Origin: the human T2T-CHM13v2.0 reference genome, Homo sapiens | Strand: one strand, 5' to 3' | NCBI RefSeq assembly: GCF_009914755.1 | Contig: NC_060935.1 | DNA: 64,000 bases | Notes under the pieces: generated by a model | Databases searched by the model: none | What the model saw: the letters and a program-made list of their open reading frames with translations, nothing else | What the model was told of the DNA's origin: nothing | Translations under genes and position numbers: made by a program | In this document: positions 1 through 64,000 of the stretch, piece after piece | Layout of the letters: the number at the start of each line of letters is the position of its first letter | Position numbering within the stretch: position 1 is the first letter of the stretch

Positions 1-181
1 ATTCTCTTGCTTCAGCCTCCCGAGAAGCTGGGATTACAGGGGCCCGCCACCACACCGGGCTAATTTTCGTATTTTTGGTAGAGACCGGGTTTCACTATGT
101 TGGCCAGGCTGGTCTCAAACTTGTGACCTTGCGATCCGCCCACCTCAGCCTCCCGAAGTGCTGGGATTACCGAGCCCGGCT
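1..181 (-). mobile_element. Alu (cut by window edge)
   Basis: Antisense Alu consensus. Confidence 0.92.
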
Positions 182-203
182 AAAATTTACTTTAAATGTT
201 TCA

Positions 204-473
<270 letters not shown>

Positions 474-584
474 GTTTGTCTTAAAAAAACAAACAACTTT
501 GTCTTAAAACAAACAAACAAACAAAAACACCAAAAACTTTTCTATATCGATATGCATGTGTGTATATATATATATATATATAAA

Positions 585-720
585 CAAAATGAGGAGTGAG
601 AAAACAAATATGACAAAATGTTGATGTTTGTTGAATCCAAGTAGAAAGCATGTAGCTATCCATTGCGTTATTTTTTCCAACTTTGCTGTAAGTTTGAAAA
701 TTTTCATAATACAAAATTGA
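585..720 (+). mobile_element. L1ME-like 3' fragment
   Basis: caaaatgttga..ttgttgaatc...tgtaagtttgaaaattttcataata. Confidence 0.5.
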
Positions 721-1789
721 GGGAAAAGCAGGTTTAGAAGATTTATAATGATTCATTAAATATTCATTTTCAGTACCAACAAGATTTTCACCATATGGTA
801 AATGTTGTTCTACTTGACCACATAATGTAATAGAGTTCAAAGAGCTCCACAAATCTTTGAAGCATTCTTTGAAAGATCACAAAAAAATCATAAGGGTAAA
901 ATACACTGCAACATTAAACGGAACTGGGACTAGTTCTACTTTTATTTATCTAGTAAACTAAAGTTTAATCTCAATAATCCACTTTTGTCTCACAATAAAA
1001 TTTCAACAAACTGGCAGCTAGGAAAAAAATTACTAACAAGTATAAAATAAGAACTTTACTCTTCTGAAAAAAAATTGTTCTTATACCTAGTTTTGTAAAA
1101 CTGACAAATTTTGTAAAATTTTCTAATTCCATTAGCATTAAAATTCACATTGACAGAATGTAAGATAATATACCTTTTAAAGGATAATACTATGTATCTT
1201 TATTCCTTGTAAAGGAAGTTGCCGCTGTGACTACGGGTTACAGATTGTTTCAGATTTGTTCTTTTTCCTTTTTTTTTTCCATCTGAAATGTTCAAACAGT
1301 AGAGACTGTGGGTCTGTTCTTTTTCAATGATCCTTCTTATCACTTTCATTAGTATGCTTCACTGTGATTGAGTTATGACTTCTCTTTGCTGAGTGTGGAG
1401 CCATTTATTTGAGTTAGTTTCCTTAAGCTCCTTCTGGGCTAGTTATTTTCCTCATCACGCTTTCACTGCCTTTGCCAGGGCCTGTTACAGTGTGCTGGAT
1501 GGCAGCAGTTCTAGCGCAGATGTACTCATCGCCTGGAAGCACGGATAATGAGCTCCACTCCTTTCATGCTCAGTAGAGCTCAAGCAACACGTAGAGACCT
1601 CCGTGCCAAATGGGAGAAGCCTTTCTCTACAAATCTGTGCAGACACCTCTACCGCAGAAGCTGAAGAATGATTTTTAGAAGATTATAAGGCACTCAAGTA
1701 TTAAAAACATTTGTTAGGTATCATCTGTGGGCTGATAGCATGCAAAGTGCAAGAGATACAAAGAAATAAGATTTAATCTAAAAGCTTAG

Positions 1790-2178
<389 letters not shown>

Positions 2179-2978
2179 TCACTGTGGTGTGGTCTTGGAG
2201 TTAGAGACTTTGCTGTTCATCCTGGGGCAAGTTGTCTGGGTGTTTTTGTTGGCTTTTTGTGGTTCTTGGTTTTTGTTTTCGCATTTTGGGGCTTCAACAA
2301 TCTCATCCTCATTATAAAATTCCTACCTCCAGGGTTAGTGTGAGGATTTGTAGGCCTCGTGGGACATGGACGGCGTGGTTGCTCAGTAAACATTTGCTTC
2401 CTTTCTGTGTGGTCAGTGGCTGCTTTGAAATCCAGCGGAGGCCACGCCCATGAGGGTTTCAGTGAGAGGTAAGAGAGGAACAGCACTTCCTCTTCTAATG
2501 CAGCTGCAAGCCTCTGAGCACACATGGGTGGAGTGTCAACAGCACTCTAGCTGTAATTGATTGTCATTATTGGTCGGAGGAGATTTCTTGTTCTAACTTT
2601 GAGTCATAGAGGTATAAAAATGTCTCGTGTCTAGAGCTTAAAATAACCCAAGTGAAACAATAGATGTTATTTCATTATTAGCATAGGACAGTGTCCGGCA
2701 CATGGTAAGGGTTTAATAAATGATAGTCATTATCGTTATCACTATCATCCTTAATTTTATACTTGGGAAAGGTGTAAAGCCTAAAAGTTAAATTATCCTA
2801 AGTCACACAGCTCATAAATGGCCTTTGGCTGGCCATTTGATTAATATTGCTGCTATAATTTATTAGATTGAAAATTTGATTAGGGCTGGATTGAGGTAAA
2901 TTTACTCAAAATTACTGTTGTATTTCCAGCATCTACAGCAGCACAGAAATATAACAGATACTTATGAATATTTGTTGA

Positions 2979-2979
<1 letters not shown>

Positions 2980-3021
<42 letters not shown>
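2980..3021. repeat. (TG)n microsatellite
   Basis: About 21 perfect TG units. Confidence 0.97.
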
Positions 3022-3024
<3 letters not shown>

Positions 3025-3044
3025 AGCATGGCCTTTTTACCAAG

Positions 3045-3560
<516 letters not shown>

Positions 3561-3882
3561 TGGTGGAGGCTGCTTCTTTTCATTTTGTCTCCTTTTCCTG
3601 TGCTCTTTATGAAGTTTTCTGTCAGAGTTAGCAAACATCATGATTTGCCACAAGAGGGCAATACTAAATTGAAATCAAAATCTGTGCTAAAAAATGTCTT
3701 TTCCTAAATTAAGTGATTACCTCTCTCCCTCTCCTTTTTCCTTCTCCCCACCCCTCATAAATGTAGTTAGTTGTTGAGTATTTCTTGCTTAGACTTCTGT
3801 TCTTTTCCTTCAACCCATTCATCCGAAATCTGTCATCATAATAAAATCTAGATTTGGCAGGGACTTTAGAAGTTATATTGTG

Positions 3883-4000
3883 CAGTGGCTCACACCTGTA
3901 ATCCTAGCACTTTGGGAGGCTGAGGTGGGAGGATTGCTTGAGTTTAGGAGTTCAAGACCAGCCTGGGCAACATAGCCAGACACCATCTCTTAGAAAAAAA
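3883..4000 (+). mobile_element. Alu monomer (FLAM-like)
   Basis: Left monomer only with A tail; TSD agt(t/c)atattgt. Confidence 0.85.
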
Positions 4001-4959
4001 GAGTCATATTGTCACATAGAACAAATTCCACTCTCTGCAGCTATTCTTCCCCTCTAGTTGACCTTGACTTCTGCTTCTGTGTCCCCCTCCGTTAAGCTAA
4101 CACAACAGCCCTGAGTGTTTGTGCTGCACTTTTCTTTCTGAGAAAGTGCCTCTTAATTATTCTAACTTTACCTCAAACTCAGCATAGGAGACTAAACCTA
4201 AAATGTATATTTCTTCTAAAAAAAATAACACTTCTGAGTTGTATAGGCTTAAATCTCAGAGTTATGTTGGATTCTACCTCATCCACAAAAATCACACTAT
4301 ATTTCCTTCCTTTATTTAATCTGCTTACTGCCCATCTGTTGCCCAATCTCATGTGTACTTACCCCGTCTAAATTCTCTTTTCTCATCTCTCAGTCATTTG
4401 ACTTTTTGGTCTTCCAACCATTGCTCTTTAGTCCATCTATTGGATAATGAGCTCTTGGAATCCATAGACTCATACAATGTGGGCTATGTTCTGTACTCTT
4501 CCTGTGAGAGACTCCCATTTCCTACCCCCAGACAAAGCGAAGTTTCTTTTTCAACCCGGACTACATTTAGCATTTGTCTGTGCTTCATGACAACCATGGA
4601 GAGGAAGCAGGGAGAGCTGTATGCATTTGAGAGGGGCTCTACAATTTGTGAGAGCATTTTTTTTAAACTGGAAAAGACAATGTTACTAAGTCACATAGGC
4701 TCCTGTCACTAATGATGTGTACATTTGCCCATCAGAAATGCAGTGTCATACACCAACTAATTTTATGAGAAATAGTGATGTTAAGAGCATTGTGTGTGAC
4801 AATAATAATACTTCTAATAAGGCAGAATAAAAAGATCTCGCCCTCTAAGGGCTTAATCTGAACTTCATTTTTTGGCTGTCAGAAGAGTATTTTAGAAAAT
4901 TAAGTCAAAAATTAAGTAGGTTCAAATGCTTGTTTCTTTTTGTTTATTTGTTTTGGGTT

Positions 4960-5260
<301 letters not shown>

Positions 5261-5332
5261 CCTCATATGGGTTTTAAATGTATATCTAATTCTTATTTCT
5301 TCTTTGCTTCTCTTTTTGATGACTGAATCATC

Positions 5333-5455
5333 TAAGTGAAATAAGACAGACACATTGTGCAAATATTGTATAATTTCATTTATATGAGATACCTACATTG
5401 TCAAATTCATAGAGACAGAAAGTACAATGGTTACCAGGAGCTGGGAGGAGGGGAA
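5333..5455 (+). mobile_element. L1M 3'UTR fragment
   Basis: taagtgaaataagacagacac...tcaaattcatagagacagaaagta...ggttaccagg. Confidence 0.7.
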
Positions 5456-7035
5456 ACCAAGAAGAAACACTTGGTTTCTGTTTAGTCATCTCTTACCAGG
5501 CTTGAACTTAACCTCAGATCAGCTGAGTCTGGGTGGTCTAAATCTACATAACTAATTGAAAAGTAATAATAGCTTGACAATAACACTTACTGAGTACATA
5601 CGAAGTGCCAGGCTTAAGTGTCAGACATGATCTACGTCAAGAAACAGTTTTAGGCAGATTTACAAATGCCATATTAGTTTACTATCCTCTACTATCTATT
5701 TGCTCTCAAAAGCAAGTAAACAAAGCCCACATATCCCATTCCAGAATCAGGAAAACAAAGAGACATTTCTCTGTGCCAAAGAGCCTGTCAGCCAATAATA
5801 TTTGCGAAGCTTACCACGCAGCTTACGGTGTCATGTGTTATGAAGTGGAAATTTCTGGACAGGCTATATTTCAATCCATTACATTTGTTTATGAAAACAG
5901 GCTTGCAGGTATTGCTGATCTTTTATATAGAAAGTCTATTCTCTAGGAAAGAATCTGGTTCAGTTAATTATGATGGAGAGAATCATGCATGGAAACAACA
6001 GTTCAAAACCGACAGTAAACCCACCTCAAAGCAAAAGCATTTCTGGTTTTTCTCAAGTAGCTGTGTTAATGTGGCATAAGAGAAAGCCTGACTAGCAGGT
6101 ATAATTAAAGTATGAATCATAGGAATAAGCATGAGTAACTATGAAAACACCTACAAGAAATAAGCCCATTATAACATGATAAACTTTAGGGAATCATGAG
6201 TGAAGGGTAGGAGAAAAAATCCTAATTCCATGTAAATGCAATGATGGGCCTGAGTGGAAACATATTGATAAACAATAGCATCAATGTATTATTAGTACAG
6301 CATCTGTGTGAGGCTGTGGAACATAGCATATTCTGCCTTATGCTTTATGGGTACTTATTTTCCACATTTCCTTTTTCTGAGAACTGCTTGAGGTCACGGA
6401 TAATGCTTCTGTCTTTTTATAGAAATCACTTCCCCACCCAGACCTTAGTAATGTAGACAGTAGACATAAAACATATCATTACATACATGAATGGGCAAAT
6501 GATAACCTGTATCATAGAATGTACAATACATCTGCCCTGGCATGTAACACTTTTAAAGAAAACTAAACATTGACATCCAACATATTAAATGCAACTTATG
6601 AAACACCAATGATGCATTTTTAAAGACTTAATCACAGTACGATGATTTAATGAAAAACAAGAAGAGAATGTTATATTTTATCGTTTCGTATCTCAGCAGT
6701 TTGGCACTGGATTCAGTTGATAGGAACAGCAACATGGCAAAAGTTGAAAGGAAACTGTTTGGCCTGGGTGATTTTTTTGTCTTTCAGGCAGAGTAATGAG
6801 TAAATACAAAATCACCTCTGGTGAGACACAGTCCACTGGTGTTTATGTCATGTCATTTCATTAACTGACAAACAGAATTACTGCCTCTCCCTTCCCCAAA
6901 CCTGCAAAAGAAAAAAAAAATTGAAGAGTATTTAGTTAACAAAAACAAATTTAACACTTGGAGTTAAAATGGCTCTAATAGTGACTGGTCATTTTGCCAA
7001 TATGGGGCCAAAGATGTGAATATGGATGGAAGGTG

Positions 7036-7329
7036 TTTTGAGATGGAGTCGTTCTGTCACTCAGGCTGGAGTGCGGTGGAGTAATCTCGTAATCTCGGCT
7101 CATGGCAATCTCCGCCTCCCGGATTCCAGTGACTCTCCTGCCTCAGCCTCCCAAGTAGCTGGGACTACAGGCGTGCGCCACCAGGCCCAGCTAATTTTTG
7201 TATTTTTTAGTAGAAACTGGGTTTCACCGTGTTGGCCAGTATGGTCTCCAACTCCTGACCTCAAGTGATTCTCCTGCATCAGCCTCCCAGAATGCTGGTA
7301 TTACAGGCGTTAAGTCAGTGCGCCTGGCC
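7036..7329 (-). mobile_element. Alu with very short tail
   Basis: Antisense dimer. Confidence 0.9.
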
Positions 7330-8610
7330 CATACTGTTTACATTATCTTATCTGTTTTAGGTTTACATGTTATTTTTAATGTTCCTGTACATTTAAAAAA
7401 TTGAAACCAAGAATCTTGACTGGCTCTGAAACTTAATTGGGAAAAATGTAAAGCACTTTAGTGGAATTTTTCCCATGATCTGTAGAATAGTTTTTAAACA
7501 GATGGTTCATATGGACAAAGCAATGAAAATGCAGAAATTAAAAGCAGATCCTTAAGAACAATATCCGAGTTCTCAGAAATCCTATAGATGATGTCAGGAC
7601 GAGATGTAAAGCAGTCGTTTCTTTTGCTGTCAAGGTTTTAAGAGAACAGAAATTTATTAGGTGAACCTCCACCGGAGGAAGGATAAAGCCTGTGGGTAGG
7701 AGTTAACTATTTATTTCAAACTCCAGTCCACTTCAACAATTTGAAAATTTTCCCGCTCCTAGGACAATTCCATCCAGGTGCCAATAGGAGATACTACTAT
7801 TGTGATGCAAATAGGTATTCTACTAGAAGTAGGAGCACGTAAGCAGAGTGAGGATGACTTGAAAAATCGTCCCACCTTCCCAGCTATCGAGTGGGGGCAG
7901 GGGGAAGAAACACCTCCAGGCTGGATCATTGAAGCTGAGGGGTGGGAGAGCGACGGGACAATTTTTCAACGTGGAATTCAAATGCATTCGGTGGGGAAGT
8001 GTGAAGTAAAATCTAAACGAACGCTAGACAGTAGTATCTTCCATCTACGCTTCAAAATACTCAGACTTTAGGGAAACTTAACGTTGGTTTTTCTCCCAGA
8101 GAATTGTAGGGAGTGGGTGGAGGGGACACTGTTAGGGGAGGTATATTGGGAGTCAGATCCTTTTGTGGAGCGAGGGACCCCGAAGTGTCACCAAGGGCTA
8201 GCCGAAACCAGGGGCCCAAGAGGGGACAGGGCTAACACCCCAGCCAAGGCCGGAGCGCAAGCGCGGGGCTGCAGCGCGGGGAGCCCTGGAGCCCAGTGCG
8301 GGCGGACGGGTGGGGCAGGAGGGCAAAGGGGCGAAGGGGCGGGGTGGCGCTGGGTGGGAGCGCGGCGGCGGGGAGGAGGGTCTGGGAGCCCGGGTGCGAT
8401 TTGCAAGCGCTCTGAGCCTGCGTCCGCCGAGGGGGAGGGTTTCCCCAGCCCGGCCGGAGTTGCGGCTGTGCGCTGCTTCTGGCTCACAACGCCGACGACT
8501 GTCAAGAGAGTTGGGGAGTGGAACTGCCGGAAGTGTCTGCGCGCCGTGAGAGAAACTTTCCTGCTCCGGCCGCGGCCCGGAGCCTCGCCGCCCCCGCGTT
8601 CCGAACGACG

Positions 8611-8700
8611 ATGCGTCCAGATGACAACAACCTGAGGGGACTCGCGCCTCGGCCCGCCGCCCGCGCCTGCGCTCGCCTAGCCTCGGGGGAGGAAGACTGA
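8611..8700 (+). other. Candidate uORF1, 29 aa ([29 protein letters not shown])
   Basis: acgATGc at 8611 (A at -3), stop TGA 8698-8700, upstream of main ATG; requires a TSS upstream of 8611. Confidence 0.5.
8621..8635 (+). other. Candidate uORF2 (MTTT*)
   Basis: ATG ACA ACA ACC TGA in weak context, overlapping uORF1 in another frame. Confidence 0.4.
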
Positions 8701-8876
8701 GCCCGGCGCAGGCGGCGCGGCGCTCGGGGCCCGTTTCCTCCGCGCAATCAGTCCCCTCGCGTCCCGGCGCCTTCCCCGCGATCGCGCGACCCCAGCGCCC
8801 GCCGCGGCCGCCGGCTGCCCCCGCCCTGACCTCCGGCCCGGACGTGTCCGCGGCCGCCGCTGGCAGCGCCTGTGCC

Positions 8877-9030
8877 ATGGGGCTGCCCACTCTGGAGTTC
8901 AGCGATTCCTACTTGGACAGCCCAGATTTCAGGGAGCGCTTGCAGTGTCACGAGATTGAGCTGGAGCGAACCAACAAGTTCATCAAGGAGCTCATTAAGG
9001 ACGGCTCTCTGCTCATTGGGGCGTTGAGGA
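8877..9030 (+). CDS. ARHGAP42: Rho GTPase-activating protein 42 (GRAF3), first coding exon (start of BAR domain); 51 codons + 1 nt, phase-1 intron follows
   Basis: Strong Kozak gccATGG at 8877; translation [51 protein letters not shown] matches the recognised GRAF/oligophrenin-family N-terminus of ARHGAP42; canonical donor GA|GTAAGT at 9030/9031; lies within a CpG island. Confidence 0.96.
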
Positions 9031-11197
9031 GTAAGTAGGGCTGGCGGGGGAGTGGACACCCGCATCTGGAGAGTCCCCGCGGGGTGCGGGTCCGAAGGGT
9101 GGGTTGGAGGAGTCGGAGCTTCTTTTGTTTGAATGGATTTGGGGACAAAAGCTGAAGAGCTCCCCTGCTGGTGGCCAACAAAGTTTGTTCTTGAGGTGTT
9201 CTTTACTTACTCACATGTCTACAGGGATGGGGAAAGTTCTCTACAGGGCACTGGAATATATCCTGAGGAAAGTCGTTCAAAGTCATCTCGTTGTGTAATG
9301 CTCCTAGGAAGATGTTGGGGACTTTAATTTTTTTTTTTTAATTTATTGTGTCTATTAATAGTTTGAACTAAAAAAGCCCTTAAGGGGGGAATCAAGAGTT
9401 TGTCTTAAAGATAAAATTAGGCTAGTTTAGTGATATTGAAAGAAAATTATTAATGTCTCTCATACGTCAGTGGCTCTTCATTGGACACAGTCATTGAGTT
9501 GGCTTTTTAAAAAGCATACATTTGCAGTTTTGCCATTTTGTAAGATAATGGAAGACAGCAAGGCACCAGTGCATTTTAACTCTGCAAGTTTTCTGTGCGT
9601 CTTAGTTTTGGTTTGCATTGTGTGGGTGTTGGGTGTGTCATTGGGATGAAAGTTAAGGGGTTAAAGGCCAATCAGAACTTTTGATGATCTGTAGAATATA
9701 AAGACTGTTATAGTCTATAATATAGGGCTTCTTCCACCTCCTTTCCCATACACCTCTTGATCAAATTTTCCTTCCTCCTTTTATCCTCTGGATCTTAGCT
9801 TTCAATTCCTAAGACCTAAGAGTATCTGAAACTGAAGAGTTTCTCTTACAGAGAATTGAGCACAATTACATGATATGGCTTGTTACCTTTCCCAGGAGGT
9901 ATTTGCATCTTTTAAAAAATTTATTTTTATTTATTTATGTATTTATTTATTTTCCATCTTCAAAGGAGCCTGTGAAAAGTATTTGCATCTTAATAGAGGC
10001 TTCTGGATGTTTTAGCTACTGAAATGAAGCCGTGGAATCTCTGGTCACTTAAAGCTGGGTGAGTGAGGTACTTTCAAAAGGTAGAGAGACCTTTGGGTGA
10101 TCTAGTTACCCCCAGGACATATATGGGGGCATCATCTTTGTATAACAACATGATAGGGATGTGTGCGCCTAAAACTGAGACAATACTAGTATCGGATCTA
10201 TATTTTGAAACATGTATTAACAGTAAGGAGAGAGCTTAGCAAGATGTCTTGAAATTAATGTGCTCCAAAATATCTTTTAATCATCCCAAATGTTAAAACA
10301 TTTACTTAACCACTTGTGTTACTTAACCAAGGTAAAGATAATATATTTTATGCCCATATTCACTTAATTTCTGAATTTGAGGCTACTACTAATAATGGTA
10401 TTTACTGTGATTTGTGAAAAATATAGTTTGTCTGCAATTCTTGCCACCCTACATAAACACTAATGTGAACTGTCCTTCCTCTGGCTTGCAAATCCTGGTT
10501 AAAGTCTCGCGGGACTAACCTCTTTGCATCTAAGAGAGCATGATGCCTCTTCAAAAAGAGCTGCATCTCAGAGTGTCAAATGCCAAGCCAGTTCTTGTTG
10601 GAGGTGCCAGATATTCTACATTTTTCTCCCCGCTCTGCTTGAGATAAACTTTAGTGTTTCAGAAGGTCAAAATACTTACATACCTGTGATAAATGCTCTG
10701 ACATGTACATTATATTACGAGTGACATTACATACTTTATTATGATGGTTGAATCTAGCTTTGTAAAAGTCAGGTGATTCCCATCATTATAGTTTTGTTCT
10801 TCCATTCATAAGTGAAGAAATCTTGGGAGCGTAGGCTCTTTGAAGATATAGGCCCTGCATCATTAATTTGGCTTATGCACTTAATTATACAACCTGCTAT
10901 CTTTCTAGGATTCTTAAGTTTGTGGTGAGAGTGTATTACTTTAACTAACGTTTGATTATTACTTCTTTCATTGTGAAAAGGAAAAGATTTTATTCCTTGG
11001 TAAAAGGATTCCTAACAGCAGCTGCCAAATGGGAGGGATTTTGGAGCAAAGGAACCCTTGAAGTCACACTGTAGCACTGATTTTTTTCGTACCAAGCCAC
11101 CTTTTGTCCCTTAGGAAGGATGCTCTGAGGCTGGGCTGCAGCTGCTTGGATAGGAGGAGTGTGTCAGAAAGGATTTGAAGCCTGCTTGGTTCTATCA

Positions 11198-11329
11198 CTG
11201 GCTGCCCCTGCCCTGACCACTAGCCCAGACATGTCCCCTGGCATAGCTGGCAGTGCTTGTACCATGGGGCTGACCATTCCACTGTGGGAGCGTCCCTGTA
11301 CCATAAGTCTGCCCACTCCACTAAGGGAG
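11198..11329 (+). pseudogene. Decayed partial copy of ARHGAP42 exon 1 (5'UTR end + first codons), with internal 39-bp tandem duplication
   Basis: 11198-11279 aligns without gaps to 8811-8892 at 64/82 identity; all 10 source CpGs are mutated; 11258-11290 and 11297-11329 match at 26/33. Confidence 0.85.
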
Positions 11330-11773
11330 TCCTTCTTCCCCCAGTCTGTCTTTTCTGTTTTTCTTTCCTGCCTGGGGAGGACTTCACCTTCCCTAACTTT
11401 ATATAGACTATTTCAATAGATGTATCCATTACCCGTTTCAGTTTTTTTAGCACGGCACTGTTATTTTTATTAATAATTAATGCATTCTTAATGTAACCTT
11501 ATTAAGCAATTATCAGTGTATTTCTAAGCATATTATATTATTTTTATCCCTGTTGTTAACTTTTCCCGTGAGAGTTTTGACTTGCACTCTCTTAGGTAAT
11601 ACACGCCTGACTATTCCAATAAGAGTCACACATGCTCCTTGCTCTGTGGTTCAAGTTGTAATTTCTTCAGTAGACTATTTGGAAGGCTCCTTTAAATTGA
11701 ACTAGAAGATTTCAATTGAACTAGATAATTTCAATTTTAAATAATACATATAACATACTTAACACGTGTTTAA

Positions 11774-12097
<324 letters not shown>

Positions 12098-12717
12098 AAC
12101 ATCCATTATTACGTTTCAGATTCATGTCCACTTGGAGAAAAAGGATAATGGTTAATTAAGTGTATCGACCTAGACTTGGATTTGACTTTTGGTGTTATCA
12201 AGTACAGTGTGATAGTTGGCAAGTAAGTTAACCTCTCTTAGTCCTAACTTTCATGTGAAGTGAGGAAAATCTATACAAATCTTACCATTAGGATTGTTTG
12301 CTCATTTTGTTATATGCCACATAGATATTTTGTGAGTGATGTTTGAAAATATTCTTACTGGTGAATAGTTTTAGTTAATGGTGTATGACTGAACATCTCT
12401 ACCCTTTTCATCAAATATAATTCTTTGAACTGTATCCTTTTAACAGGTCTCAGTCTTAAAATTTGAGCTGTGAAAAAGTAGGTTACTTTTGCTTATTAAT
12501 TTTTTTTCCTTTTAGGAATTATATTCAAAGAAACATTTCAAAATTGATTTTTTATATAATTTGCCTTTTACTTTTTCTTGTCTTTATACTTTTGAATTCA
12601 AAGAGTCATCTTTAAGTAAAATGAGCTTTCTCCTTGTAATAATACACAGACCCCAAAAAAGAGACAAAAAGAGAATAGACAGAAATAAACAGAATAGAAA
12701 CTTGATAAGCAAGGAGA

Positions 12718-13020
12718 TTTTTATTTATTTATTTATTTTGAGACAGGGTCACTCTGTCATGGAGTGCAGTGATACAGACACGGCTCACTGCAGCCTCTAC
12801 CTCCCAGGCTCAGGTGATCCTCCCACCTCAGCCTCCCCAGTAGCTGGGACCATAGGAATGCACCACCAGGCCAGGCTAATTTTTGATATTTTTTGTAGAG
12901 TCGAGGTTTTCACCTTGAGGTTGTCCAGGCTGGTCTCATCAAACCCCTGGGTTCAAGCGATCTGCCTGCCTCCACCTCCCAAAGTGCTGAGATTACAGGT
13001 GTGAGCCACTATATCCAGTG
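12718..13020 (-). mobile_element. Alu (AluJ-like)
   Basis: gagacagggtc, ctgcagcctc, ggctcaggtgatcctccc. Confidence 0.9.
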
Positions 13021-13024
13021 CCAC

Positions 13025-13215
13025 AAGATTTTAAGTGTTCTAACCACACACACAAAAGTGATAAGTTTATGGGGTAATGATCATATTAGCATGATTTAGC
13101 CATTCCACAATGTATCAAATATATATAACATCATGTTATGTCTATCAAAACATTATATTATACACCATAAATACATACAACTTTTATTTGTCAATAAAAA
13201 ATAAAAAAAGAAATA
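13025..13215 (+). mobile_element. L1MA 3' end with A-rich tail
   Basis: gattttaagtgttctaaccac...gatttagccattccacaatgta...tttgtcaataaaa. Confidence 0.75.
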
Positions 13216-13399
13216 AATAGCAAGAGTTATACTCACTGAATTGAATTGTTTGGGTGGGGACAGCATTATCAGCATTCCTTCTCCACCCTAGCCTGCAGCA
13301 TCTTGGCTATCCTTTCTTCCTTATTTCAGTCTTCTAGTTCCCTTAAGCTGCAAATGGACTGCTGTTTGGTTTGCTTTTTGGAAAATGTTTCTAAACTTG

Positions 13400-13976
13400 T
13401 ATGTTTAGTATTGATCAAAGGAAAAAAAAGATAATGGACTCTTGTATACATTTAATTATTTATTGTGATAATTAAATATACACAAGCATGGAACTATAAT
13501 TCTATGCTTATAACATTCATGCAATCTTAAAAGCAAATCAGTTTACAAAGTAAATAAAAACAATATTGTGAAACCAGTACAAAACTTGTCAGCAACATTT
13601 AGTTAATCTAATGGATGATGTTATTGTGCTGAAGCTCATTTTCTTCTCAGAGATTGCTGATAATATCTAGTGTGTTGTTGATGATTCATTTTCTCACACT
13701 TTTCCCAGTTGCAACCTGCAGTTCTTGAGAATCTTCTTGCCCTGATGAAGGCCTTCCTTCCATCAGAAGCTTTATTTGTTTATTACTCGGTCATGTTGCC
13801 TTTGTTCTGGTAGCAGTTGTTCCTGGCACTAGTGATCCATGACCCAAATGAAGATGGCACCGATTATGTTGATGATGTGGACAATGCAGTCAGTTAAGGC
13901 ATTAGCCAGAGGAGAGCACAGTTTCTTAAAGGTGTCTACCCTGAGTGTCCACAGACCTCAGTTTGAGATACGCTGC
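13400..13976. mobile_element. Possible hAT-Charlie-type DNA element
   Basis: Right end gtccacagacctcagtttgagatacgctg resembles a Charlie terminal repeat; family and left edge uncertain. Confidence 0.3.
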
Positions 13977-15072
13977 TATGATACATTTTTGATTTGAGAA
14001 TTAAGTGGGTGTTTATAGTGAAGGAAAACCCTAAGTGCAAATAACAGGTGGAAACACCTTAGACAAGATGAGGCACCTCTGCCTTTCATTTTCTGTGTTT
14101 CACTAATGCAACTTAGCCTTTTTTCACTCAGTGTTTTACTTTTTAAGCCAGCTTTGACTTTGTGTGTGTGTTCAGGGCCCACTTAGCTACTAGAATTTTT
14201 GGTAGCACAAGGAAAGAATTAAAAGGGGGAAAAAGGCAAGTTTACAAAATTTGAGACTTCCCATAGTTACTGCCCTATTTACTTGGTCATCCTTTAGCTT
14301 CTTGTAAGAACTGCCATTGTTTTAGGATATTTTTGGTTATATAAATTTGCACGTAGGTTTTTTTTTTTTTTTGAAGTGGAACTCATCGCAGATTCCTGTT
14401 TGTTTTGTGAGAGTTCCTTATTCCACTAAGGTTGTTTGCTTGTGTAGTTGGGCAGCCTAATCAGAGGTGTGGAGGTGTAATTACTTCAACCATTCATTTA
14501 CTTCTTATAATCATTAGAATTTAAGTTAAATGAGCAGAAGTAATTGCATCTTTCAGATGAGCTGTAATTAATTTTAGGAACTAGTAGATTAGGAATGTGG
14601 TGCTTTAAGGTTCTGTTTCCAGAGACCTGTTGCAAGTAAAAGCAGTTATACTTGTGTTAATTTAAATGTGAGCCTTGGCACTCATTAGAGTGAAATGAAA
14701 TTGGGCTGGCTATTTACTTCCATCTACCTCTCTTCTCATGATCTCCATGAGCTTAATAGGTGCCCTTTAACAGTATCTTTATTTCTCCTAGATTTCTTTT
14801 TTCAGCCCATTGTAATTAAAGGCCTCTCCTGGGTTCGGTCAGAGAATGGGTTGCTGTCAGAACAAAAAACAGTTCCTGTCTAGTGGAGACTGGCTTAGCA
14901 ATAACTACCTTTTGCACTGCCTGTTACAGTTATGATCAAGGTACTTTCAGAGTCCAGGAAACACAGGTAACCACTACACTTTAAGTCACTGAAGAGCTGA
15001 TTTAGCAACTGTCCATTCATTTATTAACATTTCTTGGAGTACAGTGCTGATTGTGTTAATGATGGTGTTTAA

Positions 15073-15429
<357 letters not shown>

Positions 15430-15879
15430 AGGATTGCTTTGGTGTCAAGTGCAGTTTTTATTAATGTATATATGGAGAGTGGCAAATCTTTTCTCTAGAT
15501 TCATAAACAAATAATATCCTAATATTTTAAAATTAGGATATTAAGCTGCATTAAGTAAATGATATGCAACACTGAAATGTTTATTTTAGATAGATAAGAA
15601 AGGTTGAAGGAAAGGGGGGTTATTTAGTCTAAAGTCACTTTCATGAATGCTGATTTCTTGCGAGAGCTGTGATTGCCACCTTTTCTGGCCCAGCCATCCC
15701 TGCTGTATGAATGGTAATTTCTGCTCATTTCAGCCTTCTAGGCCGGTGCCAGCCTCCCTGCAGCTCCACCTGCCACCCACCAATTTCACCTTGCAGCTCT
15801 GCCAGTCTTCCTTTTCCTCTAGCCTGCTGAACCTCTGCCCAGCATCTGATAATCCTTATAGTATAGCTCCAGTGGTTCA

Positions 15880-16473
<594 letters not shown>

Positions 16474-16530
16474 TCAAACATCAGCCTGGATATTTCTGGT
16501 AGGGTAGATTCTTCTCTCTAGGATTCATTT

Positions 16531-16801
<271 letters not shown>

Positions 16802-17139
16802 TCTAGGATTCATTTAACCAGAATATTTGGTTAATCAGAATACTCCATTCTTTTTATCTGCAGTATTCTGATTCTTTTATCAAAAATCCAGTTATAATAC
16901 TAAAGAAAGTGTTTTGGTGGAACACAAATAGAACAGTGTGTGTAAGGAATGTGAATTGTGGAATAATAGTAATAGTAGCTAATAATCTGTCAGTTGTCCC
17001 AACCTTTTTCCTTTTTGCAGACATGGGAACACATAAGAGAGGAAAAATAAGCCTGAATTTTCTAGGATTTTGAGGATAATTCCTCTAATTTAATTTTTAC
17101 ATGGAATATAGTGGGAAAAAGCTAGGATAAGACTAATAG

Positions 17140-17443
17140 TGGCTGGGCGTGATGGCTTACAGCTGTAATCCCAGTGCTTTGGGAGGCTGAGGCAAATGGA
17201 TCATTTGAGTTCGAGTTGGAGACCAGCCTGGGCAACATGACGAAACCCCATCTCTACAAAGTATACAAAAAATTAGCTGGTGTAGTGATGCGTGCCTGTA
17301 GTCCCAGCTCCTTGGGAGGGTGAGGTGGGAAGAGCGATTGAAGATCTGGAGGTTGAGGATGCAGTGAACCATGATCATGCCACTCCACTTCAGCCTGCAC
17401 AACAGAGCAAGACCCTGTGTCAAAAAACAAACAAACAAAAAAA
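17140..17443 (+). mobile_element. Alu (AluJ-like)
   Basis: Sense dimer. Confidence 0.9.
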
Positions 17444-17530
17444 CTGGTAACACTTTGTAGATTATTTTATGTAAAATCAATTATGACAGATTTTCAGTTC
17501 CAATTTTTAGATTCTATGGTAAAATGTCTA

Positions 17531-18040
<510 letters not shown>

Positions 18041-18271
18041 AAAAGTCTTAATTTTTAAAGGTATTTTTAAAATGCCAAATATGACATTCTAAAATGTTGG
18101 TTTATCTGATTTGGTGATCATCTCTGGGTATACTGGAGAGTGTCTTCTATTTTGTTAAGAATGGGGAACCATCTCTAGGAGGGTTGTCAATGTCAGGTAA
18201 CATGTAAAAAAAAAATTGGAAAACTGCTGCCTGTATATAACTTGCTAGATTAATAATAATACTATCCCTGA

Positions 18272-18680
<409 letters not shown>

Positions 18681-19254
18681 AATCAGTAGTGGAATTTCTA
18701 TGATATTTCCTCATGCAAATCTAAAAAGCCATATTGCTTGCTGCTCTATGAAAGACGTGCCAAATAGTGTTCCCTTGTGTGTAAATATATACTGGAGCTT
18801 ATCCAAATGAAAGACCCAGGTTCAGTTTTTCTCTTTCGTATACAGGAAAAGTGATGATTTAATTTGGAAAACTGGTCTGTGTCTGTGTGTGGACTGGAGT
18901 GATAAGGCACTAATAGAAATAAGTATTCTGTCTAGTGTATTATCCCTTTCCAAATGAGAGCTATGTAAATTGGTTTTAGTTCGCTGTTGTGAGAATTTTC
19001 TCTTCTTCATTTATTTAATTTCCTTATTCCTTAAAATGTCTGAATGAAAGATAGGGGCCAAACGGTGGGAGTGGAGAGCAAGGGGAAGCAAATTAAAGTC
19101 AGTTGTGACAACAATTTACATATTATGGTTTTGGAACTTGTATTAGACTTTCTCTTCCTTCTATGAAAAAGTTACTCTGTAATACTAGAGAATCAAAAGA
19201 CTCTGAGACTAGCCTTCCAACTGTTTTATTATTTATTTTAAAACATTTTTAAAT

Positions 19255-19389
19255 TAAAAATTAATTATTTGTAGAGATAGGATCTTGCTATGCTTCCTTG
19301 GCTTGTCTCCAACTTCTAGCCTCAAGCCATCCTCCCACCTCAGCCTCCCAAAGTGTTGAGATTACAGGCATGAACCACCACACTCAGCC
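19255..19389 (-). mobile_element. Alu monomer (FLAM-like)
   Basis: Antisense left monomer. Confidence 0.82.
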
Positions 19390-19409
19390 TTCAACTGTTT
19401 TAAAAGTTG

Positions 19410-19677
19410 GTTGTAATCCCATCACTTTGGGCGGCTGAGGTGGGAGCATCATTTGAGGCCAGGAGTTGAAGACTGGTCTGGACAACACAGTGAGACCTGT
19501 CCCTATAGAAAAAAAGAAAATTAGCTGGGTGTGGTGGTGTGCACCTGTAGTCCCAGCTACTCGGAAGGCTGAGGCAAGAGGATCACTTGAGCCCAGGAGG
19601 TCCGCGCTGCAGTGAGCCATGATCACGCCACTGTACTCCAGCCTGGGCCACAGAGCGAGACCCTGTCTTAAAAAAAG
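19410..19677 (+). mobile_element. Alu (AluJ-like), 5' truncated
   Basis: Sense dimer starting at tgtaatccca. Confidence 0.9.
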
Positions 19678-19686
19678 GTCATTTTC

Positions 19687-19888
19687 CAACATGGAGAACC
19701 CCCGTTTCTACTAAAAATACAAAATTAGCCGGGCATGGTGGCGCATGCCTGTAATTCCAGCTACTGGGGAAGGGAAGGCTGAGACGGGAGAATCACTTGA
19801 ACCTGGGAGGCGGAAGTTGCGGTGAGCCCAGATCGTGCCATTGTACTCTAGACAATGTACTCAAGAGTGGAACTCCGTTTAAAAAAAA
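19687..19888 (+). mobile_element. Alu (AluSp-like), 5' truncated, inserted at the tail of the preceding Alu
   Basis: Starts ccaacatggaga; flanked by aaaaggtcatttt / aaaagggtcatttt. Confidence 0.88.
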
Positions 19889-20614
19889 GGGTCATTTTTA
19901 AAAAATTTATTTTTCATTTTTTTATAATTGGTTATGGAAAACTTAAGGAAGAACATTCTCTTTAAAAATTGTCAACTTTAGAGATAATCGAGGTGCCTTT
20001 TTTAGAGGCACACTGTTTGCGGGAGATTTGGGAAAGCTGTGTACCATGAAATAATGATGTTGACATATGAGCTAAGAGGGAGTTTTTAAAAACAATTCTG
20101 GTTTTCCTTAGGGGTGACTTTTGCTAAGGCTATTACTTTTTTCTAGTTCCAGCTCCATCACTGTACCTGTTTCTCAGTATGTGATGTTGCAGAGCTCCTC
20201 TTCCATTTTCATTTTATTTCTTCTTTCTTTCTCTTAAATGTTGGTGGTACCTTCTCAGCCCTTTCACTGTTTGCTTTCCTTGTATGATAACGTCACCTCC
20301 CAGGGTTCCAACCCTGACCTCATTTTCCTAAATTTTGGGCCCGATTTTTACCAGCCCAGGGGATATAACTACCCTGATGCTGATGTGCTTTAGGCAACAT
20401 CAGACTCAATCTGTCAAAAAATAAGTTTTTCTTTTCCTCCAGCTTGTTCTCTTTGTATTCCTTTTTGTTCAGTTATAACCTCATGCATCTGGTAAATCTT
20501 ATTGGGAAACACTGAATCCTTCTAACTCTTCCCATTTTTCACCCCATCCATTTTGTTAGCCCTGCAATTCTATATCTAAAATATCTTAAATTTGATTTTC
20601 TCTGTCTGCATTAA

Positions 20615-21014
<400 letters not shown>

Positions 21015-21229
21015 TGATTCTCTTATAATTCTTGAGGTTAGAAATTGGAAATAAAAGTGCCAGCAGTGCCATGCTCTGTCTGAGTTCTCTATGGGAGGAC
21101 CCTTCCTTGCCCTTTCTAGCTTCTCGTGGTTGCCAGCCATCCAGGGTATTCTTGGCTTGTAGATGTATCACTCCAATCTCTGCCTCTGCTGTCACATGTC
21201 ATTCTCCCTATGTGTCTCTGTTTATTATA

Positions 21230-23805
21230 CCGGCAGATGTCAGAGATATTGCAGGTTTGGTTGCAGACCACCGCAGTAAAGTGAATATCACAATACAGTG
21301 AGTCATGTAAATTTTTTGGTTTCCCAGTGCATGTAAAGCTTATGTTTACACTATACATAGTCTATTAAATGTGCAATAGCATTGTGTTTAAAAAATGTGC
21401 AGACCTTAATTACAGGACACTTTTTTGCTGAAAAATGCTAACAATCATCTGAGCCATCAGCGAGTTATAATCTTTTTTGTTAGTTAAGGGTCTTTCCTTG
21501 ATGTTCATGGCTACTGACTGATCAGGGTGGTGGCTGGTGAAGGCTGGAGTTCCTGTGACAATTTCTTAAAATGATAGCAGGTTTTGTCCCATTGATTGAC
21601 TCTTCTTGCACAAAAGATTTCTCTATACCATGAAATGCTGTTTGATAGCATTCACCCATAGTAGAACTTCTTTCAAAGTTGCAGTCAGTCCTCTCAAACC
21701 CTGATGCTGATTTTTATTAAGTAAGTTTATGTAATATTCTAAATCGCTTGCTGTCATTTTAGCAGTGTTCACCGCATCTTCACCAGGAGTCAATTGCACA
21801 TGGAGAAACTGATTTCTTTGCTCATCTGTAAGAAGCAACTCTTCATTCGTTCAAGATTGATCATGAGATTGCAGCAATTCAGTCACATCTTTAGGCTCTA
21901 CTGCTAATGCCACTTCTCTTGCTATTGCCATCACATCTGCACTTACTTCCTCCACTGAAGTCTTGAACCCCTTGAAGTCATATATAAGGGTTAAAAATCA
22001 ACTTTTTCCAGACTTCTATTAATGATATTTTGACCTCCTGTCATGAATTACCAATGTTCTCAATGATATTTAGAATGGTGAATCCTTTCCCGAAGGTTTT
22101 CAATGTACTTTGCTGAGATCCATCAGAGGAATTGCTGTCTATGGCAGCTATAGCCTTACAAAATGTATCTCTTAAATCATAAGATTAGAAAGTTGAAATT
22201 ACTTCTTGATCCATGGGCTACAGAATGGATGTTGTGTTAGTTGGCATGAAAACAATATTAATCTTTTTATACATCGCCATCATAGCTCTTGGGTAACCAG
22301 GTACATTGTCAATGAGCAGTAATATTGTAAAATGAACTTTTTTTTTTTTTTTTTCTGAGCAATAGGCCTCTAACCACACAGCGGATTAAAATATTCAGTA
22401 AACAGTGTACTGTCATTCAGGCTTTGTTCCATTTCTAGTGCACAGGAAGAGTGGATTTAGCATGCTTCTTAAGGAGTCTAGGATTTTCAGAATGGTAAAG
22501 GAGCATTGGCTTCAACTTAGTGTCACCAGCTGCTTTGGCTCCTAACAAGAGAGTCAGCCTGAAGCTTTGAAGCCAAACATTGACTTCTCCTCTGTAGCTA
22601 TGAAAGTCCTACATGGCATCTTCTTCCAATAGAAGTCTGCTTCATCCACATTGAAAGTCTCTTGTTTATTGTAGCCACCTTCATCCATACTCTTAGCTAG
22701 ATCTTCTAGAGAGCTTGCTGCAGCGTCTACATTAGCACTTGCTGTTTCACCTTGCTCATTTATATTGTAGGGATGGCTTCTTTTCTTACACCTCTTGAAC
22801 CAACCTCCGCTCACTTCAAACTTTTCTTCTGCAGCTTCTTCACCTCTCTTATAGAAATCATAGAATTGAAGAGAGTTAGGACCTTGGTCTGGATGAGGCT
22901 TTGGCTTAATGCAATATTGTGGCTGGTTTCATCTTCTCTACAGACCACTCAGACTTTCTGCATATCAGCAATAAGGCTGTTTTGCTTTCTTATCATTTGT
23001 GTGTTCACTGAAGTAGCATTTTTTTTTTCTACCTCATGGAACTAGGAGAAATGGAGTAGCACTTTTAATTTCCTTCAAGAACTTTTCCTTTGCATTCATA
23101 ATTTGACTGACAACAGAGGCCTAGTTTTCGGACTGTCTTGGCTTTTCTTGTGCCTCCCTCATGAAGTTTGATCATTTTATCTTTAAAGTGAGGGATGGCT
23201 GGGCATGGTATATTACACCTGTAATCCCAGCACTTTGGGAGGCCAAGGTGGGCAGATTGCTTGAGCTCAGGAGATTGAGACCAGCCTGGTCAACATAGCA
23301 AGACCCTGTCTCAAAAAAAAAATAATAATATAATGAATAAAAATAAAAATAAAGTGAGAGACATGCAAATCTTCCTTTCATTTGAACACTTGGAGGCCAT
23401 TGTAGGGTTATTAGTTGGCCTAATTTTAATATTGTTGTGTCTCAGAGAATAGGGAGGCAGAAAAAGAAAAACAGAGATGGAGGAATGCCTGGTTGGTGGA
23501 GCAGTTAAAACACACACAACATTTATTGACTAGGTTCACTGGCTTTTATAGACACTGTTCATGGCATCCCAAAACAATTACAATGGTAACGTCAAAGAGC
23601 ATTGGTCACAGGTCATCATAAAGATGTAGCAATAATGAAGAAATTGTAATATTGTGAGAATCACCAAAATGTGACAGAGACAGGAAATGAGCACATGCTT
23701 TTGGAAAAGTGGTATCAATAGACTTGCCCGATGCAGTGTTGTAAAAAACCTTCGATTTGTAAAAAAAAAAAAAACTGCAAAGTACAATAAAATGAGGTTT
23801 GCCTG
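21230..23805 (-). mobile_element. Tigger1 DNA transposon (TcMar-Tigger), near full length, defective
   Basis: Terminal inverted repeats (ta|ccggcagatgtc ... gaggtttgcctg|ta) with TA duplication; minus-strand transposase remnants [10 protein letters not shown] (ATG at 23400), [10 protein letters not shown]...[14 protein letters not shown] (22554-22814) and TPGEDAVNTAKMTASDLEYYINL (21623-21838). Confidence 0.93.
23197..23350 (+). mobile_element. Alu monomer (FLAM-like) inside Tigger1
   Basis: Left monomer plus A-rich tail; TSD aaagtgag(g/a)ga. Confidence 0.88.
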
Positions 23806-23852
23806 TATTTCAATTAGTCTTTCAATTTGAATAGAAACATCTAGGTGCCTAG

Positions 23853-24200
<348 letters not shown>

Positions 24201-25851
24201 TAACTACTGAATATCAACCAGTTTGCATTTTACTAAGAGCATGAGATGGAAGAGTATTTTGAATATCTGTATAGTAAATGAGCCAGAGAATGGGGACTAT
24301 GAATATACTGTTTCGTATTACTTTCAGCAGGTTTTACGTGCAACTGCGCTGGCTTCTCTGGGCTAACTTCTCAGACTAGATAATCTGGGGGAACATCATC
24401 AGGAGTTAGAGCTTTGTTCCAGTGTTGGCATTGCCACTAACCAGTATTATGGGTCCAAGCCATTGGCCCCATACTCTATTTTCATCAAAAATGAAAATAG
24501 CATTTGCCTTATATTTCTTGCAGGATTTTTGTGTGGGCCAATGGAAAGAATGCATAATAACATATTATGAAGATGTAGCATTTTTTTTTCACTTGCTCTT
24601 GGCAGGATCATTGTAATTGGAATTATTTCAGCTTTTTACAAGATTTAACTTTAACAGTTTCTTGTCAGTGTTATTATCATATTCCCTAAAAATGAGAAAT
24701 TATTGAAATGGTAATGCTTCTATTAGATGTTAAAGCATGGGCTTGTCCCACTCAAATTAGATCTGCTTAATAGGAAATGATTATAAGATATGATATAGTT
24801 TTGATTTGCCTTTTAAAAAATAATTATCTATCTTGATTTGAGAACCAAGAATTAGGTTGCCATTTAGGGCTTAATGAACAGGCAGTATAGATTTTGAGAC
24901 TTTATAGACATATCTACTGGTGCTTTAGTTCTGCTGGCTCAGGTCAGTGGTGTATACAAATTATTTAAAATGATGATCACAATTTGCACTTCTCAGAAGT
25001 GAAATCAATAATTCAGCAATTTTACAAAATTAACAGGCCAAACTGCAGATGACAGAACTCTTTCCCATGTTAGTTTCTGCACCGAAGACAGACAATGGCT
25101 TAGAAAAGTGCTTTCCTAGGTGTCTCTTATGATACACAGGTGTTTTGTAAATGTAATTATGCTGAAGGTGAGATCATCCAGGCAGTTATTGGTGAGAAAA
25201 GAAAATGATGAAATTGATAGGACATTGCTGGAGGGGCTGAGTGTGTTAATTAGAGACAAAAGAGACATTCAGTTAAGAATTGAAGGGGAAGATTCAGCTG
25301 GCTCAGTGAGAACATTGAATTGAGCCTTTTAGCTAGTTGATCCAGGAAAGGTGGTACAGTTAACTTTGTGTCAGAATCACCAGGAGCAGATATGTGGATG
25401 GTGCCCTAAAAACAAAACAATATTTAAAAGAAAAAAGAAGGAAAGATATTTCTTATTGGATCTGTGAGTTAAAAAGGAGCTCAGGCCCGGGGTTGAGGGA
25501 ATTAGGGAACAAGGGACAGGAAGTCTTAGCTTTTGGGACAGCTTAGAAAGTGAAGCACAGGCCGGAAAAGGCCAGCCTCGGAGGTTAAAGAAAGAGAATG
25601 CAGATCCTGAATAATCCTGAACAGGGAAAGTGCGTGAGAGTGATGGCATCCAGGTTTGTCAAGTTTAAACTCTCTTGGGTGCACAGCCTTTTCTTCCCAG
25701 TATTGCCTTCATTCCTCAGACTGCTCTAATGGAAATTAGAAATCTGTGAGTATTCATGGCTGGCTGAGTGTGATGTTTTGTGATATCCACCGGTAAGAGG
25801 GGATGAGAGGATGAAACAAGGATGCAGAAGCAAGATTGAAAGATACTCTCA

Positions 25852-26225
25852 GGTCAGGTATGGTGGCTCGGTGGTTCATGCCTGTAATCCCAGCACTATG
25901 GGAGACCAAGGAGGGAGGATCTCTTGAAGCTAGGAGTTGGAGACCAGCCTGGGCAAAGCAAGAATCCCCGCCCCCGCCGCCCACTCCTTGTCTCTACAAA
26001 AATAAAAAATTAAACCAGGTGTGGTGGCATGCACCTATAGTCCTAGCTACCCAAGAGGCTGAGGCAGGAGGATCGCTTGAGCCCAGGAGCTTGAGGTTGG
26101 AGTGAGCTATGTTCAAGCCACTGCACCACAGCCTGGGTGAGCCTGGGTGAGCCTGGGTGAGCCAAACCCCAACAACAACAACAACAACAAAAAAAAAAAA
26201 AAAAAAAGAAGAAAAGAAAAAGAAA
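25852..26225 (+). mobile_element. Alu (AluJ-like) with internal micro-duplications
   Basis: Sense dimer; (agcctgggtg)x3 near its 3' end. Confidence 0.9.
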
Positions 26226-26514
26226 GACACTGTTCCTACTTTAAGTCCTTAGGTTATGGCTTGGATTTGTATCTTTGAGATTGTGCTTTGTACTTCTGTC
26301 AGGATATATATTGGCACAAACTAATCCCAATTTAACCAAATAATCTGAACATTAAATCTGGCTAAAAGAAACAGAGGGGTGCTCTGTAGCTAACAGCTTA
26401 GTGTTATCACTCACACATGTGCAGTGTTAATAACATTTCATCTTTAATCATTAGAACATTTTAATGTTAAGTAGGATCATTGAAGATTTAGCCTTAACAG
26501 TAGTCAGCCTAGAA

Positions 26515-26745
26515 TAGTAGAAAGAGAGTGAGCTTTGGAGTCAGAGAAATGCTTTTCAATTCTAGGTCTGCGGCTAGTTAGCAGCTTGATTGTGAGCACA
26601 TCACCTGGCTTCTTTTGTGAGTTTTTTTCTTTGTCCTTAATATGGGAGCAATATTTACTTTATCTGCATATTTTTGGGATTCATTGAGATAACACATGTA
26701 AAGTATCTAGTACAATTTATGGTACTCGGTATTAAATGTTAGTTT
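26515..26745 (+). mobile_element. MIR
   Basis: gctttggagtcaga...gagataacacatgtaaagtatctagtaca...taaatgttag. Confidence 0.65.
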
Positions 26746-26894
26746 TCTCACCTTGTTCATCTGTAGCTAATGTTAAGACTAGAGAGAAATTAGACCAGAG
26801 TTATAAATAACCACCACCATGTTTCATTCAAAAGAGGATGTGAGATGATTTTTCTAAGCAATATCTTTACCTTACCTGGACACATGCATTATAT

Positions 26895-27031
26895 TTAATT
26901 ATTTTTTATTTTATTTTTTAGAGTCAGGGTCTCACTGTGTTGCCCAGGCTGGTCTCAAACCCCTGGTCTCAAATGATCCTCCCGCCTTGGCCTCCCAGAG
27001 TGCTGGGATTATAGGCGTCACTGTGCCTGGC
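26895..27031 (-). mobile_element. Alu monomer (FLAM-like)
   Basis: Antisense left monomer. Confidence 0.82.
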
Positions 27032-27142
27032 ATATGTTTAATGTTTCATATTCATGTGAGAGCTGTAGACCATGTATCATTGCTTAGTTTCCTGAATGTG
27101 CCTTGCAGTGGGAGTGCACCTGTACTTCTGTGGAATAGTTAA

Positions 27143-27310
<168 letters not shown>

Positions 27311-27899
27311 TAGCTGACTTTTTAAGGACCTTTCCTTATCTGAGATTTTGTGATTTTGTAAATAAAATGGTTTTCATTGTATCTTATCTGGATGATTTGA
27401 TTACTTCCCTGTTTCTCTCCCTAGCAAGTTAGCTCCATAAGAGTAGGCACCAAATCTTTGGGACTCAGGAGATGGACACATGATATATTTTTAGTAAGTG
27501 CTCATTACATGACTGAGCTTACAGGAAGTTGTGTCAGACTAGTGTTTGGAGAGGCTGAAGTCTACAGGTGGTCATTAACCACTTCATATTGGAACCACTT
27601 CTGAAACTTTGTATGTGAAGACAAATATCATTGTGACAACTCTTTTAGAATGTTATGTAGACTTACCAGAAAGAGGTTGATTAGAGTAGGCTTATTCAGG
27701 GAATTGATATTTGTATTAAATAATTAATTTTCTCTTCAGCAATGACAATTATATATAGTAACTCAGATTCAAGGGATATTGCTAAAATGTACAAATGATT
27801 TATATTTCCTGTTTGTAACAAAGCTTTGCATTTTCAAGATGTCATTTCAAAGGGTTGATTTTAATTTTATGGGAATGCCTTCTTTAAAGATGCCATTTA

Positions 27900-28466
27900 T
27901 ATTTTTTAACAGCTTTCTTAAGATATAATTCACTGCCATAAAATTTACCCTTTTAAGAATCCACTGGTTTTTAATATATTCAGAGTTGTACAACCATTAC
28001 TGCTATCTAATCTTAGAATATTTCTATCACCCCCAAAGAAACTCTATCCCCATTAGCTGTCACTCCTCATTCCCCATCTTCCCTAGCCCCTGGAAACTGT
28101 TACCAATATACTTTCTGTTTCTACATAATTGCCTGTTCTGGATTTTTCATATAAATTGAACCATATAATATGTAGCTTCTTGTGAAGTGCTGTGCTTACT
28201 TAGCATATTTCAAGGTTCATCCATATTTAAACATAGACCAGTATTTCACTCCTTTTTATTGACAAATGTTTTTCAGATATATGAATGCACCAAATTTTGT
28301 TATCAATTTGTCAGTTGAACATTTTAGTTGTTTCTTCTAATTTTTTTGGCTGTTAAGAATAATGTTGCTGTGAACATTCATGTACCTTTTTCTGTGTGAA
28401 CATATATTTTCATTCTCTTGGGTATATACCTAGGAGTGGAATTGCTGGGTCATATAGTAACTCTGT
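27900..28466 (-). mobile_element. L1MB-type 3' fragment
   Basis: gatataattcac..ccataaaatttacccttttaa ... gggtatatacctaggagtggaattgctgggtcata. Confidence 0.8.
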
Positions 28467-28844
28467 ATTACAACTCATTTTTACAAAGAGAAACTTAAGT
28501 TTATAAGCATTTAAATTGCATTCTTTATGATAGAAAGCATTTCAAGAGCCAAGTATATATTTAAATTAATTATTTTTCGTAACAAATTCAGACAGGGCCT
28601 TTATATGCTGGTGACAACAGAATGACTTAGAAGGTATTTAAAGAAGTATCATTTCTGCATTCTATTAATTATAGATGGATAACTATTTTAAACTCTCATC
28701 ATCAGTAAATGCGAGACAAAAGCAATGTTTACATAAGTGCAAAGGGTGGTAAGAGGAATGGGAGGAGAAGACAAGAAGATGCAAAGAACAGTGTTGAGCA
28801 AGGACGAAAGAGGTGAAGGAGAAAGAAAATGAGACATTTACTCG

Positions 28845-28935
28845 CATATTCATTCAACAGATGTATTTAGCACTTGCTGTGTGTCAGGTACTGCTCTAGG
28901 CCTTGGGAATATAGGCCAGACAGAGGTCCTGTTTT
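28845..28935 (-). mobile_element. L2 3' end
   Basis: attcattcaacagatgtatttagcacttgctgtgtgtcaggtactgctctagg. Confidence 0.65.
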
Positions 28936-29393
28936 CCTGGGTTTACATGACTGTGGACCTGCTGCAAATATGGTATACATGTTGTTATTGCTTGGTGTTG
29001 AGAGTTAGTAGGTGCCATGTGTAGCCTTTATTTCCTCCAGATAGCTGCCTTCTTTTGTGTGTTCCATAGACTGATTTGTACATACTTTCTTGATAGTAGG
29101 CATACAGCGTAGGAATCTTATATGAGAATATGATATCTGTTCTTCATCCAATCAGATCTATTCAGGAAATACTTATTGACCACCTACTACACTTCAGGCA
29201 CTGTTGTAGATATGGAGATTGTATATGTATGTACACTGAGTAGCCCTAGTAAGTCATTCCTTCTTGAGCCCTGCCTTCCTCATTTTTGCAGTGTGGATAA
29301 TAATAATGGTAATGCCTTCTTTTTAAAATGAAGATTAAGTCCCTTTTGTGAGCTGTACCTAGCATAGTACCTGGTACATAGAAATCAATAATT

Positions 29394-29710
29394 GGTCTGG
29401 GCGTGGTGGCTCACACCTGCAACACCAGCACTTTGAAAGGTCTAGGTAGGAGGATTGTTTGAACCCAGGGGTTGGAGACCAGCCTAGGCAACATAGCGAG
29501 ACCCCATCTCTACAAAAAATATAATAAATTAGTTGTGCGTGGTGGCACACGCCTTTAGTCCCAGCTACTTGGGAGGCTGAAGCAGGAGGATCACCTGAGC
29601 CCAGGAGGTCAAGGCTGCAGTGAGCCATGATGAAGCCTTGCACACTCTAGCTTGAGTGACAGAGTGAGACCTGTCTCAAAAACAAAACAAAACAAAAAAC
29701 AAACAAAAAA
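29394..29710 (+). mobile_element. Alu (AluJ-like)
   Basis: Sense dimer. Confidence 0.9.
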
Positions 29711-29914
29711 TCCCCCAAGAAATCAGCAAATAGTGGATATTATAATGACACTAGTTTTTAAATAGAAAAGGCAAAGTAACATCACTATTAAAAATATTCC
29801 AAAAGAGAAATGTTTCTCTGGCTTTCTATGATGATAAACTTTATTATATTTTTAATTTAACCTCCCATGTTCACATGCACACACTTAAAAAAATATAAAT
29901 ATTATAATTGTATC

Positions 29915-30789
<875 letters not shown>

Positions 30790-31393
30790 ATATAGCATTT
30801 ATACCACTATATGGAATATTTTTCTCGCTTCTGCATATTTTTTATTACTAGCATATTTATGGCTTAAAGTCCTCAGATTGAAGGTGATACTTATGTGTGA
30901 GTAATTTAAAGCAGTTGACATACAAAATGTAAGTGAAACCAGAATGGGTTACATTTTGAGTAAAGAAACATCTGCAGTTTGCTGCAGTCCACCAGAAGGA
31001 AATTGGATCATGTATCAGCTATGCGATTGAATAAGACTTTCATCTTTTAAAGAATTTTTCCTGCCTAAAATCTGCATCCATCTGTTATCCTGAAATGAAG
31101 CCTGTGATATACACACTGTGACATGGAGTTTGGGAAGCCCCAGAATATTCTTCTATTGCACTTGGGAATTCAGCGGGGTCGGGGGGGCATCTGCTGAACT
31201 TAACTGGAAATCAGGAACAACTATTTTCAAAGCACATTCAGGCTCACACTTTGAGATTACTCCTTTTTCTTAATGTGGACAGCTTAAGTCAGCTCTTGCA
31301 TATTTCTTTTGGGGTTCTAAATTATTAAGTTTATTTTTGAGTTACAAATCATGTTATCTTTTATATATTATAACATTGTATTTTTTCAATGAA

Positions 31394-32006
<613 letters not shown>

Positions 32007-32362
32007 GAGTTTCTTATTAGAAGAAAATCTCGTAGGGTGCCTTTTGGCTTCAGGCTCTTTATGGCCACTTGTTCTGTTCAACCCTGTGGTGCCACACCCC
32101 CTCAGATCATACTTGTGTGCACATGCATGTGTGCATTAACATCCTAGAGTTTTCAAAGCTATGGTCTCTGTCCCTTTATATTTAGTACTTTGCCATGTAC
32201 ACATTTGTTTTAGGTAACTATTGAATAAATGGTTATGTTGAGTTTGTGAAGATTTAACACTGTGATATTCCAGAGCTTAGGACTGGTGATCAGTTGCCAA
32301 ATTGAAATAACACTTTGGTCATTATTTTATGGGACTGTTGTATATTTGACTCTGTTGGCTGA

Positions 32363-32848
<486 letters not shown>

Positions 32849-34559
32849 TGATGAATATTTATCCACAACCAAATGGTTATTATCTATGCAATAAACAAGG
32901 GGAAAGAAAGGTCAGGAAGCCAATAGGTAACTGGGCACTACACACAGGACAGTTGATTAGTTAAAAGATGAAAACAGCTGTTAGCCTATGAGAAGATAAT
33001 CACCTTTACCAGGAGTCAAAGAAATGCAAATGAATATGAGAGTAAGGTAAATTGTTTAAATCTAATTAATTAGCTAAAAGATGTAAAAATAATATCTTTG
33101 GCTAATTAAAGGTGTACTGAGACTCTAACTTTCGTTATGCTCCCTATGGCATTGTAAATTAGTAATATGTTTCAAGAACATTAAAGGGTTTGTACCCACT
33201 GATTTCGTGATCTCAATTATGATACTCTTTCTACAGCAGGTAATATTGATTGCCTACCCAGCTCCCTTGCCTTTTCTTCCTTTCTAAAGGAACCTTGAGT
33301 TTTTTCGGGAACACACCTCTACCCAGGTTGGGGGTAAGTACTAATTAGTTGAGTCACACAGCACCCCTTTGAGTTCGCTGCAGTATTGCATGCAGTTTGG
33401 GAACTGTGCTTTTAACCTGTATAAATAATTAGAATTTACTTATAATAGAAAATAATTAGAAATGACTTAAGTGATTGCTAATAAAGTTTACCAAATTAGT
33501 TATCTAGACAATTAAATATAACTCTTCTGATATAAATCTAAGAGAAAAGCGAAGTACAGAATTGTTACATGCTACTGTTATTATATGAAAAAAATTGCCT
33601 GTGAAAAAAATTAGTAAAATATAGCAGAAAGAAATGCGGTGTGCAAAATGTATCAGGGTGGTGATATTAAAGATATTTTTCTTCCTCCCCCCTTCTCCCC
33701 CCAGAAGTGGGATAAGGGAAGTTAATGAGAACTGAGTGGCAGGTGGTGGGAGGGAGGGACCTCCTGGTTGTCCTTCTATCTGAGCTTTGCAGGTGTAATT
33801 CTCCAGAGTGCACGTGGGTTTTCAGTATGCATGTGCGTGTGTTTGTGTGAGGGTGAGGGAAGGAGTTAATGAGTTCTGAAGCTCCCGCCAGTTACTGAGA
33901 ATTGATCAGGTAGAAGCTGGAATAGATACAGTCTTTTTAAAGTCTTTACTCTTTAACTACATTTTTTTTCAATCCATGAACAGTACTCTGTAAATAATTT
34001 GCTAGCAACTTCCTTAGTTTTTAGTCTTCACAACCTTTCTCTACCTGCCTTCCTACCTCCAATGTCTGGCTATTTAATTTGCTTTCTCTCCTTTTATCCA
34101 ATTATCTTTGAGCAGTGCCTCTTTTCATTCCTTTAGAAATGACATATCGAAAATATCATAAAATATACATATCCAAGTCTGGGTTGTCTTACTTGGTTGT
34201 GGTAAGCACGTGGTTTTTGTGGACAAATTAATTATACCAGGTGTTCCCATTAAGACATAACTAGTATTAACAACCATAAGTGTTCTCCTGGAAAACAGAT
34301 TTAGGTTTTAAGATTATTGAGAATACATTTCTGGCACAGGTTTAAGTAGAGAACCTATAGTGAGTTTAATATCTTTTGTAATGTTTTATATACTATTAGA
34401 AACAAATCTCATTCCTGTGACAGTCCCTCATAGGAAAATATGTCCTTATTGTCTTTGAAGTCACAGATATTGAGGCAGATGGGTCAAAGTTGAAAGGAGA
34501 AAATTTGAGACTTGGAAATCATGAAACAAACTGCTACAGTCTTGTAAGATCTGCCATTG

Positions 34560-34710
34560 ATTAGACCAACCTGGGAATGGATCCGCTGATCCTCTGTACA
34601 ACCTACAACCTTGGGCAAGTTCTTAGCGCTCTCTGAGGCTGTTTCCTCTATTTTAAATATGGGATAACTATCTTTGCCACACAGGTTTATTGTGATAATT
34701 AAATTAATTC
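34560..34710 (+). mobile_element. MIR
   Basis: accttgggcaagttcttagcgctctctgag...tttcctcta. Confidence 0.65.
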
Positions 34711-35555
34711 ATTTTTCAGCTAATTATTAGTCACCTAATGTGGATTAAGCATCATGCTAGGGAGGGACATACTTAAGCTAAAATAAATGACCGAGTAAAA
34801 AAAATAATTTGGTTTCTCTTTAATTTCTGCTAAAAAATACATGGAAATTTTAAGGTATTTACCCAAAAGGAATTTGGTATAATAAAACATTGTTATTGGC
34901 TATCCTTTAGAGATTTCTTTAGGGGATCTGCAGAAATTTGTTTTTTTGGAATTATTACTCTTATGTGGCCTGCTGTATTCATTGCCTTCTCGGATCAAGC
35001 TTATATTTGAGCAAATTCGTTGCATTTTGTTTACTTTGGTGATCCATATGTTTGTATTTCTAATGTGGATTGAATTTTACTGTATTTATCAGTCATCCTT
35101 TCTTACAAAATTGTTATGCCACAATCATCTCTTCTGTTCTTTTGCTGAATTAAAAAGAAAAAAAATAATTTAAGGCAAGAATTTTGGCCACTGGGCTCTG
35201 TCTGGCCACTCTGAATAGGTATGGTTTTGTAATATGGTATCAGTATCCTGCAGTTTCTGTTATTTAAATCATGAGTAAACCGTAATGGGCAGAATGATGC
35301 AAAAATTTCTGAAATCCTGTTTTTGTGAAAATCTTTTTAGCAGAGCTTTTATATGATCTAAAGACTATGAAATGATTTGTTTAAAGAGGACTAAAATGTA
35401 TTTACCTGTCAAGTCAATTCTTAAATGTTGCAATGTGAAAAGGTTATTGTTAATGACATTTCATATTCCTAATTCTACTAAACTTTATAAAAACATTTCA
35501 AAGGGCTAACAGGGAATTGAATTTTAGGTTCACTTACATGTAAAACATAAAAATT

Positions 35556-35582
35556 TGTGTGTGTGTGTGTGTGTGTGTGTGT
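35556..35582. repeat. (TG)n microsatellite
   Basis: About 13 TG units. Confidence 0.95.
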
Positions 35583-35908
35583 ATTTGAGATACTTCAGTG
35601 CTGTTGGAAGCAGCCATTCCCACTAACCCTAACTTCCAGAGCTGATGGGATGCCTCATCTTTCTTCTACAACCAATGGGAAAGGACTTCCGAAATTCCAG
35701 TGTGAAAAGAATTTTGTTGAGCACATGTGACAGCCAGCCCTCTAACATCTCGGGATAGTTTTTAGTTCTTGGACCTGATGGAGAGGTAGTAGACATCAGT
35801 TAGCATAGAGATATCTGGCTAGGCTTTTCAGATTCTTTTTGGTCAGGCTTTTCAAATTCTCTTTCATCAGGTTAAACTACAACAGATAGACCTAAAGAAT
35901 TCTTATTT

Positions 35909-36231
35909 AGCCAGGCACAGTGGTAACGCCTATAATCCCAGCACTTTTGGAGGCTGAAGTGAGTGGATCATTTCAGCCTAGGAGTTCGAGAGCCGAGGAG
36001 TTCAAGACCAGCCTGGGCAGCATGGCGAAACCCTCTCTCTACAAAAACAATACAAAAATTAGCTGGGCATAGTGGTGCACACCTGTAGACACAACTACTC
36101 AGGAGCCTGAGGTGGGAGGATCACCTGAGCCTGAGAAAGTCAAGGCTGCAGTGAGCTGTGATTGCACCACTTCACCGCAGGCTGGGCGATGCAGTGAAAC
36201 CCTATCTCAAAAAAAAAAAAAAAAAAAAAAA
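35909..36231 (+). mobile_element. Alu (AluJ-like)
   Basis: Sense dimer with duplicated aggagttc B-box segment. Confidence 0.9.
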
Positions 36232-36340
36232 GCTTATTTAAACCAGGTTTACTTTGTATCTCAAATTAATTATACCCTTGTGTAGTTTTTTAGCTTTTGT
36301 CTGCAGTTGGGGAACAAGGGTAACTTTCTGTCCTTAAATA

Positions 36341-36954
36341 TGTAGGGCTGGGAGAAAACTTAAAACTTGGTGGAAGAAGTATTCTGCCTTTGAGGGAGAT
36401 CTCCCTACGCATTCATTTCCTGTTCAAGTTAACTTCTTAGGAACTATCCAGAACAGCCCAGACTTTGTCCTTGTCCTTTGTAGAACAGGATGTCCTGCAA
36501 TGGTTTAACCCAGTGAATCTAGTATCCCCTGGAGTATAAAACCTAGAGTGGAATAGTTTCAGCTGCAGTTTGATGTGGGGCATGCACAGAAAAGACTTCA
36601 TTTCTCCCAGGCAGCTTTCCTGACACTTGGGGACTGGCTTGCCATGGATTTTAGGCTTCTCTTGCTTCTTGTTGCCTGTCTGTGAGTAATAAAGTTGCTT
36701 TGCTTAACTTGATGTGACAGTGTTCTGTCTCACAAGACTCATCCTTGGCGTATGTGCAAAACTGAGCTTGTGTAAAAACCTCCTGTCAGTGATAGACTTT
36801 AGTAGACATTCATGAGGGCTTTAGAGTCCTCCTCTGAGAGTGATACTGGTGCATAGTATTGGCGAGGTATTTAGAATCCTCCTCTGAGATTGATATTGGT
36901 GTGTGGTAATCCCCTCTCAGGGATTGATACTGGTGCACTGTATTCTACTTCACA
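36341..36954 (+). mobile_element. Solo ERVL LTR (LTR41-like)
   Basis: TG...CA ends; TATAAAA at 36535; AATAAA at 36688; ggcagctttcctgacacttggggactggcttgccatgg resembles LTR41. Confidence 0.65.
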
Positions 36955-38029
36955 TTAGGGGCCTTATAAAAGAGTGAGGAAGCAATGATTTATATTCTTA
37001 GGAAGCTTACAACGAAACATAATACAGATATGTGAAAAGAACTAACGTGGATGGTTTCAGATGGTTGAGAAGTCATTGGAGGAACTGCAGTCAGCGTGTC
37101 TTCGAGGGAGATATCTACTGATGGGATTGGTGTAGGAAGACAGTCTGGCAGTACAGGGCAGCAGGGACAGCACTGAAGCAGAAATGAATAATCTTCATAA
37201 CAGGGCTGACAAATTGGTATATTTTTAAAATGATAGCAGTTAACAAATGAGAAACGAGGGGAGACCTGGGAAACACGTACTGTTAGTTTTGAAAGTTAGC
37301 CTAAACTATCCCGTAAGCTTCATGGGGACTTTTGCCTATCCTATATTTGATTCACTGTGGTTTCTGCCCCTTGAATTGTGCTGGGTCCTTGGGGGTGCAG
37401 AATCATCATGTGTTGAGTACAGGCCATGACAGCAATGCAGCACATACCACTGCACATTTTAAGACCTGCTTGTGGTTCACTGTGAAGGACGTTTTTAAGC
37501 TTAGATAATTGAAACACCAGAATTTAATTATAAGTTAAAACCAAAAAACAAAACAACCAGTGGATTCCGTGTCAAACAAATGCTGTTGGTAATTAATGAA
37601 GATAATGAAATTGAGTACTTCAGAAAACGAACCAATAGTTTTCTAGTTAGTAAATTTACTGATTGTCAATTTCTGAAGCATCAGTTCTTTCTCTGGACTC
37701 ACTTGTATGTTTATTGTGTGAAATACAACTGTATTTTTGTGGTTTTTATATCGTATAGGGTAAAAGCATGTTTCTTAGGAGGACGACAGTATTATTAGAA
37801 AATGACTTGAATTTCACCGTAAAAATATGCTAAAAATATAAATTTCAGTAGTTTTATTTTGTTGGTAGGCAAGTCTGCAAAAAAGAAATTAATTAAAAAT
37901 ATTTTTTTGTAGGATAAGTCTTGTGAGAGATTTTAGGAAGGATAGGAACCTCTGACCCCCTTTAAATTAAAAACTATCTTTAGGTTATTTGGAGAATGAA
38001 TGCATTGGGTGGAGCAAAAATAAATAATA

Positions 38030-38310
38030 AATAAGCAAAGACCTTGGGTATCAATTCAGAGCCCCTTGACTGAAGGAGGGCCAGAGAGGAAAATTCCAGG
38101 ATGAGCTCTTGAGATACTTAAAGCTACAGAATTAAGTATTCATAGGGGATTTCAACAGCTTAGACATCTGTTGAATAACACACATCACTAAACATTTATC
38201 ATCTGAGGATGGCTCTGGTTACGTAGAGGATAAATTCAAAAAAGGAAACCACGGAGAAGCAGTCTTGGTTTTGTTTCATGCAAGAAGGGAAGGAGTGATA
38301 ATTCAAACTT
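38030..38310 (+). mobile_element. Ancient CR1/L3 LINE ORF2 endonuclease fragment
   Basis: One frame from 38136 reads VFIGDFNSLDIC*ITHITKHLSSEDGSGYVEDKFKKGNHGEAVLVLFHARREGVI, resembling CR1 motifs GDFNxPDICW, VEDNF and RGEALLDLLLTNRE. Confidence 0.7.
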
Positions 38311-38464
38311 GATGTGGATTTAGTATTTACTCTGCATGAACTGGCCTGAGTATTCTGTCCTGGCACTCAGGTTCTCTCACGTAGGATATTATATATTCAA
38401 ATGTTCCAGTGGTTTTCAAACAGTGGTTTGTGACCCTAGAGGGTTGGTGAAATCAGTGTAGTAA

Positions 38465-39123
<659 letters not shown>

Positions 39124-42100
39124 TTAAAGGCAAATGCTGTTTAATGAAACTTGTTTCTGTTTTATAAGTACACATGCATGAGGATACAATATCAGATTTG
39201 AAAATGTAGTTATTACTGCGAGTCATGGTCAAAATAAAAAATTGAGGTACATTATCTTATGAGTTCAGGTGTGTGTCTCTAGCATGTATATAGTGAAGCC
39301 TGATTCACTTTTTATTCCAAAGGTATGTGGGACAGATCACTTGGAGAAGAGAGATGGTTTGGAGGTCACAGTGTTTGTGGCATGAGACACATTTTATAGG
39401 TCTTATGAGGCCCTTCAAGGTAGAACTTGGCCAGCCCCATTGTGAATAGCTCTTGAAGGTGGTCATAGCCACTGGATCTAGCATCTGATACTAAGGTCAA
39501 GAAAGAATTTATTTAGTTCATGAAAGCAGATATTTTCTGTGCAAATGCATGCCTTTGACATAAACCATGTCTTTTAATTTTGTTCTATTAAGAATATTTC
39601 AGACTTTTGGAGGAGTATAGCTTGGTTGTCAGAAAAAAGGAAGATTTACTCAGATAAACAAATTTGAAACAGCAAAATGCCAACCTGCAAAGTTTGAAGA
39701 TAAATAAATTGGACAAGGACTCAAACACACCACGAATAGAAAAATTAAAGTTACATATAGGTAGGGAAATGGATTTCAAATGGTAAAATAAAAGTGTATT
39801 TCTGAACAAGAATTTAATTAAACTGGAATCATCTACCATGTGGTGCATAGTAATTTTTTACTAATTCTCACAGAGTAAATTCTCACTTAGACTAATTTCT
39901 CACATAGTAATTTCTCCCTTCATGTATATTAAATGCACAGATTACTAAAAAAGTGAATCCTATATTGAGTAAATTATCATGTAAATTAGTTTCTTGTTTA
40001 TGTAATGGTTCAGTACTTTATTTAACGTGACTTATTTAAATATGTATTGCATTTGATAGATTTCATATTATTTTATTCAAGCTTTAAAGTATTCTCTAAT
40101 GAATGGTATTTGTGATGGAGAAAGGAAGAGAAGGTTGTGATGCTTCACTATACCTCATGATTTATGTACCTTATTGAATACAATTCCTTAATAGATTGGA
40201 AGAACCAATCATCCTTCAAAGAAAATAGATTACTGGGAAAATATTGGAAAGAACATTGGACTAATTGAAAAACTTAGAATAAGAGCATTTAGTGGTAGAT
40301 AAATTTAAAAATGTCAGGCACAGCTAAACGAATTCACATTTCTTGCTTCCTAATTCTTCATTCACCACTAGATACTGTCTTTTTCTTTTTGCTGAAATAT
40401 TGGCCAGTCAAATAATAGGAGAAAACAACTGAATATTAATTGATAACTTTCAAGTTAGGTGAGGATTTTACTGCAGATTAAGACTGTAACAGGAGGATGT
40501 ATCTACTTTGAGCTCTGTTGGAAGTTTTGGCCATGATAATTATTTAACATCAGTCTCCATGGCAGCAAGGGGAAAAGCTCTAGGCAAACAAACAGATGGA
40601 TTCAGAGGACCTTAAGTGATCAAGTCCGGTAGGAGCCAGCAGCTGGCCTTCTGTGGGCTACTTATTAGCATTTTCCTTAGCTTGTTGTCTGCCTGCACTC
40701 GGCAGCAAGCTGGAGGTCAGATTTGTGATGCAAACACATTTGCATCCAGGTTCTGGTATCTACTCACTAACTCACAGGTGACCTCACCCATATCTCTGCC
40801 TCTCTCTTTCCTTTTTTTCTTTTATTGTGTGTGTGTGTGTTGTGTGTGCAGGTTCAAAATGACAGGTGGTAAAATGATTAGCAAAAGGATACTCTTGGCT
40901 ATACCGGCTCTTCCTGTCTTTCAGATATTGCACATCCTGAGCCTGTTGTTTTACATGGAAGAAAAATGAAGCCCCTTCACACATTCATAGAGAAGTGTGC
41001 TTGAAAAGAGAGAAGAAGCAGCAGAGAGTGCTTAGCAGCAAGGCTATTTACTACTTCTGTATCCTAGGCAGTTTTCCAGGCTGTAGTTTCACCCCCAACC
41101 TTGCCTCCCCTGCTGAATGTGGCTGGTGCCAAATTCCTGCTATTGGCTGAGTCATCATGTCCTAGTTGATCTGGCACCGTAGTCAACATTTGTAGCTTTT
41201 ACCATTGTTGCTTTGGAGCTAGATCACTAGGTTAGATTATAGGCTAGATAATTAGGTTTTCCTAAATAGAGAATCTGCTGGTGCTGAAACTTGCCCCAGA
41301 AGGCACACCGTGGTGGTTATTCACGTAGATGGCCTGGTGTATGTGAGATGGGAAAATCCAGTAAGTCACTCCTTAATTCAATTCAGCAGCCTTTTACTGA
41401 TTGCCCAGAAACTGGATGATCTGGCAGAATTAAATGGATTATTTTGTTTAAAACCTAAAGCAAAAAGTTTAAGGTGGGATTCCATATGTAAGTTCTTCCT
41501 ATGAATGATTGTTGATAATGTTGGAAAAAAATGGGAAAAGAATTCATACAAATGACTGCCCTGATGGTGGGAATATAATTATTTCTGTCCTATTTTCCAA
41601 ACTTTCTCTAATGTTTCAGTACTGTTTATACAATAATAATATTTAATAATAACAACTGGTTTTGTTCTCATGGGGGAAAAAGGCCCAAGATAAAAAAGTC
41701 CAGTCATATAAAAGTGAAAATATGGCTAGATTCAGTGTCTTCAAGAGTATTTTGAAAACGAAAACACCACAACAAAAAACCCCAAGAACTTAAAATGAGG
41801 ATATTTAACGTTAATTGTATATGACTGTATTGGTTGAGATAACCTTTTTTTTTGAGAGCCTAACATTGACATGTAATATTCATTGAACACATATTGCTTT
41901 TAAAAGTTTAAAATATACATATATACATGGTCCTTATTAGGCTTTTATTTTCTTAAAAAATTTAACTGTTTTTACCATGAACATTTTCAAACGTACTCAA
42001 AAATGAATATTAAAAAGAACTACCATATACTTCTCACTGAGGTTTAAAAATAGAATAATATGGTGAACTTCCATTTACTTATTTAGATTCTATAGTTATA

Positions 42101-42554
42101 CAGAATTTTTTTAAGTTTTTTTTTTTAACTGAGCAGATAATACAGAATTACAATATTACCCACCTCTTCCCTGCCCCCATACACATATGAAGTCAAGTTT
42201 CCCCTATTAACATCTCGCATTAGTGTGGTACATTTGTTAAAATAAATGAACCAATATTGATACATTATTCTTAACTAAAGTCAAGAGATTACACTGAGGT
42301 TCACTCTGTGTTCTACAACTGGATGGGTTTTGGCAAATGCACAATGTCATGTATCTACCTTTGCAGTCCCATGTAGAATAGTTTTATAACCCTTCAATTC
42401 CCTTGTTCTTCTCCTAACAACTCTCCCGTGCTTTTCTCACCTAACCCAGGGCAACCACTGATATTTTGTTTTGTTTTAAACTGCTTCTATCGTTTTGCCT
42501 TTCCCAGAATGTCACACAGTTGGAATCATGCAATGTATAGCCCTTTCATACTGA

Positions 42555-43045
<491 letters not shown>

Positions 43046-43553
43046 TGAATAAAGCTGTTATAAAAATCTGTGAGCAGATTTTGTTTGGACATAATGTTTT
43101 CAACTCATTTTGGTTAGTACTGAGGAGTATGGTTGCTGGACCATATTATAAGAGTATGTTTAGCTTTGTAAGAAACTGCCAAACTTTTCCAAAGTGGCTG
43201 TACCATTTTGCATTTCCATAAGCAATGAGTAAGAGTTCCTGTTGCTGTATATCCTTGCCAGTATATGGTGCTGTCAGTGTTTTGGATTTTAGTGCTTCTA
43301 ATGGGTAAATAGTAGTATTTCATAGTTGCTTTATTTGCACCTTCCTAATGACATATAACATTGAGCATCTTTACATACGCTGTTTTGCCATCCTTATGTA
43401 TTCTTTGGTGAGTTGTCTGTTCAGATCTTTTGCCTTTTTTATATCTGGGTTGTTGTTTTTCTTATTCTTGAATGTTACTAGTCCTTTGTATATTTTGGAT
43501 ATAAGTCCTTCATCAGATATGTGTTTTGCAAAGTTTTAAAAAAAATTTATTAC

Positions 43554-43842
<289 letters not shown>

Positions 43843-46283
43843 AAATTTTATTGTGTGTATTTAACGTTTACATCATATGTTTTGCAAAGCTTTACTTCCA
43901 GTCTACAGCTTTTTATTCTCCCAACAGTTTCTTTCACAGAACAGACATTTTCAATGTTAATGAAGTCCAACTTACCAGTTTTTTCTTTGGATCATACTTT
44001 TGGTGTTATATCTAACTTTGGGTTTGCCAAACCAAAGTTTTCTAGATTTTATAATAATACTAGGTTATCTTGTTAGGAGTATTATGGTTTTGTGTTTACA
44101 TTTAGATCGGTGATCCATTTCGAGTTCACTTTTGTAAAGGGTGTGAAGTCTATATCTAGATTTATTATTTTGCTTGTGGATGTCGTGTTGTTCCAGCATC
44201 ATTTGTTTAAAAGACTGTCTTTGCATTATTATATTTTATTTGCTCCTTTGTCGAAGATCAGTTATGGGTCTATTTCTGGGCTATTTTATTCTGTTGGTCT
44301 ATTTTTCTATTCTTTTACCAATATCACACAATCTTGAGTACTTTAGATTTATGGTGAGTCTTGAAGTCAGGTGATGCCCGTCCTCTGACTTTATTCTTCT
44401 TCAATACTGTTGCTTACTCTGCATCCTTCGCCTTTCAGTAAACTCCAGAATCAGCTTTGTTGATATTTATAAAACTGCTTGCTGGGATTTTGATTGGGAT
44501 TGCATTCAATCTATAGATCAAGTTGGGAAGAACTGACACCTTGACAACATTAAGTCTTCCTATCTAGAAACATAGAATATCTCTCCATTTATTTAAATCT
44601 TTAAAAATTTTCTTTCATCAGAGGTTTCCTCATATAGATCTTAGATATATTTTGTTAGATTTAAACCTAAGTATTTCTTTTTTTTTCTTTATGGTGAAAT
44701 GTAAATGATGTTGAGTTTTAAATTTCAAATTCCACCTTTTCATTTCTGATATAGGAAAGACATTGACTTTTATATATTAGCTTTGTATCCTGAAACCTTG
44801 CTGTTAGTTCCAGGAATATTTTTGTTGATTCTTTAGGATCTTCAACATGTACAGTCTTGTCATCTGTAAACAAAAACTTTTTTTTTCTTCACAATTTGTA
44901 TTTCTTTATATCCTTTTCTTGTTTATATTAGCTAGGATTTTTAGTATGATGCTGGATTTGAGTGGTGAGAGGGATATCATTGTCTTGTTCCCAATCTTAT
45001 GGAGAAAGCATCTAGTTTCTCACTATTCAATATGACATTAGCTGTAGGTTTTTGGTAGATCATCTTTATCAAATTGAGGAACTTCCTGTCAGTCTTCCTA
45101 ATTTGCTGAGAGTTTTTATTATGAATTGGTGTTGGATTTTGTTAAATGTTTTTCAAACTCTTTTAACTTTTTAATTTTAATTGACAATGAAACTTGTATA
45201 TATTTATCTCAAATGCTCTTTCTGCATTTATTGATATGATCTTAAGATTTTTCTTCTTTAGCTTGTTGATATTATGGGCTACATTAATTGATTTTAGAAT
45301 GTTCTGTCAGCCTTGCATACCTATAATAAATCTCACTTGGTGGGGGGTAATTTTTTAAACAGTTCTTAGATTCGATTTGCTAGTATTTTGTTGAGGAGTT
45401 TTATTTCTATGTTCGTGGGAGATATTGGTCTGTAGTTTTCCCTTTTTGTCATGTCTTTATCTGGTTTCGTTGTTAGGGTAATACTGTTCTCATAGAATGA
45501 GTTAGCAAGCATTATTTTTACTTCTATTTCTGTAAGAACTCGTGGAGAATTGGTTTAATTTTTTCTTTAAATGTTTGGTAGAATTCCCAGTGAGACTGTA
45601 TGCACCTAGTGCTTTCTTTTTCGGGAGGTTTTTAGTTATTATTATTATTTTTAAAGATAAAGATGTATTCAGATTATCTACTTGGGTGAATTTTGAAAGT
45701 TTGTATCTTTCAAGGTATTGGTTCAGTTTCATCTAAGTTTTCATATTGTAGGCATAGAGTTGTTTATAGTATTTCTTTATTATCATTTCAGTACCCAGGG
45801 GGATTAGTAGTGATAACCCTGATTTCATTTCCGATATTTGGGTCTTCACTATTTTTTTTTCTTGGTTAGCCTAGCTAGAGGTTTATTAATTTTATCAATC
45901 TTTTCAAGGAACCAGCTTTTGGTTTCATTGATTTTTTTTTCCTCTGTTAATTTTCCATTTTCAATTTTATTGGTTTGTGCCCTACTTTTTATTTCTTTTT
46001 TTTATTTTTTTGCTGCTTGCTTTAGCATTATATTGCTCTTCTTTCTCTAGTTTCTTAAGGCAGAAGCTTAATTAATGCTTTTAGACCTTTCTGCTTTTCT
46101 ACTATATGCATTTATTGCTAAATAGTTCCCTCTAAACACTGCTTTTGTTACACCCCAAAATTTTTATAAGTTTTATTTTTATTTAGCTCAAAATATTTTT
46201 AAATTTCTTTGGAGATTTCTACGACCTGTATGTCCTTTTGAAGTAAGTTATTTAATCTCCTGGTGTTTTTGGATTTTATATAA

Positions 46284-46626
<343 letters not shown>

Positions 46627-46668
46627 GTGACCAAAATCTTGGTGAATTATTCATGACTTAAGAATTAC

Positions 46669-47259
46669 GGCTAGGCATGGAGAATCACGCCTGTAATTCC
46701 AGCACTTTTCGGAGCTGAGGCAGGAGGATCATTTGAGGCCAAGAGTTTGAGCGGGCAACTGTCTCTACCAAAAATTTAAAAAAACAAAAATAATAATAAA
46801 AAAAAGCCAGGTGGCCGGGCGCAGTGGCTCACGCCTGGAATCGCAGCACTTTGGGAGGCCGATGTGGGCGGATCACGAAGTCAGGAGATCGAGACCATCC
46901 TGGCTAACACAGTGAAACCCCCTCTGTAAAAATACCAAAAAATTAGCCGGGCATGGTGGCGGGCGCCTGTAGTTCCAGCTACTCAGGAGGCTGTGGCAGG
47001 AGAATGGCGCGAACCCGGGAGGCGGAGCTTGCAATGAGCCGAGATCGCGCCACTGATCTCCAGCCTGGGGGACAGAGCGAGACTCCGTCTCAAAAAAAAA
47101 AAAAAAAAAAAGCCAGGCATGGTGGTGCGTACCTGTAGTCCCAGCTACTTGGAAGGCTGAGCTGGGAGGAGCACTTCAGCCTTGAAGTTCAAGGTTGCAG
47201 TGAGCTGTGATTGCACCTGGGAGAAAGACCTTGTCTCTCTAAAAAAAAAAAAAAAAAAA
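46669..47259 (+). mobile_element. AluJ-like element split at its linker by an AluY
   Basis: Left arm 46669-46812; right arm 47111-47259. Confidence 0.85.
46813..47110 (+). mobile_element. AluY-like, nested
   Basis: gagatcgagaccatcctggctaaca; TSD aaaaagccagg. Confidence 0.93.
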
Positions 47260-47429
47260 GTTACTAGAACAGAGAATTAACTGCAGGCAGAGTTAAGAAA
47301 TGAAAATAAAAGGTTGTAATGTTATATTACATTAAAGTGATGTACTCTGGACAAAAGAAGAGATGTAACGAGCAAGCTTTCGGATTCTGCCCTTTTCAGA
47401 AAGTAATCCCCAAGTCTAAAGCAAGGGAG

Positions 47430-47600
47430 TTGGAATACAGCTGATGTAAATTTGAATCCTGGCTCTATTTTGTATTACATGTGGAGATACTGGTGGTGCT
47501 GATGGGTTAGGATAATTGAGATAATGGAAGTAAAGTAATTAACTCAGCGTCTGTCACATAGTAAGTACCCATTAAATGGTTGCTATTGTTCAATAATGGT
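47430..47600 (+). mobile_element. MIR fragment
   Basis: tttgaatcctggctct...gagataatggaagtaaagt...cacatagtaagtaccca. Confidence 0.55.
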
Positions 47601-48415
47601 AATAGAACCCAAATTCAGCTATGTGGCATATAATTGTTTTGAATTAAAGGTATATTCCTGGGTACATTTTTATGTGTAAGCAAATAAATGCAATGACAGT
47701 TACCATTTTGTTTAGAACTATGTAATGCAAATTTCAAAGGACGAAAACTTATTTTACTCTTAAGAAAAATCTAGTCTGTTTGCAAAAGAAAGTCATGTTA
47801 TTTGGGGAGCTGTATTTTCATATCTGTAATTTACATGGAGCACTACCAAAAAGTCATTATAGAATCCCACTAGGGAAGCCTTGTATAATTTCAGCTCCTT
47901 GAGTGGATGACTGAGCTGTTGCCATCTGAGTTGTGGAGGTGATTGGAATTACTTTCTCTTAAGTGGCTGCACTCAGTTGGGTGAACTTCTCTGTGGTGCT
48001 TTCTTTTTGCAATTACATCCATAGCAGTGGGGCTTCATTTGGCATTCATCTAACCTTGCTCAATTTGAAGTCATGATTCCAACAGGGAAGTGAGGTGATC
48101 CTAGGGGAAGTCCTGAAAGTTGAGGAATGCTGCAGAATTGTTTTTTAGATTGAGGGGAATGATTTAAGTTCTTGCTGGTTACAATTCCTCTGTTCCTCCT
48201 GGGGATCCGTGAAAATCACCTGCTGTCATGTGTTTGAAGAGCCATAGATGAAAGAAATGAAGGCTATGAAGAAATTATTATTGTTCATTCTGAAGTTTTT
48301 CTTTTTCTAATAGTTTGATTTGAAGTGATTTTGTGCAGCAAACTTGGAAAACCATCATTTAATGCACTTGCACTTTGATATGTGCAAATAAATGCTAAAA
48401 TATAAAATTTGCATA

Positions 48416-49299
48416 TGTGATATAATTTAAATATATATATGGCCTCTGCCAGAGGCAGAGCTCCTAAAACCCTTGTAATTTCATGGGCAGTAAGGGTGCT
48501 GGGTACATCTTCTGTTCTAATATTTGGTTTTGACTCTTGTTTCTGACATAGTGGTGAATTCCTGGGAATTTTCTGGGTGATAGGAGCATCGTTTGTTCTC
48601 CTATGATAACTCTTGGTGCCCTTCTGGATAAGGGCTGGTCACCGGAAAGAGTCCGCCACAATTAGAAGCCTTGAACTTTCAGCTCCACCCCCACCCTCTG
48701 GGAAGGGGAGAGGGCTGGAGATCGAGTTAATAATAGAACATGACTACGTGATGAAGCCTCTATACAATTCCATGAACTATGAGGTTCCGGGAGCTTCCGG
48801 GTTGCTGAGCACATCCACGTGCTGGGAGGGTGGAGCCCTGTAACTCCACAGGGACAGAAGCTTGGGACTCTTCTGGAGCTCACCCTATGTACCTCTCCAT
48901 CTGGTTATTTGTGTCCTTTAAAATACCTTTTGTAATAAATCGACAGTAGTACATACATTGCTTTCCTGGGTTCTGTGATACACTCCAGCAAATTATTGAA
49001 CCTGAGGATGGTTTGTGGGAACCTCTGATTTGTAGCCAAGTCGGACAGAAGTGTGGATAACCTAAGGCCCTACTACTTGTGATTGGCATCTGAAGTGCAG
49101 GGCAGTCTTGTGGGAGTGAGCCCCTAAACTGTGGGGTCTGTGCTAAACCTGGTTGGTATCGGAATTCAATTGAATTGTAGGACACCCAGCTGGTGTTGGA
49201 GAATTGGTTGGTGAAAGGAAAAAACTTGACACCTCTGCTCACTGAAGTGCTGAGTGTGGGAGTATAGAAGAGAAACACAGTTGGTTTTTCCTATATTCA
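48416..49299 (+). mobile_element. Solo LTR, MER21-like
   Basis: TG...CA ends; cagagctcctaaaacccttg, gggaaggggagagggctggag, tgattggcatctgaagtg and attgaattgtaggacacccagctggtg are typical of MER21. Confidence 0.8.
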
Positions 49300-49869
49300 G
49301 CTTGGTTGGTGAATTTTGTTCCCTCCTAAGAAGAAAGACAGATTTTACTGAAACCTCTCAACAGCAAGCCTGCTAGGATGGAATCTCCTTAATCAAGCAG
49401 TTGGCTATTGAAAAGGCCACACCTGTGCTCCCACCTGCAAAAGGGGTGGGATTGAAGCAGCCTACATTGTATGATGATTGGGCACCTATAAGCTGAGTCT
49501 TAGGAATAAAAATTCCAGTTCTTTCCAGTTTAGCCAGGGGCTTACTGACTAGAAAGTCTTCCCCTGAGAGAGAGAAAGATGCCTTGGGCAAGAGACGGTA
49601 ACACTGAAGACTGTAGAGTTGCTATTTCAAGTTGGGGACTTCTGGAGCCTTCTGGTTCATCCTCTCAGATATGGTTGCTGGCTGGCTCTTTCCCCTCTAT
49701 TTGAGGAATAATTGTAGCACTTACACCATGCAATTGCAATTGTTTACTTTCCTCTTTTCCTCATTATAAGCTCCTTAGGAGTAGAAAACTATCTTTAACA
49801 TGAAGCAGTGTATTAGGTTCACGATGGATCTAAATAAGTGTTGAGTAAGTGAAATTATATGAATGACTT

Positions 49870-49872
<3 letters not shown>

Positions 49873-49910
<38 letters not shown>
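49873..49910. repeat. (AT)n microsatellite
   Basis: About 19 AT units. Confidence 0.95.
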
Positions 49911-49916
<6 letters not shown>

Positions 49917-50224
49917 TTTTCTTTTTTAATTTTTTTTTTGAGATGGAGTCTCACTCTGTCTCCCAGGCTGGAATGCAGTGGCGTGATCTCGGTTCACTAC
50001 AACCTCCACCTCCCAGCTTCAAGCGGTTCTTCTGTCTCAGCTTCCTGGGTAGCTGGGATCACAGGCATGGGCCACTATGCCTGGCTCACTTTTGTATTTT
50101 CAGTAGAGATGGGGTTTTGCCATGTTGGCCAGGCTGGTCCTGAAATCCTGGCCTCAGGTTATCTGCCCACCTCGGCCTTCCAAAGTGCTGTGATTACAGG
50201 TGTGAGCCACTCACTGCACGCAGC
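49917..50224 (-). mobile_element. Alu
   Basis: Antisense dimer. Confidence 0.9.
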
Positions 50225-50959
50225 CTCTGTCTCTCTCTCTCTCTCTTAACTTTCAGTAACAAAGTCAGAAAATAAAGTGGTGGGCTTTCTCTTGATTAGC
50301 CAAACCATTTACTTTTAGGCTACTCTTAACAAAATATACAGATATGTATTTGTTTATTTAATTAGTATGATGGCCAAAGGATGTCACTTTTTTTTAAAGT
50401 GGTATGATAAACATACTGAGTAGATATAAACCCTGAATCCTGATTTTAAGAAATTATACAATTTAGTAATTATTAATTTATATTAATTAATATATCTAAA
50501 TTTTGTGTGGCAAAAGGAAACCTGTAGATCACAAAGTTGAAAATTAAAGCATGAGAAAACTGTGAATGCTACCAGCTGAGGAGATTATGCTTCTGTTGTG
50601 AATTTGGCCCAGTTTTGGAGCATATGTCAATTGCTTATGTAGTTAGACTTGAGATTAGATTGAAATTTATATTTCTAGTCTAAGAAGATATTCTGCAATG
50701 CTTTGTCATAACCATCTAGACTTGCTAGTTAGTTTATTAATCACTGATAGGCGGCAAACTGTCCATGTACCTAATTTGCATAGATAAATTAAAGCTAACT
50801 TTAAAAAAATAGTAATTTTTAAAACATTTCTAAACGTATTATTTGCATCCATGTTATACTACAGCAGAGTCTACTGAATATAATAGAATCTCTTTTCCGG
50901 ATGACTAGTATGAATATCATGTAACACTGTTTCCCCTGCTCTGTAAATTTGTAATCTAA

Positions 50960-51266
<307 letters not shown>

Positions 51267-51832
51267 TAAATTTCAAATAAGACTAATTTGACGAAATACA
51301 CAAGGTGGTAGTTTTCTATTTAAGGAAAGTTTGATGTACTGTGGATTGTGTAGCTTCATTTTCCTCAAGGACATCATGATTTTTTTTTTTTAATCAAGTA
51401 CAAAGCAGGAAGAAAAGTTCAAACTGCATCATGGTTTTTTATCTTTCTACTCTCTGCTAAGCATCAGCATCTGAATTCTCTTTAGGAGAAAATCAGCAGT
51501 TTTGTATTTGACCGCAGAGGTATGCATGGCTATTAAGCCTTATGTATGAATGCTCTGGGTGTGTGGGTGAATATGGAGAAATCCTCTGACCAAGAATGAC
51601 CTCTTTAGGCTGAAATTCAATTACAGCTGAAAAGCCAATGTTGCTTTCTCACAATCAGATTTTAAGAAACACTGAATATGCACGTTAGAGCTTAAATTCC
51701 TTCTTTCGCAAGGGCTATCAGAATTGGCATATGTCTTTGATTAAGCCTCATGCAAATGCTGATACAAGCCATGTCTAAGAAATTGCAAAATTTTAATTGC
51801 ATTTTTTCCTTAAAGTGGGTTGCTTAAATAGT

Positions 51833-52190
51833 AAGTCATATATTGCTTAATGACAAGATTATATTCTGAAAAATGTGTTCTTAGGTGATTTTGTCATTGT
51901 GTGAACATCATAGAATGTATTTACAAAAACCTAGTTGGTATAATTTACTGCACACCTAGGCTATATGATAAAGCCCATTGTTCCTAGGCTACAAACCTGT
52001 ACAGCATATGATTGTACTGAATATGGTAGATGGCTGTAACACAATGGTAAAAATTTGTATATCTAAATATAGAAAGAGTACAGTAAAAATACAATATTAT
52101 GATCTTAATGGGACCACTATCCTATATGCAGCCTATTGTTGACAAAGGTTTTGCTTTTTTTTTCTTTTGGCTTTTGCTATATGATGGCAG
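51833..52190 (+). mobile_element. Tigger3a/Golem-like non-autonomous DNA transposon
   Basis: ttaggtgattttgtcattgtgtgaacatcataga...cacacctaggctata...cctaggctacaaacctgtacagcat. Confidence 0.8.
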
Positions 52191-52274
52191 TCATTCAGGT
52201 TTTTTTTAGTTTTGTTTTGTTTTTACCTTTCAATGAAATGACTTTAGAAAAATAATCCTTAAAATAAGGAATGA

Positions 52275-52605
<331 letters not shown>

Positions 52606-53101
52606 ATCATTATATTCTTTTAAAGGTTTGAAGTCAACACAGTAAATAACTTCATCCTAATGTTCTAAAGAACTGTGGGCAGATCTTTTCATTTTGCTGC
52701 TTACCCAGATATTGTCAATAGAAAGGGCTGTGTCTGGGAATTGGGTTCTTTAAATAGATAAGACTTGCTTTAATGGGACGCTCTGGGGCCCTGGGAGCAG
52801 GGAAGGTTGAGTGTTATCTGAGCTGCTGAGTGCACTGGGTAAGCTATTGTTTAGTCCCTAAATATATGACTGATAAGAAGAGAATCTTAGTGTGACCATC
52901 TGCCCAGCCCAATTAGCAGCTATGCAATCCCTGCTTCCAGTTAATGACTATTGTATTTCCATCAGATCTTTGTTCAAAAGTAGCTTTCACACAGAGCCCT
53001 TCCCTCACCATCTCAAAGAAAGTTGAACAGTTTCCTTGTTGCCTTTTCCATGTTTTTCTACATAGCACTTATCACTCTCTAACACATTCTATATTTAACT
53101 C

Positions 53102-53413
53102 TTTTTTTTTTCTTTTTCTTTTTTTTTTGAGATGGAGTTTCGCTCTTGTTGCCCAGGCTGGAGTGCAATGACGTGATCTCAGCTCACTGAGCTCAACCTC
53201 TGTCTCCTGGGTTCAAGCAATTCTCCTGCCTCAGCCTCCCAAGTAGCTGGGATTACAGGCATACACCACATGCCCGGCTAATTTTGTATTTTTAGTAGAG
53301 ATGGGGTTTCTCCATGCTGGTCAGGCTGGTCTCGAACTCCCGACCTCAGGTGATCCTCCCGCATCAGCCTCCCAAAGTGCTGGGATTACAGGTGTGAGCC
53401 ACCGTGCCTGGCC
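53102..53413 (-). mobile_element. Alu (AluSp-like)
   Basis: Antisense dimer. Confidence 0.92.
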
Positions 53414-53414
53414 T

Positions 53415-53540
53415 TAACTGTCTTTTTCAACCAGAATGTGAGCTCCATGAAGGCAGGGATTTTATCTCTTTTGTTTGCTGCTGAATCCTCAGTAGCTAGG
53501 ACAGTGCTCAATAAGTTTTGAATGGATGATGATTGAATAG
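53415..53540 (+). mobile_element. L2 3' end
   Basis: agaatgtgagctccatgaaggcagggatttt...gtgctcaataa..ttgaatg. Confidence 0.65.
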
Positions 53541-54263
53541 TTTTTGATAGTCAGAAGCTTGTGGAAACAGTCTATATGTCTCTACCGCTGCAAACTTAAA
53601 CAAGAATGTACATCGTCTCAGACCAAAATTAGCCATATATTTATATGGGCCTTCGATTGCAAGTAGGTACAAACAGCCGTTCATGTCTGGCTTGGAAGAT
53701 TTTCTTCTCTAGATCTTCAAGCATATCAACTGACTTCTCAGGTGGAGCCTTATTCTAAAGCACAACACAGGAAAGTCCTGGACAAGATTGATAGGTCCTG
53801 TGCTCAGCCTAGGCAGCTAGACCCTCTGAGGTGGACACAGGCCAAGAGGCTGTAGATGTAGAGAGCTGTGTCTATGGCATAGTGAGTGACTGGCTTATGT
53901 CTTATTCATTTAAGGGCTAGTAGCTGTTACTCCTCTTCCATCAAACACTTAACCTTAAGCAGCAATTTTACCAATAGAAAAATTATCTCTGATTCTTTCT
54001 ATGCTACTCAGCCTGCCTTAAAATCTTGAGATACTTTTTATACTAATTATTCTACTAATTATTCAACATCAATATGTTGATTTAATAAGGACACATGTTA
54101 ATTAGCCAGCTCCAAAATATTGAGTCAGATTAACTTGTTAACACACTTCATATTACTCATAATTAATATTTCAAAGTAAATCACCACAAATCCAGTGTAA
54201 CACTTGGGCATGTAAAGCCTGGGATTTAGCATACTTTCACTTTATGCAAAGCAAATATAAAAA

Positions 54264-54502
54264 CAGTGGTTAAGAACTTTGATTCTGTAGTTCAGCTGCT
54301 AGATTCAAATCTAGGTGCAGATTCCAATGAGCTGGTTGACTCATGACAAGTTAATCAATATAGCCAAACCTTAGTTTCCTTATCTATGAAATAGGGATAA
54401 AAAGACCTAACTCATGGGATTGTCATGAGGATTATATAAGATTACTTAAAGGCCCTTGGCAAAATGCTTAGCACATAGTAAGTGCTTAATAAATGTTAGC
54501 TT
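54264..54502 (+). mobile_element. MIR
   Basis: cagtggttaagaac...agtttccttatctatgaaataggga...gcacatagtaagtgcttaataaatgttagct. Confidence 0.75.
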
Positions 54503-54698
54503 AAAGGAATTATTCACATGACAAAGATTTTTTGAGTGTCTACAGTAGGGCTAAGAAATGAGAAAGGTTTGCAAACACTAATTCTACATATACACTTGAA
54601 TTATAAATTGATTGCTAGTGAGATCCCATAAATTAGATGTAGAACAAAGTTCCTTAAGAGATGTAGCTCTCTTTGTATATTTAAAATGCACTCCAGAG

Positions 54699-55813
<1,115 letters not shown>

Positions 55814-56142
55814 TAAGACAATTTTTTAATTGTGAAAAGGTTTGTCCCTAGTGGCTTCAAAATGTCAACCTGTTGGAAGAACAATCCCAGTTGAACCAAT
55901 GTGACTTTCTTCTCATACTCTACTTAACTCACAGAAACAGATGTGGTGGCAGAACAAGCTGAAGCTGTCAGTTTTTTAATCTTTTCAGGTTTCTGAGAGT
56001 GGGACACACATGTGTGCTATGATTCCAAAGATGGAACACCTTTCATTTAATGTGTTAAGTTCGTCAGTATACAGATGTAGTTGGTTTACACTGATAACAG
56101 ATGCAGAAGTGAAACTGAAATGCACAGTAAGGACAATCTGAA

Positions 56143-56185
56143 AACAACTACAACAACAAAACAACAACAACAACAACAACAACAA
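56143..56185. repeat. (CAA)n imperfect microsatellite
   Basis: Run of aac units with two interruptions. Confidence 0.9.
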
Positions 56186-56555
56186 AACCCTGTGTTTGGG
56201 GTTTGCAGGAGCCTGGGTCTACTCAGCTTAGTTACCAACTGGATGTGAAAGTTCCCACCAGACCCCTTCAGGATCCATATCCTCACTGTGTGGTGAAGAG
56301 TTGGACTTGACAAAACCATTTCTCATTTCCCATCTTGCTCTGATTTTTTCCAGTTTTCTCTAGTACATATTCTTTTATGATTGCTTTTATTTTAAGCATG
56401 TGGAGTTTAATAGTGAGCCAATGCCATCAGATAAATTCTGCCTCCTTTCCTAGTTTAGTTTCTCTTTGTGAGTGGAATCCCCCTTATGTTTCTGAACTAT
56501 TTAAGAGGCTTGCTTTGTGATGGAAGAGGAAATGCCAAAAGTGACTCCAATAATG

Positions 56556-56711
56556 TCACTTTAAGTCATTTTCTGTTTCTTTACATGATTTCTAGTTTTA
56601 CAGGGGCTTTAAAAAAGAATAGGAAATAGGAATAGGAAATCACTTTAAGTCATCTTCTTTCTTTGCATGATTTCTAGTTTTACAGGGCTTTTTAAAAAGG
56701 AATAAGAAATA
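56556..56711. repeat. Local tandem duplication, period ~84 bp
   Basis: tcactttaagtcat...catgatttctagttttacaggg...aata.gaaata occurs at 56556 and 56640. Confidence 0.9.
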
Positions 56712-56742
56712 TGAAAAAACTGGGGAAAGGTTGGTGATTTGA

Positions 56743-57070
<328 letters not shown>

Positions 57071-58189
57071 GCAGACTTGTACTTTTTAAGTGTTTCATAT
57101 CCTATTTGAGCGGCTATCTTTGTTTACCTAGGTAATGTAGTCATATGTACTGTGTTCAGAAATCAAGAGAGTAAAAGGAAGCAATAGAAAGGAAAGGATA
57201 GTTTTCAGAGCTGAGATATATTTTTCAAAAAAATCATGGCCCAGCTGTTTCTACTGGGGACACCTAGAGTAGGGCAATGGGAGATGATAATGTGGTTAGC
57301 CCAAGGTTGTTTAGGTGGTTTTAGTTAGTTTGTTTTGAAACCTGAAGCCTCAGTGGGCTTGAGCAACAAGGAATAGAGATAGAGAATTCTCATCATTTTG
57401 TGAAGCTTTGTGAGCTTTTTCATTCTTTTACATCTCCGTTTTCCACAGTAGCCTCAGGATTTTCTTTATATGGATGCATGCCGGGGGCTTCCCGATGATC
57501 ACTTGAGGATGGCTCTGGTGAGACAGAGAACTTGGTGGAAATCCCCCTGAGCTGCCTTCCTGGAATAAACCTGGGTTGAGAAATCTTGGGGCTCTGGGCA
57601 CACAGAAAATGCCTGGTGGACAAATCATGGGACTGCTACCACCATCTTATCAAACGTGATTAATGGGAACTGGAATGTAATGGAGAGACAGTGTCACATC
57701 CCTGCAGGGTGTCTCTGTGTTTTTTTCCTTCCCAAACACTGTCTTTCTCTCTTTCTTTTAATGGATTTTCAAACAATACTCTGGTAGCACCTTTTGTGCT
57801 ACAGGCATCTGCCACTTGCAGCAGATTTAAAGGATTTAGACCTGGAGGGTAAAGAGTAATTTCTCCGAAAGGATCTTGACGTGTTACTGTTACAATAAGC
57901 TAAGCAGTTTGTCTTTTTTTTAAATTAAAAATATGTTTGTTTGGCTTACATAAACGATAGTGTCTTCTGTTAAGAAAGAAAAAAAGGACAGGAGAAGCAC
58001 ATTATTCTGGATTTTTCCTTACCTTTGATCAAGGCTTTACATATAACTTCCTGACTCCAGGAAACACCAGGGATAGAAGAACAAGGTCAGCAACACTTTG
58101 AGCAAGCACTATGCTAAATCTAGAATTTGGGGCATCCTATAGGACAGTGGAACCAGTTTAGTTAATGAGTCAGTGGCCTGTGAAAAGAA

Positions 58190-58410
58190 GGAAAAAAGGA
58201 AGAGATAACTATTCTATGTTAAAAGGGATTAAGGGATCTCAGAGACATAAGGAAATATAATGAGTAGACATTGTTAGGATTCTTATTTGTGAACAAGTGG
58301 AAAACAGATTTAAAAATAATTGGGGAAATGTGAATGTGAACTAGCTTTTGATAGTATTAAGGAATTACTATTAATTTTGTTATAAATGATAATAACCTTA
58401 TGGTTATATA
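58190..58410 (+). mobile_element. Old L1M (L1MC4/L1ME-like) 3' fragment
   Basis: aattggggaaatgtgaatgtgaactag...gatagtattaaggaattactattaatttt. Confidence 0.55.
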
Positions 58411-60899
58411 AGCATCTCTGCTTCCATTCCCACATGAATACAAATGAAGCAAGTCCCTTAATCTCACTTAGGATTAGTATTTGCAGCTACAAAGAAGATG
58501 CTTATTTTGGAAGGTTTTGTAGGGTTGACGTGGAGGTAGAATGAGACAATGCTAGCGTAGAATCCTGTGAGTGATTTTTATGTTTCGTTGTTGTTGTTGT
58601 TGTTTTTGGCTATCATTATCACTATATGAGGTTCATGTATCATATTAATTCTAACTCTAGCTATCCTTTAAAACTTTCATGTGTTTCCATTTCTTTTCCT
58701 ATTGGTGATCATACTGGTGTCCCACCTTTCAACGTTCGCAGGTATTCCAGATGGCCTGCTCCATGAGATAGAGGTGTCTTGGTTCATCTTGGCCTTGCTC
58801 ACCACTTACTCTTACCACAAGGTCCTGTGTCAGGCCCAGCAATTGCCCTTGAATAGATGCTGACTTATTTGTTGAATGAATGAACTCTCCCTGTTAAACT
58901 TAAAGCAGAAAAAAGGAACTTTATTGCAGCTTCTTATTGGCAGTAAATGCTAACAGATTTATATTGATAAGCTGCTGGGAGAGGACTTAAAAGGGGCCTA
59001 CATCTCACATTAGTGTTTTTAGTTGCTTGCCTATTGCTCATGATCAATCCCCTCTCATTCCTCTTCCTCAGAAAGTAGGCACGTGGTCATTTCTTTTTTT
59101 CATCAAGATTGCAAAGTCTTTATACAGTGAGGAAGAAATTGTATTAGAATCCTTACGTTTTGCACATAGTAGGCAGTTGCTAAATGTCAAAAGAAGACTT
59201 TATTTCTGTACCCAAAATATTTTTAGATATTTTGATGGGAACTGGGAGAGCTGGGAGAATATTCAGTGTAAGAAATGATTTTTTTCTGTGAGTCAAGAAA
59301 ATATCGTAGAAATACTGTGATAGCCTTTAATTTATAGCTGTCAAATACTGACTTGGTTAAAATTATTACAATGCTTCAGAGGCAATTATTTACATATGTT
59401 TTCTCTCTTCATCTTTAATATAGTAACGTGGAAGCGGGAAGCTGGGAGAAAGTCATTTTTTAAATGTGGATTGAGAGTTCATATGTGGAAAGGGCTGCAA
59501 TTCATTGAAATAACCAGGAGAAATTGGATGCTGATATTTCAGAGCTGCAGTCTGTTTGGAACCTCACAGTACCGCAGTCTAACAAAGAAGTGCCAGCTTT
59601 GTTTTAGATTTAAAAGAGTATCATCTAAAGGATCTGACATTACAGACAAAAGAGAGGTAACTCACTAATTCCATCAGATGTATATTTTTTCTCATTTTGC
59701 AATTCCATCAAAGCAGTATTGCTCTTGGCCATTTACCTGTTTTTGAATAATGAGAGGTATCATGATTTTCATCAGTGAGGGTAATATATGTAAAACTTGC
59801 AAACAATTTATTCCTCTAAATAAAGTAAAAAACTATGTTGCTAGAGAAGTACTATTGCTGCTGACTACTAAAGGTAGTTAAGAAGTCAAAGTGTTTTATT
59901 ATAATACAAATAAAGTGAACATGTAGAAATCTGTTTATTATTACGTTTCAAGTTTGAATATTTTGTTTTCTTTTTAAGAAGAAGCAGGGCAAAACAAACT
60001 GTGCCCGTTGCATTCCTTGCCAAGGTCAATGCTCCATATTTTGTCTGACTGTTTAATTTAATAGCATTCAAGCACAGAAGCAATCAGGAGGCCACTCCTA
60101 TTGGTAAATCCATGCTTATAAAGAAAGCATGTATTTCAGAACTTAGGAAAAAAGCTGTTTGTTAAGCCCAGACCTAGTTTGAGATCTTTTTGAAAAGTGC
60201 TTATAATTTTCCAGAATTCTAGGATTAACTCAAGGAAATGCACAACAGAAATATGTAGATTTGACAGTGGCTTTTTTCTTCTGTTCAAGTTATCTTAGAG
60301 TCTTTTTTTTTGTTTTTGTTTTTGTTTTAAATGAAGCAGTTTTGAGATTCATTAACTGGTTATCTTTTGTCTGAGTTTTACCAAAGTGATCAAAAAATAA
60401 GGAACTATTGACTTTTGGTAATTAAAATACTCTTGGATTTTTTTTTTTTAGTTAAAGTTCAGGACCATTCACTTGGTTCTTAAACAATCTTGTTTTAACC
60501 TGAAGAACTCTTGATTTGAAACTTTGAAATCCTGAGAAACATTTTTTCTATGACTCTCAAAAATAACTTCAGATTGCAATTTGTTCTAAAGAGGATAAAG
60601 TAGATATACCATGCTTGTTTTCTTTTCCTTAATTGAGTTTCATTTATGTGATTAACTTAGATAAAAATACTCTAATTTGATTTACTGAAGCAGTCAGGAT
60701 GAAATATTTTGCATAGTGAAGTGTGCTAAATCTTTAAAACTATTTCTAGAGTTTTTAAAGAAAGAATTTTAAAATGTAATGTACGAAGGTATAATTCTGT
60801 GTATCTATACTTTGTTTCTCCCTCCCCTCTGCATCTAATAAGCCCCTCTTTTCTTGTTCCTTTTGTAAACATGAGTTGCTTATGGCTTGTGTACTGAAA

Positions 60900-61075
60900 A
60901 TGCTGCCAGGAAGTAGGGTGAGCATAACTTCTTTTCCCATGACCCTCAGTCTAATGTTGTTCCAAGGGTTCCCTACTTAGAAATGCCTTGATAACCGCAT
61001 TCATTCCTGACATACCCCACCCCCAACACACACAACTGCTGAGTGCCATCTGACCCACAGTCCAGCTGCAGCTTT
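60900..61075. promoter_or_regulatory. Candidate smooth-muscle-type intronic enhancer
   Basis: Apparently non-repetitive; ETS, RBPJ-like, CArG-like, GATA, MCAT/TEAD, KLF and E-box motifs within ~165 bp. Confidence 0.5.
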
Positions 61076-61479
61076 TAAAAATACTAGTGGCAAAGGCTTT
61101 TACCTAGAACGGTGACTATCTGTGAAAAAATTTTGTGTGTGATTTGTTTTTTGCGTGTTGAAATATTATTTTTTAAAGAAAGTTACTTGGTGTCAGCCTG
61201 CAAGTTAAAGGGTTATTAGTACAATTTTTTTTTTTTTTTTTTAATTTTCAACTCACTAAAGCTTGCCTGTGTATGTTCATCCTTTTTGTATGATTTCTGG
61301 AAGTTTTCCTGTTGACAGTGAAGTCTAAAATGCTAAGACCTTTAGATTCTCTTGTTTCATGACTTTTATTATGAACATAAAACTTTTAAAAAAGACCTGG
61401 TCATGCTATGGCCTCTCCCTTCTCCCAAATTTTATATGATACCCTCAGTTTTTTTCCTTTGGTGCACAAGGGAAGAAAA

Positions 61480-61670
61480 ACGTATTTGCTGAGTAAACAC
61501 TTGGGCACTGAATTTATTTCTCCCATCTTCTAAAAACTGTGAAGTGAGCACTAGCGTTCTTTTATATGTAGAAAATTGAGAGTGCAAAACAGGTTAAGTA
61601 ATTTGCTCCAGGAACAAAAGCTAGTCAGTCATGGAACTAAGATTTGAACCTGTCTGTCTGATACTAAAGT
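61480..61670 (-). mobile_element. MIR
   Basis: gaaaattgag...aggttaagtaatttgc...gatttgaacctgtctgtctga. Confidence 0.65.
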
Positions 61671-62182
61671 GCTATTCTTTGCCATTTGAAGGCAGTATCA
61701 TTCATGCCATGAACATTAGCCAGAAGCTTTATGGTATAGGGGGAGGAGAATGGAATGTGTAGAGGAAAAGTTCTTGGAAAGCAGAGTTTGATGTAGAATG
61801 GTTCCTGAAAGTGAAGGGGATGGTGCCAGCAGTTGCAAGATAAAGCGATGGGGTAGGTACATTGCTCCTGGCAGCTGCTCCTTCTGCCTCTCCTGTTGTT
61901 GAGTGTCAGATTTTGCTGCTCCAGGGAAGATTCAACCACTGTTAAAGTTTGGCACAGGGTTGATGAAGCTTTGGAACGTTACTTACTGGATTATTTAAAA
62001 AAAATATGTCTATCAAGAGAAGAATAAAGAGGGTATCTGTGGTTATACTTTAATTAGTTATTCCTGGAGAGGGGACATGTGGCCTTATTCTAGTCCCATG
62101 GGCTTGAGGGGGAAAGCAGACAGATTTATTTGACTGACTGTAAGGCTCCTTTGCAGATTACATAAAGAGAGAAAATAAGAAA

Positions 62183-62488
<306 letters not shown>

Positions 62489-63904
62489 GAAGAAATCTTA
62501 TTCTTATAGTTAGTGAAATGTGATGCCTCCTGAAGCCACAAGACACATCTCAGTCTGTAAAGGCATGACGGTAAAGTGTGTGTGAATAGAGAGAGGGTGA
62601 GAAAAAGGAAACTCATTTGTGGGCTGTTTCCTGTTAGTACCTGTCTGCTGTGTTACCGACCCTTGCACATTCCCTGCCTTGCCTCTGCAGCCTCTAGTCC
62701 AGATTGAAGAACCCTGAAGACCTAGCTTCCTCACCCTGTATAGTTACTGTAGTTACTAAGGATCTAAATTATTGGCATACCAGCTGACTGCTTTAAGCCT
62801 AAAGCAAAGTGCCAGGTAGAGGACATGCGTTACTTAGATACTGCCTATAAAGCAGATTTCTCTGTGTGGGAGACTTCTGCCCCACAGTGTCCCATTGTGA
62901 AAGCAGAAATGAATTTTGGTGAAATCAAATAACTTAGTTTGAGAAGTATTTATTTTAATCTGAAAATTGTTATTTTGCCCTTAACTAATGTTTAAAGCAA
63001 GCAGTACTTTGCATTGTACTAGGGACTGCAATGTGCAGTTCTGGCATGCCCAGGTTTAGAGGGAAATCCATAAGGTTGTCTGCTTTAACCTGAGACTCCA
63101 AATTTAGTTTTTCGGCTTTTTCAATAAAAAAAACCTAGAGGAAACCTTAGTGATCTCTTTGGGCAATAAAAAGCCAAAGGCAGCTGATCTAAATAGTCTT
63201 CTCCCCTTCCGTTTCCCCAAACTAGTTTCTACTCATGTTTCAAAACATCTCCTTCTGCTTTTTGCTCACTGTGGATCAAATACTGCCATCATTCTGATCC
63301 TATTGCTGAAAGTAATCTGTTAATTCCTCACCAGGCTAACTCCTGGATGAGAGAGGGGGTCTTATTTTTGTGTGTAATTTATACATACCCTTGTGTTGTA
63401 ATGTTAACTGATTGTCAAACTGGCATCAGTGTCTTCCTTCATTTCCTTGGAAAGTTTGAAATAGGGAGATGATGCTGGGGTTGAAGTGGTCTTAACGTCT
63501 GTCTTATTCAGTGACTGTAATTGATTTTCCTTGAGGAACACAGTGCAGGAGTAGTGTGTGTGAAGTTCTGAGGTTTCTACTTTTCAAGGTTCAGATATGT
63601 GACCTCTGGGTGGTGGTGGTCATATATTTGAAGTGCTTTGAGGTTCCTGTGGAATTACAGTGTTTTATAATTTGAAGTAACAGATCTTATTAATTATAAA
63701 GCGTTCTCAGTTAAATTACTGAACTCTTGCTACGTGCCAGGCATTCTGCTGATGACAGCCCTTTTCAAAGGTCCATAGATATCATCTGTATTCTGATCTC
63801 CTTAGGTCCAGGAAGTCATCATCTAGTAAGTTGTCATATAAGGTCACATAGTACATTAATGCCAGCAGAACTGGGACTAGTAGTAAATATTTTACGAATC
63901 TGGG

Positions 63905-64000
63905 AGGTCCAGTGTTAGGTGCATATAAATTGGATTGTAATATCTCTGTGTTGTATTGATCCTTTTATCATTATATTATGACTACCTTTGTCTTCTTCTA
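63905..64000 (-). mobile_element. L1 ORF2 fragment (runs off the window)
   Basis: tgttaggtgcatata...attgatccttttatcattata resembles the antisense L1 endonuclease region. Confidence 0.55.

What the first reader, a model, noticed from the sequence alone, without database searches (positions are those of the whole stretch)
11198..11279. Fossil copy of ARHGAP42's own start-codon region inside intron 1, with complete CpG erosion
Seen: 11198-11279 (ctggctgcccctgccctgaccactagcccagacatgtcccctggcatagctggcagtgcttgtaccATGgggctgaccattc) aligns with no gaps to 8811-8892 (ccggctgcccccgccctgacctccggcccggacgtgtccgcggccgccgctggcagcgcctgtgccATGgggctgcccactc) in the same orientation, offset 2387 nt, 64/82 identical. 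All 10 CpGs of the source are destroyed (3 TG, 3 CA, 1 TA, 3 other) and account for 11 of the 18 mismatches. Established: methylated CpGs decay to TG/CA, while CpG islands are protected. Inference: a short piece of exon 1 was copied locally (templated insertion during break repair, from DNA or nascent RNA), landed outside the island, was methylated and decayed. It is not a repeat family I recognise, and no poly(A) or TSD is visible. It gives an internal control for island protection and could be a partial target for promoter-antisense RNA.
Basis: partly seen in the sequence, partly recalled or inferred. Interest (0 to 1): 0.8.

Follow-up and report, generated by a model that had tools for sequence, protein, structure and literature searches.

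The report
Decayed exon-1 copy inside intron 1
A piece of about 120-140 bases from the first exon of ARHGAP42, start codon included, was copied long ago into the gene's first intron 2.4 kb downstream and has since decayed like ordinary unprotected DNA, so it is real but most likely a harmless repair or replication scar.

Summary
Window 11198-11279 matches 8811-8892 on the same strand, without gaps, at 64 of 82 bases. None of 3 x 1000 dinucleotide shuffles came near the score (46 against a maximum of 19). All 10 source CpGs are lost.

New here:
- A second partial copy (11285-11318, matching source 8861-8892) lies directly behind the first and keeps one CpG.
- Homology stops sharply on both sides.
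- All 15 changes between strong and weak bases run GC to AT, none the other way.
- A 27-base core occurs at only 7 places in the genome: the source, this copy, and five spliced ARHGAP42 retrocopies on contigs 2, 14 and 22. It is therefore not a dispersed repeat.
- The retrocopies keep 7-8 of the same 10 CpGs and are less diverged, so the intron copy is older.
- There is no target-site duplication, poly(A), Rfam match or unusual RNA fold.

Best reading: an ancient, short, local templated duplication made by template switching during repair or replication, followed by neutral decay outside the CpG island. This is a known kind of event. The mechanism and the age are inferred, because no other mammalian genomes were on hand. 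Interest is low.

The parts
8811..8892 (+). Source segment in ARHGAP42 exon 1: 66 bases of 5'UTR, the ATG (8877-8879) and codons 2-6. GC 0.80, 10 CpGs, inside the CpG island.
   Evidence: The hub annotation puts the coding start at 8877. From the ATG it reads into a BAR_3 domain (Pfam E 2.9e-13) and matches a paralogue's exon 1.
11198..11279 (+). First copy in intron 1: 64 of 82 identical to the source, GC 0.62, no CpG.
11285..11318 (+). Second partial copy of source 8861-8892: 27 of 34 columns identical with one 2-base gap. It keeps the CpG at 11291-11292. It shares with the first copy an A at source position 8874 and a CCACT tail that the source lacks.
   Evidence: E 9e-4 in the 551 x 551 comparison, 0.10 against the whole window.. 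(gapped score 19.5; 0 of 2000 shuffles reach it, maximum 17)..
11319..11344 (+). Tail behind the second copy. It may be the start of a third unit of a tandem array with a period of about 38 bases, or a weak continuation along the source to about 8914. This is not significant by itself.
   Evidence: alignments only. Tandem Repeats Finder did not report this array.
8200..9100 (.). CpG island around the promoter and exon 1 (GC 0.58-0.77, CpG observed/expected 0.6-1.23 in 200-base bins). The copy lies about 2.1 kb beyond its downstream edge.

Best explanation
One old germline event copied about 82-87 bases of ARHGAP42 exon 1 (8811 to about 8892-8897) into intron 1, 2.4 kb downstream, in the same orientation, and left the source intact. 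I take it to be a short, local, DNA-templated insertion: a strand being extended at a break or a stalled fork in the intron switched to the nearby exon-1 template, copied a short stretch and returned. The last 32-37 bases were then duplicated in tandem, either soon afterwards or as a stutter in the same event. The insert landed outside the CpG island, so it lost its CpGs (mostly to TG or CA) and drifted from GC 0.80 to 0.62. It is now a neutral relic with no function.

Shown: the homology, its sharp borders, its direction, its uniqueness in the genome, the second partial copy, the decay pattern, and that it is older than the retrocopies.

Inferred: the template-switch mechanism, a DNA rather than an RNA template, methylation as the cause of the CpG loss, neutrality, and an age of very roughly 50-100 million years.
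For: Homology well beyond chance.

Sharp borders: 20-27% identity on the diagonal outside the match. Neither flank resembles 8600-9300 more than shuffles do (left flank 129-712 of 1000 shuffles reach the observed score, right flank 424-697 of 1000).

Direction: the source runs on into conserved BAR-domain coding sequence shared with a paralogue, with the exon ending at the same place. 15 of the 18 changes are GC to AT, none the reverse, and 12 are C>T or G>A.

Not a repeat family: the 27-base core with up to 3 mismatches hits 7 places genome-wide, against 0 for the reversed control. These are the source, the copy and five retrocopies. The copy used as a query finds only itself. Window 10300-11780 is single-copy at that search's sensitivity. 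Within the window both segments have exactly one partner.

Not L1-type retroposition: no flanking direct repeat of 6 or more bases, no poly(A), and neither end of the copy is an exon end. The genuine retrocopies start at 8584, end exactly at 9030 and continue into exon 2.

Second partial copy. It keeps four source states that the first copy lost (8867, 8870, 8886, 8890) and shares only one substitution with it (8874), so the two units separated early.

Neutral look: CpG observed/expected 0.07, no Rfam family near threshold, RNA fold z-score +0.57.

Older than the retrocopies: 0 of 10 CpGs kept against 8 of 10 (Fisher p 0.0007), and 18 of 82 mismatches against 4 of 82 (p 0.002).

The size fits templated insertions seen at breaks, 73-414 bp (PMC5110952, text read).
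Against: No junction detail can be read: microhomology, filler bases or a deletion at the target would need an empty site in another species, and none was on hand.

The shared A at 8874 and the shared CCACT tail of the two units favour a later tandem duplication over a stutter in the same event, so the second copy is weak support for template switching.

Three of the 10 CpG losses (8849, 8851, 8858) are not deamination-type. They sit in a poorly matching patch at 8849-8858 that may hide a small rearrangement.

The genome searches would miss family members below about 84% identity: the search with the source did not return the intron copy itself. A very old repeat is therefore excluded by the coding continuity argument, not by search alone.

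Neutrality rests on sequence only. No conservation, methylation or chromatin data were available.
Confidence: 0.6

Rival explanations
1. Same short patch, but templated by RNA. A fragment of the nascent sense ARHGAP42 transcript, or of a promoter R-loop, was reverse-transcribed and used to patch a break in intron 1, as in a class 2 templated sequence insertion or an endonuclease-independent event.
For: The donor is a transcribed exon of the same gene in sense orientation. There is no target-site duplication or poly(A). The review PMC5110952 (read) reports that experimental insertions were enriched for transcribed donors and were reduced more than three-fold by reverse-transcriptase inhibitors.
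Against: The copy lies wholly inside exon 1, so no splice junction can mark an RNA origin. Its ends match neither the annotated transcription start (8486), the start of the retrocopies (8584) nor the exon end (9030). The donor lies only 2.4 kb away on the same strand, which is what local DNA template switching predicts, whereas the insertions in that review came from distant regions.
Confidence: 0.15
2. It is the remnant of a larger local duplication of the promoter and exon-1 region. The rest was deleted or decayed, leaving only this stretch recognisable.
For: Same orientation and close distance. The source upstream of 8811 is extremely CpG-rich (34 CpGs in 8600-8799) and would decay fastest.
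Against: Identity on the diagonal falls to the random level of 20-27% at once on both sides. On the 3' side the source is CpG-poor coding sequence (6 CpGs in 8893-9030) that should have decayed no faster than the core. Gapped searches of both flanks against 8600-9300 are no better than shuffles. Sensitive blastn of 8600-9150 against the window found no further collinear piece.
Confidence: 0.12
3. It is a functional element kept by selection, for instance a pairing site in the pre-mRNA for ARHGAP42-AS1, whose exon covers 8831-9153 on the minus strand, or an intronic regulatory element.
For: The predicted duplex of the antisense stretch with the intron copy is -92.0 kcal/mol, against -41.0 +/- 4.9 for 500 shuffles (0 of 500 as low). 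The perfect source duplex is -161.8.
Against: That pairing follows from 78% identity and is not independent evidence. The longest exact runs are only 11, 9, 9 and 8 bases. The decay is one-directional and looks neutral. The hub table lists no RefSeq functional element at this place. There is no RNA family or structure signal.
Confidence: 0.04
4. It is a chance similarity of GC-rich sequence, or both segments belong to a dispersed repeat family.
For: The 19-base core with up to 1 mismatch hits 23 places genome-wide, against 1 for the reversed control. 18 of these are neither the source, the copy nor a retrocopy. They were not examined further and look like CTGCCC-type GC-rich sequence.
Against: Score 46 against a shuffle maximum of 19. 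None of those 18 places returns in the 27-base search, which finds only the 7 related places. The match runs unbroken from the 5'UTR into ancient coding sequence.
Confidence: 0.01

Closest known systems
Class 2 templated sequence insertions (Onozawa and Aplan, Front Chem 2016, PMC5110952; first half of the text read)
   Same: A short stretch is copied from elsewhere and the donor is left intact. The size lies within the reported 73-414 bp. The donor is transcribed. There is no target-site duplication, poly(A) signal or poly(A) tract.
   Different: Those insertions are defined as coming from distant regions, whereas this donor is 2.4 kb away in the same gene. They are recent polymorphisms or experimental events with readable junctions. 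This one is fixed in this assembly, old, and its junctions are unreadable.
Templated insertions from microhomology-mediated break-induced replication or fork stalling and template switching (Osia et al., NAR 2021, PMC8421209; abstract and outline only)
   Same: The template is nearby, the template is copied and kept, and more than one copying round is possible (the second partial copy).
   Different: Microhomology at the switch points could not be assessed. The second copy may be a later tandem duplication. From recall, the insertions detected by that method are typically shorter and their templates closer.
Short-range template switching in replication (Loytynoja and Goldman, Genome Res 2017, PMC5453318; search listing only)
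   Same: A local polymerase template switch is the source of the copied sequence.
   Different: Those events are described as short inverted copies that appear as mutation clusters. This is a direct copy of 82 bases or more, 2.4 kb from its template.
Spliced ARHGAP42 retrocopies on contigs 2 (two), 14 (two) and 22 of this assembly
   Same: They are copies of the same exon-1 sequence placed outside the promoter CpG island.
   Different: They start at 8584, end exactly at the exon-1 end (9030) and go on to exon 2. They are 89-94% identical over the 140-151 matched bases of the query 8780-8930 and keep 7-8 of the 10 CpGs that the intron copy lost. They arose by retroposition and were later spread by duplication; the intron copy did not arise this way.

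Membership tests
Class 2 templated sequence insertion | The inserted stretch is templated from another genomic place and the donor is intact | tested here: met
   The source exon is intact and coding.
Class 2 templated sequence insertion | No target-site duplication of 5 bp or more, no poly(A) tract | tested here: met
   no direct repeat of 6-9 bases between 11158-11197 and 11280-11400, and no A or T run of 6 or more. Age could have erased such marks.
Class 2 templated sequence insertion | End-joining marks at the junctions (microhomology, microdeletion, untemplated bases) | not testable with these tools
   Needs the empty site from another species or a reconstructed ancestor. No other vertebrate genome was on hand.
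Class 2 templated sequence insertion | [quoted passage not shown] | tested here: not met
   The donor is 2387 bases upstream in the same gene.
L1-mediated retrocopy (processed pseudogene or class 1 insertion) | Target-site duplication, poly(A) tail, and a transcript 3' end or spliced exons | tested here: not met
   The copy is internal to exon 1. Compare the true retrocopies.
Dispersed repeat or transposable element family | Many related copies across the genome | tested here: not met
   7 places, all explained; only itself; the flanks are single-copy; one partner within the window. Sensitivity is limited to roughly 84% identity or more. No Dfam or RepeatMasker was available.
Replicative template switch (fork stalling and template switching, or microhomology-mediated break-induced replication) | The template is close by on the same chromosome and is copied, not moved | tested here: met
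   Offset 2387 on the same strand; the source is retained.
Replicative template switch (fork stalling and template switching, or microhomology-mediated break-induced replication) | Microhomology at the switch points; several switches in one event | tested here: inconclusive
   The junctions have decayed. The second partial copy could be a second switch, but the derived states shared by the two units favour a later tandem duplication.
Methylation-driven CpG decay of non-island DNA | CpG loss mainly to TG or CA, low CpG observed/expected, GC-to-AT drift | tested here: met
   7 of 10 CpGs went to TG, CA or TA. Observed/expected 0.07. 15 of 18 changes are GC to AT.
Methylation-driven CpG decay of non-island DNA | The site is methylated in the germline while the island is not | not testable with these tools
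   No methylation data were on hand.

The most novel reading that the evidence does not exclude
The intron copy is kept in use as a second pairing site for the promoter antisense RNA ARHGAP42-AS1 within the ARHGAP42 pre-mRNA. The antisense transcript would then sense or tether the nascent sense transcript at a site that, unlike the exon, is removed by splicing. The only support is a predicted duplex of -92 kcal/mol against -41 +/- 5 for shuffles, which any 78% copy would give.
Probability: 0.04. Interest if true: 0.6.

Novelty: new member of a known kind. Interest (0 to 1): 0.2.

Why it matters
Its value is small but real. The same about 80 bases now sit in three settings in one genome: inside a promoter CpG island (10 CpGs), in an ordinary intron (0 of 10 kept), and in pericentromeric retrocopies (7-8 of 10 kept). 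This is a tidy worked example of island protection against CpG decay, although with only 10 sites.

It also adds one old, fixed example of a short local templated duplication whose donor is a gene's own start-codon region.

In practice, probes, guides or antisense oligonucleotides aimed at the ARHGAP42 start region have a 78% look-alike in intron 1 and look-alikes of about 90% on three other chromosomes.

It does not open a new question.

Tried and rejected
1. Extra copied pieces. blastn showed two weak collinear matches between 9100-9141 and the left flank 11147-11177, which would have made a multi-piece insertion. With gap-tolerant scoring, 129 of 1000 shuffles reach the score. With stricter gaps, 712 of 1000 do. 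Rejected. The right flank and two control stretches were equally unremarkable.

2. A profile search of the genome with the DNA alignment A1 was not accepted, because only protein alignments are taken. I used an IUPAC pattern instead.

3. A genome search with the intron copy found only itself and did not recover the source. This shows the sensitivity limit of that tool, not uniqueness as such.

4. Tandem Repeats Finder did not report the internal array with a period of about 38 bases. It rests on pairwise alignments only.

5. An Rfam scan of 10800-11700 gave two hits far below threshold (19-20 bits against cut-offs of 50-60) and outside the copy. An RNA fold of 11190-11345 was no more stable than shuffles (z +0.57).

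7. Literature: ARHGAP42 with 'templated insertion' gave 0 papers. ARHGAP42 with 'intron 1', 'exon 1' and 'duplicat' gave 0 papers. The listing for ARHGAP42 with 'pseudogene' showed nothing relevant, and so did the listing for rs604723 and 'first intron'. So I found no printed description of this copy in the searchable library. Subscription papers and supplements were not searched.

8. Dating by orthologues was not possible, because no other vertebrate genome is held.

Full report
**Observation.** I read both stretches and compared them base by base.
- Window 11198-11279 aligns without gaps to 8811-8892 on the same strand, offset 2387, with 64 of 82 bases identical.
- The source has 10 CpGs and none survives in the copy: 3 became TG, 3 CA, 1 TA, and 3 something else (CC, CT, AG).
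- 11 of the 18 mismatches fall in CpG positions.
- On the same diagonal, identity per 100 bases is 27, 25, 69, 20 and 20 for 8600-9099. The match therefore has sharp borders on both sides.

**Chance.**
- The best ungapped +1/-1 score between 8700-9050 and 11100-11450 is 46.
- I made 1000 dinucleotide-preserving shuffles each of the copy region, of the 140-base insert alone and of the source. Their means were 9.8, 9.4 and 9.9 and their maxima 17, 19 and 16.
- blastn of 8600-9150 against the whole 64-kb window gives E 9e-14 for this pair. Nothing else scores better than E 0.01 apart from a GC-rich self-inverted match.
- An all-against-all blastn of the window gave 2156 non-self matches, nearly all from interspersed repeats. 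Only 3 pairs have sides with no more than 2 partners each, and this pair is one of them.

**A second partial copy.**
- Directly behind the first copy, 11285-11318 aligns to source 8861-8892: 27 of 34 columns match, with one 2-base gap.
- The gapped score of 11280-11345 against 8780-8940 is 19.5. None of 2000 shuffles reaches it (maximum 17).
- This unit keeps four source states that the first copy has lost (8867, 8870, 8886, 8890). One of them is a CpG, now at 11291-11292. "Complete CpG erosion" therefore holds for the 82 bases only.
- The two units share one substitution against the source (A at 8874) and a CCACT tail that the source lacks. Parsimony therefore favours a tandem duplication of about 37-39 bases inside the insert, early in its life. 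A stutter during the original copying is not excluded.
- A weak continuation, either a third unit or source bases up to about 8914, is seen in alignments only. Tandem Repeats Finder did not report the array.

**Direction.**
- From the ATG the source translates into a BAR_3 domain start (Pfam E 2.9e-13).
- From the ATG on it is homologous to the first coding exon of a paralogue on contig 23, whose exon ends at the same place. Upstream of the ATG the two show no similarity. From recall, that paralogue is OPHN1.
- The copied stretch runs unbroken from the 5'UTR through the ATG into these codons, so the exon is the donor.
- Of the 18 changes from source to copy, 15 are GC to AT and none AT to GC. 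GC falls from 0.80 to 0.62, in an intron whose flanks have GC 0.48 and 0.30.

**Not a repeat family.**
- A 27-base core, written with three degenerate positions to fit both copies and allowing up to 3 mismatches, occurs at 7 places in the 3.1-Gb assembly. The reversed control gives 0. The 7 are the source, the intron copy and five places on contigs 2 (two), 14 (two) and 22.
- A 19-base core with up to 1 mismatch gave 23 places against 1 for the control. 18 of them are unrelated GC-rich sites that do not reappear in the 27-base search. I did not examine them further.
- The intron copy used as a query returns only itself, and 10300-11780 is single-copy.
- These DNA searches have limited reach, because the source query did not return the 78% intron copy. 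Exclusion of a very old repeat therefore leans on the coding-continuity argument as well.

**The five other copies.**
- They align to 8584-9030 at 86.6-87.6% identity and stop exactly at the exon-1 end.
- 91 bases further on they match ARHGAP42 exon 2, which in the gene lies about 82 kb downstream at contig 11:100779514-100779625, with 95% identity.
- They are therefore spliced retrocopies that were later spread by duplication.
- They make a useful comparison. Within the 82 bases they keep 7-8 of the 10 CpGs and differ from the source at 2 (contigs 14 and 22) or 9 (contig 2) of 62 non-CpG sites. The intron copy keeps 0 of 10 and differs at 7 of 62.
- Over 8811-9030 they differ at 6 or 13 of 188 non-CpG sites and keep 11-12 of 16 CpGs. 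Over 8584-9030 they keep 25-34 of 58 CpGs.
- Fisher tests of the intron copy against the contig-22 copy give p 0.0007 for CpGs kept (0/10 against 8/10) and p 0.002 for all mismatches (18/82 against 4/82). The intron copy is the older event.
- At 8832 the intron copy and three retrocopies share A where the exon has T, so that difference probably arose in the exon.

**Age (inference).**
- 7 of 62 non-CpG differences give a Jukes-Cantor distance of 0.12, with a 95% range of 0.05-0.26.
- With a recalled neutral rate near 1e-9 per site per year, this is roughly 60 million years if both lineages drift, and about twice that if only the copy does. The error is wide.
- With a recalled excess of about ten-fold in CpG transition rate, few or none of 10 CpGs would be expected to survive that long. 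Total loss therefore needs no special explanation.
- No other vertebrate genome was available, so I could not date the event by an empty site.

**Setting.**
- In 200-base bins the CpG island spans about 8200-9100 (GC 0.58-0.77, CpG observed/expected 0.6-1.23).
- The bin holding the copy has GC 0.56 and observed/expected 0.07.
- No direct repeat of 6-9 bases links the 40 bases left of the insert to the 120 bases after it, and there is no A or T run of 6 or more.
- The ends of the copy match neither the annotated transcription start (8486), the start of the retrocopies (8584), the antisense exon border (8831) nor the exon end (9030).
- Rfam gives nothing near threshold, and the RNA fold is no better than shuffles.

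**Mechanism.**
- The anatomy fits a templated insertion rather than retroposition or a large duplication: a short piece, same strand, donor kept, donor only 2.4 kb away, sharp borders, and no retrotransposition marks.
- The review of templated sequence insertions (PMC5110952) describes class 2 events with no target-site duplication or poly(A). It gives sizes of 73-414 bp in the experimental system and reports enrichment for transcribed donors, but the donors there are distant.
- Because this donor is so close, I favour a local DNA template switch at a break or stalled fork. This is the kind of event attributed to microhomology-mediated break-induced replication (PMC8421209, abstract only).
- An RNA-templated patch from the nascent transcript cannot be told apart here, since the copy holds no splice junction.
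- A larger duplication with lost flanks is unlikely. The CpG-poor coding sequence just 3' of the match shows no residual similarity.

**Function.**
- I see no sign of function.
- The antisense RNA stretch complementary to 8831-8892 is predicted to pair with the intron copy at -92.0 kcal/mol, against -41.0 +/- 4.9 for 500 shuffles and -161.8 for the exon itself. This follows from the sequence identity and is not independent evidence.
- The copied ATG opens a 51-codon frame of no known meaning.

**Verdict.** It belongs to a known kind of event and is probably inert. I found no printed description of it in the searches run.

Noticed in passing
L009:5694-6132 (-), L010:5718-6156 (-), L011:3814-4252 (+), L012:5725-6172 (-), L013:3825-4269 (+); these are G000 contig 22 near 16.13 Mb, contig 14 near 13.13 and 13.89 Mb, and contig 2 near 131.77 and 130.44 Mb: There are five spliced ARHGAP42 retrocopies. 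Homology starts at window 8584, ends exactly at the exon-1 end (9030) and continues into exon 2. The three on contigs 14 and 22 are 99% alike in the 594 bases downstream; the two on contig 2 are 91-92% identical to them there. They keep 25-34 of the source's 58 CpGs, which is more than I would expect for methylated DNA at their non-CpG divergence.
   Followed up: partly
L009:5603-5693 (-), and the same stretch in L010-L013: In the retrocopies, 91 bases lie between the end of exon 1 and the exon-2 match. This stretch did not match contig 11 among the candidates scored. Only 40 of 850 candidates were scored, because an Alu in the query swamped the list. It could be an unannotated or alternative exon, or an insertion.
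   Followed up: no
window 8832: The exon has T here, but the intron copy and three retrocopies have A and the other two retrocopies have G. The 5'UTR itself has probably changed at this site since the copies were made.
   Followed up: partly
window 56556-56715: A tandem duplication of an 82-84-base unit, 1.9 copies, 87% matches. It lies inside the long exon (55690-59656) of other ARHGAP42 transcripts.
   Followed up: partly
window 30119-30211 and 30467-30559: A direct pair of 93 bases, 91% identical and 348 bases apart, with no other partner in the window. It is not a tandem array by Tandem Repeats Finder. It may be another short local duplication.
   Followed up: no
L008 (G000 contig 23:66866343-66866518, minus strand): The first coding exon of a paralogue is alignable to ARHGAP42 exon 1 from the ATG to the same exon end, followed by GTAAGT. 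Upstream of the ATG there is no similarity.
   Followed up: partly
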